Shown: in pieces, positions 1 to 64,000 of the stretch
Numbering within the stretch: position 1 is the stretch's first letter
Layout: the number at the start of each line of letters is the position of its first letter
IMG/VR virus record: IMGVR_UViG_3300025723_001543
Span: 29,307-93,306 of that record
DNA from: a virus
Lineage: Duplodnaviria > Heunggongvirae > Uroviricota > Caudoviricetes
Strand: one strand, 5' to 3'
DNA length: 64,000 nt
The notes under the pieces: generated by a model
Seen by the model: the letters and a program-made list of their open reading frames with translations, nothing else
Databases searched by the model: none
What the model was told of the DNA's origin: nothing
Program-made: the position numbers and the translations under genes

Positions 1-210
1 ATATGGAAAATGTTGTTTGCGCCAGTAGTTTTTATCATCACATGCGATTACCATATCACCAAATTTGTTTCCAAATTGTTGTCTATAGCTACGAAGTGAA
101 TTTAGAACCATGTGTCTGAACAATCCCTCATCAATAGGGATGTTTGTGTGGTTTCCAAGTTGCATCATCAAATTCGAGATCATGACTTGATTGAAGTCAA
201 TAATAATCAT
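1..210 (-). CDS. rnh: T4-like RNase H / 5'-3' exonuclease, N-terminal part (runs off the left edge of the window)
   Basis: Not in the ORF track. Manual translation from ATG at 210 gives MIIIDFNQVMISNLMMQLGNHTNIPIDEGLFRHMVLNSLRSYRQQFGNKFGDMVIACDDKNYWRKQHFPY, which has the T4 RNase H N-terminal motifs (xDFNQ, RHMVLNS, ACD..NYWR..FPY). Confidence 0.93.
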   Translation of the reverse strand, partial: MIIIDFNQVMISNLMMQLGNHTNIPIDEGLFRHMVLNSLRSYRQQFGNKFGDMVIACDDKNYWRKQHFPY

Positions 211-243
211 TTACTGTTGTCCATACATTATATATGTGTATCT

Positions 244-606
244 TTATTGCGGATTCAAGGACTCTTCAATTTTTTCTTCAAGCTCACGCTCAATTTCTTC
301 AGAAATAGTAACTGTCTTATCGATCAAAGAATGCATAGGATGATCTATGTTCTTCATTCTATATAGCATTGCCTGTAAAACTTCTTCAAAGAAAAATGCA
401 TCACGGATAAATTCTGGAGAAGACTTTGGAACCAAACCATAGTTGCTAATAATAGCAAACACTGCTTGGAAAACATCATCAGCAATTTCATCACAAAAAA
501 TCTTTCTCACTTCTTCAATCTGAGTGATTGTTTCTTCGAGTGAAGCTGGATTACCAACTTCACTTTTCTTTTTCTTATCTGGAAACTGTATAATTTTGTT
601 TGTCAT
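244..606 (-). CDS. Hypothetical protein (120 aa), typical of T4-like genes next to rnh
   Basis: ORF co-oriented and tightly packed with neighbours; GAGGTG ribosome-binding site (RBS) upstream. Confidence 0.75.
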   Translation of the reverse strand: MTNKIIQFPDKKKKSEVGNPASLEETITQIEEVRKIFCDEIADDVFQAVFAIISNYGLVPKSSPEFIRDAFFFEEVLQAMLYRMKNIDHPMHSLIDKTVTISEEIERELEEKIEESLNPQ

Positions 607-609
607 TTT

Positions 610-1731
610 TCACCTCACCACTTTCAATAGGATCGTACTACTATTTAGGCGGTCAACAAATTTGAGTTGATCGGTGTTGATGGTATCAAACAATTTCCTG
701 AGAGCTACCTTACCAGAAGAAGTCACTAACTTAAGAATTTCATCAGTCTTACGTCCAATCTTCTTAGACATAGAGGTATCAGCATCATATCCACCAATTG
801 CGGTGCGATTGACTTCTAGACCAGCTGGACCTCTTGCACGGAACACAGAGAGCACTTTGCTCTTCGTATTGTAGGTCCACAGTTCCTGTGCTCCCAAGAC
901 ACTCTCAGGATTGACAGAGGAGATTTTGAGCGATGTATCCTCCTTCTGGTACTGAAAGACCTTAAGCTTCTTCGCTGGGCTCACAGCCTTCTTCTTACGA
1001 GGCTTACGAGCTTTGCGGAGATTGCCACTGTGTTTATCGCAGTCATCCACGATACCAGTGTACAGAACAAGCTTTGCCTTCATCTGAGGCTTGGTGAAGG
1101 TGCTATATGCCTCTACCAGCTGCGGGTCTTTTTTGGCAATTGCATCAGCAATCTCTTGCTGAATGGGACGATAATAGTCAGCCACCCGTGTCGAGAGCGA
1201 AGCAGGGAAGTTGTTGCTCTGGAGGGAGGAATACATCGAGAAATCGATTGCACCACCATCAATGATGGCTTCGATCTCGCCAATGAATTCAGAGACCTTA
1301 TTGGCCATATGATCCTGAACCGAAAGACGAACCACATTGTCGTCTTTCTTTTCCTGTTCTGCATACTTCATGCAGTCGAAGATGCTATCCTTTGCACGAT
1401 CAAGCATTTCCTGATCGACAGGTCCGCCCCGACTATAGATACGAACCACAGCTGCGGCAGTGCGAGGAATACGCACGAGAGGAACACGAGCGAACTTCTT
1501 GACTTCCCCATCAGCCTTGACAGACTTGAGATAGTCATTGATGTAGAGGCGAAGCTCTTCCTCTTCCGCCATCGTGTTATACCAGTTGAAGGCATTGTAG
1601 ACGAACTTGTATCCATCTTCGCCCCAAGTTGGCTCATCGCCATAGTACTTTTTGTTGATGTAGAAACTTTCGCCCTTGGTGACACGTATCACCTTCTTCT
1701 TGGTAGCGATTGTCGCAGCTCTTTTAGCCAT
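610..1731 (-). CDS. Conserved T4-like hypothetical protein (373 aa), basic termini
   Basis: Long ORF with strong C-ending codon bias, its own sigma70 promoter and a GGAG RBS. Confidence 0.85.
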   Translation of the reverse strand: MAKRAATIATKKKVIRVTKGESFYINKKYYGDEPTWGEDGYKFVYNAFNWYNTMAEEEELRLYINDYLKSVKADGEVKKFARVPLVRIPRTAAAVVRIYSRGGPVDQEMLDRAKDSIFDCMKYAEQEKKDDNVVRLSVQDHMANKVSEFIGEIEAIIDGGAIDFSMYSSLQSNNFPASLSTRVADYYRPIQQEIADAIAKKDPQLVEAYSTFTKPQMKAKLVLYTGIVDDCDKHSGNLRKARKPRKKKAVSPAKKLKVFQYQKEDTSLKISSVNPESVLGAQELWTYNTKSKVLSVFRARGPAGLEVNRTAIGGYDADTSMSKKIGRKTDEILKLVTSSGKVALRKLFDTINTDQLKFVDRLNSSTILLKVVR

Positions 1732-1758
1732 GTGGCTATCTCCGTTGTTGATGTACTC

Positions 1759-1786
1759 ATTATAGTCATTATGTAGGCAGTGTCAA
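1759..1786 (-). promoter_or_regulatory. Sigma70-like early promoter for the 373-aa gene
   Basis: Minus strand reads TTGACA-N16-TATAAT, with an A/T-rich upstream tract. Confidence 0.8.
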
Positions 1787-1830
1787 CCAAAAAAATCGAC
1801 AATTTTCTTCTTTTTTAATAAAAAAAGATG

Positions 1831-1858
1831 TTGACCCTAAAGCTGGTTGTGATAATAT
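1831..1858 (+). promoter_or_regulatory. Sigma70-like early promoter, divergent partner of the 1759-1786 promoter
   Basis: TTGACC-N16-TAATAT preceded by an A-tract. Confidence 0.7.
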
Positions 1859-1885
1859 CTTTATATCGGATCACGGAGTTGACCA

Positions 1886-2107
1886 ATGACCAACCTCAAT
1901 GCATGGCTCGAAACAATCGTCGGTCTCAAGACTGAAAAGGGTGCCATGAAGCGTCTGGAGAATTGCCTTGAGACCATCAAGGAGAATGGCTCCAAGTACA
2001 TGATCTACCGCAAGATGGATGGAACTTTTGTTCCTCTGGTCATTGCTTCCAGCAAGGATTGGGCAGTTGGTGCTTATGCCCACAAAGGTATTTGCGTCAC
2101 AAACTGA
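1886..2107 (+). CDS. Early hypothetical protein (73 aa)
   Basis: GGAG RBS, directly downstream of the promoter, biased codon usage. Confidence 0.8.
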   Translation: MTNLNAWLETIVGLKTEKGAMKRLENCLETIKENGSKYMIYRKMDGTFVPLVIASSKDWAVGAYAHKGICVTN

Positions 2108-2116
2108 AAATAGGTG

Positions 2117-2152
2117 TTGACAGGGGGGAAACCCCCTGTTACATTGAATCAT
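2117..2152 (+). promoter_or_regulatory. Sigma70-like promoter with a GAAA-tetraloop hairpin in the spacer
   Basis: TTGACA-N17-TACATT followed by GAATCAT; ACAGGGGG-GAAA-CCCCCTGT at 2120-2139. Confidence 0.8.
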
Positions 2153-2169
2153 CAAAACGGAGATGAGAC

Positions 2170-2346
2170 ATGTTCACCGTCACCTACACCTACTTCAAGA
2201 GCTACAAGCACGAAAAGTCCTTCAAGACCTATCAGGCTGCTAAAGGTTTCTTCAATGTCATCAGCCGCAAGGCTAACGTGACACAGACAGAAATCCGTGC
2301 TGTCAGCGACAAGAACCCTTCTATGAACTCTAAACTGTTCGCATAA
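2170..2346 (+). CDS. Early hypothetical protein (58 aa; below the ORF-track cutoff)
   Basis: GGAG RBS; translation MFTVTYTYFKSYKHEKSFKTYQAAKGFFNVISRKANVTQTEIRAVSDKNPSMNSKLFA; fills the gap between promoter and next gene. Confidence 0.8.
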   Translation: MFTVTYTYFKSYKHEKSFKTYQAAKGFFNVISRKANVTQTEIRAVSDKNPSMNSKLFA

Positions 2347-2356
2347 GGAGATTTCT

Positions 2357-2551
2357 ATGGTCAAGCTTGTGAACATCTCAAACATCTACGCCTACAACGT
2401 CATTGGGCTCTACGAGACCTATGATGCTGCGATTGAGTACGCCAAGACCTACCTGTACGCTTTTGCCTTCGAAGAGGACAAGGATAACCTTGGCTTTTAC
2501 GATGGTATCACCACCAATGGTATGCAACTCGTCATCGAACCCGTAAAGTAG
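2357..2551 (+). CDS. Early hypothetical protein (64 aa)
   Basis: AAGGAG RBS; C-ending codon bias. Confidence 0.8.
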   Translation: MVKLVNISNIYAYNVIGLYETYDAAIEYAKTYLYAFAFEEDKDNLGFYDGITTNGMQLVIEPVK

Positions 2552-2560
2552 GAGATAAAT

Positions 2561-2788
2561 ATGACTAGTGATCAAATCGACACCAAGGTTGACAATCTTG
2601 TTACACTTCTCCAACTAAATGGAGATATGTACACCATTGGCTACCTGATATCTTTCATCAAGTCCAATGCCTATTTCATGGACACGGATCATCTAGAAAA
2701 CTTCAGAAGCCGCCTTGAGTATCACACATCAAAGGCGATTCAAAGGATAGGAGAAAATGCGAAATCTGACAGCAAAATCCCTGTCTGA
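2561..2788 (+). CDS. Early hypothetical protein (75 aa)
   Basis: AGGAG RBS; operon packing. Confidence 0.75.
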   Translation: MTSDQIDTKVDNLVTLLQLNGDMYTIGYLISFIKSNAYFMDTDHLENFRSRLEYHTSKAIQRIGENAKSDSKIPV

Positions 2789-2873
2789 ACGCCAGTTTCA
2801 GCAAAAAATTGTTGCTCCCAAGAAGGGTAAGGGAGCATATACAAGGAAAATCAAGCACTTAGAGAGGGGATAA
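2757..2873 (+). CDS. arfA: ArfA-like alternative ribosome-rescue factor (38 aa; below the ORF-track cutoff)
   Basis: AGGAGA RBS; translation MRNLTAKSLSERQFQQKIVAPKKGKGAYTRKIKHLERG. The motif F.Q(K/R)(I/V)...KKGKG(A/S)Y.RK.KH matches the ArfA core. Confidence 0.8.
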   Translation: MRNLTAKSLSERQFQQKIVAPKKGKGAYTRKIKHLERG

Positions 2874-2888
2874 TTCCCCTCTTTTTTT
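2863..2888 (+). terminator. Rho-independent terminator with the arfA-like stop codon in its loop
   Basis: AGAGGGGA-TAAT-TCCCCTCT followed by a T-run. Confidence 0.85.
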
Positions 2889-2898
2889 ATATAAACGC

Positions 2899-2933
2899 TT
2901 GACTCTTCCTATAGGGATGCTAATATGAATCAT
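2899..2933 (+). promoter_or_regulatory. Sigma70-like early promoter
   Basis: TTGACT-N16-TAATAT with TG extension, followed by GAATCAT; CCTATAGG palindrome in the spacer. Confidence 0.8.
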
Positions 2934-2950
2934 AGACAAAGGAGATGGAC

Positions 2951-3193
2951 ATGGGTTATCTGGCAACTGAATCTCAGGCTGATCTGGAATATTCCCGCAA
3001 TGTAGGCTTCGACAATCAGGATAGGGCTTGGATTCTCTCTGATCGTGACGTTTGGTATCCTAACCCCTTCTACACTGGTCCTAAGCAGCCTCATCCAGAA
3101 GATGATCATTATGAGGATGATGATCAGGCTTACGAGAATTCTCCGGTTTTTGCTATCGCCACCTATGACAATGATCAAGAAATTCCTTTCTGA
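2951..3193 (+). CDS. Early acidic hypothetical protein (about 80 aa)
   Basis: AAAGGAG RBS best fits ATG at 2951 (ORF track start 2945); D/E-rich, ends in EIPF. Confidence 0.8.
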   Translation: MGYLATESQADLEYSRNVGFDNQDRAWILSDRDVWYPNPFYTGPKQPHPEDDHYEDDDQAYENSPVFAIATYDNDQEIPF

Positions 3194-3203
3194 GGAGAGA
3201 AAA

Positions 3204-3404
3204 ATGACCAAAGTCATCAGACTCCCAAACTCTACGAAACTCCAGTCTAAGATGCTCAACTACATTCTCAGAGTCATAAATGACAAAGGTAAAGTGGTTG
3301 AAGCTTGGCAATACGAAGGCTACTCTGGTCATGCCATGTGGGATGTAGAATCCGACTATAAAACTCTTTTTCCCAAGGAAAGCGGCTACACCATTGACTG
3401 GTAG
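3204..3404 (+). CDS. Early hypothetical protein (66 aa)
   Basis: GAGGAG RBS before ATG at 3204, in frame with track ORF 3045..3404. Confidence 0.7.
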   Translation: MTKVIRLPNSTKLQSKMLNYILRVINDKGKVVEAWQYEGYSGHAMWDVESDYKTLFPKESGYTIDW

Positions 3405-3427
3405 GAGAGAAATCTCCTACTTTTTTT
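3401..3427 (+). terminator. Rho-independent terminator
   Basis: GTAGGAGA-GAAA-TCTCCTAC followed by T7; overlaps the TAG stop. Confidence 0.88.
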
Positions 3428-3440
3428 ATGAAATAAACAG

Positions 3441-3475
3441 TTGACGACATCTGTCAGTATGCTAATATGAATCAT
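3441..3475 (+). promoter_or_regulatory. Sigma70-like early promoter
   Basis: TTGACG-N16-TAATAT followed by GAATCAT; shares ATGCTAATATGAATCAT with the 2899 promoter. Confidence 0.8.
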
Positions 3476-3494
3476 GAACAGAGGAGATGCGGAC

Positions 3495-3677
3495 ATGACT
3501 TCACTTGACGAACGCATGAACGAGGGTATCGACCGGCTGATCGCTCGGCTTGAAGAGATTAAAGCTCGTAAAGGTTTATACTCGACAAAGGCATATGAGG
3601 TTGCTGCAGTGGCGCTTGATGCCAAGAACTACGCCGACTACTGGGAATACAAGCTCACTGACTGGGCTAACGACTGA
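3495..3677 (+). CDS. Early hypothetical protein (60 aa)
   Basis: GAGGAG RBS favours ATG at 3495; the track start (3474) lies within the promoter. Confidence 0.75.
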   Translation: MTSLDERMNEGIDRLIARLEEIKARKGLYSTKAYEVAAVALDAKNYADYWEYKLTDWAND

Positions 3678-3682
3678 GGAGA

Positions 3683-3955
3683 ATGAACATGTCTCAGATA
3701 GACACCGAAACCACTACTTGGAATAAAGTCATGTCAGCCCCTCTTTTTGTTGAGGGATTTAAAGATGCCATGACTGGTGTTTCTTTTTATGAAAAGCACG
3801 ATAAAATGTCAGATTGGCAACAATATCCATATGAGCGTGGAAGACATTTCTTTTTTGCTCTTGGATACTCGATAAAGATCAAACAGGGTAGAGGAATATC
3901 CAAACTAGCATTGGGATGGTTTCGATATTTTTATACAAATAAAATTATTCTATAG
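3683..3955 (+). CDS. Hypothetical protein (90 aa)
   Basis: GAGGAG RBS; operon packing. Confidence 0.7.
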   Translation: MNMSQIDTETTTWNKVMSAPLFVEGFKDAMTGVSFYEKHDKMSDWQQYPYERGRHFFFALGYSIKIKQGRGISKLALGWFRYFYTNKIIL

Positions 3956-3964
3956 GAGGTTAAT

Positions 3965-4135
3965 ATGGAAATCGTTGACAATTATCGTCTTGATGATATA
4001 TCTGGGAGAATAAACTCTCTCAGAAAAAGAATTCAAGCACTCAAGAAAGTTATGAACGAAGCAAACAAGAATACAGAATTCTTCTTTGAAAAGGAACCTA
4101 TCAATGACTCTTACCACAAAACAGCAAAAGTTTAA
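3965..4135 (+). CDS. Small coiled-coil hypothetical protein (56 aa; below cutoff)
   Basis: AGGAGG RBS; translation MEIVDNYRLDDISGRINSLRKRIQALKKVMNEANKNTEFFFEKEPINDSYHKTAKV. Confidence 0.7.
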   Translation: MEIVDNYRLDDISGRINSLRKRIQALKKVMNEANKNTEFFFEKEPINDSYHKTAKV

Positions 4136-4355
4136 GGATACATATCTCGAAAGCCTGATGGAATGTATCCAAAAGTATCCAAATGATTATTGTTATGGGA
4201 TTGATGAAGCTGTAACAGTATGCGATAAAATGTTCATTGCATTCATGCGTCATTCTGCAAATAAAGATGGAAAAGCTGTAAAAAATACGTGTAAGAAACT
4301 TGGAATTCCTTACACGTATAAAGGTATTGGGGAATATCTTGGAGTTAATTACTAA
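4104..4355 (+). CDS. Hypothetical protein (83 aa)
   Basis: AAGGAA RBS before ATG at 4104, in frame with track ORF 4086..4355. Confidence 0.7.
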   Translation: MTLTTKQQKFKDTYLESLMECIQKYPNDYCYGIDEAVTVCDKMFIAFMRHSANKDGKAVKNTCKKLGIPYTYKGIGEYLGVNY

Positions 4356-5283
4356 TCAAACTAGTGAGTAAATTTTCCCATTCGGTTTTCCTCTTATGCC
4401 ACCCATAAAAATAATCAAAGTATTGTTTCTGGAAGTCTAGATATGGGTCTAGACTTCCATCATTTTTTTGTACATTCACGATTGCATTGCTGAGTGTATG
4501 AGCAAACTGAAGTGCATGATGGTTCTTGTTCTCATTGTATGGATACATCATAGCAAACCCAGCACAGGTTTCTGGAAGACCAGCAAAGTTAGGACACACA
4601 ACGATATTTTTTGCAGATAAAGCCTCGATAGCAGCGAGACAACTTGTCTCAGGCCAAATAGAAGGATAAGCAAAGATATGCGAACGAACAAGAGCTTCAC
4701 GAATTTCTTCGTTAGAAACTGATCCATGATATGTAATTTTTTCATTTGACCTACAACGATCAAATAATTCCTTATATTGGTCGTCCCTTTGCTCCCAACC
4801 ATAAATCTTGAATGAAGAATATACATCAAGATGAATATTATCAAACATTTTGCATAGTTCTTCAAAGACAGGAACAAGAATTTCTAATCCACGATGTGGT
4901 GTTGTATGATAAATCAGACGAACTGTACCATCATACACTTTTTTCTCTACAGGAATAGGCTCAATTGCATTCTTGATGACCATACATTCCTGATAAGGAA
5001 GACCAGAAGTAAGATTGTATAACTGCATTTGCCAATCAGACACACAAACAATCTTATCAAACCTCTTTCTAGAAGAAGCATCTGTCAAATGTTCTGATTC
5101 TGGATCATTGGGCAGATCGTGCAACCAAAGAATCTTCTTCTTATCAGGATCAAGGTCTCTGACACGAGAAGGAATTATTTGAAATTGATTGAGAAGATCA
5201 GGAGATAATGAACTATGCAATCTTTCTTGCATGAGTTCTGTGCCGCCACGGGCGTTTTGGTTTAATTCATTCTTTTCCATCAC
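4345..5283 (-). CDS. GT-B fold glycosyltransferase (GT4-like)
   Basis: Motifs GGTE, LWLHD, YHTTPHRGLE and YPSIWPETSCLAAIEA (the E-x7-E type GT4 signature). Confidence 0.88.
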   Translation of the reverse strand: MMEKNELNQNARGGTELMQERLHSSLSPDLLNQFQIIPSRVRDLDPDKKKILWLHDLPNDPESEHLTDASSRKRFDKIVCVSDWQMQLYNLTSGLPYQECMVIKNAIEPIPVEKKVYDGTVRLIYHTTPHRGLEILVPVFEELCKMFDNIHLDVYSSFKIYGWEQRDDQYKELFDRCRSNEKITYHGSVSNEEIREALVRSHIFAYPSIWPETSCLAAIEALSAKNIVVCPNFAGLPETCAGFAMMYPYNENKNHHALQFAHTLSNAIVNVQKNDGSLDPYLDFQKQYFDYFYGWHKRKTEWENLLTSLISN

Positions 5284-5309
5284 AGTATCCTCATAATAAT
5301 TTAAAAATT

Positions 5310-5645
5310 TTATTCTTTTGTCTTGATAAAACTTGGTAGAGTTATTTCAGTTTTTTCATCTTGAATTTTTAAAAGCATTCTTGCACACAATGTTAAGATA
5401 CTCCAAGCACAAAATCCAATCAAAGCACCAGAAAGAAGAATATTATCATTTGACATAGGTAAATTATAATATTCAATTCCAGGGATTGATCCTATAATTG
5501 CTGTAGCTGTACTTACGCTAGAACGTATAGCAGCATCCCACACATTTTTAGGTCTATAAAATGCCATGAACGTAGCTCCACCAACAAAGCCTCCAACACC
5601 AGATAAAATTTTTCCTATCATAGGAGTTATAATAAAATCGGACAT
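5310..5645 (-). CDS. Small multi-transmembrane protein, possibly a holin
   Basis: Two to three hydrophobic segments and a charged C-terminus; start at MSDF (5645) avoids overlap with the glutaredoxin. Confidence 0.55.
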   Translation of the reverse strand: MSDFIITPMIGKILSGVGGFVGGATFMAFYRPKNVWDAAIRSSVSTATAIIGSIPGIEYYNLPMSNDNILLSGALIGFCAWSILTLCARMLLKIQDEKTEITLPSFIKTKE

Positions 5646-5688
5646 TGGAAAACTTTCTGTTTTGTTTCGTATAACATATTTATATTTT

Positions 5689-5934
5689 TTAAAAATTGTC
5701 GTCTTTGCCGGTAGTTTCTTCGATATATATTTCAAGATCGTTGAATCCACCAATAGCTACATCATTATTTAGGATGTATGGGGCGCTCTTTACGTTAGGA
5801 TATTGTGCAATAAATTCGTTTACTCCAATATCTTCTCCGATAGTCAAATATGTGAATGGAATCTTCTTCAACTCAAGAAGATTCTTTGCCTTAGTACAAT
5901 ACCCACAATTATGTTTTCCGTATACGGTAATCAT
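5689..5934 (-). CDS. nrdC: Glutaredoxin (NrdC-like)
   Basis: MITVYGKHNCGYCTKAK with CxxC, cis-Pro region SAPYI and IGGF motif; lies near nrdAB. Confidence 0.9.
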   Translation of the reverse strand: MITVYGKHNCGYCTKAKNLLELKKIPFTYLTIGEDIGVNEFIAQYPNVKSAPYILNNDVAIGGFNDLEIYIEETTGKDDNF

Positions 5935-6200
5935 GCGCCAATTTCCTTGATAGCTCTCTTCCAAGGACCAAATGCACGAGGATCATTACCTTCAATCCGA
6001 ATGAACTTTTTATTTGTCTCATTCTTGTTTGGATTCTCAACTGTAATCATGGTACGCTTCCCCTTGCTCCACATCTTTAACTGACGAAGCAAAGTTGTTC
6101 CTGCAGTAACATCTCTACGAACTGAATTGCTAGTCTTTCTTGAAATTGTTGGCTGGCTACCGCTAGAAGTATACCCTGCTCTTGTCTTCTTCTTACCCAT
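5931..6200 (-). CDS. Basic hypothetical protein (89 aa)
   Basis: Operon packing with an ATGA-type overlap. Confidence 0.75.
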   Translation of the reverse strand: MGKKKTRAGYTSSGSQPTISRKTSNSVRRDVTAGTTLLRQLKMWSKGKRTMITVENPNKNETNKKFIRIEGNDPRAFGPWKRAIKEIGA

Positions 6201-6206
6201 AATATA

Positions 6207-6434
6207 TCACCTTTCCGCTAATGAACTTACTGTTGTCTCATATGTAGTTTCACAGACAATGCATTTCATATATACAGTGCCTTTTGTACTAGTAAAAAAA
6301 TTTTGAATGAAGTCTGTGATTATCAAACTTCTGGTTCCAATTTGACATGAGGGACATTCACCAACTACGGACATGACCCCCATATCATTTATGACACGTA
6401 TTGGTTTATTACTTCTTCTTGGTATTTCGAACAA
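6207..6434 (-). CDS. Small Zn-ribbon protein
   Basis: CPSC...CIVC motif. Confidence 0.65.
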   Translation of the reverse strand: MFEIPRRSNKPIRVINDMGVMSVVGECPSCQIGTRSLIITDFIQNFFTSTKGTVYMKCIVCETTYETTVSSLAER

Positions 6435-6795
6435 CTGTTTTCTTTACCTTTTCAGCTACCTGATTGACTTCTTCTTCAGCCTTCTTGACTGTCTTCTTTG
6501 CCTTTGTAGCTACCTTCTTAACTTCCTGCTTTACTTCTTCTTCAACCTTAGCAACTTCAACCTTGATCTCTTCTTCGATCTTAGCGACTACGGTTTCTAC
6601 CTTGGCTTCAATAGTCTTAGCAAGCTCTACAGTTGCTTCCTTTGTTTCAGCAACAATAGCAGTTTCAACCTTAGTAATAGCATCTTCAAACTTCTTGACT
6701 TCTTGCTTGATTTCTTCTTCTACAACCTTCTTAGTTCTAGGCCAAATTAACCAACCAATAATACCAAAAGCAATTAATACAACAAACAATTCCAT
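6409..6795 (-). CDS. Membrane-anchored protein with an E/K/V/A-rich low-complexity tail
   Basis: N-terminal transmembrane segment LFVVLIAFGIIGWLIW, then repetitive EEEIK/KVEEEV/KKTVKK. Confidence 0.8.
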   Translation of the reverse strand: MELFVVLIAFGIIGWLIWPRTKKVVEEEIKQEVKKFEDAITKVETAIVAETKEATVELAKTIEAKVETVVAKIEEEIKVEVAKVEEEVKQEVKKVATKAKKTVKKAEEEVNQVAEKVKKTVVRNTKKK

Positions 6796-6807
6796 TTTAT
6801 CATCTCC

Positions 6808-7221
6808 TCATATATTTTTCAAGTGTGCCTTATGCACTTTAACTTGTATCCAACAATTATAAAAATCTTCACTTTCCAAAACTTTTAGGTCAAATTGATA
6901 TTTCGCTTCGAAATAATTGCACTCACCTTTTGTTTTACAAAGACGAAGTATTTCTCGTTTAAAGTTTGATGCACCCACTTGAGCAACATCTTCTTGTAGT
7001 TCTTTATTGGAACCATAATATGTTTTCCAATCAGATTCTACCAGACTTCTTTTCTTTTTTCCCTTAACTTGTTTTGTCTTGGTCTTTTTAAGAAGCTTCT
7101 TACCTATATATCTTCTGTTATTAGTAAGGTTTGTAATTTGATATACAAACCCAACATAATTATCAATTATATCGGATTCAATTATTGTAGAATCATGTAA
7201 CCACGGATTTTCATAAGACAT
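6808..7221 (-). CDS. denA: GIY-YIG nuclease, T4 endonuclease II-like
   Basis: GFVY...YIGKK, W..YYGS..EL and REIL motifs; short, with no NUMOD tail. Confidence 0.8.
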   Translation of the reverse strand: MSYENPWLHDSTIIESDIIDNYVGFVYQITNLTNNRRYIGKKLLKKTKTKQVKGKKKRSLVESDWKTYYGSNKELQEDVAQVGASNFKREILRLCKTKGECNYFEAKYQFDLKVLESEDFYNCWIQVKVHKAHLKNI

Positions 7222-7249
7222 ATAGGGTTCTCCTTCAACCCTATTTAGT
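7222..7249 (-). promoter_or_regulatory. Late-type promoter variant (ACTAAATA) plus RBS hairpin upstream of the denA-like gene
   Basis: ATAGGGTT-GAAGGAG-AACCCTAT stem on the minus strand immediately before the ATG; ACTAAATA at 7242-7249. Confidence 0.6.
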
Positions 7250-7256
7250 TGTACTG

Positions 7257-7421
7257 TTATGGGTCTATTGCACCATCATCATCATCGTCATACCAATCAC
7301 CATCATCTTCATATCTTAACTTTGAACCACAAAATGGACAAAATTCTGGGTCTGTGATGTTATCATGTATAACTTGAAATTCTGCTTCACACTCGCTACA
7401 TGTAATTTCCTTATCGCTCAT
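7257..7421 (-). CDS. Zn-ribbon protein with an acidic tail (54 aa; below cutoff)
   Basis: Translation MSDKEITCSECEAEFQVIHDNITDPEFCPFCGSKLRYEDDGDWYDDDDGAIDP; AGGAG RBS. Confidence 0.8.
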   Translation of the reverse strand: MSDKEITCSECEAEFQVIHDNITDPEFCPFCGSKLRYEDDGDWYDDDDDGAIDP

Positions 7422-7431
7422 TATTCTCTCC

Positions 7432-7776
7432 TTAACAAGTAACTTTAATTTGGGTTGGACATTGCGGGTTATTGCATACGAATGACATAGCTTTATTTAG
7501 TTCGCTGCCCATACCACAAACGCTGCAACCTTGATACACAGTCGGTGGCCAAAGATTAGTTGTTCTTGGATAATCTCTTGGCCATTGAATGTCCATTGTT
7601 TGTGCTGGTTTGGTTGTATCAGGAACGTAAGTGTTATCTTTATGAAACTCTTGCTTTGCTGCTTCCCAACCAGCTTTGAAACCAAGTTCATAAGGAGACG
7701 GTGGCGCAAACTCTGACATAAATTTAACACAACGCTCCATAAGCGCATCATACTTATGTTTGTAATTTTCAGTCAT
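7432..7776 (-). CDS. Hypothetical protein with C-terminal Cys motifs
   Basis: CSVC...CNNPQCP; operon packing. Confidence 0.75.
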   Translation of the reverse strand: MTENYKHKYDALMERCVKFMSEFAPPSPYELGFKAGWEAAKQEFHKDNTYVPDTTKPAQTMDIQWPRDYPRTTNLWPPTVYQGCSVCGMGSELNKAMSFVCNNPQCPTQIKVTC

Positions 7777-7990
7777 CTTTTCCCTCCAATGCTTTGCGGG
7801 CGATTACGATGCGTTCAGACAATATCTGCGCAATGTTGAGCGTGTTGATCACAGAACTCTTTGACCATTCAATTTCATATTCTTCTGCTACCTTAACCAA
7901 CGCTGCCTCCAACTCCCTAATGCGGTCGGCGGCCTCATCTAGCTCGGCAATTCCTTCATTGCGCAGCCGCTTCACAAGATCATCAGTCAT
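7769..7990 (-). CDS. Hypothetical phage protein (DDLVKRLR...ADRIRELE type)
   Basis: Common small phage coiled-coil motif; overlapping start/stop codons. Confidence 0.75.
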   Translation of the reverse strand: MTDDLVKRLRNEGIAELDEAADRIRELEAALVKVAEEYEIEWSKSSVINTLNIAQILSERIVIARKALEGKDD

Positions 7991-8214
7991 TCAGGCACCT
8001 TTAGCTTTGCATCTTGCATCATGCGGGCGGCAATCAGGTCAGAAGATGACGGGGCGCAGTTGTTCATCTCGCACCATTGATGGTATGCGGCCAGCCATTT
8101 GGCATCATCCTTTGTGACCGACTCCAGCTTTTCGATGCGGTTGTTCAGTCGAACATTTTCTTTAGCAACAGCTTCAGCAAATTGTTCAACTGGCATTTCA
8201 AGTTTATCAATCAT
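7987..8214 (-). CDS. Hypothetical protein sharing its N-terminus with the upstream gene
   Basis: Start MIDKLEMPVEQFAEAVAKEN at 8214, overlapping the upstream stop. Confidence 0.7.
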   Translation of the reverse strand: MIDKLEMPVEQFAEAVAKENVRLNNRIEKLESVTKDDAKWLAAYHQWCEMNNCAPSSSDLIAARMMQDAKLKVPE

Positions 8215-8471
8215 ATTTTTCTCTCCAATGCTTTTTCCGCAACAGCACAAGCATATCTATTTCTAACCATGTATGGTATTTCTTCAGAGTTTAGCGTTAC
8301 GACAACATCACTCAATGTTTTTTCTAGCTCCTTGATGCGAACAGCAGCCTTGTTGAAAGCGTCAAAATAGAGTTTTGTCTGCCCTTTCAATTTTTCGTTG
8401 TGTTCATTCAAACGAATATTTTCTTTAGCAACAGCTTCAGCAAATTGTTCAACTGGCATTTCAAGTTTATC
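8155..8471. repeat. 54-bp perfect direct repeat (8155-8208 and 8418-8471)
   Basis: ATTTTCTTTAGCAACAGCTTCAGCAAATTGTTCAACTGGCATTTCAAGTTTATC occurs twice. Confidence 0.95.
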
Positions 8472-8477
8472 GCTCAT
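8211..8477 (-). CDS. Hypothetical coiled-coil protein (88 aa)
   Basis: Starts MSDKLEMPVEQFAEAVAKEN; ATGA overlaps on both sides. Confidence 0.75.
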   Translation of the reverse strand: MSDKLEMPVEQFAEAVAKENIRLNEHNEKLKGQTKLYFDAFNKAAVRIKELEKTLSDVVVTLNSEEIPYMVRNRYACAVAEKALERKI

Positions 8478-9202
8478 ATTAAAGTTCCTTTGTATTTACA
8501 TTTATCCCCGTGATATCTTGCAAAAATATTTGGCTGGATTTCTTTATCACAGTGTTCGCATTTTTTCTTGGGTGTGTTTATTCTATGTTGCCTTATTTTT
8601 TCACGAGTTTCTTCAGAAACAAATCTACCAATCATCTTTTGCCTTATTTTTTCTTTTTGTAAATCTGTTTTTGTTCTACCTTTATTCATTAAACCCATAC
8701 GTTTACTATTTTCAATTTGATTTTCGTTCGCCTTTTTACCAATATTCGATTCAGATATTTTTCTTTTTGACTCTTCTGAATGTTTTTTTGGTCCAAACCC
8801 ACCACGTTCTAATTGAATTTTTCTACGGTTTTCAATTTGATTTTCCCAGTCATCACCATATATATCTTTATATGTTTTACCTTTATGATTTGGTGGTCTT
8901 GAATCTTCGCAAATATTCAATAAAATACCACCATCATCATAACCTTTTCTGCCGTATAATTTTATATATTTCTTTTCTAATTCATACGCTTGATCTTCAT
9001 CAATAATATTTTCTACAATATAATGAATTATTGGCGGAGTACCAGCTTGTTTCAATGATTCAATTTTGTTCTTAAATCTTGTTTTATTTTTAGGCGATTT
9101 AACAACATTCATCATATGATCTGTTGCTCTTGTTCCTTTACCTTTTCCAATATAGAAAGGTTGATTATTTGTCGGATCAGTATATCTGTATATGTAAAAC
9201 AT
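8474..9202 (-). mobile_element. Free-standing GIY-YIG homing endonuclease (Seg-like, NUMOD3-type repeats, C-terminal Zn finger) downstream of nrdB
   Basis: FYIYRY...FYIGKG, repeated H(S/T)EE(S/T)K.KI motifs, CEHC...H..C tail. Confidence 0.85.
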
Positions 9203-9207
9203 TTAAG

Positions 9208-9238
9208 CCTCCTGTTTATTCTATTTATACAAACAAGA
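9208..9238 (-). promoter_or_regulatory. T4 late promoter TATAAATA (9222-9229) in the loop of an RBS-sequestering hairpin
   Basis: Minus strand reads TCTTGTTTG-TATAAATAGAA-TAAACAGGA-G, pairing over the AGGAG RBS. Confidence 0.7.
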
Positions 9239-9253
9239 GACTTAAATTACCTA

Positions 9254-10351
9254 TTACAAAGAGAAATTCTTAAATGAATCTTCTCTTATATCAAGTTTAA
9301 CTCCTCCAGAAATATAACTTGACAGTTCCGTTTCTTGAGGCGCAACTTGTACATCAGAGCCACTGATCCACTTCTGCGTCCAAGGCAATGGATTAGATCC
9401 ACCCTTGTATGTAGTAGGCAATCCAATAGCAGTCATTCTTTTATGACAAATCCACTCGATGTATTGTCCAAGTAAAATTTCTGAGAGACCAACCATCGAC
9501 CCGTCCCTGAATAGATAACTTGCCCATGCCTTTTCTTGCTCAACAGCGCTGTTAAATAGGTTGATGCATTCATCTCTTGTTTCTTCTGCAATTCTGGCGA
9601 AGTCTTCATCTTCTTTCGGTAGTGCCTTGAGTAGCTGTTGTGTTCCAGCGAGATGCAGGTTTTCGTCACGAGCGATAAACTTAATGATTTTTGCATTACC
9701 TTCCATCCTCTTGACTTCCGCAAATGCCCATGAACATGCAAAAGATACATAAAACCTAACACCTTCAAGAACATTAACAGACATCAATGCAAGCCAGAGA
9801 GCCTTCTTGTGCTTGTATTCCGTATCCCTCTCATATTGATTCTTTGGCAAACTATTCCACCAAATCAAATCATCATAGTACTTGGAAATATCACCAGCGC
9901 ATTCCACAATCTCTGGAATATCCATTATCTCATCAAATATCTTGGAAGGGTTTGGATAAATGTTTCGTATGATGTGCGTATAGCTGCGTGAGTGGATGGT
10001 CTCTGAGAACGCCCAAGTTGTGATCCAGGTTTCGAGTTCAGGTAAACTACAAATAGGTCCGAATGCCATTGTTGGTGCTCGACCCTGTACTGAGTCAAGG
10101 AGAATTTGTCGCTTAAGATTTGAGGTAAAAATATGTTGTTCATGAACAGTTAGATCCTTAAAGTCCTTGGCATCCTTGTAGATATCTACCTCTTCTGGGC
10201 GCCAGAAAAAGCCCAGCTGACGATCTGTTAATTTTTCTATCCACGGATATTTTTGACGATCATATCTAGCAATTGTTGGCGCATCGTCAAAGAAACAATT
10301 TACTTTAGTATGATCTTTTTTGTTATTAGCGTCAAATACACTGTACGACAT
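9254..10351 (-). CDS. nrdB: Ribonucleotide reductase class Ia beta subunit
   Basis: FFWRPEE, LDSVQGR, ETIHSRSY, LEGVRFYVSF and RDENLH di-iron motifs; VAPQETE tail. Confidence 0.98.
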   Translation of the reverse strand: MSYSVFDANNKKDHTKVNCFFDDAPTIARYDRQKYPWIEKLTDRQLGFFWRPEEVDIYKDAKDFKDLTVHEQHIFTSNLKRQILLDSVQGRAPTMAFGPICSLPELETWITTWAFSETIHSRSYTHIIRNIYPNPSKIFDEIMDIPEIVECAGDISKYYDDLIWWNSLPKNQYERDTEYKHKKALWLALMSVNVLEGVRFYVSFACSWAFAEVKRMEGNAKIIKFIARDENLHLAGTQQLLKALPKEDEDFARIAEETRDECINLFNSAVEQEKAWASYLFRDGSMVGLSEILLGQYIEWICHKRMTAIGLPTTYKGGSNPLPWTQKWISGSDVQVAPQETELSSYISGGVKLDIREDSFKNFSL

Positions 10352-10412
10352 TGTGCACCTCCTTATGATTTTCGATATTTGCTTTGGTGATCATTTTACC
10401 ACATAAATCACA
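10332..10412 (-). pseudogene. Relic C-terminal Zn finger of a lost homing endonuclease; carries the nrdB RBS
   Basis: Start-less frame CDLCGKMITKANIENHKEVHNVVQCI*, resembling the tails of the endonucleases at 8474 and 13495. Confidence 0.55.
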
Positions 10413-10649
10413 TTAGCCTTCATCTGTGCTCTCCCATGCCCAATTAACTACGATCCAATCATCAAGACAATCATGAAATGAGTAGTTTTCATCTACATGC
10501 TCTTTACCAAACTTCTTACACATCTGTTGATACCAATGCGGCCAATACTCATGTAGAATTTCTGCTTCTGACATAACTTTTACATATCCACCCTCTTCGT
10601 CTGCTAAAGGGCTTTTGGGATCATATTCATTATAGCAGAAGTATTTCAT
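10413..10649 (-). CDS. Hypothetical protein (78 aa)
   Basis: Operon packing; W/Y-rich. Confidence 0.75.
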   Translation of the reverse strand: MKYFCYNEYDPKSPLADEEGGYVKVMSEAEILHEYWPHWYQQMCKKFGKEHVDENYSFHDCLDDWIVVNWAWESTDEG

Positions 10650-10885
10650 AGCTCAATTCCAAATCGTTCTTTGATTATACGGATAGACTCGTCATCATTA
10701 GCACAACGCATTTTACCATTTGACGTATCATGTGTTTGTTCACAAATATCAATACATTCTCTGATGATCAACATAGCGAACTTTTCAACTTCGCTGTTAT
10801 ATCTAGTTTTACTCCAAATAATGTCACCATTATCGTCTAAGTGTATACCAGTCTGTTCTAAAAGTTCTTCAATTCGCTCGTTCAT
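10646..10885 (-). CDS. Hypothetical phage protein (MNERIEEL...EKFA.LII.ECI type)
   Basis: Frequent small phage protein motif; start at 10885 overlaps the upstream stop. Confidence 0.75.
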   Translation of the reverse strand: MNERIEELLEQTGIHLDDNGDIIWSKTRYNSEVEKFAMLIIRECIDICEQTHDTSNGKMRCANDDESIRIIKERFGIEL

Positions 10886-11238
10886 CACAACCCCTCTCCA
10901 TGTTCGCAATCAATCTCGACACGGACGCAGGCAACACGAGAAGCACCTGCATGTCCATCCGCTTTTTCTCTAGTATCAAATAGGTCTAGAGTCCAGTTGC
11001 TCGATGGATATAAGTTTACCCAATATGACCGCTTGATACGAGGGCGGACTTCGATGAGGTCAACGCAGCTTTCATCGTTAACGTAAAGAACGCCACTTTT
11101 AGTCCACGATGTCGATTCCCATCCTCCATTAAGCCGTATTGCGCCATGAACAGGAAATAGGCCCCCACCATCCGTCGCATAGATGCGGACTTCATTGCCA
11201 TCACGGGTGCGATACTTTTTGTTAATATCAATCATCAC
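10885..11238 (-). CDS. Hypothetical phage protein (KYRTRDG.EVRIYATDG type), locally GC-rich
   Basis: Long ORF with overlapping start/stop codons. Confidence 0.8.
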   Translation of the reverse strand: MMIDINKKYRTRDGNEVRIYATDGGGLFPVHGAIRLNGGWESTSWTKSGVLYVNDESCVDLIEVRPRIKRSYWVNLYPSSNWTLDLFDTREKADGHAGASRVACVRVEIDCEHGEGL

Positions 11239-11432
11239 TTATCTCCAATCTCACTGAGAGCATATTCATGACATTGCTTCATACGAATCTGTTGCATGAT
11301 ACCAAAAGGTGTATACTCATTAATGTGTTTGTCTACGCCCATCAACTTATCGTGATGCTTCTGTAGCGTATCAAGCACAACATCATAATCTGGTTCGTCG
11401 TCAGTATCTGCGGTAGTAGAATCGTTTGTCAT
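11235..11432 (-). CDS. Hypothetical protein (about 65 aa)
   Basis: Likely start MTND at 11432 within track ORF 11235..11480. Confidence 0.6.
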   Translation of the reverse strand: MTNDSTTADTDDEPDYDVVLDTLQKHHDKLMGVDKHINEYTPFGIMQQIRMKQCHEYALSEIGDK

Positions 11433-11589
11433 ATTCAAGGTATCCTTCTGGCATCGTATAAAGAGTGTTATCATTGGCATTGAGAAGATGTGGTTTCATC
11501 TCCTCCTTTGAATGTACGATAACATATTCGCACTTTTCAATTCTAGCGTAGATATCTTCGAAAGTCAACTTCATTTTCTTTGCTTTCAT
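11401..11589 (-). CDS. Hypothetical protein (about 62 aa)
   Basis: Likely start MKAKKMKL at 11589. Confidence 0.6.
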   Translation of the reverse strand: MKAKKMKLTFEDIYARIEKCEYVIVHSKEEMKPHLLNANDNTLYTMPEGYLEYDKRFYYRRY

Positions 11590-11593
11590 TGCA

Positions 11594-11845
11594 TTATTCC
11601 GCCCAAAGTTCAACACCTAATGAAACCATTCTCATTGCAATTTCTCTATTCTTATGATCTGAACCATAAACACCACATTGAGCAATAATACCAGAATCTT
11701 TATGTGTAACACGAATATCATGAGATGGAATACCTACCTGTTGCCCTGTAGGTTTCTCTGTTGACCAAGTATCACGATATATAAGTTCTACTTTATATTG
11801 ATTACTAATTGTATCTCTTATATTTCCATTTATATCCGTAGGCAT
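11594..11845 (-). CDS. Stand-alone peptide-release-factor domain-3-like protein with TGQ replacing GGQ
   Basis: DTWSTEKPTGQQVG..HDIRVTHKDSGIIAQCGVYGSDHKNREIAMRMV resembles the RF1/RF2 segment [47 protein letters not shown]. Confidence 0.7.
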   Translation of the reverse strand: MPTDINGNIRDTISNQYKVELIYRDTWSTEKPTGQQVGIPSHDIRVTHKDSGIIAQCGVYGSDHKNREIAMRMVSLGVELWAE

Positions 11846-12416
11846 GTTTAAATTTACCTTCTATTGTATATTTAATGTTTGATGCATTACCATTTACACT
11901 TTTTGCAGCTGCTGACAAAGATTCATATTCTTCTAAAAATACACCGTCTATTGTATACTTTTCTACTGGTCTTAGCAAATTATTTTTTGCCCATTCATCC
12001 CATCCAGCTTTGGTTTTTTCCATATTTTCCTTTGTATGTTTTTTACCAAGCATTCCTTTTGGGTGTGGTTTTTCTTGCCATCTAGTTTTTAATCTTTGTA
12101 TGTTTTGCTCTTGATATATTGGATCATTGTTTATAAATTCAAATCCACCACCAACCTTTGCTTTCATATTATAAAACATTTTGTTGTTAGCAGCATCATA
12201 AAAATCAATATAGTATTGTTCTCTTTCTCTAAGAATTACATTATCTTCAACTGATTCTAATATAACTCTATCAAAATTATCAATACCATACTTTTCTATT
12301 GCTCTATTGAAAGCCTTACCAGAACCAAGATAATTATCATTCTCAGTTCCAATATGGCTTCCAATATATTGCTTGTTATTTATTTTATTAGTCCAAATAT
12401 AAACGAATCCAGCCAT
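11805..12416 (-). mobile_element. Free-standing GIY-YIG homing endonuclease (Seg-like, NUMOD1-type C-terminus) downstream of nrdA-b
   Basis: GFVYIWTNKINNKQYIGSH, YLGSG, YN motifs; EEYESLSAAAK helix-turn-helix tail. Confidence 0.9.
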
Positions 12417-12422
12417 TATTAT

Positions 12423-12471
12423 CTCCTATTTGAAACAGCTATACTATTTATAATATAACTGTTTTAAGGAG
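12423..12471 (-). promoter_or_regulatory. T4 late promoter TATAAATA (12445-12452) forming the loop of a long RBS-sequestering hairpin
   Basis: Minus strand reads CTCCT-taa-AAACAGTTATAT-[TATAAATA]-GTATAGCTGTTT-caaat-AGGAG. Confidence 0.85.
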
Positions 12472-12473
12472 TA

Positions 12474-13511
12474 TTAGATTGTACAGCTATCACATTGTTC
12501 GTCTTCAACTTGACTTGGGGCTAACTGATCCATTGCTGGGTTTGTTGCCTCATACTCTCCTGCCCCATCATTTGTTTGAAAATAATATAATTGTTTCATT
12601 CCCCACTTATACGCTAGAAGCAGATGGCCGATCATATCACTCATCGGTATCTTTTCATCTTCATAGAACTTTGGGTTGTACGAGGTGTTAACGGATATTC
12701 CTTGATCAATGAACTTTTGCAATACCCCGCAAATTTTAAGATATCCTTCGGGGGACTGTTGGTCCCAAAGTAGGTCGTATTTCTTTTTAAGTTTACGAAC
12801 TTCTGGTACAACTTGTTTAAGGACGCCATCTTTAGACTGTTTAACAGAGACAAGCGATCTTGGTGGCTCAATACCATTTGTTGCGTTGCTAATCTGTGCT
12901 GATGTTTCTGATGGCATGAGAGCCATAAGCGTTGAGTTTCTGATGCCGACAGACTGAACCTTATCGCCCAATGAAACCCAGTCCATGCGATACGCAGGCG
13001 ATACAATTTCGTCCAGTTCTTTCTTGTAGGTATGTATGGGGAACAAACCTTGACTGTATTTTGTTTCATTACTTTTCGGGCACGCACCTTTTTCCTCCGC
13101 CAAATCAACTGATGCTTTGATAAGATAATAAGACCAAGCCTCAGCATACGCATGAAGTTTATTCAACCCATCGTGATCAATATGCTGATAGCTAAGATCA
13201 TTGCGAGCCAACCAATAAGCGAGGTTAATAATACCAACACCAAGAGGACGTCTGGCCATAGTTGAATTTTTAGCAGCCAAGACAGGGTAATCTTGATAGT
13301 CAAGTAGCTCGTCCAAAGCACGAACAGCAAGAGTACAAGGACGTTCAAAATCAGCAGGATCACGAATTTTCCCCCAGTTTATTGCCGAAAGCGTACAGAG
13401 GCTAATCTCTGCTTCTGATTCACTTTCAAATTCTTCATCAAATACATATACATGTTCAGTATCATCTCTAGCTACCTCTGTTACAACTTCAAAGTTAAAT
13501 GGTAGATTCAT
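12474..13511 (-). CDS. nrdA: Ribonucleotide reductase alpha subunit, C-terminal fragment (NrdA-b)
   Basis: EISLCTLSAIN (C462-equivalent), RRPLGVG, MPSETS..I.NAT.GIEP, LYY radical-transfer tyrosines, terminal CDSC. Confidence 0.96.
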   Translation of the reverse strand: MNLPFNFEVVTEVARDDTEHVYVFDEEFESESEAEISLCTLSAINWGKIRDPADFERPCTLAVRALDELLDYQDYPVLAAKNSTMARRPLGVGIINLAYWLARNDLSYQHIDHDGLNKLHAYAEAWSYYLIKASVDLAEEKGACPKSNETKYSQGLFPIHTYKKELDEIVSPAYRMDWVSLGDKVQSVGIRNSTLMALMPSETSAQISNATNGIEPPRSLVSVKQSKDGVLKQVVPEVRKLKKKYDLLWDQQSPEGYLKICGVLQKFIDQGISVNTSYNPKFYEDEKIPMSDMIGHLLLAYKWGMKQLYYFQTNDGAGEYEATNPAMDQLAPSQVEDEQCDSCTI

Positions 13512-14103
13512 TTTCTTTTTTCCTTAAATGTTTAGCTAAATTGCCCAGATCAAATTCTCTATGACAGCACAAGCAACTAGCTTTCTTTCCTTGCAGATGT
13601 TTTGTTCCGTGTGGTTCTTTGTGTAATATGTATTTTCCACGTTTCTGACCTGTTCTAGCTAATGTATGTTTCTTTTTAGTTTCTTCACTAACAGGACCAG
13701 TTTTTATTCCTTTATTCCAAGCTTTTTGACCCTTTAAAGATTTAGTCAAAGCATCTTGATGTTCTTTTGTTCTAGGTCTAGGAACACCTTTCAACTTCTC
13801 AGAAATTGCTTTATAATCATTATATTTTGAAGTATCTCCACCAGAACCATTTTCTTCTATGAAATTTGCCCACTCACTAGATTCAACTATATTCCATAGC
13901 TCAGAATAATACAATCCCTTTTCTCTAATATCTTCAATATTTTCAGATTGAAATAATACCTCAGTTTCAACATCATTACCATATTTGTTTAATTCTCGTT
14001 TCCATCTAATACCAGAACCAGAATACGTATATGGGTCTCTTTCTGTTTTACCAAGGTATTTTAATCCTGTAACTCTGTGAGTTTTAACATAAAGTGTAAT
14101 CAT
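13495..14103 (-). mobile_element. GIY-YIG-type homing endonuclease inserted between nrdA-a and nrdA-b
   Basis: LYVKTH..TGLKYLGKT...Y.GSG..W, NUMOD-like basic repeats, CLCC..H Zn-finger tail; own RBS. Confidence 0.85.
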
Positions 14104-14134
14104 AGTTGTGTCTCCTTCTTCACAACTATTTATA
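14102..14134 (-). promoter_or_regulatory. T4 late promoter TATAAATA (14127-14134) overlapping a hairpin that encloses the RBS and start codon
   Basis: Minus strand reads ATAGTTGTG-AAGAAGGAGA-CACAACTAT(G), a perfect 9-bp stem. Confidence 0.85.
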
Positions 14135-14138
14135 TCTG

Positions 14139-15602
14139 CTATGAATTGGGGAGAGGTGTATTTGGATTATTTTTACGCCAAATCAAATATTTTTCATAGT
14201 CAGCTTTGGTCATTTTGATATGCTTCTTAACTGGTTTACCATCGTTAATATCATTAAGAGGAAAACTCGGCAAAGTTATTTCTGTGCACAAATTTGACAT
14301 GCGAATAGGTGCTAACTCCTTAATGAACGATCCATGATCATTAGCGTGATCTACATTCTGCAGATAAATACGTCCGGTATCCTTCCTCTCTTGCATGAAT
14401 CCTGAGAAGAGTTCAATGGCTGGTATTGTTTTCTTTCTAATTGCTGGGTTTTGTTCTGCAGACTCGTATAAATTTCTAAACCTGTCAGTATCAATAAAAA
14501 AAGAGTCATACAAGTCAGGAACGTCGTTAGGAGAAAAGAGGGTAATGTTACCTCCTGTGAGAAGTCTTTCATACATCACCTTATTAAATTGGACACCATA
14601 GTCCAAGCCACGGATACGATTATCTTCTGTGCCCTTATTGTTCTTCAATACCAACAAATCTTCGACTTCCAAATGCCAGATAGGGTAATAAAGAGTTGCC
14701 GCACCGCCTCTAACACCGCCTTGTGAACACGATTTAACTGCACTTTGGAAGTGCTTGTAGAAAGGAATGACACCAGTATGCGTAGTATCACCAGAGCGAA
14801 TAGGAGAGCCGATAGCACGAATACGACCAGCATTAATACCGATACCAGCTTTTTGAGAAACATACTTAACGACTGCGGAAGCTGTTGCAGAAATTGAATC
14901 AAGACTGTCACCTGCTTCGATAAGAACGCACGAAGAGAATTGCTTCTGAGGCGAACGGAGACCTGCCATAATAGGAGTCGGCAACGATATTTCAAAAGTA
15001 GATGTTGCATCATATAAATCCTTTACCCATTTCAAACGGGTTTCTTTTGGGTAATTACGGAAAAGCACCATTGCGATAAGCATGTAGGCAAACTGCGGCG
15101 TTTCAAAAACCTGACCAGTTGAACGGTTTTTGATTAGGTACTTGCCACGAAACTGTTCCATGCCAACATAAGCGATAGAAAAGTCTCGCTTGTGATCAAT
15201 GTAAGTATTAAGAGTAGCAAGATCAGAAGCAGAATACCATTCTTTAATACTTTTGTCATAATATCCTGCGCCAATAACGTTATCAATATGATTATTGAGA
15301 GTAGGAACATTATAGTCACCATAAACCTGCTTTCTGATATGATAATTGATGAGACGACCAGCAACATACTGATAACCGGGATTATCTTCTGAAATAAGGT
15401 CAGCTGAAGCCTTAATTAGTGTTTCTTGAATATCAGTTGTCTTGATGCCATTATAAAATTGAATTTGAGACTTCAATTCAATTTCTGATTCTGAAACACC
15501 GTTAATTCCTTCACATGCCCAAGAAACAACTTTATGGAATTTAGCCAAGTCTAAATGTTCTTTTGTACCGTTTCTTTTTGTTACTAGAACTGTATTAATC
15601 AT
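14139..15602 (-). CDS. nrdA: Ribonucleotide reductase alpha subunit, N-terminal fragment (NrdA-a) with ATP cone
   Basis: VTKRNG ATP cone, PTPIMAG, QFSSCVL (C225-equivalent), QGGVRGG, SNLCTE (N437/C439/E441-equivalent); likely start MINTVLV at 15602. Confidence 0.96.
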   Translation of the reverse strand: MINTVLVTKRNGTKEHLDLAKFHKVVSWACEGINGVSESEIELKSQIQFYNGIKTTDIQETLIKASADLISEDNPGYQYVAGRLINYHIRKQVYGDYNVPTLNNHIDNVIGAGYYDKSIKEWYSASDLATLNTYIDHKRDFSIAYVGMEQFRGKYLIKNRSTGQVFETPQFAYMLIAMVLFRNYPKETRLKWVKDLYDATSTFEISLPTPIMAGLRSPQKQFSSCVLIEAGDSLDSISATASAVVKYVSQKAGIGINAGRIRAIGSPIRSGDTTHTGVIPFYKHFQSAVKSCSQGGVRGGAATLYYPIWHLEVEDLLVLKNNKGTEDNRIRGLDYGVQFNKVMYERLLTGGNITLFSPNDVPDLYDSFFIDTDRFRNLYESAEQNPAIRKKTIPAIELFSGFMQERKDTGRIYLQNVDHANDHGSFIKELAPIRMSNLCTEITLPSFPLNDINDGKPVKKHIKMTKADYEKYLIWRKNNPNTPLPNS

Positions 15603-15762
15603 TCTTCTCTGCCTCATTACGTGATAAAATTGCTGTATTGCCTTCAACAGACCATTGTAACACATCTCCTTCTTTCCAATCAAGTTCTTTGATTAGATCA
15701 TCAGGAATAATGATGAACAACTCTCCATTTTCGTCTGTTTGTATTTCTGATGAATATTTCAT
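15595..15762 (-). CDS. AbrB/MazE-like small DNA-binding protein (55 aa; below cutoff)
   Basis: Translation MKYSSEIQTDENGELFIIIPDDLIKELDWKEGDVLQWSVEGNTAILSRNEAEKND (I.IP..L...L.W..GD pattern); ATGA overlap with primase. Confidence 0.75.
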   Translation of the reverse strand: MKYSSEIQTDENGELFIIIPDDLIKELDWKEGDVLQWSVEGNTAILSRNEAEKND

Positions 15763-16799
15763 AATTTGCTCCATGACTGCATACGCATCTTAGCTGAAAG
15801 CCCAGAATATGTATTATGGTCAATAATAGATTGAACAGATGCACCTGTATGACCAGTTTTAATCATATCGTTGATATCTTTTTCTTTGATGTGATCTGGC
15901 CAGATACAGACCTTGAACCCTTGATCAATTGCTTTGTTGATCTTACTAACAATTTCTTTGTTTCTGGGTTCGTTATCATATACTATCACAATCTTGTTAG
16001 AGTCTGCAAGCAAATTAAAGTTAACGTCTGAACCAGCCATTGCCAAACAATTATCAAGAAACAAACTGTCAATTGGTCCTTCAACAATGTAAACAATTTT
16101 TCTTTTGTCTATTGTTTCTTGACCAAATACCTTCTGTTTCGTGTCGTCTAAAATGATTGTGGAATAACGCAACCCTGTGGATGAACGAATTGCTCTGCCA
16201 GTAAATCCAAATACATATCCCCTTTCATCAATGAAAGGAAGAATTATACGAGGCTCATCAAATTTTAAAGCCTTTTCATTGAACTTATCAGGGATAATTT
16301 CATTCACCCAGTGATAATATGTAGGTGAATAATAAAGTCTAAAATGCGTATTTGGGGGTATTTTTCGATCTAAAATATATTTTTTTGCTGCATGATCATA
16401 AGGCAACTGCGATATCTTTTTTAAAGATTTAAATGGATCAAAATGATCAACTCTCCTTGATGAAAACTTTGTTACATCAGTTACGAACTTCTCTGGCTCA
16501 AGCTTTGATTGATCAGAATTCTTCAAGAATTCAATCCTATATTCTGAATAAAGAACAGGATTTATTAATTGAATAAATTTTTGAAGAGAAGCACTATAGC
16601 CACAATTATGACATTTCACATTGATACGATCAGTGTGTTCATAAAAGTAGCCACGAGTCTTTAATTTATTGGATTGTGAATCACCACATACAATACATCT
16701 GAACTTTGCACCAAATGGTTTGGTCTTTACAATCTTAAATCGTTCTAATTGTGTACCAACAAGAGATGCATATTTCTGATCTAACCATAACGTAGACAT
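15759..16799 (-). CDS. 61: DNA primase, T4 gp61-like
   Basis: N-terminal CxxCGDS...CHNC Zn finger, RIILPF, TOPRIM VEGPIDSLF and DNEPRN. Confidence 0.96.
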   Translation of the reverse strand: MSTLWLDQKYASLVGTQLERFKIVKTKPFGAKFRCIVCGDSQSNKLKTRGYFYEHTDRINVKCHNCGYSASLQKFIQLINPVLYSEYRIEFLKNSDQSKLEPEKFVTDVTKFSSRRVDHFDPFKSLKKISQLPYDHAAKKYILDRKIPPNTHFRLYYSPTYYHWVNEIIPDKFNEKALKFDEPRIILPFIDERGYVFGFTGRAIRSSTGLRYSTIILDDTKQKVFGQETIDKRKIVYIVEGPIDSLFLDNCLAMAGSDVNFNLLADSNKIVIVYDNEPRNKEIVSKINKAIDQGFKVCIWPDHIKEKDINDMIKTGHTGASVQSIIDHNTYSGLSAKMRMQSWSKL

Positions 16800-16831
16800 A
16801 TATTAACTCCAATTTCAATAATGCAATACTG

Positions 16832-16860
16832 AGTATACGCACTTTGAAATCAAAAGTCAA
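16832..16860 (-). promoter_or_regulatory. Sigma70-like promoter for primase and the nrd operon
   Basis: Minus strand reads TTGACT-N17-TATACT. Confidence 0.8.
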
Positions 16861-16863
16861 TAA

Positions 16864-17148
16864 TTATTTTTTAGTAGAGATTGTCTTGTCTGCGTCGTTA
16901 ATGTATTTTTTGATTCCGTCAAGTGAATTTTTGCATACAACGTTATATTTTTGAACTTTTATCAAAAGACTACCAACCTGTTGATTAGTCAATTTGTCCG
17001 AATCAGGAAACTTTTTGATTGTAGGACACTCATAAAGATTATCAGGTATCTTGACAACTTTATATTCTGGTGCTATAAGCTTTACTGGTTCAGTACTCGC
17101 ACACCCAGCTAATGCCAATGTAATAATAGATACAGTTATCTTTTTCAT
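16864..17148 (-). CDS. Outer-membrane spanin (Rz1-like lipoprotein)
   Basis: Signal peptide with lipobox LAGC, Pro-containing region, two further Cys. Confidence 0.8.
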   Translation of the reverse strand: MKKITVSIITLALAGCASTEPVKLIAPEYKVVKIPDNLYECPTIKKFPDSDKLTNQQVGSLLIKVQKYNVVCKNSLDGIKKYINDADKTISTKK

Positions 17149-17507
17149 TTTTTAATATCCTTATCACCAAATGATTTCTGTAATTTTGTAACAATTTCTT
17201 TGAGGTATGGTGCAGCAGCATCGCTGGCATCTGTTGATTTCATATTCTTATCGATATCAGTTGTTATGGTTTCTAAAGATGCATTCTTATCATCAATTTC
17301 TTTTTTCAAGTCATCAGATTTAGACTGCAGTTCTTTCATTTGATTATCAAATTCTTCTTTTTTCTGAGCAAGCAATTGTTCTTGTTGTGTATTAAATTCG
17401 GCAATGATCTCAATTCTAAGATTGTGGTCATGAACAGCAAGCCATGTCCAAAAAGATGCAACGGCAAAAGCTATTCCAAAAAGTATGAGAGGCAATCTTC
17501 CAAACAT
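17145..17507 (-). CDS. Inner-membrane spanin (Rz-like)
   Basis: N-terminal transmembrane segment plus long coiled coil; overlaps the lipoprotein gene. Confidence 0.78.
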   Translation of the reverse strand: MFGRLPLILFGIAFAVASFWTWLAVHDHNLRIEIIAEFNTQQEQLLAQKKEEFDNQMKELQSKSDDLKKEIDDKNASLETITTDIDKNMKSTDASDAAAPYLKEIVTKLQKSFGDKDIKK

Positions 17508-18034
17508 TATATTTGTGTCCTTCTTTTTACAATACCCATTATTACATTAGCTGCTTTTTGATTTCCTTTTTTATATTTTGTTGCTGCTTTTGGAGGAACA
17601 ACAATAACACTTGGACGATCTCCAAGACCAGCAATACCACCGCCCCCTGCATTATTTACGACTCCTGCGGCGGCTGCACCATCTTCCATAACAGTTTCAA
17701 CTTCTTTCATTGTATTAATTAAATCTTCTTCGAGTGAATATAATGATTCATTAACTTTCTTTTTATTAGGTTTTGCTCTGAGTAACATCAATGCAGCTGC
17801 GATGGTCGCAAGTCTTGTTTTACCAAGAGGCAACTTAGCAATCAATCTCTTTAAATTTATGATCATGATATCAAATAAAGGGAGAGCTTTCTTTTCATCA
17901 GGAGTAAATTGGTCTCTACTTTTTAGAAAATTTCCATCAGCGTCTATCAATCCTGCAGTATACGCAGGATACTTATCAAATGGCATGACCAATCTTCTTA
18001 CGAAAGCATATACAAGATATGAATCTACAACCAT
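17507..18034 (-). CDS. Conserved T4-like hypothetical protein, possibly internal head protein
   Basis: NES and MED candidate cleavage motifs, NNAGGGGIAG segment. Confidence 0.75.
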   Translation of the reverse strand: MVVDSYLVYAFVRRLVMPFDKYPAYTAGLIDADGNFLKSRDQFTPDEKKALPLFDIMIINLKRLIAKLPLGKTRLATIAAALMLLRAKPNKKKVNESLYSLEEDLINTMKEVETVMEDGAAAAGVVNNAGGGGIAGLGDRPSVIVVPPKAATKYKKGNQKAANVIMGIVKRRTQI

Positions 18035-18035
18035 T

Positions 18036-18425
18036 TTATATCTTCCTTAGTTGTTCTAGAATATAAGTATTCATTTTTATTTCTAATGTGTATATAGTTC
18101 TATTATCTATACCAACATTTTCTATTTTTTCTGGAAGAATATTTAAAAATAAAAGAAATGGTTTTAAATATTCTTCTAGCCCTCTGCATTTCAAAAACAA
18201 CATTTTAGATGTTGCTTCTGGTCCAAATACATTATTGAGAATTATGATATGATTTAATATCAATCTCTCTTTCAAATCGCCTTCTTCTGCATATCTATTA
18301 AATAATCTTTTTATATACTTAAATCTTTTTAAATCATCATAAAATTCTATGGTGTCATAGCATTGTGTATTTTCATAATGTTTTGCTGCATATAATAAAA
18401 AATTTGACTCATCCAATTTATCCAT
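18036..18425 (-). CDS. Conserved T4-like hypothetical protein (129 aa)
   Basis: EF..DLKRFKYIKRL....RLILNHII motif common in T4-like genomes. Confidence 0.8.
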   Translation of the reverse strand: MDKLDESNFLLYAAKHYENTQCYDTIEFYDDLKRFKYIKRLFNRYAEEGDLKERLILNHIIILNNVFGPEATSKMLFLKCRGLEEYLKPFLLFLNILPEKIENVGIDNRTIYTLEIKMNTYILEQLRKI

Positions 18426-18430
18426 AAAAT

Positions 18431-19132
18431 TTATCTATTCTTTGTAATTACTAATCTACCATCTTTTGTAAAATAGCCTGTGTCACCGGGATAAAACCAT
18501 CCGTCAATAAAATATTTAGCAGTACTCTCTGGATCATCTACATATTCAGTTACCATAGTTGTTGGTGACTTTATACGAATATACCCGCCATTTACAATTT
18601 CGACTTGAACATTTGGGAGAGGAAATCCTACACAACCATCTGTATCTTCGATCTGTTCTACAGTTGCAGAAGCTATTGTTCCAATTTCACTACATCCATA
18701 ATTTACTTGAATATTTTTACATAACCATTTTTTAATAAAAGCCACATCCTTATCAGATATAGCTACATGGCCAGTTATTATTTGTAATAGACCAGCTGAT
18801 TTACCAGTTTCTTGAAATAATTGTGCAACACGAACAAGATATGCTGGCGCACCAAAAATACAATCAACTTTTTCTTTTATAAAAGTTTCTACAATTTGAT
18901 TTACAGGAACAATACCAATAATTTTTTTACCAGTTTGTTTCCCCCATTCTGCAAAACGAACTGCAGATGATGAATCTTTATCCCATGCAACATTTATTAC
19001 TTTGCAATTTGAAATATGAATCCCTTTTGCAGTTGCAATAGTAGCGATTCTTGCTGTCATAATTGCATCAGTCAATTCTATTCTTTTAGGAGTTCCAGAA
19101 GTTCCACTTGTAGACACTATTATAGATGACAT
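18431..19132 (-). CDS. Truncated AMP-binding (ANL / acyl-CoA synthetase-like) protein
   Basis: STSGTSGTPK P-loop, NYGCSEIG, GWFYPGDTGY..DGRL; ends at the hinge, with no C-terminal subdomain. Confidence 0.85.
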   Translation of the reverse strand: MSSIIVSTSGTSGTPKRIELTDAIMTARIATIATAKGIHISNCKVINVAWDKDSSSAVRFAEWGKQTGKKIIGIVPVNQIVETFIKEKVDCIFGAPAYLVRVAQLFQETGKSAGLLQIITGHVAISDKDVAFIKKWLCKNIQVNYGCSEIGTIASATVEQIEDTDGCVGFPLPNVQVEIVNGGYIRIKSPTTMVTEYVDDPESTAKYFIDGWFYPGDTGYFTKDGRLVITKNR

Positions 19133-19145
19133 ATTTTAAACCTTT

Positions 19146-20861
19146 TTAATTTAAATAAATTGTGCAGCCACGGCTAATAAGAATAGCATATGCTGTATCT
19201 GATGCAGAAGAACGTGGTGAACTTGTACCACCACTCAAATTTATATTATAACTATACATAGTAGTTCCATTTGTTCCATCTAAACTAGCTAATAAATTTA
19301 AAATATAATCAACAGAAGCTTGATCTAATGCACAATTATATGCAGTAAAATCGCCAAATATTTGTTTAATAGAATTAAAATTGAACCCATTGACCATAGA
19401 TATATTATTATCAAAATTAATATATTGATCACAAATTGATAATAAAGGAAATGCTGGTGCAGTAGTCATAATCGGATTATTTGAAATTTCAAGATACCCA
19501 GTGATTAATTCTAATTCAGGAAAAGTTGGTGGATTTGCCATATTTACATTAGAATTAAAATATATATTATGTGTTGATCTCAATTCATCAAATTGAGTAC
19601 CAGAAGATAAACCGGGATTATTATAAAAAAACATGGAAGCACAATATTCAAGTGAATTAAATCTTGGATAATCGGTTATAGAATAATTATAATAATAATT
19701 TAATACGCCAGCTTCTTGTAGTGCGGGAAATTGAGGATAATTAGTAAGATAATAATTATTTGTTATATATAAATTCCCATCTATATGGACTAAATTTGAA
19801 AAATTAAATGTTGTTGAGGTATTACTAATATCATGAATGGTAAAATTGCCGCCCACAAAAGCTAAATTATTTGCACTAAATGATGTTAATGAAGGTAAAT
19901 ATGCAATATTTACATATTGAGTTATTACATCAAGACCATCTAGATCAATATTAGAAAGAATTACTTCGCCTTTTCCACCGACTGAAAAATAATTATCAAT
20001 TCCGCCAATATTAGAAAAAGTTATTGTTTCTGTTCCACTAAGATCAGAATCTCCAGTGTAGAATCTATCGGCCATCCAATATTTTGTTTTAGACTCAAGA
20101 ATGTAATTATTTGAATTGTATATTATTGCTCTTCCTTTTAGAAGATTCATAATAAAAGGATAACCATTCCATACGCCAGTATATTGAATTTTTGGTGTCA
20201 ACATTGGTAATGTAATAACAGAATTACCGTTACGTATAATATCTCCAGTAGGAGGTATTGATAAATTACCATCAATAGTGAAATTCCAATTTTGACTTAA
20301 CGTATTATTTGCAATATATACATTAACACCATAATTTCCATAATTAGAATTCATTGACAAAACAGTAGCTCTATAAGAATCAGAAGTACTAGTATTTCCG
20401 TAATATTCAGTCCATATTTGAGATGCTCCTGGATAAACAAGATTTCCTTGATCCCAATTTTCATTTGTTTCTGTGTTAGTATAATATGAATAAGTATATA
20501 ATGAACCATTTGCAAGAATTGTTGGTCCCATGCCTTGACCAATTTCAATTTCAGTCCCATACGTGGTTGATATTAAATTTAATAAACCAGTATTATCAAA
20601 TGACCAGTTAACATCTGTATTTGTATTAATGTTAACTGATGAGCCATTTGATGCAAGAACTAAAGGTTCACCATAGTTTCTTGTGATTATAGTAGTATTA
20701 GAAAAAACAATATTTGCAGTTATAGTCTGTGATATACTATTTGCAAAATCAACAATTTTTATTTTATTAGTAGAGGGTGCGCCATTAGGATCATGTACTA
20801 TCGCAAGTAAATCAGTACCAGAAACATTTACAATAGAATTTAATTCTGTAATTTTTGGCAT
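19146..20861 (-). CDS. Virion fibre/spike-like protein with receptor-L-domain/LRR-like solenoid
   Basis: N-terminal KITEL..V.GTDLLAIV anchor motif; about 10 repeats of F..L..I.G.L.I..N; LRR-type cap. Confidence 0.7.
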   Translation of the reverse strand: MPKITELNSIVNVSGTDLLAIVHDPNGAPSTNKIKIVDFANSISQTITANIVFSNTTIITRNYGEPLVLASNGSSVNINTNTDVNWSFDNTGLLNLISTTYGTEIEIGQGMGPTILANGSLYTYSYYTNTETNENWDQGNLVYPGASQIWTEYYGNTSTSDSYRATVLSMNSNYGNYGVNVYIANNTLSQNWNFTIDGNLSIPPTGDIIRNGNSVITLPMLTPKIQYTGVWNGYPFIMNLLKGRAIIYNSNNYILESKTKYWMADRFYTGDSDLSGTETITFSNIGGIDNYFSVGGKGEVILSNIDLDGLDVITQYVNIAYLPSLTSFSANNLAFVGGNFTIHDISNTSTTFNFSNLVHIDGNLYITNNYYLTNYPQFPALQEAGVLNYYYNYSITDYPRFNSLEYCASMFFYNNPGLSSGTQFDELRSTHNIYFNSNVNMANPPTFPELELITGYLEISNNPIMTTAPAFPLLSICDQYINFDNNISMVNGFNFNSIKQIFGDFTAYNCALDQASVDYILNLLASLDGTNGTTMYSYNINLSGGTSSPRSSASDTAYAILISRGCTIYLN

Positions 20862-20885
20862 TCAGACGCACCCTTATTTTTGTTA

Positions 20886-21728
20886 TTAAGTATTTGAATT
20901 TGGTAGAACAGTATTGTCAGATGAATCGCCAGTAATAGAGCCCATGGCAACTAAAGTTTCATATTGTACACGCCCAGCTCTTCCACCACTTCCTACTTTA
21001 CGTATAACCCACCCAGAATGTGTGACACCTTTATTGATACCACCACCAACAACAGCTGCTGCAGTAGCTGTTTGGCCTTGGAATGTTGCACCACCAGCTG
21101 TTACACTATTCCCGCTCGCAGCAGAAAATGATAATGCTGGACCACTATGAGTATTTGAAAGTTGTAGAACAGTAGTATTTGCTAAAATAACAAAATACTG
21201 AGTATTATTTACCAATCCTACTGGAGTCGATGTAGCATTACCAGCATAAGTAACAACATCACCAACAGCGAAATAGCTATTTGCAGAAACAATATCAATT
21301 GCATTGGATTGTACAGCCGTATTACCGTTCCAAATAATTAAATTAGGTGCTGGAATAGTAATTGTTGGATTAGTTTCATAAGAACTTCCACCACTATTAA
21401 TAGTAGTCGATGTCACTCTTCCAGTTGAACTTACAACTGCTGTAACATTTGCTCCAGAACCACCACCACCTGTTAATGCAGCATATACGTTTGTAGAATA
21501 ACCAGAACCAGAATTAGTTATAGTAACAAGATTTACTGGACCATTTGAAACATCTGTTTCAGTAGCATCAGCACCATATTGACCAACCGTTATGCCAGTG
21601 ATATATGCATCTGGCGTAGTATTACCAAAAAAAGCATTACGATTTGCCGCCGTTGCTCTCTTATGATATTCAGTAACACCCCATAATACTGAATTAGAAC
21701 TATTATCGTGATTACCCCATTGTGCCAT
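20886..21728 (-). CDS. Conserved T4-like virion structural protein
   Basis: MAQWG N-terminus and H.GWV.RK.G.GGRAGRVQYETLVAM C-terminus flank an inserted beta-rich segment; CTAAATA late-type promoter at about 21783-21790. Confidence 0.7.
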   Translation of the reverse strand: MAQWGNHDNSSNSVLWGVTEYHKRATAANRNAFFGNTTPDAYITGITVGQYGADATETDVSNGPVNLVTITNSGSGYSTNVYAALTGGGGSGANVTAVVSSTGRVTSTTINSGGSSYETNPTITIPAPNLIIWNGNTAVQSNAIDIVSANSYFAVGDVVTYAGNATSTPVGLVNNTQYFVILANTTVLQLSNTHSGPALSFSAASGNSVTAGGATFQGQTATAAAVVGGGINKGVTHSGWVIRKVGSGGRAGRVQYETLVAMGSITGDSSDNTVLPNSNT

Positions 21729-21801
21729 TTGTTTTCTCCTTTATTCCTAAAAAAATAATATTAAAAAATGTTTATAATACTATATTTAGGTTTTTAAATT
21801 G

Positions 21802-22308
21802 CTAGACTGTTGTTGAAATATGTCCACTCATATCAGCTGATACAGCATTTGCTCCATCAACGGCCAAAGAACTAATTCCATCTGTGGAACGAAGCATCCA
21901 CCCATGCTTCTTATGTGTATCAATTCTATCTTGAAGGAAATTTGCTAACCCAACTTCGCCTTGGGCATTTGCAAGTTTATAAGAATTTTTTAAAGCTATA
22001 ATAACAGTATTATTATCAGATAAAGCTTGATTGAACATCTGGGAAGCAGGAATAACTTCAATTTGATCTTGAATCAAAGACAATTCTTTAAATCTTTGGA
22101 AAGAACCGGGAGCATAACCTTCGATTGCTCTGATGTGTTCAGCAACAGAATCAACAGAATCAAAAATTTCTTCATAAAGTTTTTGAAAAAATTTATGATA
22201 CTGAGGAAAATTAGGACCAGTAACATTCCAGTGAAAGAAATGAATCTTAAGATAAAAGGCAAAGTTAGTAGCATGTAAAACTTTCATGCTTTCAATAAGT
22301 TGTTCCAT
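21802..22308 (-). CDS. dps: Dps / mini-ferritin family protein
   Basis: Y.K.H.FHWNVTGPNF..YH..F...Y.E....D..AE.IR ferroxidase motifs and HKKH.WMLRS. Confidence 0.92.
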   Translation of the reverse strand: MEQLIESMKVLHATNFAFYLKIHFFHWNVTGPNFPQYHKFFQKLYEEIFDSVDSVAEHIRAIEGYAPGSFQRFKELSLIQDQIEVIPASQMFNQALSDNNTVIIALKNSYKLANAQGEVGLANFLQDRIDTHKKHGWMLRSTDGISSLAVDGANAVSADMSGHISTTV

Positions 22309-22330
22309 GTTTATATCCCTTAAATAAAAC

Positions 22331-22338
22331 TATTTATG
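22331..22338 (-). promoter_or_regulatory. Late promoter CATAAATA upstream of dps
   Basis: NATAAATA box about 23 nt before the ATG. Confidence 0.6.
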
Positions 22339-22344
22339 ATGGTA

Positions 22345-24090
22345 TTATTTACCACCACCGCCACCACATCCACCACCGCCACCTGCGCCAGAAGAACTAG
22401 ATTTGCCGGGGTAAGAAGTATGAAGCTTCATATCAACACCACGAAATTGTAATTTTTTAATTTTAATAAGATGGCCAGCTGGGTCTCTTACATTTAAATC
22501 TTCATGACAATTCCATTTACGAAGAGAAAGAGCTTTTCTTGTTGGCTTACCATTATCATCTTTCATTGGACCCGGCATACCACTCATACGAGCACAAAAT
22601 GATTTGCGTCTTTTTGCTGCCTTTGAACCCGGTTTTAGTTTAGAAGGTTTAGTTGTTACAGCTGTTTGAAGATGTGAACCGGGATGTTCTCTACGATAAG
22701 AGTCAACTCCTTTTTGATTTAGTCCACCAGTCTGATTCTTACCTTCTTTTTTCTGCCATGCAGCAACTTCATCAAGCGAATTAAATTCTTCGTTTCTTGC
22801 AGCCCACATATTATCGACCATGTTTGGATATGGTCTTCCATGAGATTTAGCACGAGCTTTTGCTTTTGCTTTAGCTACAGGAGAAAGTTTTTCATGATGC
22901 TTTACAGGATTTGGTTTATCCCAAACTTCAGATTCATCAACAATCTGTTTTTGAATTTCTTGCTGGCGATATGGTCCTGTAGATTTTTTTCTATCAGTTC
23001 CAAGATTTCTTACTGTTAGATCAAGTTTCTTTCTTGGTTGACCAGAACGAGGAATAGCCTCACGATTTTCTGATTCAAGGAAAGATTCAAAAGCATTATT
23101 TACTTTTGCTGTTCTTTTAAATACATTCTGTACCTTATTTTTTTCGCCGGGAGTATCATGCTTGAATGTTTTTACCAACATATCAGTTCCATCATCTCTT
23201 TGATGGCTATCATTTGGATCAAGCTTTACAGATTCTTTTGCTACAACTTTTGAAGTTTTATTTGTATTTTTTGATCCAGTCATTATATTATCTTTCGTAT
23301 CTGATTGAGGAGCAATATTAGCATCCTGTTCTCCATCAGAATAATGAATATCTTCATGATCCTGCATTATCTGTTGCATAAGAGCATTGATTTCATTTGC
23401 GTCAGCCACATTATTAGAAACATAATTAGGAGAATCAGTATCTGCAGAACCAGAAATATATCCCATTCCTCTTATGCCACCAAAGCCAGCACAGTTCACA
23501 GCCATTTCATTAATAAAATCTACTGTTTCTTTTAAGTTATCAGTATCAACAAATTCTTTCTTAAGAAATCTTTTTGCTTCTTTTTTCTTTACAGCTGGAA
23601 TCAAACGCAAGGCAAGTCTATTGACGCCATCGCTATTTTTACCCATAATTTTTTCAATTCTTTGTTTTTCCATAGCAGAAAGATCAGATATTTTTCTATT
23701 ACCAGCAAGTTTAGTTTTAATGATATTAAGTGCTAGTACTTTTGCTCTCTTAGCAATTACTTTAGCAGAACCTTTTCTAAGCATTGATTTGTTTCTGGCA
23801 AGTTCTACTTTACTTTTTATTCTTTTAAAATTAATAGCTTTCTTCATTCTTTGTTGAGTAGTCAATTCATTAATAGGTTCGCCAAAAAAATCACCAAAAG
23901 AATTATTTAAAAGATTTTTTTGCTCAGGGTTGATAATGATTTTATCTGGTCTTGATCCAGTCATAGTTAGTCCCTTATCAATAGGGTCATTATGCTGTTT
24001 AGTAACCATCTTCTTTATTTTTTCCCCACCAGTAGCTTGCGCTGCTCCTTGTTGGGTATTAGAATTTTGTGTGTTATCGTGACTGGGCAT
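22345..24090 (-). CDS. Mosaic basic protein, putative internal head polyprotein
   Basis: Modules seen in T4-like phages (AAWQKKEGKN..GGLN..G..SY...PGS.L..RRKSFCARM; WDKPNP..LSP...AKARA..GRPYPN.VDNMWA) separated by xxE motifs; late promoter upstream. Confidence 0.7.
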   Translation of the reverse strand: MPSHDNTQNSNTQQGAAQATGGEKIKKMVTKQHNDPIDKGLTMTGSRPDKIIINPEQKNLLNNSFGDFFGEPINELTTQQRMKKAINFKRIKSKVELARNKSMLRKGSAKVIAKRAKVLALNIIKTKLAGNRKISDLSAMEKQRIEKIMGKNSDGVNRLALRLIPAVKKKEAKRFLKKEFVDTDNLKETVDFINEMAVNCAGFGGIRGMGYISGSADTDSPNYVSNNVADANEINALMQQIMQDHEDIHYSDGEQDANIAPQSDTKDNIMTGSKNTNKTSKVVAKESVKLDPNDSHQRDDGTDMLVKTFKHDTPGEKNKVQNVFKRTAKVNNAFESFLESENREAIPRSGQPRKKLDLTVRNLGTDRKKSTGPYRQQEIQKQIVDESEVWDKPNPVKHHEKLSPVAKAKAKARAKSHGRPYPNMVDNMWAARNEEFNSLDEVAAWQKKEGKNQTGGLNQKGVDSYRREHPGSHLQTAVTTKPSKLKPGSKAAKRRKSFCARMSGMPGPMKDDNGKPTRKALSLRKWNCHEDLNVRDPAGHLIKIKKLQFRGVDMKLHTSYPGKSSSSGAGGGGGCGGGGGK

Positions 24091-24109
24091 GGTATCCTCT
24101 TTTTACTTA

Positions 24110-24117
24110 TATTTATA
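24110..24117 (-). promoter_or_regulatory. T4 late promoter TATAAATA
   Basis: Exact consensus in the 30-nt gap before the 581-aa gene. Confidence 0.8.
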
Positions 24118-24120
24118 TAA

Positions 24121-26529
24121 TTAGAAAAAGTTAAAGAAATTTGAAGAACCACCAGCAGCAGCATAACCACAAGTTGCACTATTATATGCTATCAATGCAT
24201 TATATGTGCCACCAGCACCATCAGCATAAGTTCCATACAAATCAAAGCCAGTACAATATGTAGATAATAATGTTCCTGAAGCAATATAAGTATTGAGAAT
24301 AACTATAAGACCTTGGCCGCCATTGCCGCCAGTTTGATTACTGGTATAACTAGCTGCTCCGGCACCACCGCCACCCCCAATGGTTCCAGATCTATTTGTC
24401 GATGATGAAGCGTAACTACCACCAGCGCCGCCAGCACTACCAGCAACACCTAATATTTCTGTACCTTCTGAACCTGCACCACCAACACCAGCAACATTAC
24501 TACCACCACCACCGCCGCCATTTATGCCAGAAGTAGCAACAGCACCACCACCCGAACCTAACCATCCATTACCACCAGCAGCCGCTGTTGCACTAGTTGC
24601 ATTGCTGGCGGAAGCGCCACCACCATTTCCACCACCACCACCACCACCAGCAGTAGCAGTGTTATTATTAACATTATAACTACCATTACCACCATTTCCA
24701 CGTGGACCAGCAGCACCGCCACCACCTGCGCCAGCAGCAGCGTAAGATGCACTAATTGATGAACCAACAGCGCCACCTGTTCCACCTGTATATGTTCCTG
24801 TTCCACCGCTACCACCAGAACCTGAAGAATAACTGCCACCGCCGCCGCCACCAGCAACGTAAGCGCCTGAAGCCCAAGTAGTTGAACCACCAGCAGAACC
24901 AGGTCCACTTAATCCCCCACTACCGCCACTACCTATTGTAATAGCAACAGACGACCCAGCTGTTCCTGAATAATTTGATACTAAGGTATATCCACCACCA
25001 CCTCCTCCACCACCGTTATGACGAAGTGGTGTTCCGACACCAACACCACCTCCTCCTCCACCACCACCACCAATCAAATAAATTTGATTGTTATTTGGAT
25101 TCCAGTTAGAAGGTAACGTCCATGAAGTTAAGCCAGTATTTGTTATTAAATATGCATCTTGATTATGATCAATAAACGCACCTCCACTCATCCCTCCCGC
25201 ATTAGTTGAACCAGAACCAAGTTTCCATATAAATGGAGTAGAACCATTAGTTGTATCTGGCAAGTTGCCAAATGATATGTTAGATATAGTTAATGCTCCT
25301 AATCCACCAGCTGGATTACCAGATCCAGTCCAAACAATAGATGAGACATTTGCAGCGTTTGTTCCTCCCGAAAGAGTTAAATAATTTGATCCATCTCCAA
25401 TTTTTCCAGGATTAGATAGATAATAGCTGGCTCCTTGTGTAAATGTTATTGTAGCTGTTCCAGAAGATTGAAACCCACCAAATGTTACTGCATAATTGCC
25501 GCTTAATGTTAATGTTCCGCCAGAGTTTAATAATATCCATGGATAAACCCAACCACCATTACTCGAACCAGTTAAGAATGTTTTGGCAGAAGAGTTTGTA
25601 GTTATATAATAACACGTACCTGTTCCAGCTGTTACAGTAAAATATGCAGTAGCACTATTATTAAATGGTGTTGTACCAGTCGCATAAATACTACCACCGT
25701 TTAATGTCATGCCTTTAGGATTTGCAGCACCTGCAGAAAAAGCTGAGCATGATACTGTTTGACCATTTAAATTTAAATAACCAGCATATATTTGTAAACT
25801 CCCACCAATTGTAAGAGAATCTAATAACGTAAATGTAGAATTATTTGTTGTGGTTCCGGAATACAAATAACAGAAACTACTTACAGTTATTGTTGCTCCG
25901 TTCGTTTGAACATTGTAAGAACTTGCGCCACCTGAATATGTTGCACCATTATTATAACCAAGTACAAATTGTGCTGCGTTAAAAGATAATGAACCCTGAT
26001 TTATAAAATTACCAGAGCAATACATTCCTATGCCAGATACTGTTGTAGAAGCTCCGCTATAATTATAAAAAGAACCACCATACGTTATTGCATTTACGCC
26101 AGCAGTTTGAGTTATATTTAAAGTACCATAATTGTAAAAAGAACCGCCAGATTGATAACCAGAAAGATGATTGACGCTAGTACTAGCGCCAGAAAAGGTA
26201 CATGTACCATTATTTGTAAAAGTATTAAATAACGATGCGCCACTACTACCTGAAGCAAATGTCACTGTACCGCTATTTGTTACTGTACCAATTGTAAGAG
26301 AATATGTACCTAAACTAAAAGTAACAGAACCAGCATTAACATTAATCGTACAAGATGGTGCAGTAAATGTAGCACCTAAAGTAACAGTATAAGTTGATGC
26401 TCGATCAAAAATTAATGTATCGCCAGTTGTTGGTGCAGTAGTATTTGCTGGCCCGCCTGATGACAAAGACCAATTAGCTGCTGTAAGAAAAACTCCACCA
26501 GTAGTTAAACGCCAATACTTTGTTGCCAT
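24121..26529 (-). CDS. Glycine-rich tail fibre / adhesin
   Basis: MATKYW...NWS..GG...PT.GD...FD beta-helix-type N-terminus, polyglycine-rich C-terminal domain, NFFNFF end. Confidence 0.75.
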   Translation of the reverse strand: MATKYWRLTTGGVFLTAANWSLSSGGPANTTAPTTGDTLIFDRASTYTVTLGATFTAPSCTINVNAGSVTFSLGTYSLTIGTVTNSGTVTFASGSSGASLFNTFTNNGTCTFSGASTSVNHLSGYQSGGSFYNYGTLNITQTAGVNAITYGGSFYNYSGASTTVSGIGMYCSGNFINQGSLSFNAAQFVLGYNNGATYSGGASSYNVQTNGATITVSSFCYLYSGTTTNNSTFTLLDSLTIGGSLQIYAGYLNLNGQTVSCSAFSAGAANPKGMTLNGGSIYATGTTPFNNSATAYFTVTAGTGTCYYITTNSSAKTFLTGSSNGGWVYPWILLNSGGTLTLSGNYAVTFGGFQSSGTATITFTQGASYYLSNPGKIGDGSNYLTLSGGTNAANVSSIVWTGSGNPAGGLGALTISNISFGNLPDTTNGSTPFIWKLGSGSTNAGGMSGGAFIDHNQDAYLITNTGLTSWTLPSNWNPNNNQIYLIGGGGGGGGGVGVGTPLRHNGGGGGGGGYTLVSNYSGTAGSSVAITIGSGGSGGLSGPGSAGGSTTWASGAYVAGGGGGGSYSSGSGGSGGTGTYTGGTGGAVGSSISASYAAAGAGGGGAAGPRGNGGNGSYNVNNNTATAGGGGGGGNGGGASASNATSATAAAGGNGWLGSGGGAVATSGINGGGGGGSNVAGVGGAGSEGTEILGVAGSAGGAGGSYASSSTNRSGTIGGGGGAGAASYTSNQTGGNGGQGLIVILNTYIASGTLLSTYCTGFDLYGTYADGAGGTYNALIAYNSATCGYAAAGGSSNFFNFF

Positions 26530-26762
26530 TAAGCTGTACTCGTATCAGTATTTGACGTAGTATCAGTATCATCTACTACTTGACTAGCAGCAATTACAAA
26601 GGCGTACCACTTATCATACCTGTCCTGTTTCATTTGTTGAATTTGTTCAGGTGTATATGAATTATACTCATCGGCGGGCATAAGAATTGAACATGTAAAT
26701 CTAAAACTACCATCTGGTTGCGACATTTCAAAATTATCAGAAATAAGATTTGTAATAGCCAT
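26529..26762 (-). CDS. Small fibre-associated protein (77 aa), possible assembly helper
   Basis: AGGAG RBS before MAITNL at 26762; lies between two fibre genes. Confidence 0.65.
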   Translation of the reverse strand: MAITNLISDNFEMSQPDGSFRFTCSILMPADEYNSYTPEQIQQMKQDRYDKWYAFVIAASQVVDDTDTTSNTDTSTA

Positions 26763-26778
26763 AATGTATACTCCTATT

Positions 26779-29700
26779 TTATGCTTGTGTTCCAACTGCG
26801 ATAACATCCCAGTAAGATTCGTCTGAATTATATACACAACCAATATATGTTACTTTATTGACTGTAGTTGTTGTTGGTAATGTTGTACCAAGAATACGAA
26901 AAGAACCTGAACCTGTAGTTGTCCAGGTTAGTGTTTGAGCAGTACCGTTATCTTTAATTCTAAACATTAACTTAGTACCATTAGTTGGTAAAAACGTTGA
27001 AGCATTAATTGTCAGTGTTGCAGCTAATGCTGTAAATACATACAAATCATATGATGCTGTGGTTGGTGTAACAGAAGAAGCAGATGCTGTGCTTGATACT
27101 CTCGGTGTATACTGACCGCTACTAGATGCTGCCGCCCAATAAGTAGCGCTACCATTAGATGTCAATACCTGACCAGTCACACCATTAGAACTATTAGCAG
27201 TGAGCGAACCAGTAATAACAATATTATTTACTGATATTGATTGCCCATTTGAAAATCCACCACCAGTTCCAGAACCAGCTGATCCTGTGTAACCAATATT
27301 TCCTATAGAACCAGAATAACCTAATGAACCAACATACCCAGTTCCGATTGATCCCGTATAACCAGAAGAACCAGCATATCCAACGCCAACAGAACCTGTA
27401 TATCCGGTCGATCCAAATGATCCTGTGTAGCCAAGATTTCCTTGTGATCCAGTATATCCAGTTCCACCTTGTGATCCAACAAACCCTGAGTTTCCTGTTG
27501 TTCCTTGAGTTCCTTGTGATCCAGTAAATCCAGTTCCACCACTTGTTCCCGCAGAACCTACAAATCCAGTTGAACCCCAATATCCTTGAGAACCTTGCGA
27601 ACCAACAAACCCTACTGATCCTGCATAACCAAGATTGCCTTGCGAACCAACAAAACCTGTTGTTCCTTGCGAACCAACAAAACCTGTTGTTCCTTGTGAT
27701 CCAACAAATCCAGTTGTTCCTTGTGATCCAACAAATCCTGTTGATCCAGCATAGCCTAAATTGCCTTGTGAACCAGCGTATCCAAAATTACCTTGTGATC
27801 CAACAAATCCAGTTGTTCCTTGTGATCCAACAAATCCAGTTGTTCCTTGTGATCCAACAAATCCTGTTGATCCAGCATAGCCTAAATTGCCTTGTGATCC
27901 GGCATAACCAAGATTTCCCTGTGATCCGACAAATCCTGTTGTTCCTTGCGAACCGGCATATCCTTGATTACCTTGTGATCCAGTATATCCCAAATTACCT
28001 TGTGATCCAGTAAATCCTGATATACCTGTTCCCCAAAATACACCACCAGTAGAATTTGCTTTCAATACTTGTGTGTCAGTTCCATAAGAACCATTTGCAG
28101 ATATTTTATAATTTGTAAATGTTATAGTTGAATTATTAACTGAAAAATTTGATCCAAGATTTATAGATGAAGTAGCACCAGTTAAAGCTAGACCACCGGG
28201 AGTCAGATTTGTATATACAGTGTTATTGCCCATCTGAAGAAGTGATGCATTAGCAAAAAACAAATCAGTCTGTGTTGCAAATATACTTCCTTGTGGAGCA
28301 TATATTGAACGACCACCGGGTCCATTCACGCCGGGATCACCAAGAGCAATAAATGCAGATGTAAGTTGACCGGGAATATTATAATAAGGCGAAATTGTTA
28401 CTAAGTTTGCAGCATCACCAAGTGTTCCAACATTGATAGAATTTGATGATAGAATACCATTTGAAGTATTAAGAACAGTATTAAAAGTATATGTTCCAGT
28501 TAAAGTATATGTTCCAGAAGTATTGACATAAGCTGCAGCTGCAACACCACCAAGATAAGATGCATTATTAGCAGAAAGTAAAGCAACATTACCAGCTAAT
28601 CCAGATATTGCCTGATAACTTGATAAATCTGTACCAATAGTCAAAGTTTTTGATATACTATTAGTAGTCAGAATGACTGCGTATCCATTTGCAACTGTAA
28701 GAGTATCTTCACCAAATGCAGTTATTATACTTTGACCAGCGACATTGATATACTTATATCCAGACCCAAGACTTACAAATACATTTCCAGAACCCTGATC
28801 CGTTACATGAAGACCAGTAGATTCATCAAAATTAATTCCAGTAATTCCAGAAACAGAAGTATTAACTGCTCCCCCATTACCATTGGTGCTTCTTACAGTA
28901 ACAGAAGGAAGTGTTGACCAATATACTTTATTAGAACTTCCGTTTGATGTTAATACTTGTCCAACACTTCCAGAAGTACTACCAGCAATAATTTCAGAAT
29001 TTATAACAAGATTTGCATTATGTGTATATACACCCGTGATAGTATATGCACCAGAAGTATTAGTATAATAACTTGCTGCTACACCACCAAGATAAGATGC
29101 ATTATTAGATGTTACTGCATTATTAACATTTAAATTAACTTCTGATTTATTATTTAAATAAGATGCATTATTAGATGTTACTGCATTATTAACATTTAAA
29201 TTAGCTTCTGATTTATTATTCAAATAAGAAGAATTGTTTGCTGTTACTGCATTATTAACATTAAGATTGCCTTCAGTTTTTCCAAAAGCATATGTAGAAT
29301 TATTTACATTAAGATTGCCTTCAGTTTTTCCAAAAGCATATGTTGTATTGTTTGCAGTTCCAGAATAATTAGTCGAAGTTGTTGTAGTAAATATTGTAGA
29401 GTTACCAGCAATAAAACTATTTGCTTGAATAATACCAAGTGTAAGACCAGCAGGGTCTCCGGCTGCAGCATCTGTCGAATTGTTATAATAAGTTAAAACA
29501 GAATTTGCTGGATTTATAACAAGCAAAGCTTGTCTATCTTGTGTATCAAAATAATGGAAAGCAGTACCAACTAATCTTCCATCATTTCCTGTAAGAGGAG
29601 CAAGATTTGCTGCAGTATGAAGACTTATAACAGCGTCTTGAACAATAAGATTGTTTGCACCAATAATAAAAGTATTTCCAGTAAATGTTAAGTTGCCACC

Positions 29701-32274
29701 TATGGAAACATTTCCAGAAACAGTAAGATTATTATTAATAACTACTGCACCGCCATATGTTGCACCAGAAAGAGCAGCATAATTTGCAAGATTTGCTTGT
29801 AACTGTGAGTTAGAAACAACATTTGCAGCTGAAACATCGCCAACATATGCTGTATTATTAGAAGTTAAATTTGATACACTAGATGAAAGACCAGATATTG
29901 TTTGATAATTTGCTAAATTTGCAATTAATTGTGCGTTAGAAACAACATTTGCAGCCGAAACCGCACCAACAAACAAAGTATTATTGGCTGTTCCAGTAAA
30001 TGAAGTTGCATTAACAACGCCATTAACGTATAATCCTGTAGTATTAGCAATTGCCATAACAATATTAGCAACACCACCAGTATATAATGTCAAACCATCA
30101 GCTGATCCAACAGATATTCTACCATTTCCAGTAATATAATCCATAACAATGCCATCTCCGTAAACAGGAGAACCAGCAAAAGTTGAATTTGAATAGAACC
30201 CATTTCCAGAAACAATTTCATTATTTACAGCAAGAACACCATTAACAATAAGATTTGCATTATGAGTATGAACACCAGTTATTGTATAAGAACCAGACGT
30301 ATTAATATAAGATGCTGCAGCAACACCACCAAGATAAGATGCATTATTAGCAGAAAGTAAAGCAACGTTACCAGAAAGACCAGCAGTTGTTTGATAATTT
30401 GAAAGATTACTTGATAGTTGTGAAGTATTTACATAGAATTGATTGCTGACATACAATACTGCATTAGAATATGCTGCAGATGCATTTGCAGTTATTGCTG
30501 TATTTACAAGTCCAATTACTGTATCAGTATGATAGACTGAATTGCTATACGCTGCAGATGCATTTGCAGTTATTGCTGTATTTACAAGACCAATTACTGT
30601 GTCCGTGTGAGCAACAGAGTTTGAATATGCTGCAGATGCATTAGCAGTTATTGCAGTATTGACTAAACTAATCTTAGTATCTGTGTAAAGAACAGAATTA
30701 CTGTATGCAGTAGAAGAATTTGATGTAATAGCAGTATTGACTAACCCTATTACTGTATCAGTATAATAGACTGAATTGCTATACGCTGAACTTGCATTAG
30801 CAGTGATTGCAGTATTGACTAAACCAATTACAGTGTCTGTATGAGCAACAGAGTTTGAATATGCTGCAGATGCGTTTGCAGTTATTGCAGTATTGACTAA
30901 ACCAATTACTGTATCAGTATGATAAACCGAATTACTATAAGCAGATGATGCGTTTGCAGTGATTGCAGTATTGACTAAACCAATTACTGTGTCGGTGTGA
31001 TAGACTGCATTTGAATAAGCAGTAGCAGAATTTGCAGTGATTGCAGTATTGACTAAACCAATAACAGTATCAGTATGATAGACTGAATTGCTATATGCTG
31101 AACTTGCATTTGCAGTTATTGCAGTATTTACATAACCAATAACAGTGTCTGTATGATTTACTGAATTACTGTAAGCAGCTGATACATTTGCAGTTATTGC
31201 AGTATTGACTAAACCAATAACAGTATCAGTATGATATACAGAGTTAGAATATGCTGCAGATGCATTTGCAGTTATTGCAGTATTTACATAACCAATAACA
31301 GTGTCTGTATGATTTACGGAATTTAAATAAGAAGTTGCTACACTTGTTGATATATAAGTATTTACTAATCCAATCTTAGTATCTGTGTAAAGAACAGAAT
31401 TAGCATATGTAGTATTTAAATTAGCTGTTAATAAAGTAGTGTTGGTATAATATGCTAGATTACCAGACAGTTGTGAATTTGAAACAACATTTGCAGCTGA
31501 AACAGAGCCAACATAAAGAGTATTGTTAGCGGTTCCAGCAAAAGAAGAATTCCAATATATTCCACCAGTAGAATTTGATGTTAGTATTTGTGCAGATGTT
31601 CCAAGTTGATTATTGGCATATATTTCATTTACTTTTAATGTACCAGCTGGATTTCCATTTATATCGAGAAATTCTAATTTGCTAGAAGTAAGATTAAAGT
31701 AAGATGAGTTGTTGCCTAATTGTATTTGTGAACTGTTTGCAAAAAAGAAAGTTTGTGGTGTAGCATAAGGACTACCTTGTGGAAAAAACCATGGATATGT
31801 TCCAGGTCCATTTTGCAAAGTATTGACGCCATATCCCAATCCTATAGTTGGACCGGTTATTTGTGAATTATTATTTGTAAGATTTGCAGATAAAATATAA
31901 CTTGTGGATGATACTGTATTTGATACAGTTAGTGTATTGCTTGATGAATTGAAAGTAAAACCGGGGCTACCATTAGCAACACCATTATTATTAAATACAA
32001 CTTGAGAATCAGAACCAGCTATAGGACCATACGAACCAGTATATCCTTGTGAACCAGTATATGCTCTTGATCCTGTATAACCTATGACAGTACTTTGTGA
32101 TCCAGTATAACCACGTATACCTCCATAAGGAAGATCAGACCAATGTGTTAAACCATCACCAACTTTAAATAAAGAAGTATCTATTTCAATCGCCAATTCT
32201 GCAAGTGCTAATATTGTATTAGCTGCAGCCCATTGAGCAGAAGTACCTCTTCGTAATTGTATTTGAATTGCCAT
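26779..32274 (-). CDS. 1831-aa fibre protein: Mtd/hyaluronidase-like N-terminal anchor, 26-aa coiled-coil repeats, GYxGS repeats, C-terminal adaptor domain
   Basis: IQLRRGT..QW...N.ILA..E...E.DT..FKVGDG...W..LPY N-terminus; repeats as translated. Confidence 0.85.
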   Translation of the reverse strand: MAIQIQLRRGTSAQWAAANTILALAELAIEIDTSLFKVGDGLTHWSDLPYGGIRGYTGSQSTVIGYTGSRAYTGSQGYTGSYGPIAGSDSQVVFNNNGVANGSPGFTFNSSSNTLTVSNTVSSTSYILSANLTNNNSQITGPTIGLGYGVNTLQNGPGTYPWFFPQGSPYATPQTFFFANSSQIQLGNNSSYFNLTSSKLEFLDINGNPAGTLKVNEIYANNQLGTSAQILTSNSTGGIYWNSSFAGTANNTLYVGSVSAANVVSNSQLSGNLAYYTNTTLLTANLNTTYANSVLYTDTKIGLVNTYISTSVATSYLNSVNHTDTVIGYVNTAITANASAAYSNSVYHTDTVIGLVNTAITANVSAAYSNSVNHTDTVIGYVNTAITANASSAYSNSVYHTDTVIGLVNTAITANSATAYSNAVYHTDTVIGLVNTAITANASSAYSNSVYHTDTVIGLVNTAITANASAAYSNSVAHTDTVIGLVNTAITANASSAYSNSVYYTDTVIGLVNTAITSNSSTAYSNSVLYTDTKISLVNTAITANASAAYSNSVAHTDTVIGLVNTAITANASAAYSNSVYHTDTVIGLVNTAITANASAAYSNAVLYVSNQFYVNTSQLSSNLSNYQTTAGLSGNVALLSANNASYLGGVAAASYINTSGSYTITGVHTHNANLIVNGVLAVNNEIVSGNGFYSNSTFAGSPVYGDGIVMDYITGNGRISVGSADGLTLYTGGVANIVMAIANTTGLYVNGVVNATSFTGTANNTLFVGAVSAANVVSNAQLIANLANYQTISGLSSSVSNLTSNNTAYVGDVSAANVVSNSQLQANLANYAALSGATYGGAVVINNNLTVSGNVSIGGNLTFTGNTFIIGANNLIVQDAVISLHTAANLAPLTGNDGRLVGTAFHYFDTQDRQALLVINPANSVLTYYNNSTDAAAGDPAGLTLGIIQANSFIAGNSTIFTTTTSTNYSGTANNTTYAFGKTEGNLNVNNSTYAFGKTEGNLNVNNAVTANNSSYLNNKSEANLNVNNAVTSNNASYLNNKSEVNLNVNNAVTSNNASYLGGVAASYYTNTSGAYTITGVYTHNANLVINSEIIAGSTSGSVGQVLTSNGSSNKVYWSTLPSVTVRSTNGNGGAVNTSVSGITGINFDESTGLHVTDQGSGNVFVSLGSGYKYINVAGQSIITAFGEDTLTVANGYAVILTTNSISKTLTIGTDLSSYQAISGLAGNVALLSANNASYLGGVAAAAYVNTSGTYTLTGTYTFNTVLNTSNGILSSNSINVGTLGDAANLVTISPYYNIPGQLTSAFIALGDPGVNGPGGRSIYAPQGSIFATQTDLFFANASLLQMGNNTVYTNLTPGGLALTGATSSINLGSNFSVNNSTITFTNYKISANGSYGTDTQVLKANSTGGVFWGTGISGFTGSQGNLGYTGSQGNQGYAGSQGTTGFVGSQGNLGYAGSQGNLGYAGSTGFVGSQGTTGFVGSQGTTGFVGSQGNFGYAGSQGNLGYAGSTGFVGSQGTTGFVGSQGTTGFVGSQGTTGFVGSQGNLGYAGSVGFVGSQGSQGYWGSTGFVGSAGTSGGTGFTGSQGTQGTTGNSGFVGSQGGTGYTGSQGNLGYTGSFGSTGYTGSVGVGYAGSSGYTGSIGTGYVGSLGYSGSIGNIGYTGSAGSGTGGGFSNGQSISVNNIVITGSLTANSSNGVTGQVLTSNGSATYWAAASSSGQYTPRVSSTASASSVTPTTASYDLYVFTALAATLTINASTFLPTNGTKLMFRIKDNGTAQTLTWTTTGSGSFRILGTTLPTTTTVNKVTYIGCVYNSDESYWDVIAVGTQA
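30455..31402 (-). repeat. About 12 tandem 78-bp (26-codon) coding repeats
   Basis: Consensus NSVYHTDTVIGLVNTAITANAS(A/S)AYS. Confidence 0.92.
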
Positions 32275-32298
32275 TTATTTACCCATAAATTGATACTA

Positions 32299-32306
32299 TA
32301 TTTATA
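32299..32306 (-). promoter_or_regulatory. T4 late promoter TATAAATA
   Basis: Exact consensus in the intergenic gap 32275-32315. Confidence 0.8.
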
Positions 32307-32315
32307 ATCAGGTTT

Positions 32316-35300
32316 TTAAACACCACCAGCATCTATCGGATTTATTCCGCCATAATTTGTTGTTGGATCCCCACCATCTAAATTAAAATATGAACCAACA
32401 GTAGACCAATAAACATTAGAACCAGTAGTAGTCAATACTTGCCCATTTGTTCCTGTACTATTGTTTGCTGTAAATGAACCAGCAATAATAAAATTATTTA
32501 CAGAAATAGATTGACCATTTGAAAATCCACCAGTTCCACCAGACCCAACATAACCAATAATTCCTTGTGAACCAGAATACCCAATGCCTTGTGAACCAGT
32601 ATATCCAGCTCCAACCGAACCTGTATAACCTAGTGCTGCATATTCGCCGGGAATACCTTGTGATCCAACATATCCAATAATTCCTTGTGATCCATCATAT
32701 CCTAATGAACCAGTATAACCATTTGAACCATCATAACCAATAATGCCTTGATTGCCTTGTGAGCCAGTATAACCCAGTGCTGCATATTCACCGGGAATAC
32801 CTTGATCACCCTGAGAACCAGCATATCCTTGATCACCTTGTGAACCAGTATATCCTAATGCAGCATATTCGCCGGGATCACCCTGATCACCTTTTGGTCC
32901 TCTTAATCCCTGTGATCCATCAAATCCTTGAGAACCAACGTATCCAACATAAGCAGCTGCACCATCAAGACCAGCCGAACCAGTATATCCTAATGCAGCA
33001 TATTCGCCGGGATCACCTTGATCACCCTTTGATCCTACATATCCAATAGAACCAGTATATCCAGCTCCTATAGAACCTGAATAACCAATTGCTGCAAATG
33101 CACCGGGAATACCTTGCTCACCTTGTGAACCAGAGTAACCAATATTGCCCTGCGAACCAGCATATCCTAGTGCTGCATATTCACCAGCAATACCTTGTGA
33201 TCCAACATAACCAACAACACCTTGATCACCTTGTGAACCAGTATATCCTAATGCTGCATATTCGCCGGGATCACCTTGATCACCTTTAGAACCAGTATAA
33301 CCAAAATCACCATGGTCGCCTTGCGAACCAGAATAACCTAACGCTGCATATTCGCCGGGGATACCTTGTGATCCAACATATCCTAATGATCCAGAGTATC
33401 CAAAATATCCTTGAGACCCAACATATCCTAGAATTCCCTGCGAACCAGTATATCCTAATGCAGCATATTCGCCGGGGATACCTTGTGATCCAGAATAGCC
33501 TAGTGATCCAGAATAACCAATATCACCGTTTGAACCAACATAACCAATAGCTGCAGCTTCGCCGGGAATACCTTGTGAACCAACATATCCAACATTTCCT
33601 TGCGAACCAGAATAACCTAATGCAGCATATTCGCCGGGGATACCTTGTGAACCAACATAACCAACATAACCTTGTGATCCATAATATCCTTGCGAACCAG
33701 AATAACCAAGATCACCTTTTGATCCAGTATAACCTCTAGCTCCTAAAAATCCTTGTGATCCAACATATCCAACATAACCTTGTGATCCATAATAACCTTG
33801 TGATCCAGTATATCCTTTATCGACAGATGCGCCATCGAGACCAGCTGAACCTGTATATCCAAATGAACCATTATAACCGACTAACCCATCAGTTCCTTGT
33901 GAACCAGTATATCCCATACCGGCAAATAAACCATCAATACCTTGTGATCCAGTATAACCAAATGAACCGTTAAACCCTAGTGATCCAGAATAACCAGAAA
34001 TGCCATCCACACCTCTAGAACCAACATATCCAGCACCAGTTGATCCTGTATATCCTACTGAACCATCATATCCTTTAGAGCCAACAAATCCTGCACCTCT
34101 AGAACCAGTAAATCCATTTGATCCATTATATCCTGCAGAACCATTATATCCTCTAGACCCCATATAACCATAAACAGTAGTCCAATAGGTGCTAATTCCA
34201 TTTGAGGCTAGTATTTGACCAGGCAAACCAATACTATTATTAGCATAAAGTGTATTTAAATAAAGATAGCCATGAACAGAAAGATCACCACCATGATCAA
34301 TAAGTGATGATGATATTATTGTATTAGTTAACCCGTTAGTAGTATCAGCTAATAGTATAGTACTACCATTCACAGAAATATATTGTTCTGATAATCCAGC
34401 TTGGAATGACGCACTGCTTATTCCAGTTGGTGAAATAATAGTTGTCTGTGTAGTATTGCCAATACTAAGTGTACTAGAATTTGCAAAGAATAAAGCTGCA
34501 TCAAGTACTACCTGACCATCTTCATCTTGCAAGGAAGCAATAGTAATACCTCTACCATTGATATATGTCTGTAGATAAGAACCTCTGGTATTAAACTTAG
34601 TTCCAGTAGCATCGATAGTAAAGTTACTGAATCCCGGTGTACCTACGAATAGTGAGGTGGGAGTAATTTTTGTAAATGATGTAGAATTACTTACAGCAAC
34701 ATAAATTGGATTTGATATAGTAGTTGTTGCGCCAGTAACACGGACATTAGAAACAATTGGAATAGAAGAATACGCAGATGTCGTAATTGGTGTTTTTTGA
34801 ATAACAACATATGTAAATCCTACTCCTCCTAAAGAAGAAACATTTACAGATTTTGCTGCTACTGCAGTAGTGCCAGATGCTTTAGAATATAAAGTTACCG
34901 CAACAGAAGTTGATGAAGGAATAGAAACAATTTGATATGGTTTTGGACCACCTGAAGCATCACTGAATGGGAAAGCACCTTTCAATGCATTTCCATTATT
35001 ATCCAAAACAATATAACTTGGATAATTTGGTGATTGAATATACAAATAATCAGAAATATTTAAAGCATGAGGACTGCTAAAAGTAATTTTTAATAATACT
35101 TGACCAGAATAACTACTTGGATATGCATCATTTGAAAATGTTGTTATAGCATATGAAACTGCATCTTTAGTTGGATCATAAATTGTAAATGCATTATATG
35201 CAGGATCAACACTATCAATAGCAACAGAAGAATAATTATATGGTCCTGCTTTAATAGTAGTTGATGAAATACCAGTAATACTTACAACATCACCAGGATT

Positions 35301-38300
35301 ATAATAATTAGTTCCAGCTGTATAATATGTTACATAACCTTGATTTCTTGATAGATATTTTAACTGAAGATTTGTTGCAGTTTTAGAAGATGTTAATGCA
35401 AAACTAAAAGTATTTTGTGATCCAAATTCAGTTATATTAAATGAAGGTAAATTATCAATATAATAAAACCCAGTGCTTGATATAGTAGCAGAAACACCTC
35501 TTACACCTTGTAGTCCATGGTTTTGTGATGTTTGAATAGTAGCAATGCCAGCACCAGATACAGAATAATATGAAACTGGATATGTTAAAATAGTATTATA
35601 AAGATTTAATATAGCATTTGCTGAATTATTACCAACAAACAATTCTTGAGTGGTAATAGTAGTATTATTTACTGGGTCAGATGTACTGACGCCAACATCT
35701 GATAAAAATGTATTTACTGTTGAGTTACCAGCAAATATTGAAGTTGAGTTGATAGTAAGAGTATTATAAACATCTGTTACTGAAATACTTTGAGATGTGA
35801 GATATTGAAAGCTACCAAAATATGATCTTAAATCTGATTGTGTCGCACCAATATGGCTCCATGACATTGCAACATTATCATAAATTTCAAGAGTATTTAC
35901 TTCATAGTTATATCTTATAGCACCATTTGCTGTACTTGTTGGTGTGTATCTTCCAGTATTTGAAGAAGGAAAATATATTACTTGTGAGTTAGAAAAATTA
36001 ATTGCATTAATAGAAAGTTGAATAACGTTGTCAACAATTAAAGTATTTGAAACAAATAGATTATTTCCTACATTAAGAACATTTGCAACAGTAAGAGTGT
36101 TTCCAGTAAAAGTAAATGATGCATAGGAATTAATTAATCCCATATCATTTATTAGTACTTGAGTATTGGAACTATTTTTTAAAGTTAAATATGATCCTGA
36201 ACCAGTATATCCTACAGAACCAATTGATCCCCAATATCCTTGTGATCCGGCATATCCAATACCAACTGACCCCCAATATCCTTGAGAACCAGCGTACCCA
36301 ATACCAACTGAACCCCAATACCCTTGTGATCCAGCATAACCAAGAATACCTTGATCACCTTGTGAACCAGCATAACCAAGAATACCTTGATCACCTTGTG
36401 AACCGGCATAACCAATACCAACTGAACCCCAGTAACCCTGTGAACCAGCATAACCAAGAATACCTTGATCACCTTGTGAACCGGCATAACCAATACCAAT
36501 TGAACCCCAGTAACCCTGTGAACCAGCATAACCAATAGAGCCCCAATAACCTTGAGAACCTGAGTATCCAGATGAACCGAAAGAACCAGTATATCCTATT
36601 ACTGTGCTTTGTGAACCGGTATATCCAAAATTACCTTTTGATCCAGTATAACCTAATGAATTGAAAAATCCAACAGAACCGGTGTAACCAACACCAGCAT
36701 AAGCACCATCAGCACCTCTTGATCCTTGAAATCCTGTATTTCCTTTTGAACCAGTATAACCTAAAGAACCATCATAACCTTGTGCGGCAGACTGACCAGA
36801 AATACCCTGTGGTCCTTGAGAACCAGCATATCCAACAAAACCTTGTGAACCCCAATAACCTTGTGAACCAGCATAACCAATACCAATTGATCCCCAATAA
36901 CCTTGCGAACCAACATATCCAACAATACCTTGATCACCTTGTGAACCGGCATATCCAATACCAATTGATCCCCAATATCCTTGTGATCCAACTGAACCCC
37001 AATAGCCTTGTGATCCAGCATACCCAATACCGACTGAACCCCAATAACCTTGTGAACCAGCATAACCAATACCAATTGATCCCCAATAACCTTGCGAACC
37101 AACATATCCGACAACACCTTGTGAACCCCAATAGCCTTGTGATCCAGCATACCCAATACCGACTGAACCCCAATATCCTTGTGATCCAGCATATCCGCCA
37201 ACACCCTGTGATCCCCAGTAACCCTGTGAACCCCAATAGCCTTGTGAACCAGCATAACCAATACCGATTGAACCCCAATAGCCTTGTGAACCAGCATATC
37301 CTAAAGAATCGAAAAACCCTATTGAACCAGTGTACCCTGTGTTTCCTCTTGCTCCTGCAGCACCTGTTTGGCCAGGAACACCTTGAATTCCACCTATACC
37401 TTGAATTCCTTGTTGACCTTGCGATCCAGTATATCCTATTACTGTACTTTGTGATCCGGCATACCCAATACCGACTGATCCCCAATATCCCTGAGAACCA
37501 AAATAACCTTGTGAACCAACATAACCGACAACACCTTGAGAACCAGTGTATCCGATAGAACCAGTTGAGCCCCAGTATCCATAAGAACCTGTATATCCTA
37601 TTACTGTGCTTTGTGATCCAACATATCCGACAACACCTTGTGATCCTGTATAACCTGTTGAGCCCCAGTATCCATAAGACCCAGTATAACCTGTTGAACC
37701 CCAGTAACCCTGCGATCCAACATACCCTACAATACCTTGTGATCCAGAATAACCTATTGAGCCCCAGTATCCATAAGAACCGGTATATCCTATTACTGTG
37801 CTTTGCGATCCAACATACCCTATGACACCTTGTGATCCTGTATAACCTGTTGAGCCCCAATAACCGTAAGAACCGGTATAACCGACTGATCCCCAGTAAC
37901 CCTGCGATCCTGTATAACCAAAAATACCTCGTGATCCTGTATAACCTGTTGAACCCCAGTATCCATAAGAACCGGTATAGCCTAAAACACCCTGTGAACC
38001 AACATATCCTACAACACCTTGTGATCCTTTATAACCAGTATCGCCTTTATCTCCTTTATCGCCAGTTCTATCAAAAACTATAATAACTTCTGTGCCGTCA
38101 GTAAATGTTCCAGGTCCAGAAAGATAATTTATGTTTATATAAAATACACCAGTACCTGAATCATAAAATGATGTTGATGTGAGAGAATATAAAGCAAAAT
38201 TAGCATTATTTGCTTTTGATGTAATCGTAAAATGGCCTTTGATAGAAGATGTAGAATCAGCTATCGTATTTAAAAAACTATAAAGTAAAGTATTATTGAT

Positions 38301-38798
38301 ATCATATTGATCAATTTGAAGTTGATTACTAGGATTTATGTAAATATTACCAACAGTTCCCGGTGCTGCGGTAGAACTAAACATATAATCAAATGCTATG
38401 CCACCATAATCACCTTGAAATCCTCTAGAACCAACATAACCTTTATCGCCAAGTTCGCCCTGTGATCCAGTAAATCCAGATGATCCTGTATATCCAATTG
38501 TTCCTTGATCACCTTGCGGACCCAAATCACCGGGGAAACCTTGCAATCCTCTCGAACCAGCAAATCCATTTGATCCTGTATAACCAACAGAACCGGTGTA
38601 TCCTTGCGAACCAATATACCCCGTAGCTCCAGTAGACCCTTGATAACCAGTCGCACCAGATGAACCTTGAAATCCTAATGAACCTTGAAACCCAACATCA
38701 CCAACAGTTGTCCAACGTTTTCCATCAAAACGCCATGTTCTACCAGCAGTAACTGTTACTTGATCAACATAAGGATTTGGCGGAAAATAGATTGTCAT
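32316..38798 (-). CDS. 2160-aa GYxGS-repeat (collagen-like) fibre protein
   Basis: FP.NP...TW.FDG.RW N-terminus, GYWGS and GEYAAL repeat blocks, three FCCH-like beta domains, LDGG...IDAGGV end. Confidence 0.85.
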   Translation of the reverse strand: MTIYFPPNPYVDQVTVTAGRTWRFDGKRWTTVGDVGFQGSLGFQGSSGATGYQGSTGATGYIGSQGYTGSVGYTGSNGFAGSRGLQGFPGDLGPQGDQGTIGYTGSSGFTGSQGELGDKGYVGSRGFQGDYGGIAFDYMFSSTAAPGTVGNIYINPSNQLQIDQYDINNTLLYSFLNTIADSTSSIKGHFTITSKANNANFALYSLTSTSFYDSGTGVFYININYLSGPGTFTDGTEVIIVFDRTGDKGDKGDTGYKGSQGVVGYVGSQGVLGYTGSYGYWGSTGYTGSRGIFGYTGSQGYWGSVGYTGSYGYWGSTGYTGSQGVIGYVGSQSTVIGYTGSYGYWGSIGYSGSQGIVGYVGSQGYWGSTGYTGSYGYWGSTGYTGSQGVVGYVGSQSTVIGYTGSYGYWGSTGSIGYTGSQGVVGYVGSQGYFGSQGYWGSVGIGYAGSQSTVIGYTGSQGQQGIQGIGGIQGVPGQTGAAGARGNTGYTGSIGFFDSLGYAGSQGYWGSIGIGYAGSQGYWGSQGYWGSQGVGGYAGSQGYWGSVGIGYAGSQGYWGSQGVVGYVGSQGYWGSIGIGYAGSQGYWGSVGIGYAGSQGYWGSVGSQGYWGSIGIGYAGSQGDQGIVGYVGSQGYWGSIGIGYAGSQGYWGSQGFVGYAGSQGPQGISGQSAAQGYDGSLGYTGSKGNTGFQGSRGADGAYAGVGYTGSVGFFNSLGYTGSKGNFGYTGSQSTVIGYTGSFGSSGYSGSQGYWGSIGYAGSQGYWGSIGIGYAGSQGDQGILGYAGSQGYWGSVGIGYAGSQGDQGILGYAGSQGDQGILGYAGSQGYWGSVGIGYAGSQGYWGSVGIGYAGSQGYWGSIGSVGYTGSGSYLTLKNSSNTQVLINDMGLINSYASFTFTGNTLTVANVLNVGNNLFVSNTLIVDNVIQLSINAINFSNSQVIYFPSSNTGRYTPTSTANGAIRYNYEVNTLEIYDNVAMSWSHIGATQSDLRSYFGSFQYLTSQSISVTDVYNTLTINSTSIFAGNSTVNTFLSDVGVSTSDPVNNTTITTQELFVGNNSANAILNLYNTILTYPVSYYSVSGAGIATIQTSQNHGLQGVRGVSATISSTGFYYIDNLPSFNITEFGSQNTFSFALTSSKTATNLQLKYLSRNQGYVTYYTAGTNYYNPGDVVSITGISSTTIKAGPYNYSSVAIDSVDPAYNAFTIYDPTKDAVSYAITTFSNDAYPSSYSGQVLLKITFSSPHALNISDYLYIQSPNYPSYIVLDNNGNALKGAFPFSDASGGPKPYQIVSIPSSTSVAVTLYSKASGTTAVAAKSVNVSSLGGVGFTYVVIQKTPITTSAYSSIPIVSNVRVTGATTTISNPIYVAVSNSTSFTKITPTSLFVGTPGFSNFTIDATGTKFNTRGSYLQTYINGRGITIASLQDEDGQVVLDAALFFANSSTLSIGNTTQTTIISPTGISSASFQAGLSEQYISVNGSTILLADTTNGLTNTIISSSLIDHGGDLSVHGYLYLNTLYANNSIGLPGQILASNGISTYWTTVYGYMGSRGYNGSAGYNGSNGFTGSRGAGFVGSKGYDGSVGYTGSTGAGYVGSRGVDGISGYSGSLGFNGSFGYTGSQGIDGLFAGMGYTGSQGTDGLVGYNGSFGYTGSAGLDGASVDKGYTGSQGYYGSQGYVGYVGSQGFLGARGYTGSKGDLGYSGSQGYYGSQGYVGYVGSQGIPGEYAALGYSGSQGNVGYVGSQGIPGEAAAIGYVGSNGDIGYSGSLGYSGSQGIPGEYAALGYTGSQGILGYVGSQGYFGYSGSLGYVGSQGIPGEYAALGYSGSQGDHGDFGYTGSKGDQGDPGEYAALGYTGSQGDQGVVGYVGSQGIAGEYAALGYAGSQGNIGYSGSQGEQGIPGAFAAIGYSGSIGAGYTGSIGYVGSKGDQGDPGEYAALGYTGSAGLDGAAAYVGYVGSQGFDGSQGLRGPKGDQGDPGEYAALGYTGSQGDQGYAGSQGDQGIPGEYAALGYTGSQGNQGIIGYDGSNGYTGSLGYDGSQGIIGYVGSQGIPGEYAALGYTGSVGAGYTGSQGIGYSGSQGIIGYVGSGGTGGFSNGQSISVNNFIIAGSFTANNSTGTNGQVLTTTGSNVYWSTVGSYFNLDGGDPTTNYGGINPIDAGGV

Positions 38799-38833
38799 TT
38801 TTTAGGAAATACCTTTTTTAATTTATATTGTAT

Positions 38834-40069
38834 TTATGAACCCAAATAAATTATAAATGAAATTCCATAATATGATGGCTCGTAATTTATAATACCAGAC
38901 CCAGAATGGTTATGAGATACTTGTCCAGCAACATGATTAGCATCATATCTTCCATCATATCTAATACTAGCAGCACCAGAATAAGAATGATCGTGAATAT
39001 TACTAGCAGTAGATAAAGTATAAGTATAATTATATCTATTAAAATCAAATGATGTAGCATTATTTACGTTATGTTGAGATGCACTTAATTGAATATATCT
39101 ATTGGATAAATCTGGTGTTTTATAAGAACCAATAGTTTGCCCATTACATAGATACCATCCAATAGGCAAATTTGTTGTATTTGAATCTGAGTAACCAATA
39201 ATCATCCCATATGTAATTCCAGTATTTTTATTTGCTTTATATACCCTCAAAATTGTTCTTTTTAATTCAATTGAAGCCGATAATGTTGTTTGCGAAACAC
39301 CATGAGAATGGTTTCCTGAAGATTGATATGAATAAAAAGAATAAGATGCAGTACTTAGGGCAGAGTATCCGTTTTCTTTGGCTCCATTGCCATGAGTATG
39401 TGCTCCAGCTGTTGATACAGTCGTTAATGTTGCACTAGATGTCGAATAACTATTTGCACCATATATTCCACTATTACTTGTAAAATTTGATGAAAGCCAA
39501 CTTGCACTGCCAGAAATTAAAAAACAATTATTTGCATTAGTTACTAATGTATAATCATCAGTTGGATTATTTGTAAAAATAATTGTATTTTTTGGAATTT
39601 CTGTTGTAGATTGATTTAATTTATATGACCCGACAACAATTGATTTTGGATATGCTAAATTTATGGCAGATGATGGAGTCATAACAGAATGACTATGATC
39701 ACCATTAGTAGATGAATAATAATCTTGACTATATGGAACTTTATTATTATTTACAGGTTGTGAAAATTGATATGCATTAGTTGCATTATCTGGAAGAGAA
39801 TGACCACCAGCAATGCCTGTTGTTGTAATACTATAATCATCTTTTTTAATTGATTGTTTTGTGTTGACTAAATTTGAAACAACAGATTTTATTATAGAGG
39901 GAGTCCCATCACTTTGAGACATATCAATAAAATTCCATTTACTTTTATTTTCATAATTTGAAAAATCATTATTTGCAAGAAAAATAACAGCATTAACTGG
40001 TAAAGTTGCACCAGACAAATTTGGATTTGATAATGAAAATGATGTGCCTAAAGATTGAAACCCGAACAT
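38834..40069 (-). CDS. Tail-collar / HxH metal-binding fibre-tip protein (paralogue 1)
   Basis: Repeated GxHxH motifs; LP.GWYLCNGQ....TPDLSNRYI collar motif. Confidence 0.8.
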   Translation of the reverse strand: MFGFQSLGTSFSLSNPNLSGATLPVNAVIFLANNDFSNYENKSKWNFIDMSQSDGTPSIIKSVVSNLVNTKQSIKKDDYSITTTGIAGGHSLPDNATNAYQFSQPVNNNKVPYSQDYYSSTNGDHSHSVMTPSSAINLAYPKSIVVGSYKLNQSTTEIPKNTIIFTNNPTDDYTLVTNANNCFLISGSASWLSSNFTSNSGIYGANSYSTSSATLTTVSTAGAHTHGNGAKENGYSALSTASYSFYSYQSSGNHSHGVSQTTLSASIELKRTILRVYKANKNTGITYGMIIGYSDSNTTNLPIGWYLCNGQTIGSYKTPDLSNRYIQLSASQHNVNNATSFDFNRYNYTYTLSTASNIHDHSYSGAASIRYDGRYDANHVAGQVSHNHSGSGIINYEPSYYGISFIIYLGS

Positions 40070-40072
40070 ATT

Positions 40073-40573
40073 TTAAATGTCCAATAATGGCCAAACCACA
40101 TCATCAAGACTAGTATATTTTTTTGTTATATCTCTAAGTTGTTGTCTATATGCAAGAAGTTTTTGATATTGATCATTTGTTAAAGTAGTTATGATGCCTA
40201 AATCTAATTGATCTTTATGACGAACTACCATCCAATCAGTTTCATATAATTTATTTGTTCTTGAATCTGATAAAGAAGGTAAAGGTGCCAATGCTCCATA
40301 ACCATCATTATGTGCAGCTTGAATAATTATATCTTTATTATCATTAACCCATTGAATTTCTGGCAAATCTGTTCCAGAAATAACTTCTGGTCCTGATCTT
40401 TCTACAACATAGATTGCTCTTTCTGGTTCATAGAACATTAAATGTGTATCCTGAAATGGATATCCAGTCAATGTTTTAAAATTATCTGCGCTACTAAAAA
40501 GATGATCAATTCCACTCAAAGAAATGCTGCAACTTCTATTGACAAAATCTAAAGTTACTCTATTAAATTCCAT
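40073..40573 (-). CDS. Tail fibre assembly chaperone-like protein
   Basis: C-terminal R...L.ETDW.V.R...YRQQLRDIT...V.WP motif. Confidence 0.8.
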   Translation of the reverse strand: MEFNRVTLDFVNRSCSISLSGIDHLFSSADNFKTLTGYPFQDTHLMFYEPERAIYVVERSGPEVISGTDLPEIQWVNDNKDIIIQAAHNDGYGALAPLPSLSDSRTNKLYETDWMVVRHKDQLDLGIITTLTNDQYQKLLAYRQQLRDITKKYTSLDDVVWPLLDI

Positions 40574-40589
40574 ATTATAAATCTCCTAT

Positions 40590-41672
40590 TTAAAAATAAT
40601 TTTTACCAGAAAGAGTTCCAAACCATGAAGCTCCTTTGTTTGCAGTATAAAATGTAAGAACATCTGTGGCATTTGCTCCAATTGATAATGTTGGAGCAGA
40701 GCCAGATGGCCATTTTATAACAGTATCTGCGCTATATGCAAGTGTTCTATTTCCATTGCCATCTTGTGTAACAAACAAAACTAAATTATACCCTCTATTA
40801 TCTTTCATTCCAGTATTTGAAAATGATAAAGTAAGAGTTGAAATACCCAAAGTTATAAATTGTATATTTCCATTTGCAAGATATAATGTTTTTGGTGATG
40901 TAGTAACTGTTCCATAATTTACTACTGCCTCACTATAATTAATCATATCAAGTGAGGTAGCAACAAAAGCATTATTTACAATTGCATTTTGAGCAAACGT
41001 AATTGTATTACTGAATAAAAGAGTTTTATTTGGATCAAAAAAACCAAGAGAGCCTGTGTATCCAGCTGTTCCACCATTAATTCCAAGCCATACATTTTGA
41101 TCTGGAAAATAAGCTGACATAAGACCATCATCAGTATCAAACCAAAGTTCGCCAGCAACTAATGGCGCAGGAACAGTATTTTGGAATACTGCATTTGGCA
41201 TAGAACCAGTATAACCAATTCCTTGTGAACCGACATAACCTATAGAACCTGTATACCCATCATGCCCAATATATCCAGCAGAACCTGTATATCCTTGTGC
41301 TCCACCGGGATCACCTTGTATACCTTTATCACCAACAGAACCAACATATCCAACTGAACCTTGATAGCCCGTATCACCAACTGATCCAGAATAACCAACA
41401 GAACTAGTATATCCAACAGAACTAGTATACCCTACTGACCCTCGATATCCAGTATCACCAACTGATCCAGAATAACCAACAGAACTAGTATACCCAACAG
41501 AACTAGTATAACCAACACTTCCTTGATAGCCTGTAGAACCTTGATAACCTGCAGAACCTTGAAACCCAGTATCAGGGAAAGAATTCCAACGCTGCCCATC
41601 CCATTGCCATGTTTGACCACCAGTGACTGTAGTTTGAAATGGAATAGGATTGGAAGGAAAAAATAATGACAT
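40590..41672 (-). CDS. Short GYxGS-repeat adaptor protein
   Basis: FP.NP...TWQWDGQRW N-terminus, GELWFDT module, C-terminal domain paralogous to that of 42894..49046. Confidence 0.85.
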   Translation of the reverse strand: MSLFFPSNPIPFQTTVTGGQTWQWDGQRWNSFPDTGFQGSAGYQGSTGYQGSVGYTSSVGYTSSVGYSGSVGDTGYRGSVGYTSSVGYTSSVGYSGSVGDTGYQGSVGYVGSVGDKGIQGDPGGAQGYTGSAGYIGHDGYTGSIGYVGSQGIGYTGSMPNAVFQNTVPAPLVAGELWFDTDDGLMSAYFPDQNVWLGINGGTAGYTGSLGFFDPNKTLLFSNTITFAQNAIVNNAFVATSLDMINYSEAVVNYGTVTTSPKTLYLANGNIQFITLGISTLTLSFSNTGMKDNRGYNLVLFVTQDGNGNRTLAYSADTVIKWPSGSAPTLSIGANATDVLTFYTANKGASWFGTLSGKNYF

Positions 41673-41704
41673 TATTTAAAAATACCTAAATTGTTTTTTA
41701 GTAT

Positions 41705-42889
41705 TTATGGAGATGGTAAGTAAACATAATATATTAAATTATAATGATCTGGTTCATATGAAAAAGATGCTCCTGATATACTATGAGTATGATTTACTGA
41801 TGCAGTATCATGATAATCATTTTCATTTTTAGTAGAAATTGCTTGATATGCACCAGAAGTTCCATGTCTATGAGACCAAGTATTGTTAACAAGAGTTGTA
41901 TTTAAAAAAGAAATATTATTAATATCATTTGCAGTTATAGGAGTTATGTTATGTGATGATATATCAGAGTTCCCACACATAACATATCTATCAACAAGAT
42001 TTGGTGTTGTATATCCATTTATTGTTTGTCCATTACAACAATACCAATCAGCTGGAACATTATTAGTATTAAAACCAAATATCATGCCATAAGAAATATA
42101 TACATTTTGTTGTTGAACAACATATGTTCTCAATTTTACATATTTTTTATTTTGAGTAAACGATATAGTCAAAGTATGAGTATGAGCTTTTGATGTAAAG
42201 TCTTGGTTTTGACCTGTTGCTTGCATATAACCATTCCATGATGGTGCATCGGTTCCGCCAGAAGGTGGACCGTGAGTATGATCACCAGATGAAGTACTCG
42301 TTCCACTCAAATTAAATGTACTTGAACCGCCTGTAGTTCCCACAAGACTTGTAGAATTTGTTGCATACAAATATAAATTATCATAACTAGATGTTGATGA
42401 TATTCCATAATCGTTTGTTATATTTGCAGAAAAAACAATTGTTCCTACTGGTAAACTAAATGAACTTGGTGAACCATTATTACGTGTATATAATAAAGTT
42501 TTTATATGTGATGGAAAAAATGATGAACTTGAAACAGTATTACTAAAAGCATGACTATGCGAACCACTAGAATATGCAATTGTACTATTTCTTGATATAA
42601 AAGTTGATTGTACATATGGTGTTGCATATGTTCCTAATGGAACTGGATCATGTGCTGCATAAGTTCCAGTAGTAAAAGATACAATTGCACTTCCATTAGT
42701 ATTACTAGTATTTGCATAACTAAAATTTGAATTTCTTGCTTTTATAAGATTATTATTAACACTAGAAACAACCCAATTTGAATCAGAAACAGAATTTATA
42801 GTAAAAATAACTATTCCTGAAGCTGAAACTGGAATTTGGCCCAAATGATTATAATTTATAGATAATAAATTTCCAGTTGCACCAAACAT
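41705..42889 (-). CDS. Tail-collar / HxH metal-binding fibre-tip protein (paralogue 2)
   Basis: HSH/HTH repeats; VPADWYCCNGQ...TPNLVDRYV collar motif. Confidence 0.8.
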   Translation of the reverse strand: MFGATGNLLSINYNHLGQIPVSASGIVIFTINSVSDSNWVVSSVNNNLIKARNSNFSYANTSNTNGSAIVSFTTGTYAAHDPVPLGTYATPYVQSTFISRNSTIAYSSGSHSHAFSNTVSSSSFFPSHIKTLLYTRNNGSPSSFSLPVGTIVFSANITNDYGISSTSSYDNLYLYATNSTSLVGTTGGSSTFNLSGTSTSSGDHTHGPPSGGTDAPSWNGYMQATGQNQDFTSKAHTHTLTISFTQNKKYVKLRTYVVQQQNVYISYGMIFGFNTNNVPADWYCCNGQTINGYTTPNLVDRYVMCGNSDISSHNITPITANDINNISFLNTTLVNNTWSHRHGTSGAYQAISTKNENDYHDTASVNHTHSISGASFSYEPDHYNLIYYVYLPSP

Positions 42890-42893
42890 TTAA

Positions 42894-45800
42894 TTAATAA
42901 AATCCTTTTCCTGCAAAACTAGCATACCACGTTATACCAGAATTAATAGTAAACATTGAAATTAAATCAGCATAATTTGCAGTTATTGAAAATGATGGAG
43001 TCAAATTGCCTTGCCATTTTACATTTGTTGGAAATACTATATTTCTTCCACCAATAGAATCTTGCTTGATTAACATTGCAAGGCTATATGATTTGCCACT
43101 CTTCATTCCAGTATTTGAAAACCCAAGTGTTAGTGTAGGTGCAGAAACAATCATAGTTTGAATATTGCCATTAGCAACATATAATGATAGTGTTGGTGCA
43201 GTAACAGTTCCACAATCATAGACTGTTTCACTGAAATTTACTATTTCAAATGCAGTTCCTATAGTAACATTGTTTACTACTAGATTAGCATTCATAGTAA
43301 CAGTATTTTGAAAAGTTACTTGAGCATTTGGATCAAAGCCACCAATAGAACCAGTATAACCTATTCTTCCTCTGCCAATACCTAACCACACACCTTGATC
43401 TTGAAAATAATAACTGAGAGTTCCATTATTAGTGTCAAACCACAATTGACCATTGACTGGATTTATAGGATATGTAGAAGGAGTTGGCGAAACTGCAGCT
43501 GGACCAGCACTTCCTGTATATCCAACGTAGCCCAAAGAACCTTGATAACCAACAGAACCAAAGTAACCAACTGATCCAGAAAAACCAACAGAACTAGTAT
43601 AACCAACAGAACTTGTATATCCAACGCTTCCTTGATAACCAGCACTTCCCTGATATCCAGCCGAACCAGTAAAACCAACAGAACTAGTATAACCAACAGA
43701 ACTAGTGTAACCAACACTTCCTTGATAACCAGTATCACCCTGTGATCCATTATAACCTACTGATCCAAAATAACCAGTATCACCCTGTGATCCATTATAA
43801 CCTACTGATCCAAAATAACCAGAAGAACCAATATAACCATATTCTCCTCTGTATCCTTCACTGCCCTGATAACCAGTCGAACCTGTAAAACCAACAGAGC
43901 TAGTATAACCAACAGAACTAGTATAACCTACCGATCCTTGATACCCAACAGAGCTAGTATAACCAACAGAACTAGTATAACCAATGCTTCCTTGATATCC
44001 AGTTGTTCCTCTATCGCCAGCACTTCCTTGATATCCAACAACACCCTGTGAACCAATATACCCCATTGATCCAACATAACCAATACCCTGCGATCCAACG
44101 TATCCAGTATCGCCTTTATCACCTTTGTCACCAGTTCTAGCAAAAGTAATAATAACTTCTAAGTTATTAGCAAATGATCCAGTACCAGAAACATAAGTTA
44201 TAGGAACATAAGAATATGAAGATGCTTGAGTATGAGTTCCAACAATAGAAAATAAAGCAAAGTTTTCGGTATTTGCTTTTTCTGTTATGGTAAAGTGACC
44301 TTTGATAGTAGATGTAGAATCGTCAATGGTCTGTAAGTAATTTCCTACTGGTATAGCATTGATATCTTCATTGTTAATATAAAGAAATGAAGATAGAGTT
44401 ATATCAGTCGTATTAAGTTTTAAATAACCAACATTTGTTTCAGATGCTGATGTGTCAGTATCAAATCTATAGTCAAACGCAGCGCCACCAAATGTTCCTT
44501 GTGGACCTTGAGAACCAGCATAGCCCTGTGATCCATCATATCCTACAACACCTTGAGAACCAATATAACTAGTTATTCCTCGTGATCCAGTATATCCAAT
44601 AGAACCAGTATAGCCATTTACAATAAGAATAGGCATAGTTACTAGCCAGTTATCAAATTGCTGACCAGAATTAGAAACTTGTGATATTCTTATATAAACG
44701 CCTCTACTATCCTTTGCACCCAAAGGAATAGATGTTACTGTAAATGTTTTCCATCCATCATTTTGATATAAAGCTGGATCGATATATCCCATCGAAGTCC
44801 AACTTATACCATCAACAGAATAGTCTATACTTAATCCTTCGTTAAGGTTTGGTAACTCCCCCCATATTCCGCCGCCTTTATAAAAATCAAAAGTAATACC
44901 AGAATAGATATTTAAATAACGTTTAAATGCCGATACTATTGATCTAGAAAAATTATTACCAAACCATGCAACATTTCCAATATGACTTGTTGGCGAAGAT
45001 ATAAAATTACTTACATCATCTACGATAGTGTTATTTAATGTAAATGTATCTGGATTATCAAAATCCATAAGTCTTTCAAAATAAGTTGAACCAGACGAAC
45101 CACGATATCCTATTGAACCAGTATATCCTAATGATCCAGCATATCCTTTTGATCCAGCAAACCCGACAGAACCAGTATAACCAATCGAACCAGTATATCC
45201 TAATGATCCAGCATATCCTTTAGAGCCAACATATCCCATGGAAGATGTAGGAACGAAAACTACATCTACCGGAGTGTTAGGGAATATACCATTATAATCA
45301 CCAGATACATATTGAACAGTTAATGGAACATAATTATATTGCGAGCTAGAAATTGTTACAAGAGAAGTATTATCTATAACATTATAAACAAGAACATTTC
45401 CATTTGTTATGGAACTGATATATAATTGACCTTTTATTAAATTTGAAACATTATTTACAAAATTTATTAATGTACTTGGCACATAAACATTAAATAAATC
45501 ATATTGATTCAATTCAATTCTAGTAACTAATGATGGGTCTGAATTATTAAATTGTAAATGATTTGGAAGGGCAAAACTGAAATTTCCTCCAATTCCTTGT
45601 CCAGCCCCAGCCATTCCTATAAATCTAAACCCAGTAGTTCTACCTAATGAACCAGTATAACCAATAACACCTTGTGAACCAACATATCCAACAATTCCTT
45701 GTGAACCAGTGTAACCTAATGATCCATCATAACCTAATGATCCTGTATAACCAATAACACCTTTTGAACCAGTATAACTTTGCGAGCCAGTATAACCAAT

Positions 45801-48800
45801 AACACCTTGTGAACCAACATACCCTGTTGTACCTTGCGGACCAGCAACCATACTTGCAGAACCAGTAAACCCAATCGAACCAGTATATGCTCTTGATCCA
45901 TCATAACCTAATGGACCTTGAATACCTTGAATGCCTTGATTGCCTTTTGATCCAGCATAACCTGTTGGTCCAGTTGCACCAGCCAACGTAAAAATGATAT
46001 CCGATTGTCCAAATGCATATGGCGCACCATTCCAGCCACTGACAAATTCAACAGAAAATTTAAAATAATAATGTGATGGAGCAGGATTTACTAAATCTGC
46101 AACTGCTGAACTTGTTACTCGAAATATGGTAGAATATACAGGAGAATCTTTACTAGCTATAACTAGTAAACCTCTTACTGAAGTGTTTATCGAATTAATA
46201 AGAGAACCAAGATATTGCCATGCATAAATTCCTGCAGTATCATAAACATTAAACTCAAGACTTGTTGAGTTTAATAAAGATGCATCATTAAATTGCATAT
46301 CTCCAGCTTCAACAACTTGTCCTGTCGCATAAGTTCCTACAGACCCACCAGACCCGCCAATATAATAAGAAACAGACCCACCTGTTCTACCAGCAATACC
46401 TTGCGAACCAACAAACCCAGTTCCGCCTTGTGAACCAGCATATGCTCTTGATCCGGTAAATCCTGTTCCACCAGTATTTCCTTGTGAACCAACAAATCCT
46501 GTTCCACCTCTTGAACCAGAATACCCTATTTCACCTTTTGAACCAGTATATCCTAATCCACCTTGAGGACCAACTGCAGTACTTGCAGAACCAGTATATC
46601 CAGAACCTTGTGAACCAACATACCCTACTGCTCCAGAAGAACCTTGTGATCCAGCATATCCTGTAATACCCTGTGATCCTTGTGAACCAACAAATCCTGT
46701 TCCACCTTGTAAACCAGTATCACCTTTTGAACCGGAATCACCTTTCGAACCAGTATAACTTTGCGAACCAGAATACCCGATAACACCTTTTGAACCAGTA
46801 TATCCTACACCCTGTGATCCAGCATATCCAACTGATCCAACATCACCTTTTGAACCAGTATATCCAACTCCAACTGAACCTGAATAACCTACACCCTGTG
46901 ATCCAGCATATCCAACTGATCCAACATCACCTTTTGAACCAGTATATCCAACTCCAACTGAACCTGAATAACCTACACCCTGTGATCCAACATATCCCAA
47001 TGAACCAGAGAAACCTATAATTCCTCTTGAACCAGTATATCCCACACCCTGAGAACCATCATAACCTAATGAACCGGTATATCCTGTTCCACCTAATACG
47101 CCATCTTTTCCTGCAGAACCAGTATATCCTGATGATCCGACATATCCATCTCCAGATGAACCGGCATAACCAATACCAATTGATCCAGTATAACCTAATG
47201 ATCCAACGTATCCTAGTGATCCAACATACCCTGTATTTCCAGTAAATCCTCTTGGTCCAGTATCGCCTTTTGAACCAGAGTAACCAATACCTTGTGAACC
47301 AACATATCCAACAATACCTTGAGAACCATCGTATCCTTGTGCTGCAGCTTGGCCGGGAATACCTTGAGAACCAGCATATCCTAATTCACCTTGATACCCC
47401 GGTGGTCCTTCAACGCCTTGATCACCCTGTGAACCAGTAAATCCGGTTGGACCTGCACTTCCATATGAACCAACAAATCCTGTCGATCCAGCATAACCTA
47501 ATGATCCAGTATATCCTTGATCAGCTGCAGCGCCAGCTTCTCCTTTAGAACCAGTATATCCTACAACACCATCGATGCCCGCTCTTCCTTCAGAACCAAC
47601 AAATCCTGTAGAACCAAAAAAACCTGTTAATCCTTTTGAACCGGTATATCCAATACCTTTAGAACCAGAAAATCCTATTGGACCTGCGCTTCCTTGCGAA
47701 CCAGCATATCCAGTATCACCACCAGCATTTCCATCTGGTCCTTGATTGCCAGTAGAACCTGTATAACCGGTATTACCTAATAAACCAACTGATCCTTGAT
47801 AACCAACATTTCCTTGTGAACCTACAAATCCAGAATGACCTCGTGAACCATCAAACCCTGTAGAACCTTGATATCCTACAGAACCATCATACCCCGGTCC
47901 ACCAAATCCTATAGGACCAGCTGGTCCTTGATTGCCAGTAGAACCTTGATAACCGACATCACCTTGTGAGCCAAAATACCCTTCTGAACCTCTATATCCT
48001 GTTAGTCCATGGAATCCTACAGAACCTTGATAGCCAACATCACCTTGTGATCCAGAATAAGCAACACCAGCCGAACCTGTATAACCAGCTGGCGCATCTA
48101 TCATCAAACTAGTTATAAGATAATTATCTTTTCCTGGTCCACTATTTGCATTTTGAATATAACGGAAATATACACCCTTTAAAGTTTTTGCACCATCAGG
48201 AATTTTAAATGTTATTGGATTCCATTGACCAATAACCATTTTTGATAAATCAATAGTAAATGCAGTTACCCAACCAGCTGTTATATTATAATCTAATGAA
48301 TATTCAATAATGATTGGATTTGCTGGAACACCACCCCAGACGCTATCACCGGGGAAAAATGAAAATGAAAGAGTAGAAAATCCATTCAAATAAGTTTTTA
48401 TTAATGATTCAACAGTTCTTTCATATGAAAAATTATCTGTTGGTCCATCAAAAAATGCTACATTTCCAATATTAGAATCATCAATAGTGTTTCCAAGAGT
48501 TGATTTATAATTTGTAGCAATATCAACTGCAGTTCCATGTAAAAGAACATAAGATGAAGGAACATCAAGATCGATTGCTGTTGTTGAACTAGAACCTCTT
48601 GGTCCAGTTATTCCTATAGCACCTTGAGCGCCTCTAGAACCTATGTAACCTACTGCACCTCTATCACCATGCGAACCAGTGAATCCAGCTGCACCATTAA
48701 ATCCTCGATCACCTTTAGAACCAGCATATCCTCTATCACCACCGGGTGGTCCTTGAACACCAATAGAACCTTTATAACCAACTGATCCGACAGAACCTTG

Positions 48801-49046
48801 ATAGCCAACATCACCTTGTGATCCGGTATAATTTATACCAGCAGAACCAGTATAGCCAACACCAATAGAACCAGTATATCCTGAAGAACCATCATAACCT
48901 AATGATCCTACGTATCCAGTAGAACCAGTAAACCCAACATCTGATTGTAATTTAAGCCAACGTTCACCATCCCATTCCCATGTGGCACCACCTGTTGTGG
49001 TTTGATCACCAATCTGTGGATTGGGTGGAAAGAACATATTTACCAT
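42894..49046 (-). CDS. 2050-aa GYxGS-repeat fibre protein with two reelin-like jelly-roll domains
   Basis: FP.NP...TWEWDGERW N-terminus; globular domains interleaved with GYxGS runs; C-terminal adaptor domain. Confidence 0.85.
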   Translation of the reverse strand: MVNMFFPPNPQIGDQTTTGGATWEWDGERWLKLQSDVGFTGSTGYVGSLGYDGSSGYTGSIGVGYTGSAGINYTGSQGDVGYQGSVGSVGYKGSIGVQGPPGGDRGYAGSKGDRGFNGAAGFTGSHGDRGAVGYIGSRGAQGAIGITGPRGSSSTTAIDLDVPSSYVLLHGTAVDIATNYKSTLGNTIDDSNIGNVAFFDGPTDNFSYERTVESLIKTYLNGFSTLSFSFFPGDSVWGGVPANPIIIEYSLDYNITAGWVTAFTIDLSKMVIGQWNPITFKIPDGAKTLKGVYFRYIQNANSGPGKDNYLITSLMIDAPAGYTGSAGVAYSGSQGDVGYQGSVGFHGLTGYRGSEGYFGSQGDVGYQGSTGNQGPAGPIGFGGPGYDGSVGYQGSTGFDGSRGHSGFVGSQGNVGYQGSVGLLGNTGYTGSTGNQGPDGNAGGDTGYAGSQGSAGPIGFSGSKGIGYTGSKGLTGFFGSTGFVGSEGRAGIDGVVGYTGSKGEAGAAADQGYTGSLGYAGSTGFVGSYGSAGPTGFTGSQGDQGVEGPPGYQGELGYAGSQGIPGQAAAQGYDGSQGIVGYVGSQGIGYSGSKGDTGPRGFTGNTGYVGSLGYVGSLGYTGSIGIGYAGSSGDGYVGSSGYTGSAGKDGVLGGTGYTGSLGYDGSQGVGYTGSRGIIGFSGSLGYVGSQGVGYSGSVGVGYTGSKGDVGSVGYAGSQGVGYSGSVGVGYTGSKGDVGSVGYAGSQGVGYTGSKGVIGYSGSQSYTGSKGDSGSKGDTGLQGGTGFVGSQGSQGITGYAGSQGSSGAVGYVGSQGSGYTGSASTAVGPQGGLGYTGSKGEIGYSGSRGGTGFVGSQGNTGGTGFTGSRAYAGSQGGTGFVGSQGIAGRTGGSVSYYIGGSGGSVGTYATGQVVEAGDMQFNDASLLNSTSLEFNVYDTAGIYAWQYLGSLINSINTSVRGLLVIASKDSPVYSTIFRVTSSAVADLVNPAPSHYYFKFSVEFVSGWNGAPYAFGQSDIIFTLAGATGPTGYAGSKGNQGIQGIQGPLGYDGSRAYTGSIGFTGSASMVAGPQGTTGYVGSQGVIGYTGSQSYTGSKGVIGYTGSLGYDGSLGYTGSQGIVGYVGSQGVIGYTGSLGRTTGFRFIGMAGAGQGIGGNFSFALPNHLQFNNSDPSLVTRIELNQYDLFNVYVPSTLINFVNNVSNLIKGQLYISSITNGNVLVYNVIDNTSLVTISSSQYNYVPLTVQYVSGDYNGIFPNTPVDVVFVPTSSMGYVGSKGYAGSLGYTGSIGYTGSVGFAGSKGYAGSLGYTGSIGYRGSSGSTYFERLMDFDNPDTFTLNNTIVDDVSNFISSPTSHIGNVAWFGNNFSRSIVSAFKRYLNIYSGITFDFYKGGGIWGELPNLNEGLSIDYSVDGISWTSMGYIDPALYQNDGWKTFTVTSIPLGAKDSRGVYIRISQVSNSGQQFDNWLVTMPILIVNGYTGSIGYTGSRGITSYIGSQGVVGYDGSQGYAGSQGPQGTFGGAAFDYRFDTDTSASETNVGYLKLNTTDITLSSFLYINNEDINAIPVGNYLQTIDDSTSTIKGHFTITEKANTENFALFSIVGTHTQASSYSYVPITYVSGTGSFANNLEVIITFARTGDKGDKGDTGYVGSQGIGYVGSMGYIGSQGVVGYQGSAGDRGTTGYQGSIGYTSSVGYTSSVGYQGSVGYTSSVGYTSSVGFTGSTGYQGSEGYRGEYGYIGSSGYFGSVGYNGSQGDTGYFGSVGYNGSQGDTGYQGSVGYTSSVGYTSSVGFTGSAGYQGSAGYQGSVGYTSSVGYTSSVGFSGSVGYFGSVGYQGSLGYVGYTGSAGPAAVSPTPSTYPINPVNGQLWFDTNNGTLSYYFQDQGVWLGIGRGRIGYTGSIGGFDPNAQVTFQNTVTMNANLVVNNVTIGTAFEIVNFSETVYDCGTVTAPTLSLYVANGNIQTMIVSAPTLTLGFSNTGMKSGKSYSLAMLIKQDSIGGRNIVFPTNVKWQGNLTPSFSITANYADLISMFTINSGITWYASFAGKGFY

Positions 49047-50480
49047 TTATGTATGTAGTCCTCTAATAGGAATAACTAATTCTCTAAACGTTGAATCCAT
49101 TGCTGTTAAACCAAGGTCATCAATGTATTTATTTGCAATTTTAATAGCTCCTAATTGATTTGGATGAAGACCATCTGATTGATATAAATTTGAAGTCATA
49201 TTCAATGTACTCAAATCTACGCAATGCAATTTTAAATTATTTGCTACATTTTTTACTGCTTTAGCATAATTAGCATAAGGTTCTACTTGTGGAAATCCAG
49301 TATTAGTTGGTATAAGAGGAACAGTTAAAACAACATCAACACTTGGAATAATTTCATGTAATTGAGAATCTGTTGATGCAGTCATCAATTCAGTTGCTAA
49401 TTGTGTTAAATCAGCTTGATACTGTGCAGAAGTTTTATTTCTTGTAAGAATATCATTGATTCCAGCTGAAATTACAACTGTTGGTTTTGCATTACCATTT
49501 GATGGGTCATCATAAAATGTTTTATACATAATACTTCTTTTTATTTCATCCGATTTACCAAGATAATCTTCTATTGCATAAGAATTTCTTCCCATTACTT
49601 GTATTTGTATATTTGAAAATTCTGAACCTACATAAGGAGAATAATTAAATGAAATTGAATATATTTTTAAATTTCCAATTGTAGTTTGTATTTTAATGTG
49701 ATCTACAGTTACTGTAGAAGTTGATGGTATACCTGTAGGAATTGAATGATATGGCTCAACAATACTATTTGGACTAGATGTGTTAGTGGTAGTCGAAAAT
49801 GCGTATTCATATAAATTTACATTATTTGAATCATAAAAAGATATAGTCCCAGCACTAGGAAAAGTTCCAGCAGGAACAAAAGAATTGCCTTGATATCCAC
49901 CAAGAACAATATAAAAATATTTTGTGTTTATACTATTTAAAAAAATGGATATATATTCATTTTCAGGAATCTGTATCATTGGATCACGATATGAAGAATT
50001 TTTAGTTCCTTTGAAACCAGAAAATGGACCTTCGTTTATATACTGAACGCCAGATGATGCAGTAAATTTAACATTTCCATTAAATCCTCCATTAAATGGA
50101 TTATCAGTTCCATCATCATACATTAATGTTCTTGTAACACCTGTTACTGACATTGGAGACCAAAATCCAAAAGCACCATCATTTGTTCTTACTCCATCCA
50201 CATGTTGTTGAATTATCTGCGACCATTGTTGAAATAATGGTAAACCATTCCCCCATGTTATGGAATCACCTAAAAAAACTATACTTTTTGAAAAATTATC
50301 AACATATGCTGGTTTTTGATAAATTTGTTGCCAAACACCATTTACATTTACCCAACCAGAATTCATATTTTCCCATTTTCCATTAATATTATAACTGACG
50401 GAAGTAGATTCTGAAGAATTTACTTTAGGAGCAAGTGGAATAAACTCGCCATTTTCACTTATAAAAAAATATATTGGCAT
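49047..50480 (-). CDS. SGNH/GDSL-type esterase with a fibre-attachment N-terminus
   Basis: Blocks LGDSITWG, G, AGIND and DGLHPN; N-terminal NGKW...GWVNVNGVWQQ motif. Confidence 0.88.
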   Translation of the reverse strand: MPIYFFISENGEFIPLAPKVNSSESTSVSYNINGKWENMNSGWVNVNGVWQQIYQKPAYVDNFSKSIVFLGDSITWGNGLPLFQQWSQIIQQHVDGVRTNDGAFGFWSPMSVTGVTRTLMYDDGTDNPFNGGFNGNVKFTASSGVQYINEGPFSGFKGTKNSSYRDPMIQIPENEYISIFLNSINTKYFYIVLGGYQGNSFVPAGTFPSAGTISFYDSNNVNLYEYAFSTTTNTSSPNSIVEPYHSIPTGIPSTSTVTVDHIKIQTTIGNLKIYSISFNYSPYVGSEFSNIQIQVMGRNSYAIEDYLGKSDEIKRSIMYKTFYDDPSNGNAKPTVVISAGINDILTRNKTSAQYQADLTQLATELMTASTDSQLHEIIPSVDVVLTVPLIPTNTGFPQVEPYANYAKAVKNVANNLKLHCVDLSTLNMTSNLYQSDGLHPNQLGAIKIANKYIDDLGLTAMDSTFRELVIPIRGLHT

Positions 50481-53005
50481 TATACTGTATACCTATACCA
50501 AAAATCTCCATTATTACCACCAGATGGTAATAAAGTAGAAACAGTTATTCCTGAAGTTCCTGCAGAGCCAGTGTATCCAAGATTACTACTTCCACCACCA
50601 GTTCCAGAAGAACCGGTGTATCCAATAACACCAATAGAACCTGTATAACCAATACCTTTAGAACCTGTATAACCTATTGAGCCTGTATACCCATTTCCAG
50701 TTCCACCACCAGTTCCAGATGATCCTGTATATCCAACACCAATAGAACCAGTATATCCTACTGATCCAGTTCCACTGCTACCAGATGATCCTGTATATCC
50801 AACTGGACCCGCAACAGTACTAGGAAGACCAATAGAACCAACATATCCTACCGATCCAGTATATGCTTGTGAACCCGTATATCCAAGATTTCCTTGTGAT
50901 CCGGTATATCCAATGTACCCCTGTGATCCAGTATATCCATATGACCCAGTATATCCATATGATCCAGTATAACCATATGATCCAGTATATCCAATGTACC
51001 CCTGTGATCCAGTATATCCATATGACCCAGTATATCCATATGATCCAGTATAACCATATGATCCAGTATATCCTAGAGAACCACTATATCCTCTTAGACC
51101 TCTTGGACCTTCAGCGATACCAACCCATGTTGTATCTTCGCCATAATAAATGTTTAGAATACCATTATTAGTATCCCACCATAATTCGCCATCAAGTCTA
51201 TCAATAAGAGGTGGAGCATCCGGTCCCATATAAACAAGTGCAAGACCAGATGATCCATAATATCCAACTGATCCTCGATAACCTGCACTTCCTTTATACC
51301 CTACAGAACCTGTATACCCTGTTTCTCCGATTCCACCAGCAGAACCAGTGAAACCAAAACTTCCTTGTATACCAGTCGATCCAACATAACCAACATCACC
51401 CAACGAACCAGTATATCCTCTGGGTCCACCGGGATCACCCGTCGATCCTTTGTAACCAACACTTCCAGTATAACCACTAGAACCAATATAATTTTGAGTA
51501 AAATATTTTACTTCAATATCCGAAAGATCATATGGTGAAAAATTAATTGTTAGTTGATTGCCACTTACTGTATAATCTTTTTCTGGAACAAGAACTAACC
51601 CGTTAACCATGACAAGTATAATTTTACTATTTAATACGGTTCTTTTTAATGTGAATACAGCATTTACTCCGTTACCAGTAAATGTTTCACTATCATTTGG
51701 TCCACCAGCTGGTCCAGTTAAACCAATAATTCCTTGTGAACCAACAAATCCAGTATTTCCAAATGAACCTGTATATCCTCTGGGTCCACCGGGATCACCA
51801 ACTGATCCTTTATAACCAAGCGAACCTTGATATCCTGCAGAACCAATAAATCCAACTGATCCTTGATAACCTGCACTTCCTTTGTACCCTACAGAACCGG
51901 TATAGCCTGTTGATCCAGAAAAACCAGCAATATCAAAAAATCTTATTTCTATCTCTGAATTGTCAGCTGGTGTATTAAGAATAGTTACTGTATTATTATT
52001 AGTAATGATATAATCTCTTGTTGGTACTTGAACAAGACCATTTATCATAACAAATATGTTTGATGGGTCTGAAACAATCATAGAAATATTAAAATCTTTT
52101 AATATTCCATTGCCCACAAATGTTTTAGTAACTCTAGGTGCGCCAATTGCTCCAATCAATCCTTGTGATCCAGAAAATCCTGTAGAGCCAGTATTTCCAA
52201 ATGAACCTGTATAACCTCTAGGTCCACCGGGATCACCAGTCGATCCTTTGTAACCAAGCGAACCTTGATATCCTGCAGAACCAATAAATCCAACTGATCC
52301 TTGATACCCAACTGAACCTTGATAACCCAATGACCCTTGATAACCAGCAACACCTTGTGATGGGCCAAAATATCTTATTTCTAAGTCTTCATCAATTTCA
52401 GGTGGAATAGTAAATATTATTTCGTTTCCATAAATAGTATAATCTATATTTGGAACTTGCACAAGCCCATTAAGCATAACAAGAATAGAATTTGCACCAT
52501 CAGGTGCTTCTGTCAAAGAATATGTTCCAGAATCAGTTGATTGAACTTTATAATGCTCGCTATTTCTTGGTGCAGATGCGCCCACAGAACCAGCATATCC
52601 AATAATAGATGATCCAGAGTAACCTATATTTCCAACGGAACCAGTATATCCTGTTGGTCCTCCTGGTGCGCCTTTTGATCCAACAGAACCAGAATAACCA
52701 ACGATTCCTCGTGAACCAATATACCCAACACTCCCTTTATAGCCAATAGAACCAAAATATCCAACTGACCCTTGATATCCTATATCATTTATGCTATAAT
52801 AACGTACTTCAATTAAAGAAGCATTTGATGGTGCTCTTGTAAAAGAAACATCATAGTAAAGGGCTGTATAATCAATATCTGGTGCTTGAATTAGACCATT
52901 GACACTTACGATAATATTGCTAGAATTAGCTTCAAGTATTCCCGTATTAAATCTAGTGTTTAGTCCATCACCTGTAAATGATATACTATATGATTCTAAT
53001 GCCAT
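50480..53005 (-). CDS. GYxGS-repeat protein with four small Ig-like VNGL.Q.P..DY domains
   Basis: Four copies of F.G.G...F....VNGL.Q.P..DY...IE.RY separated by GYxGS runs; GELWWDT module. Confidence 0.85.
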   Translation of the reverse strand: MALESYSISFTGDGLNTRFNTGILEANSSNIIVSVNGLIQAPDIDYTALYYDVSFTRAPSNASLIEVRYYSINDIGYQGSVGYFGSIGYKGSVGYIGSRGIVGYSGSVGSKGAPGGPTGYTGSVGNIGYSGSSIIGYAGSVGASAPRNSEHYKVQSTDSGTYSLTEAPDGANSILVMLNGLVQVPNIDYTIYGNEIIFTIPPEIDEDLEIRYFGPSQGVAGYQGSLGYQGSVGYQGSVGFIGSAGYQGSLGYKGSTGDPGGPRGYTGSFGNTGSTGFSGSQGLIGAIGAPRVTKTFVGNGILKDFNISMIVSDPSNIFVMINGLVQVPTRDYIITNNNTVTILNTPADNSEIEIRFFDIAGFSGSTGYTGSVGYKGSAGYQGSVGFIGSAGYQGSLGYKGSVGDPGGPRGYTGSFGNTGFVGSQGIIGLTGPAGGPNDSETFTGNGVNAVFTLKRTVLNSKIILVMVNGLVLVPEKDYTVSGNQLTINFSPYDLSDIEVKYFTQNYIGSSGYTGSVGYKGSTGDPGGPRGYTGSLGDVGYVGSTGIQGSFGFTGSAGGIGETGYTGSVGYKGSAGYRGSVGYYGSSGLALVYMGPDAPPLIDRLDGELWWDTNNGILNIYYGEDTTWVGIAEGPRGLRGYSGSLGYTGSYGYTGSYGYTGSYGYTGSQGYIGYTGSYGYTGSYGYTGSYGYTGSQGYIGYTGSQGNLGYTGSQAYTGSVGYVGSIGLPSTVAGPVGYTGSSGSSGTGSVGYTGSIGVGYTGSSGTGGGTGNGYTGSIGYTGSKGIGYTGSIGVIGYTGSSGTGGGSSNLGYTGSAGTSGITVSTLLPSGGNNGDFWYRYTV

Positions 53006-53024
53006 AGTGATTCCATTTTTTCTG

Positions 53025-53054
53025 CATAAATATACACATGATCCTTTATTTATG
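53025..53054. promoter_or_regulatory. Face-to-face late promoters: CATAAATA on plus (53025-53032) and on minus (53047-53054)
   Basis: Perfect 8-bp inverted repeat with a 14-nt spacer in the divergent intergenic gap. Confidence 0.65.
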
Positions 53055-53070
53055 ATAACGTGAGGTAGTT

Positions 53071-55917
53071 ATGAAATATCCTTCTATTGCAATTCTTGAT
53101 CTTATCGGTCTTGTTTATGATGGCACAACTCTTTCCAAGAAAGGATTGGGCGGTTCTGAATCAGCTGTTATTCTTATGTCAAAAGAATTAGCAAATCTTG
53201 GTTTTCCTATTACAGTTTTTAATGCTTGTGATGTAGATGATGCAAAGTCAGGTATCTATGATGGCGTAACTTATCGTCCTGTAGAAAGTATCAGACAAGA
53301 CGAAAACTTTGATATTGTTATTGCATCTAGAACTGTTGTTCCATTTGTTCCAGAACATTATTATGAAGGTTATAATCAAGCAACAAGATTTCCTTGTAAG
53401 TTATTCGAAGGAATTCGTAAGAACGCAAAGATGAAAATTCTTTGGATGCACGATACATTTTGTAATGGCGATCAGAACCTTGAAGATTTGACGACACAAG
53501 GATATATCGATAAGATTTTTACTCTCAGTGATTTTCATACATCTTATGTTACGAGTTGTGATCATGGTGGACGCAGAAACTTTGAAGTCCTAAAGAATAA
53601 AATTTTTCAGACTCGTAATGGTATGGTAAAATATTTTGATGAAGTAGATATTTCCGCCAAAGACCCAGACCTTTTTGTCTATAATGCTTCTCTTACAAAG
53701 GGAATGATACCACTTATTGATAAAATTTGGCCTCGTGTTAAGCAACATGCTCCTAATGCAAAATTAAAAGTTATTGGTGGTTTCTATCAATTTCGTTCTG
53801 ATGCTCCTTTGGATGATCAGGGGAAGAGATGGCAAGTTATTTCTAAAGACCCAAAGTATAGTAAGTTAGATATCGAATTTACTGGTATTATATCACAAAA
53901 GAAAATTGCTGAAACATTAACCAAAGCTTCTTTCTTTATTTTCCCCGGTGCTTTCCCAGAAACATTTGGCATTTCTACTCTTGAAGCATTGGCATATAAT
54001 GTTCCTATCCTTGCTACTCGTTTTGGTGCATTAGAAGAAACTGCTATTGGCAATTCTTCTTATTTTATTGATTATGCAATCGAGCCAAATGGTCTTTTTC
54101 CAAATATTAATCCTGATCAACAAGCAGAACGTTTTGCTGATATGACAATTCGTGCGTATCATGATCGTTATTTGCATCAGCAAAAAGAATATCATTGCAA
54201 TATCATTAAAGATATTTGTACATGGGATACAGTTGCTCTTCAGTGGAAACAATTGTTCTTCAAAGAATTCAAATTATATTTGTCTGTAGATGAATATCGT
54301 CAGGTAACATATATCAATAATAAAGTACATCGTGTTTTTGGTCGTAGGTTTAGTAACAATATTGAATGGAACATAAGAAAAGAAGGAAAAGAACAAAAAA
54401 TTGTTGTTGTGAGTCCATTCTTTAATGGTAAAGAATATCTTGAGAATATGATTATGTCTGTGGCGTCACAAGATTATGATAATTACCATCATATTATTGT
54501 TGATGATTGTTCAACAGACAATTCTTATGATACAATAAGAGAATGCATAAACACCCTTCCTTTAGATAAAATGCTTAAATTTTCTATCATAAGAAACACG
54601 GAAAACAAAGGCGCAGTTCGTAATCAAATAGAAGCATTCAAGCATATCGAATCAGATTCAATCATCATGCTTCTTGATGGTGATGATGCACTTATGCCTG
54701 ATAATAATATATTTAATTATTATAATAGTCTTTTTGCGAATGAAAAGACAGAATACGCATATGGTAGTTGTTGGTCTATGGCTGATAATATTCCATTGAT
54801 TGCACAACCATATCCTGCACATATCAAAAAGTTAAAAGCATATCGTCTACATAAATTTAATTGGGGTATGCCTTATCCTCACTTAAGAGTATTCAGAAAA
54901 AAACTTGTAGAAAGTATTGATGAGTCTGTCTTTAAGGATGAAGATGGTAACTGGTTTAAAGCTGGTGGTGATAATGCTACTTTCTATAATATCATAGAAC
55001 AAGCAGACCCAAATAAGGTTGTTGCAGTTCAAGATATTTTTTATCTTTATAATGACAAGAACCCATTGAATGATTATAAAGTTCACGGAAAATTGCAGAA
55101 CCAAAATGCAGCAAAAATTACAGGGAAACAACCAGAGAAGGTGAAGGATAATATGAGTGATCGTGTAACAAATTTTACTGATTGGATCAAAGATAAAAAG
55201 TTGGTAGAAACTCCTGTTAGGACAGCTATTGATGATATCAATGATCAGATGAGAGAACATATGATAACTGCTGGTGCTAATGTCTTGGAAAGAGTTAGAT
55301 TGAATTCAGAAAAGAAGAAGCGTGTTCTTATTGGTATCCCAACAGCTAAGAATATTGAACCTACAACTTTTAAGGCTATCTATGATTTGATTTTGCCTGA
55401 TAATGTAGAAGCTGATTTTCAATTTTTCTATGGGTACAATGTGGATCAGGTTCGCAATCTTATTGCAGACTGGATTGTCAAGGGAACATATGATTATCTT
55501 TTCTCAGTTGATTATGATATTTCTTTCCCACCTGATACTCTTGCAAAGCTTCTTTCTTATGACAAGGATATTGTTTCTGGTATCTATCGTCAAAGATTTT
55601 TTGAACATCAGACCCTTGAATTATTTGAAGCAAATGATAGAGGCGGTTATACTCATATGCCCTATGAAAAGATCAAGGGAAAGAAAGACCTTGTTCAAGT
55701 TGGTGCTTGTGGATTTGGCTGTGTTTTGATTAAGAAGCAAGTTATGGTTGATATTGGATATCCGCAGTTCCAATATACATCTGCTATCGATCACAAAGAT
55801 ACTTTTTCAGAAGATTTAGATTTTTGTAGAAAGGCTGCAGCTAAGGGTTATAATGTATGGGCTGATCCAACAATTCTTTGTGACCACACAGGCTCACATG
55901 TATTCAGAGTTCAATAA
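53071..55917 (+). CDS. Triple-domain glycosyltransferase fusion (GT4-like + GT2 + GT2-like), antisense to the structural genes
   Basis: GLGGSE, LWMHD, ETFGISTLEALA (GT-B); SPFFN, DDCSTD, LDGDD (GT-A); IGIPT, SVDYDI, GFGCVLI, SEDLDFC, CDH.G (GT-A). Confidence 0.92.
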   Translation: MKYPSIAILDLIGLVYDGTTLSKKGLGGSESAVILMSKELANLGFPITVFNACDVDDAKSGIYDGVTYRPVESIRQDENFDIVIASRTVVPFVPEHYYEGYNQATRFPCKLFEGIRKNAKMKILWMHDTFCNGDQNLEDLTTQGYIDKIFTLSDFHTSYVTSCDHGGRRNFEVLKNKIFQTRNGMVKYFDEVDISAKDPDLFVYNASLTKGMIPLIDKIWPRVKQHAPNAKLKVIGGFYQFRSDAPLDDQGKRWQVISKDPKYSKLDIEFTGIISQKKIAETLTKASFFIFPGAFPETFGISTLEALAYNVPILATRFGALEETAIGNSSYFIDYAIEPNGLFPNINPDQQAERFADMTIRAYHDRYLHQQKEYHCNIIKDICTWDTVALQWKQLFFKEFKLYLSVDEYRQVTYINNKVHRVFGRRFSNNIEWNIRKEGKEQKIVVVSPFFNGKEYLENMIMSVASQDYDNYHHIIVDDCSTDNSYDTIRECINTLPLDKMLKFSIIRNTENKGAVRNQIEAFKHIESDSIIMLLDGDDALMPDNNIFNYYNSLFANEKTEYAYGSCWSMADNIPLIAQPYPAHIKKLKAYRLHKFNWGMPYPHLRVFRKKLVESIDESVFKDEDGNWFKAGGDNATFYNIIEQADPNKVVAVQDIFYLYNDKNPLNDYKVHGKLQNQNAAKITGKQPEKVKDNMSDRVTNFTDWIKDKKLVETPVRTAIDDINDQMREHMITAGANVLERVRLNSEKKKRVLIGIPTAKNIEPTTFKAIYDLILPDNVEADFQFFYGYNVDQVRNLIADWIVKGTYDYLFSVDYDISFPPDTLAKLLSYDKDIVSGIYRQRFFEHQTLELFEANDRGGYTHMPYEKIKGKKDLVQVGACGFGCVLIKKQVMVDIGYPQFQYTSAIDHKDTFSEDLDFCRKAAAKGYNVWADPTILCDHTGSHVFRVQ

Positions 55918-55919
55918 TA

Positions 55920-56126
55920 TTAAAAACTAAATGATGGTTGAGAAATAAATGGCAATACGGGTGGTTCATTCAAAAGCCCGTATTGCCTTTGTTTCAATGC
56001 ACTCATAGGATCAATTGCACCATTATTATCTCTAACAATAATAGTTGTTGTTAGAGGAATTGATCTTGATATTGGAATCAATACATCATTATATGAAGTA
56101 ACAATTATTGTTTTTTTGTAGTCCAT
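55920..56126 (-). CDS. Small hypothetical protein (68 aa)
   Basis: Overlaps the upstream stop; abuts the converging glycosyltransferase gene. Confidence 0.55.
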   Translation of the reverse strand: MDYKKTIIVTSYNDVLIPISRSIPLTTTIIVRDNNGAIDPMSALKQRQYGLLNEPPVLPFISQPSFSF

Positions 56127-56455
56127 TATTTTGTAATCCCAAGATTGACAGTTATAATGCCTTCCATTATTCTTGAAACTACATTAGAATTACTTTTTAA
56201 ATTTAAATCATAAGCATATTGTGTATAAGTTAAATTGGCAGTCGTCGAAGCATTCATAGAAAGAATAACAATACCAGAATTTCCATTTATTGAAACATTC
56301 ATCGGTGTATATGTATTCGATGTATATGATCTTCTTATCTGTGCGCTACCTGTATAGTTATTAATAGGAAATGGATGACCATCTGAATCTATAAGATAAA
56401 CACTATAAATAAAATTTGCATTTTGATCTACAATAAGATTTGTTTTTATTGCCAT
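56126..56455 (-). CDS. Small virion structural protein (baseplate/fibre adaptor type)
   Basis: NL.VDQ.A.F...V......NY...AQIR.SY...YD......RI.EG...V...IT motif common in T4-like genomes. Confidence 0.75.
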   Translation of the reverse strand: MAIKTNLIVDQNANFIYSVYLIDSDGHPFPINNYTGSAQIRRSYTSNTYTPMNVSINGNSGIVILSMNASTTANLTYTQYAYDLNLKSNSNVVSRIMEGIITVNLGITK

Positions 56456-56467
56456 TTTAATTTTTAC

Positions 56468-59272
56468 CTATTGTTTCATTGCGTTTATGTATGCTTGTCT
56501 TGCTGCTTCATTTGCAGCAAGTTGTGCTAGTGCTGGGTCTGACGGACCATTAGCTTTTGCTAATGCAGCTGCTCCTGATGCAGCTATTAATGATTGATGA
56601 TAAACATAATCTGGATCATATGAACGCTCGCTATTTTCTACAGTTCCTGCAGGATTTGGTGGACCACCATATTTTGACCACCAATCAACAATATCATAGG
56701 TATTCACATGAGTTGGAATTGGCATAGCGCCGGGATATCTGGTATCATAATCAGCAAGAGTATCGGCCATCTTAATACGAAGTTTTTGATTTGTATTAAA
56801 AAGCATTGGCTCAGAAGGTGCTGCAATAGCTGAAGCAAAACTAGCTTTTATTTGTTCATAAGTTTGAGCGCCAGAATCAAGAAGCGATTGCCAGTATTTT
56901 GCACCAGTTTCATCTGGTTCTCTAAACAAATAATATTTAAATAGAAGAACTATTCTAGGATCAATCCCTGCATAATAAGCATTTGATCCAGAAAAATAAT
57001 ATAATGGATATATTTGATCTGTTGTAGAAGTATGTGGAGGCCAATACTGTATTCTTCTTAAAGTTACTTGACAAGTTTCATCTGAAGAACCAGTGCCATC
57101 ATAATCAGCTGATGCCCAAACATTTTTTAAATAAGGATCATAAAATACTTTGCATATGTAATTGCTTGGACCACCACTATTATTACCATTCCATTCGTAA
57201 TATTGGTATCCATATCCAAATCTGCCAATATGATTTGATTCAAAATGACCAGGATTATTAAGATCATCATAACGATCATTAATAATAAATGTATTATTAT
57301 TTACAGTTATTGTATCTTTTTGAACTATTTGATCTTGTTGTGTTGTTGTTGCCTGTAGTTTATAAGTTTTTAAATAAATATTTGGTGGGCTTGCTGTACT
57401 AACTAATCTTAAATACTGATAAAAATTTCCAACATCTCCATTATATGCATATGAATATATAAAAATATTTCCTGCAGCATCAGGCCAGACATTTGGATCA
57501 GTTGGAGATATATATACTGAAGGATATCCTACAAAATATCTTCCAGATTGATCAACTTCTGGTGCAGGAGCAAAAGTTACACCAGAACCTTCTCGTGCAT
57601 CAACCCATTTTTTTAATGGATTTTTTTGTATATAATTGTTAGTATAAATGCTAATTGGATCATTTGGATTGAGTAGAATATAAGATTCAACCTGTCCATC
57701 AAATATATTATTAAAAAAATTTAAAAGTTGGGGTGCGTTTTTTATATATGACAACCAAAAATCATAACCAGCTTGATCTATATTATCTGGATTTGGTCCA
57801 ATACCTACACGCCCAATACGAGCATAAGCTGCTATTACTAATTGTTGATAAGTATTTTCAGAATCAAAGATATTTATCACAACTCCATCATTATATCCAT
57901 TTGGATCAGGAAGAGAATTTAAATAATCTGATATATTATCAATATGTGTATCATTAGTTAAAATCCAATTTTTTACAGTAGTTGGATTTCCAGCAGGTAA
58001 TGACTGAGTAGTGGTTGCAACTAATTGATATTGTTGTAGATAATTATTTGTTGATGCCGGTGTTGCAACACCAGTATTTTGTAATGCATAAGCAGCATAA
58101 TAATCTATACTTGGACCTCTATATACAGCTCCATTTACGAATCCTGTATATCCAGCTCCTTTAACCGTGTGATCAAATACTAAAGCAAACAAATCAGCTG
58201 GATCATGCGTAATATATTCTGCAGGTTTTGAACCATATATAAACAAATTTACATTACTAGTATCAGGAGGCAAATCATTTACTGATTGAAACGTAGGAAA
58301 TATAAGAGTATTCCAACCACCATCCCCAATCTTCCACAACATATTGCCACCAACGTTCAAATTTTCTAAACTAGGTGGTGAGCCGCCTCCTCCTAATGGC
58401 CATTGAGGTACAGGTATTCTAACCCAAGAAGTTGATGCAACTGCTGGAATATTTACTTGATGATCTAAAAGATATATTGTATCGCCATTATTATAACCAT
58501 TCGGATCAGGCAAAGAACCAATATAAGAAGTCGAGTTATCTAAAACAGGTGTACTAATTGGAACCCAAACTTTTGTAGTAACATTTATTGGGTCTTGATG
58601 AATAATAACATTTGTTTTGGTATGAATTATAGTTTGAGTATTATAAGTTTTTGAAGTTGCTAATAATGGAGTATCTGTCAATCCATTAGAATTTCCTTTG
58701 AAAAATACTCTGAATACTTCACTAGAAATCCAAGGCGATTGAAAAGCAACATCAACAGAAAACCAATCATCATCTTTCAAATCTGTAAACATATCTAAAA
58801 CATTTATAAGCGGAGTTGCGTTATCTGGACCATTTGTTTTATAACCACCAAAGTAAATATTATATGCTGCTTGTTTATTTGCAAAATTAGCAAAATTTAA
58901 ATTTTTACTATTTAAATAATTTTTTACATATAAACTTGACGGTTCATTTGGTGAAATATTATAGATATAATCAAAAATCTCTGCATTAAAAATTTCATTA
59001 AAATCTATTGGAAATATTTGACCAGATGTTAATAAATTCATCTGATAATCATAACCAGCTTGATCTATATTATTTGGATTTGGTCCAATACCTATACGAC
59101 CAAAACGAGCATATGCTGACCTAACCATTCCATCAAAATCTGCTGGATTGATGTATGGGTTTCTTTCTAAAAGTTTTAGCCAATGGTCACTATATTTTAC
59201 ATTTTGATAATAAGTATAATTTACTTCAGCATTTAATAATGAGGCTTTTATATTTGGGATACGTAGTACCAT
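56468..59272 (-). CDS. 934-aa virion protein with three DUF4214-like repeats
   Basis: AYAR.GR.GIGPNP.NIDQAGYD(Y/F) twice and YLFREPDETGAKYWQSLLDSG; internal duplication LPDPNGYN.G. Confidence 0.7.
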   Translation of the reverse strand: MVLRIPNIKASLLNAEVNYTYYQNVKYSDHWLKLLERNPYINPADFDGMVRSAYARFGRIGIGPNPNNIDQAGYDYQMNLLTSGQIFPIDFNEIFNAEIFDYIYNISPNEPSSLYVKNYLNSKNLNFANFANKQAAYNIYFGGYKTNGPDNATPLINVLDMFTDLKDDDWFSVDVAFQSPWISSEVFRVFFKGNSNGLTDTPLLATSKTYNTQTIIHTKTNVIIHQDPINVTTKVWVPISTPVLDNSTSYIGSLPDPNGYNNGDTIYLLDHQVNIPAVASTSWVRIPVPQWPLGGGGSPPSLENLNVGGNMLWKIGDGGWNTLIFPTFQSVNDLPPDTSNVNLFIYGSKPAEYITHDPADLFALVFDHTVKGAGYTGFVNGAVYRGPSIDYYAAYALQNTGVATPASTNNYLQQYQLVATTTQSLPAGNPTTVKNWILTNDTHIDNISDYLNSLPDPNGYNDGVVINIFDSENTYQQLVIAAYARIGRVGIGPNPDNIDQAGYDFWLSYIKNAPQLLNFFNNIFDGQVESYILLNPNDPISIYTNNYIQKNPLKKWVDAREGSGVTFAPAPEVDQSGRYFVGYPSVYISPTDPNVWPDAAGNIFIYSYAYNGDVGNFYQYLRLVSTASPPNIYLKTYKLQATTTQQDQIVQKDTITVNNNTFIINDRYDDLNNPGHFESNHIGRFGYGYQYYEWNGNNSGGPSNYICKVFYDPYLKNVWASADYDGTGSSDETCQVTLRRIQYWPPHTSTTDQIYPLYYFSGSNAYYAGIDPRIVLLFKYYLFREPDETGAKYWQSLLDSGAQTYEQIKASFASAIAAPSEPMLFNTNQKLRIKMADTLADYDTRYPGAMPIPTHVNTYDIVDWWSKYGGPPNPAGTVENSERSYDPDYVYHQSLIAASGAAALAKANGPSDPALAQLAANEAARQAYINAMKQ

Positions 59273-61117
59273 TTACTTGCATCCACATTTACAACCATTT
59301 TTTTTCAATACATCAAGTTCTGCCTTAAGTTCTTTGATGTTCTTCTTTTTTACTGAATCAAGTTCTGCCTTTAGTTCCTTGATACCTTCAATCAACAAAG
59401 CAACAATTCTATCATATTTGACAGCCTTAATTCCATCTTCTCTTGTCGCAACAACTTCTGGAAGAAATTTTTCTATTTCCTGTGCAATTACACCAATATC
59501 ATGTTTTCTATTAAAATAATCGTCTTCACCACCATGGGTCTCTAGATGCTCATCAGTCCAATCAAATGTTACACCATTAATATTTTGAATCTTGTATAAA
59601 GCATTTTCAATATTTTTAACATTTGTTTTTAAAGTTTTGTCTGAAGAATAAAATGCAGTAATATCATTTGTTGCACGAATTTCGCCTCTAACACCAGAAG
59701 CTGGAGTGCCAACACCAAGACTGTTTATTTCCAAATCTGTTGATGGATTTATAGGTGTAGCAGCATCAGCCCATTTCATTACACCGGGCGAATCAAGAGA
59801 TAATACTTGACCAGCATTTCCCATATCATTTGGAAGAACTAAATTAACATCGTGTCCACTTGGAATAGTAGAAAAAGTAGAAAGTATAGTTTTTGCATTA
59901 GTTCCTGAAAAAATAATTGCACCATTGACATTTATTCCTCCAGCAGAAACTGAAAGAGGTGTTAATGAATTTTGAAAAGGAGCACCATCTGGAGCACCAG
60001 TTTGATAGCCACGAACTTCAAAATTAATTCCGGCTGGAGCACCTATTCTCATTTTGTCGCCAAGTGTACCATTTACACCAGCTGCTCCTGCAGAACCACC
60101 TTGGTGTTGAAATACTACATAACCTTTTTGAGTATCTGTACTAAAAACAATACCAGAATGCATTCCAAGTTGATTTGTGTTTCTAAATTCAATTAAATTA
60201 TTGGATACTGCTTCCATGAAAACAGATGTTCTAGAATTTATTGGACCAGAAGGAACAGAAGGACTGTAAGTTGGGTTCCAATTAGCAAGAGGATCGATAG
60301 ATAATTCTTTCATAATATGCAATGGTGCAATTGGAGTAAATCCGTTTGATCCTACACCTAAAGCAATATTACCATTAGAAGTTAATCCAGTGGCAAAATA
60401 ATTATTTTGTCCCATGAATTCTACATTGCTTGTAAATATGAGATTTGAAGTGCCGCCTGGTCCTAAATGTAATTTCCCGTTGACATAAAGATCATTTACA
60501 TGTTCTACATTACAATGTATATTTTGAATCCAAAGATCAGTAGAAGTCATCTTTGAGTTTTGTACAAGAACACCAGTTGGATTTGAATAAATTTGTAATC
60601 CATAACGATCAGAATAAGTATTAGCCTCTAGATCGCCAATTGTACTTGTGTAAGCAGAAAATATACCAACATTAATACTATCTGTTTGAATCTTAGTTGG
60701 ATAAAGAACTGTATTACCTACAACAACATTACTGGTAAAATGGCCACTAATGGACGCAACATTTCCATCACGAATATTTGTAGCACCCATTCTCATCAAT
60801 GTTCCAGTATAAAAAACTGTTCCATTAATTGTTATACCATTTGATGTATATACAGAGTTTGTTGATGAGTCAGCAGCAATAGTCATACTAGTGTTAGCAA
60901 TAATTACATTTTGAGAAGTATATCCAACTTGTAAAGATGAATTTGCAAATAAAACATTAGCAGTAAACATTCCAGATATACTAGAATTACCAATGGCAGT
61001 ATTAGAATCCGTAGTTATAATGTTTTTATTTAAAATATCCAATACTCTATTAGTTTTATCTATCCATTGACCAAAGGTATCGCCTGATACGTTTACGTTT
61101 GCAATTGCTATTGTCAT
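59273..61117 (-). CDS. Tail fibre with a C-terminal peptidase-S74 intramolecular chaperone
   Basis: DTF.QW..KTN N-terminus; SSDKTLKTNV, GVTFDW, GVIAQE..LPE.V, Y...V.LL.E.IKEL. Confidence 0.9.
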   Translation of the reverse strand: MTIAIANVNVSGDTFGQWIDKTNRVLDILNKNIITTDSNTAIGNSSISGMFTANVLFANSSLQVGYTSQNVIIANTSMTIAADSSTNSVYTSNGITINGTVFYTGTLMRMGATNIRDGNVASISGHFTSNVVVGNTVLYPTKIQTDSINVGIFSAYTSTIGDLEANTYSDRYGLQIYSNPTGVLVQNSKMTSTDLWIQNIHCNVEHVNDLYVNGKLHLGPGGTSNLIFTSNVEFMGQNNYFATGLTSNGNIALGVGSNGFTPIAPLHIMKELSIDPLANWNPTYSPSVPSGPINSRTSVFMEAVSNNLIEFRNTNQLGMHSGIVFSTDTQKGYVVFQHQGGSAGAAGVNGTLGDKMRIGAPAGINFEVRGYQTGAPDGAPFQNSLTPLSVSAGGINVNGAIIFSGTNAKTILSTFSTIPSGHDVNLVLPNDMGNAGQVLSLDSPGVMKWADAATPINPSTDLEINSLGVGTPASGVRGEIRATNDITAFYSSDKTLKTNVKNIENALYKIQNINGVTFDWTDEHLETHGGEDDYFNRKHDIGVIAQEIEKFLPEVVATREDGIKAVKYDRIVALLIEGIKELKAELDSVKKKNIKELKAELDVLKKNGCKCGCK

Positions 61118-61341
61118 TTATTGAGTACCTTAAGTAAAAGCTGCTTTATTTCTGACATGTCTTCTTTTAAACCATTTAGTTCATTTTCTATAGTATTTAT
61201 TTTACCAATATTGTTCTTTACTTCACTTAAGTGCTGACGTTCTTTTTTATAAGCATCATAATTTTCTTGTTGCACATTTACTAATGCACCTTTATTATTT
61301 CTAGCTCTTACAAAACCTTCACTTGCATGTTGTTTATTCAT
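61114..61341 (-). CDS. Small coiled-coil protein typical of T4-like structural regions
   Basis: R....GALVN...Y..Y......I..L..EL..LK.D..EIK.LL pattern. Confidence 0.8.
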   Translation of the reverse strand: MNKQHASEGFVRARNNKGALVNVQQENYDAYKKERQHLSEVKNNIGKINTIENELNGLKEDMSEIKQLLLKVLNK

Positions 61342-61344
61342 TTT

Positions 61345-64000
61345 TTACCTCATCAAAGCAATTGCTCTTACATCATTCATTGTAGGAAGAACAACAGGGT
61401 TATTACCAATAAGAACTATTTTAATAGCAAAAGTATTATATCCTGTATACATTTCTTGTCTAGAATCATAATATGTTAATATTTTAGTTGGATTAGTTGA
61501 TTCTGAATCAAGATACGCATTTGCAGAAAATTCATTGACGCTTGTTGCTCCAACAGGAACATTATATAGATATTCTCTAGCATCAGTCAAATCTTGTGGA
61601 GAACTATAACTTTCAGAATTTTGATTTGTAAGGCGTGTCCATGATTTACTGTTAAAGTTATCAGTATCATGTGTATTTAAAAATTTACCATATACTAAAA
61701 TATCAGTTCCATATGGTCTATATCCTGTGATATAAACATTCAAATCTTCAGATTCTTGATTTAAAGTAATAGGCTTTGAAATATATTTATTTAAAGCTTT
61801 ACCATATCTTGTATCTTCACCAGTTATATCTTGACTTATTATATTTGTAATATAATTTATTGTTTTTGCACTTAGATCAACAACTGGAGAAATATAATCA
61901 TCAGTCGTTGAAAGTGCCATATCAAATATAACTGAACCATTGATGTTGCCATCTTTAATTTCGTTAGAATAACTTCTTAAAACTCTTTCATAATCATGAA
62001 ATTCTAATAAATTTTCATTTATTGGTGATGTATAATTAGAATCCAAGTTATGAGTATTGCTTGTTCCTTCAAACTTAAGTTTTACTGTAGTATTGATTGG
62101 CTCAAGATAATTAAATTTTGGAACTATACTGTGATAAGGAATATCATCAATTGATAACAATGTACAATTGGCAACAAGATTTGTTCCTATTAACTGAGCT
62201 GTATTTCCAATTTCTGCAACCCTGTAAATAACAAGATTTGGATAATTAGAAACATCAAATAGCCCATTTGATTTTTCAAGATATACTTTTTTATTCAATT
62301 CGTCTACAGCTTCTACAACACCAAAAGGATACTGAGATGCATCTGATAAAACACTACCACTTGAATTGGCTGCATATACAACGTCACCAACTATGATTGG
62401 GTTAGCAGTATTTGCTCTTAAGAGATAACTCAAAGACAAGAAATCATCTGATTCATTCTTAAATGTAATATTTCCATGAGTAGAATTAAATTTTGCTCTA
62501 TACGCATTAAATTTAATATCAGAAGATTGAACCGCAGTCCATGATTTAAAATTACTGGAAACAAATAAATTGCCAGCAAATGGTTGTTGAGTAACACTCT
62601 CACCTGTTAAAATATCGTTTCCTCCAAGATCAGAATAAAATATTTCGTAATCTGGATTATTACCATCTGGTCTAATCACAAATGCATATGATTTATTGCC
62701 TTCAATTAACACAGGAGTATCGAGAGTGAAAATTGTTTCTGCACTAGCATCTTCACTTGTAGTAATATATTGTGGGAGTAAATGCCCACTACCTAAAATT
62801 TGATTACTATCAGGCATACCAACAGTTGTTCCTAGAATAATACAAGAAACGCCCATTGTGTTACTCTTGGAATGAAAATAAACACCAATCTGTGTTAAAT
62901 AAATTCCCGGTAAAGTATCTTTTTTCTGATCTGATAAGTCTGCAACGGTAAAAGTTTCGGCAATTGGATCGCCACCACAACCACCACCGCCACAATTATT
63001 AGAACCGCTATCACTTTCACCATTATTTCCCTGCGGTGATGGGTCAGGATTATAAGGAACAACAGGTCCAGTATCCCCAGGAACAATAATTGGGCCAGTA
63101 TCACCAGCAGGAGGAGTAATAATAGGAGGAACAACAACAGGCGGTGGAGCTACATAAGTAGTTGTATCCCATGTGCCTGTAACAGGTGTAGAATATGTAG
63201 TTGGTGAAAAATTAGGCTGTATTACATTAAATTTTACTGAATTTTGTGTTACAGAAAGAGCAGAAGAAGTATAAACAGCTTCTGTTCTTGTTACTACAGC
63301 ATCATCTGCAGCAATATTATTAACATTAGTAAGAATCATAGTTCTATCACCAGCTCTAAATTTACCTGGTGGCAATAAAAATATAAAATATACATTTCCA
63401 TACATATCGGAATATATTGCGTCCTCATAATTACCTACTTGAGTTAATATCTCGTCTTCTTTTTGTTCGATTATAAGATTTGTAATTTTTGTGCTGTCAA
63501 TAGCACCATCTGTCTGATATGATCCAGACACATATGCTGGAGCGCATTGATTTGTTACAGGAACTTTATCAAAATAAACATAAAGTCTTGTGTTTGGACG
63601 CATACCTGTTGCAACACAAGAAATTCTTCTACTTCTCATATATGGAAGTGTTCCAACATTTGTTATATAATTTCCTAAGTCTTGAGCAACTGTAGGTGTT
63701 CCAGCTGTAACAGAAAGATCAGTCACAGTAGTAGTTGTTGTTTGAGCCCAATGATTTGTAGTCTGAGACCCAGTTCCTTGCCAAGCAACAGTATCAGAAC
63801 CTGTCAAAATTGCATTACCAACAACCGTATCAATATTTTTTGCAATTCCAGTAGAAATTAAATCTGCAAACCCTTTTGTTAGGTCTATATTTACTTGTTG
63901 TGCATCATTAGTTGTTGTTACATTTCTATTATCAAAATTAGGATATAACTTAAGAATTCCATCCCATTTATAGAAAAATTCTGTGCAATTTCTATAATTA
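61345..64000 (-). CDS. Large DUF4815/VrlC-like virion (baseplate-associated) protein, C-terminal part; frame open to the window edge
   Basis: PYMRSR, GMRPNT..Y.YFD, DPIAETF, G.LF.S.N..W...Q..D.KF..YRA.F, KYISK...L; no stop codon between 63807 and 64000 in this frame. Confidence 0.85.
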   Translation of the reverse strand, partial: NYRNCTEFFYKWDGILKLYPNFDNRNVTTTNDAQQVNIDLTKGFADLISTGIAKNIDTVVGNAILTGSDTVAWQGTGSQTTNHWAQTTTTTVTDLSVTAGTPTVAQDLGNYITNVGTLPYMRSRRISCVATGMRPNTRLYVYFDKVPVTNQCAPAYVSGSYQTDGAIDSTKITNLIIEQKEDEILTQVGNYEDAIYSDMYGNVYFIFLLPPGKFRAGDRTMILTNVNNIAADDAVVTRTEAVYTSSALSVTQNSVKFNVIQPNFSPTTYSTPVTGTWDTTTYVAPPPVVVPPIITPPAGDTGPIIVPGDTGPVVPYNPDPSPQGNNGESDSGSNNCGGGGCGGDPIAETFTVADLSDQKKDTLPGIYLTQIGVYFHSKSNTMGVSCIILGTTVGMPDSNQILGSGHLLPQYITTSEDASAETIFTLDTPVLIEGNKSYAFVIRPDGNNPDYEIFYSDLGGNDILTGESVTQQPFAGNLFVSSNFKSWTAVQSSDIKFNAYRAKFNSTHGNITFKNESDDFLSLSYLLRANTANPIIVGDVVYAANSSGSVLSDASQYPFGVVEAVDELNKKVYLEKSNGLFDVSNYPNLVIYRVAEIGNTAQLIGTNLVANCTLLSIDDIPYHSIVPKFNYLEPINTTVKLKFEGTSNTHNLDSNYTSPINENLLEFHDYERVLRSYSNEIKDGNINGSVIFDMALSTTDDYISPVVDLSAKTINYITNIISQDITGEDTRYGKALNKYISKPITLNQESEDLNVYITGYRPYGTDILVYGKFLNTHDTDNFNSKSWTRLTNQNSESYSSPQDLTDAREYLYNVPVGATSVNEFSANAYLDSESTNPTKILTYYDSRQEMYTGYNTFAIKIVLIGNNPVVLPTMNDVRAIALMR

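Follow-up and report, generated by a model that had tools for sequence, protein, structure and literature searches.

The stretch of DNA analysed here (the window; 64 000 nucleotides) belongs to a 157-kb T4-like IMG/VR genome of an uncultured marine phage, the capsid protein of which is closest to those of Stenotrophomonas phage DLP_6, Melnitz, the pelagimyophage Mosig and the group of Sinorhizobium phage phiM12. At positions 2757–2873 of its plus strand (stop codon included) lies a gene encoding 38 amino acids, here called mini-ArfA, identified from its match to the Pfam family ArfA, PDB matches and third-position variation. The frame is opened by the first start codon to follow an in-frame stop and is preceded by a ribosome-binding site, AGGAGA (2749–2754, plus strand), which ends two bases 5′ of the ATG and is located in the 3′ end of an upstream ORF of 75 amino acids (2561–2788); the end of this upstream ORF overlaps the first 32 nt of the mini-ArfA frame. 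A preliminary description made from the sequence alone had picked out this product and its AGGAGA site, and both were recovered as described. The same ORF occupies the same place in five related IMG/VR contigs (L021, L028, L041, L044 and L078), and GGAG is found at the same position in L021, L028, L044 and L078, i.e. the ribosome-binding site is conserved.

Third codon positions account for 10 of the 14 variable columns among these five relatives, and for 10 of the 12 variable sites within codons 1–35 (binomial p = 5e-4). Only the mini-ArfA frame fits this variation, since the variable positions are first or second positions of two antisense ORFs. Two first-position changes in the tail (E36K and R37G) both fall within the stem of an intrinsic terminator (2861–2891, plus strand; from folding and conservation), which is composed of a 10-bp stem, a loop of 4 nt that contains the TAA stop codon (2871–2873) and a T run, exactly where the preliminary description had placed the stop. 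The 5′ arm of the hairpin (2861–2884) consists of the last three sense codons of mini-ArfA, and its folding energy (−16.4 kcal/mol; z = −4.2) was equalled by none of 200 shuffled sequences. The terminator is kept in the five relatives, with one compensatory pair (AU to GC) coinciding with the R37G codon change; together with the third-position bias, this compensatory change in the stem argues that both peptide and hairpin are under selection. An exact look-up of the 38-amino-acid product in the public collection found no called gene product, and a megablast of the mini-ArfA neighbourhood against cultured phages gave no match. The ORF at 2757–2873 is a real, conserved, coding phage gene, homologous to ArfA residues 12–49.

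Mini-ArfA is the last of five small plus-strand ORFs behind a sigma-70-type promoter-like site (TTGACC, 16 nt with TG, TAATAT; 1831–1858, plus strand) at the head of this small-gene operon. A further site (TTGACT, 16 nt with TG, TAATAT; 2899–2926, plus strand), conserved downstream in the relatives, starts the following cassette, and a third, near-identical one (TTGAC-x, 16 nt with TG, TAATAT) is present at 3441; those at 2899 and 3441 each come directly after a terminator (at 2861 and 3400 respectively). These promoter-like sites are consensus matches only, and their count in the region is not above that in shuffled sequences. Between window positions 1831 and 3470, promoter-like sites are interleaved with terminators, giving compact one-operon cassettes of small genes. 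With its promoters predicted from consensus, this cassette layout is that of the early region in T4-like phages, and the location of mini-ArfA in a block of sigma-70-type promoter/terminator cassettes typical of early genes agrees, on these consensus matches, with its earlier designation as an early gene. No Rfam family matched within positions 1–8000 of the window.

Homology to ArfA and a shortened front half

The protein scored 31.9 bits against Pfam ArfA (PF03889; gathering cut-off 25.5 bits; E = 8.9e-8), and 30 bits in a six-frame search of the genome, with the match spanning protein residues 13–34 and only positions 22–43 of the 44 in the model. The sole PDB sequence matches were E. coli ArfA chains from 70S–ArfA–RF2 structures, in which residues 20–49 aligned without gaps to phage residues 9–38. 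Against an Escherichia ArfA read from contig L118 the alignment was likewise ungapped, phage M1 falling on K12, with 16 of 36 identities over N14–G49 and 16 of 38 over K12–G49; the gap-free E. coli alignment with about 16 of 36 identities in the preliminary description was thus exact, as was its caveat that a lysine occupies the A18 position. We also compared two profile alignments, one of 15 viral proteins with an Asn 19 residues before KKGKG (A3) and one of 27 classic bacterial ArfAs (A2). In hhalign these matched with a probability of 98.7% (E = 1.7e-16), residues 3–37 pairing with residues 14–48 without a gap, so that the homology reaches through the short ArfA helix, beyond the basic tail. 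With a Pfam score above cut-off, PDB matches to ArfA only and this profile alignment, the product is an ArfA homologue, as first proposed.

Codons 22–34 (2820–2858, plus strand) encode the basic tail motif KKGKG-x-Y-x-RK-x-KH, seen in the Pfam and PDB matches, a motif scan and the alignments. All 11 of its fixed residues are present, and they are invariant in the 27 bacterial and 15 viral sequences. The 13-residue motif is far beyond chance, its back-translated pattern (approximately 46 bits) having retrieved, in 84 IMG/VR viral contigs, only small ArfA-like ORFs, always with their own stop. In E. coli, the ArfA tail fills the empty mRNA tunnel, and F25–E30 lie in the A site beside RF2 domain 2; in the PDB and Escherichia alignments the latter residues correspond to codons 14–19 of the phage gene (F-Q-Q-K-I-V; 2796–2813, plus strand). 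Codons 3–13 (2763–2795, plus strand) align with the short ArfA helix (E. coli residues 14–24), and we infer for them the role described for that helix (PMC8012679; PMC5378476). The mid-region (residues 21–30) and short helix (15–24) are in register with the tail, N14, L20, F25 and Q27 being identical, and R28 and V29 conservatively replaced, in the phage protein. The phage clade conserves N3, A6 and L9, while the only feature of the N-terminal half common to all viral families is [IV][IV] at −4/−3.

In E. coli ArfA, residues 2–16 are disordered when RF2 is closed and fold into a minidomain as RF2 opens (PMC5378476; PMC8012679). Residues 1–11 fold back, with T7 and K8 touching h44 and the first residues touching S12 (PMC5378476), A18 packs between C1914 and I11, and L19, L24 and F25 hold Trp319 of the RF2 switch loop (PMC5378476; PMC8012679); in the A18T variant RF2 is still bound and recruited, but no hydrolysis follows (PMC8012679). 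The phage protein, with an in-frame stop upstream of its start, has no equivalent of residues 1–11 (the fold-back segment with G9 and I11), and the equivalents of A18, L19, L24 and F25 are K7, S8, Q13 and F14, i.e. F25 alone is kept of the RF2-contacting patch. Across the 27 aligned classic ArfAs, G9 and A18 never vary, and I11 and L19 hardly do; a wider ungapped tally of 113 bacterial copies gave Ala at position 18 in 104. Of the four N-terminal-half residues that are invariant or almost invariant in classic ArfAs, three (G9, I11 and A18) are lost in the phage protein; L19 is a Ser. Across the viral copies these positions are not conserved. A Pseudomonas-like bacterial ArfA (L211) likewise has no G9/I11 segment.

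At the other end, the protein stops four residues after KH, at the point up to which E. coli ArfA is ordered and active (medians after KH: 6 amino acids in viral and 24.5 in bacterial copies). It has no hydrophobic destabilizing C-terminal extension, and no long hydrophobic tail is found in the viral copies. The view that the protein ends right after the functional core was therefore accurate. The wording ‘pre-trimmed to the active core’ fits the C-terminus but not the protein as a whole, since residues 1–11 are absent too and the chain begins at the K12 equivalent. Several phage lineages (e.g. L005/L047 and Ralstonia phage RsoM2USA) and many metagenomic clusters have the same very short M-[KR]-N start, a recurrence that points to a stable design rather than a decayed copy; in Pelagibacter phage HTVC034P the copy is longer by only three residues at its N-terminus.

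Other endings and front halves were also seen. Bacterial ArfAs of the Alteromonadales/Vibrionales type (L105, L123, L140, L151, L174 and others) have approximately 10 residues after KH and end in E-S-Y-L-I-A-A or similar; the resemblance of this ending to the LAA end of the ssrA tag suggests a different way of keeping ArfA low. A viral family with the ArfA tail (L004, L013, L019, L066 and relatives) has a front half, E-E-L-Q-x-Y-L-x-F, unrelated to that of ArfA, ends in the degron-like F-D-F-P-A-C-A or M-V-L-V-A and scores 22 bits, below the Pfam cut-off.

Phage relatives, hosts and genome context

A profile of the window's clade retrieved 725 clusters at E ≤ 0.001 among 1.84 billion representatives, the median length being approximately 50 amino acids among the best 150 of these 725. 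Mini-ArfA belongs to a group of phage ORFs of approximately 35–60 amino acids with an N-x-x-A-[KR]-x-L helix, an Asn 19 residues before KKGKG, their own stop and a short tail, and all of these features are present in the window's copy. The 15 aligned members share invariant N3 and A6 in addition to the tail. Cultured carriers of ArfA-like ORFs are phages of Caulobacter, Brevundimonas, Erythrobacter, Citromicrobium, Roseobacter, Pelagibacter, Ochrobactrum, Ralstonia and Microcystis. They mostly infect Alphaproteobacteria; a restriction to this class was considered and dropped because of the Ralstonia and Microcystis phages. In a published survey, arfA was found in none of 2376 alphaproteobacterial genomes (PMC11633108), and in our searches the ArfA model had no match in a Caulobacter control genome even at E ≤ 10. 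ArfA was present in 37 of 400 sampled Pseudomonadota genomes, all classes being counted together.

Some of the phage copies are unannotated. Caulobacter phage Cr30 has an ArfA-like ORF (L208:2447–2599; KF301602.1, approximately 11139–11291) that scores 27.2 bits, above the Pfam cut-off, and lies between a GMP reductase gene and two RNA ligase genes. A second case of an ArfA-like gene beside RNA-repair genes is a metagenomic phage-like contig (L226, L227; 4657–8123), in which a 40-amino-acid ArfA-like gene is located approximately 0.8 kb downstream of an Rnl-type RNA ligase and RtcB; neither RNA ligase nor RtcB was found in the window's genome. The 40-amino-acid ORF of Ralstonia phage RsoM2USA (L223:301–420; MG752970.1; 25.7 bits) is also unannotated, the record MG752970.1 having instead a hypothetical CDS (RsoM2USA_176) that covers it on the other strand. 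Some phage ArfA-like proteins (L003:3263–3406 and L208:2447–2596) also matched Pfam DUF7230 weakly (PF23876; scores of 19.7 and 15.5 bits against a cut-off of 27), a family that may be an uncharacterized relative of the phage ArfA-like peptides.

The genome that contains the window also encodes a permuted two-piece tmRNA with the tag ANDNALIETRLAA (G000:C1:116754–117121, minus strand, outside the window), and no SmpB gene was found in it. An 83-amino-acid ORF on the minus strand (window positions 11594–11845) is similar to domain 3 of release factors, its GGQ motif being replaced by TGQ; it scored 27 bits against Pfam RF-1, below the cut-off of 35, and its best PDB matches were to RF2 residues 235–286 (E = 2e-4). 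A close relative of this phage, genome G406, has an alpha-type tmRNA (128 bits) and, weakly, the same release factor-like domain. We considered, and rejected, the idea that ArfA-like genes travel with the small release factor-like gene or a phage tmRNA: of ten other large ArfA-bearing phage genomes only G406 has either, and it has both. Elsewhere in the window, two minus-strand ORFs (6808–7221 and 11805–12416) begin in a GIY-YIG-like manner (G-F-V-Y … Y-I-G) and, by eye, have the look of homing endonucleases.

Expected synthesis and proposed role on the ribosome

Bacterial arfA and brfA mRNAs are cut or terminated before the stop codon, so that the product appears only when trans-translation fails (PMC8012679). 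The mini-ArfA stop lies approximately 20 nt upstream of the expected 3′ end of the transcript. With an ordinary stop codon of its own, located before the end of the transcript, the gene should escape gating by trans-translation and yield its peptide upon every transcription of the operon, unlike that of bacterial ArfA. A layout for non-stop synthesis, with the terminator ending before the stop, was found in none of 67 dereplicated viral loci; in the same 67 loci the stop codon in the terminator loop proved to be confined to the window's clade, and was rejected as a regulatory design of the whole family. The preliminary description had called the factor constitutive and tmRNA-independent: the own stop codon agrees with the first term, while the second needs a qualifier since the same phage genome encodes a permuted tmRNA. 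For a homologue, gp30 of phage HTVC027P, early and late transcription has been reported (PMC12753301).

Our preferred reading, which we hold with moderate confidence, is that the ORF is a genuine, probably early phage gene for a minimal ArfA homologue that rescues non-stop ribosomes via host RF2. From the sequence, both tunnel binding by the peptide and RF2-dependent rescue appear likely. On ribosomes stalled at the 3′ ends of broken mRNAs, the basic tail (codons 22–34) would thread into the unoccupied mRNA tunnel, with the hydrophobic stretch and short helix before it sitting in the A site against host RF2; RF2 would then hydrolyse the peptidyl-tRNA and free the ribosome for phage mRNAs. Such a factor is probably needed while host mRNA is being broken down or RNA-cutting defences are active, in hosts that have few ribosomes, and the phage's own tmRNA would work in parallel.

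A complex prediction for the peptide with Caulobacter RF2 (used as a stand-in) scored 0.39 against 0.00 for the best of three controls, with runs agreeing in at least 82% of contacts and a partner pLDDT of at least 59. Of 78 solved complexes, 51 reached the mark, against 2 of 108 mismatched pairs; with a score of 0.60 or below, only 5 of those 78 solved complexes reached it, as did all 4 mismatches that passed. The prediction thus lends weak support to the pairing, and may reflect memory of a likeness since ArfA–RF2 complexes have already been solved.

The main rival explanation is that the peptide binds the empty tunnel without activating RF2, either holding RF2 closed as ArfA(A18T) does or occupying the tunnel and so modulating or blocking host rescue (tmRNA–SmpB, ArfB) or ribosome use. 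The loss or change of the RF2-opening parts (no residues 1–11, A18 to Lys, L19 to Ser and L24 to Gln; PMC5378476; PMC8012679) is what this would lead one to expect, as are the widely different front halves of the viral families, which share only the tail and the [IV][IV] pair; moreover, tmRNA and ArfB, on which the known hosts of cultured carriers mostly rely, also require this tunnel (PMC11633108). A tunnel blocker would, however, harm a phage that encodes its own tmRNA, as this one does without an SmpB. The helix region, conserved in the clade (N3, A6 and L9) and in register with the ArfA helix, suggests that a partner surface has been retained and, since BrfA opens and activates RF2 with an unrelated N-terminus (PMC8012679), a missing E. 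coli-type minidomain does not settle the matter. On balance we judge a non-activating role to be unlikely.

The catalytic partner might also be one other than host RF2, namely RF1, ArfB or the phage's 83-amino-acid release-factor domain, the last giving a two-part ArfB-like system. The presence in the same genome of a protein resembling release-factor domain 3, the joint occurrence of such a domain and an ArfA-like gene in G406, and the ability of ArfT to use RF1 or RF2 (PMC8012679) all lend this some credit. It is nonetheless improbable: 9 of the 10 other large phage genomes with an ArfA-like gene gave no RF-1 domain match, a distance of 9 kb separates the two genes, which are on opposite strands, and the small release factor-like protein has neither domain 2 nor domain 4 (the docking sites of ArfA) and has the first Gly of GGQ replaced. 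As for a chance open frame or an untranslated, decayed remnant, as might be suspected of a very short ORF that overlaps its upstream neighbour by 32 nt and is not among the called gene products of the public collection, this is close to refuted by the Pfam score above cut-off, the third-position variation in this frame only, the conserved ribosome-binding site and the existence of hundreds of related small ORFs.

ArfA has been described as confined to some beta- and gammaproteobacteria, where it is a back-up kept off by trans-translation. We find hundreds of phage ORFs that combine the tunnel-sensing tail with a shortened front half and a normal stop, mainly in phages of bacteria without arfA. 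More tentatively, and with less than even confidence, we suggest that phage mini-ArfAs are portable rescue factors which activate the RF2 of hosts that never had ArfA (Alphaproteobacteria, possibly cyanobacteria) by a design of approximately 38 residues with neither the N-terminal minidomain nor A18, and which, made constitutively and early, recover ribosomes stranded by mRNA decay or RNA-cutting defences. Were this suggestion true, RF2 could be opened on a codon-less ribosome in a second, minimal manner. The specificity of ArfA and BrfA for the RF2 of their own species (PMC8012679) counts against the rescue reading. If the peptides do rescue ribosomes, phages import a rescue pathway into their hosts, stalling on broken mRNA is a bottleneck of infection, especially in slow-growing marine hosts, and a natural minimal ArfA is at hand for defining what RF2 activation needs. 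If they do not activate RF2, they would form a new class of phage ribosome binders.

Comparison with known rescue systems

The closest known system is bacterial ArfA (YhdL, PF03889; gamma- and betaproteobacteria; E. coli structures 5U4I, 5MDV, 5H5U and 5MGP), with which the phage protein shares the KKGKG-x-Y-x-RK-x-KH tail and the identical spacing of this tail to the hydrophobic stretch, the short helix and the conserved Asn (N3 = N14). Unlike ArfA, it has no residues 1–11, carries Lys for A18 and retains only F25 of the L19/L24/F25 patch; its gene has an ordinary stop instead of non-stop mRNA control, and the product lacks the hydrophobic C-terminal tail. It is, moreover, encoded by a phage, and the carriers of its family mostly infect hosts without arfA.

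A few phage ORFs have been annotated as ArfA, i.e. g10 of Citromicrobium phage RXM (PMC8953757), gp30 of Pelagibacter phage HTVC027P (PMC12753301; 20.2 bits, below the Pfam ArfA cut-off) and an ORF of Brevundimonas phage Kikimora (GenBank). RXM g10 and HTVC027P gp30 were named as such in passing, in one or two sentences (PMC8953757; PMC12753301), and our literature search found no functional or comparative study of phage ArfA copies. Like mini-ArfA, these are small genes that combine the ArfA tail with a helix of the N-P-[IV]-A-[KR] type, but they have 18–25 extra N-terminal residues, whereas the window's copy is of the shortest (M-R-N start) form and, unlike them, is accompanied by a phage tmRNA in the same genome.

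BrfA (Bacillus subtilis) and ArfT (Francisella) are also small, basic sensors of the empty tunnel that recruit a class I release factor, and illustrate that differing N-terminal solutions can activate RF2; they have no detectable sequence relationship to the phage protein, and brfA is a non-stop gene gated by trans-translation. The two-piece tmRNA of phages (Melnitz and the pelagimyophages; PMC9004378) is likewise a rescue component of marine T4-like phages but, unlike mini-ArfA, it is an RNA that depends on SmpB from the host and marks the peptide for degradation. It is present with an ArfA-like gene in the window's genome and in G406, with no such co-occurrence in nine other large phage genomes.
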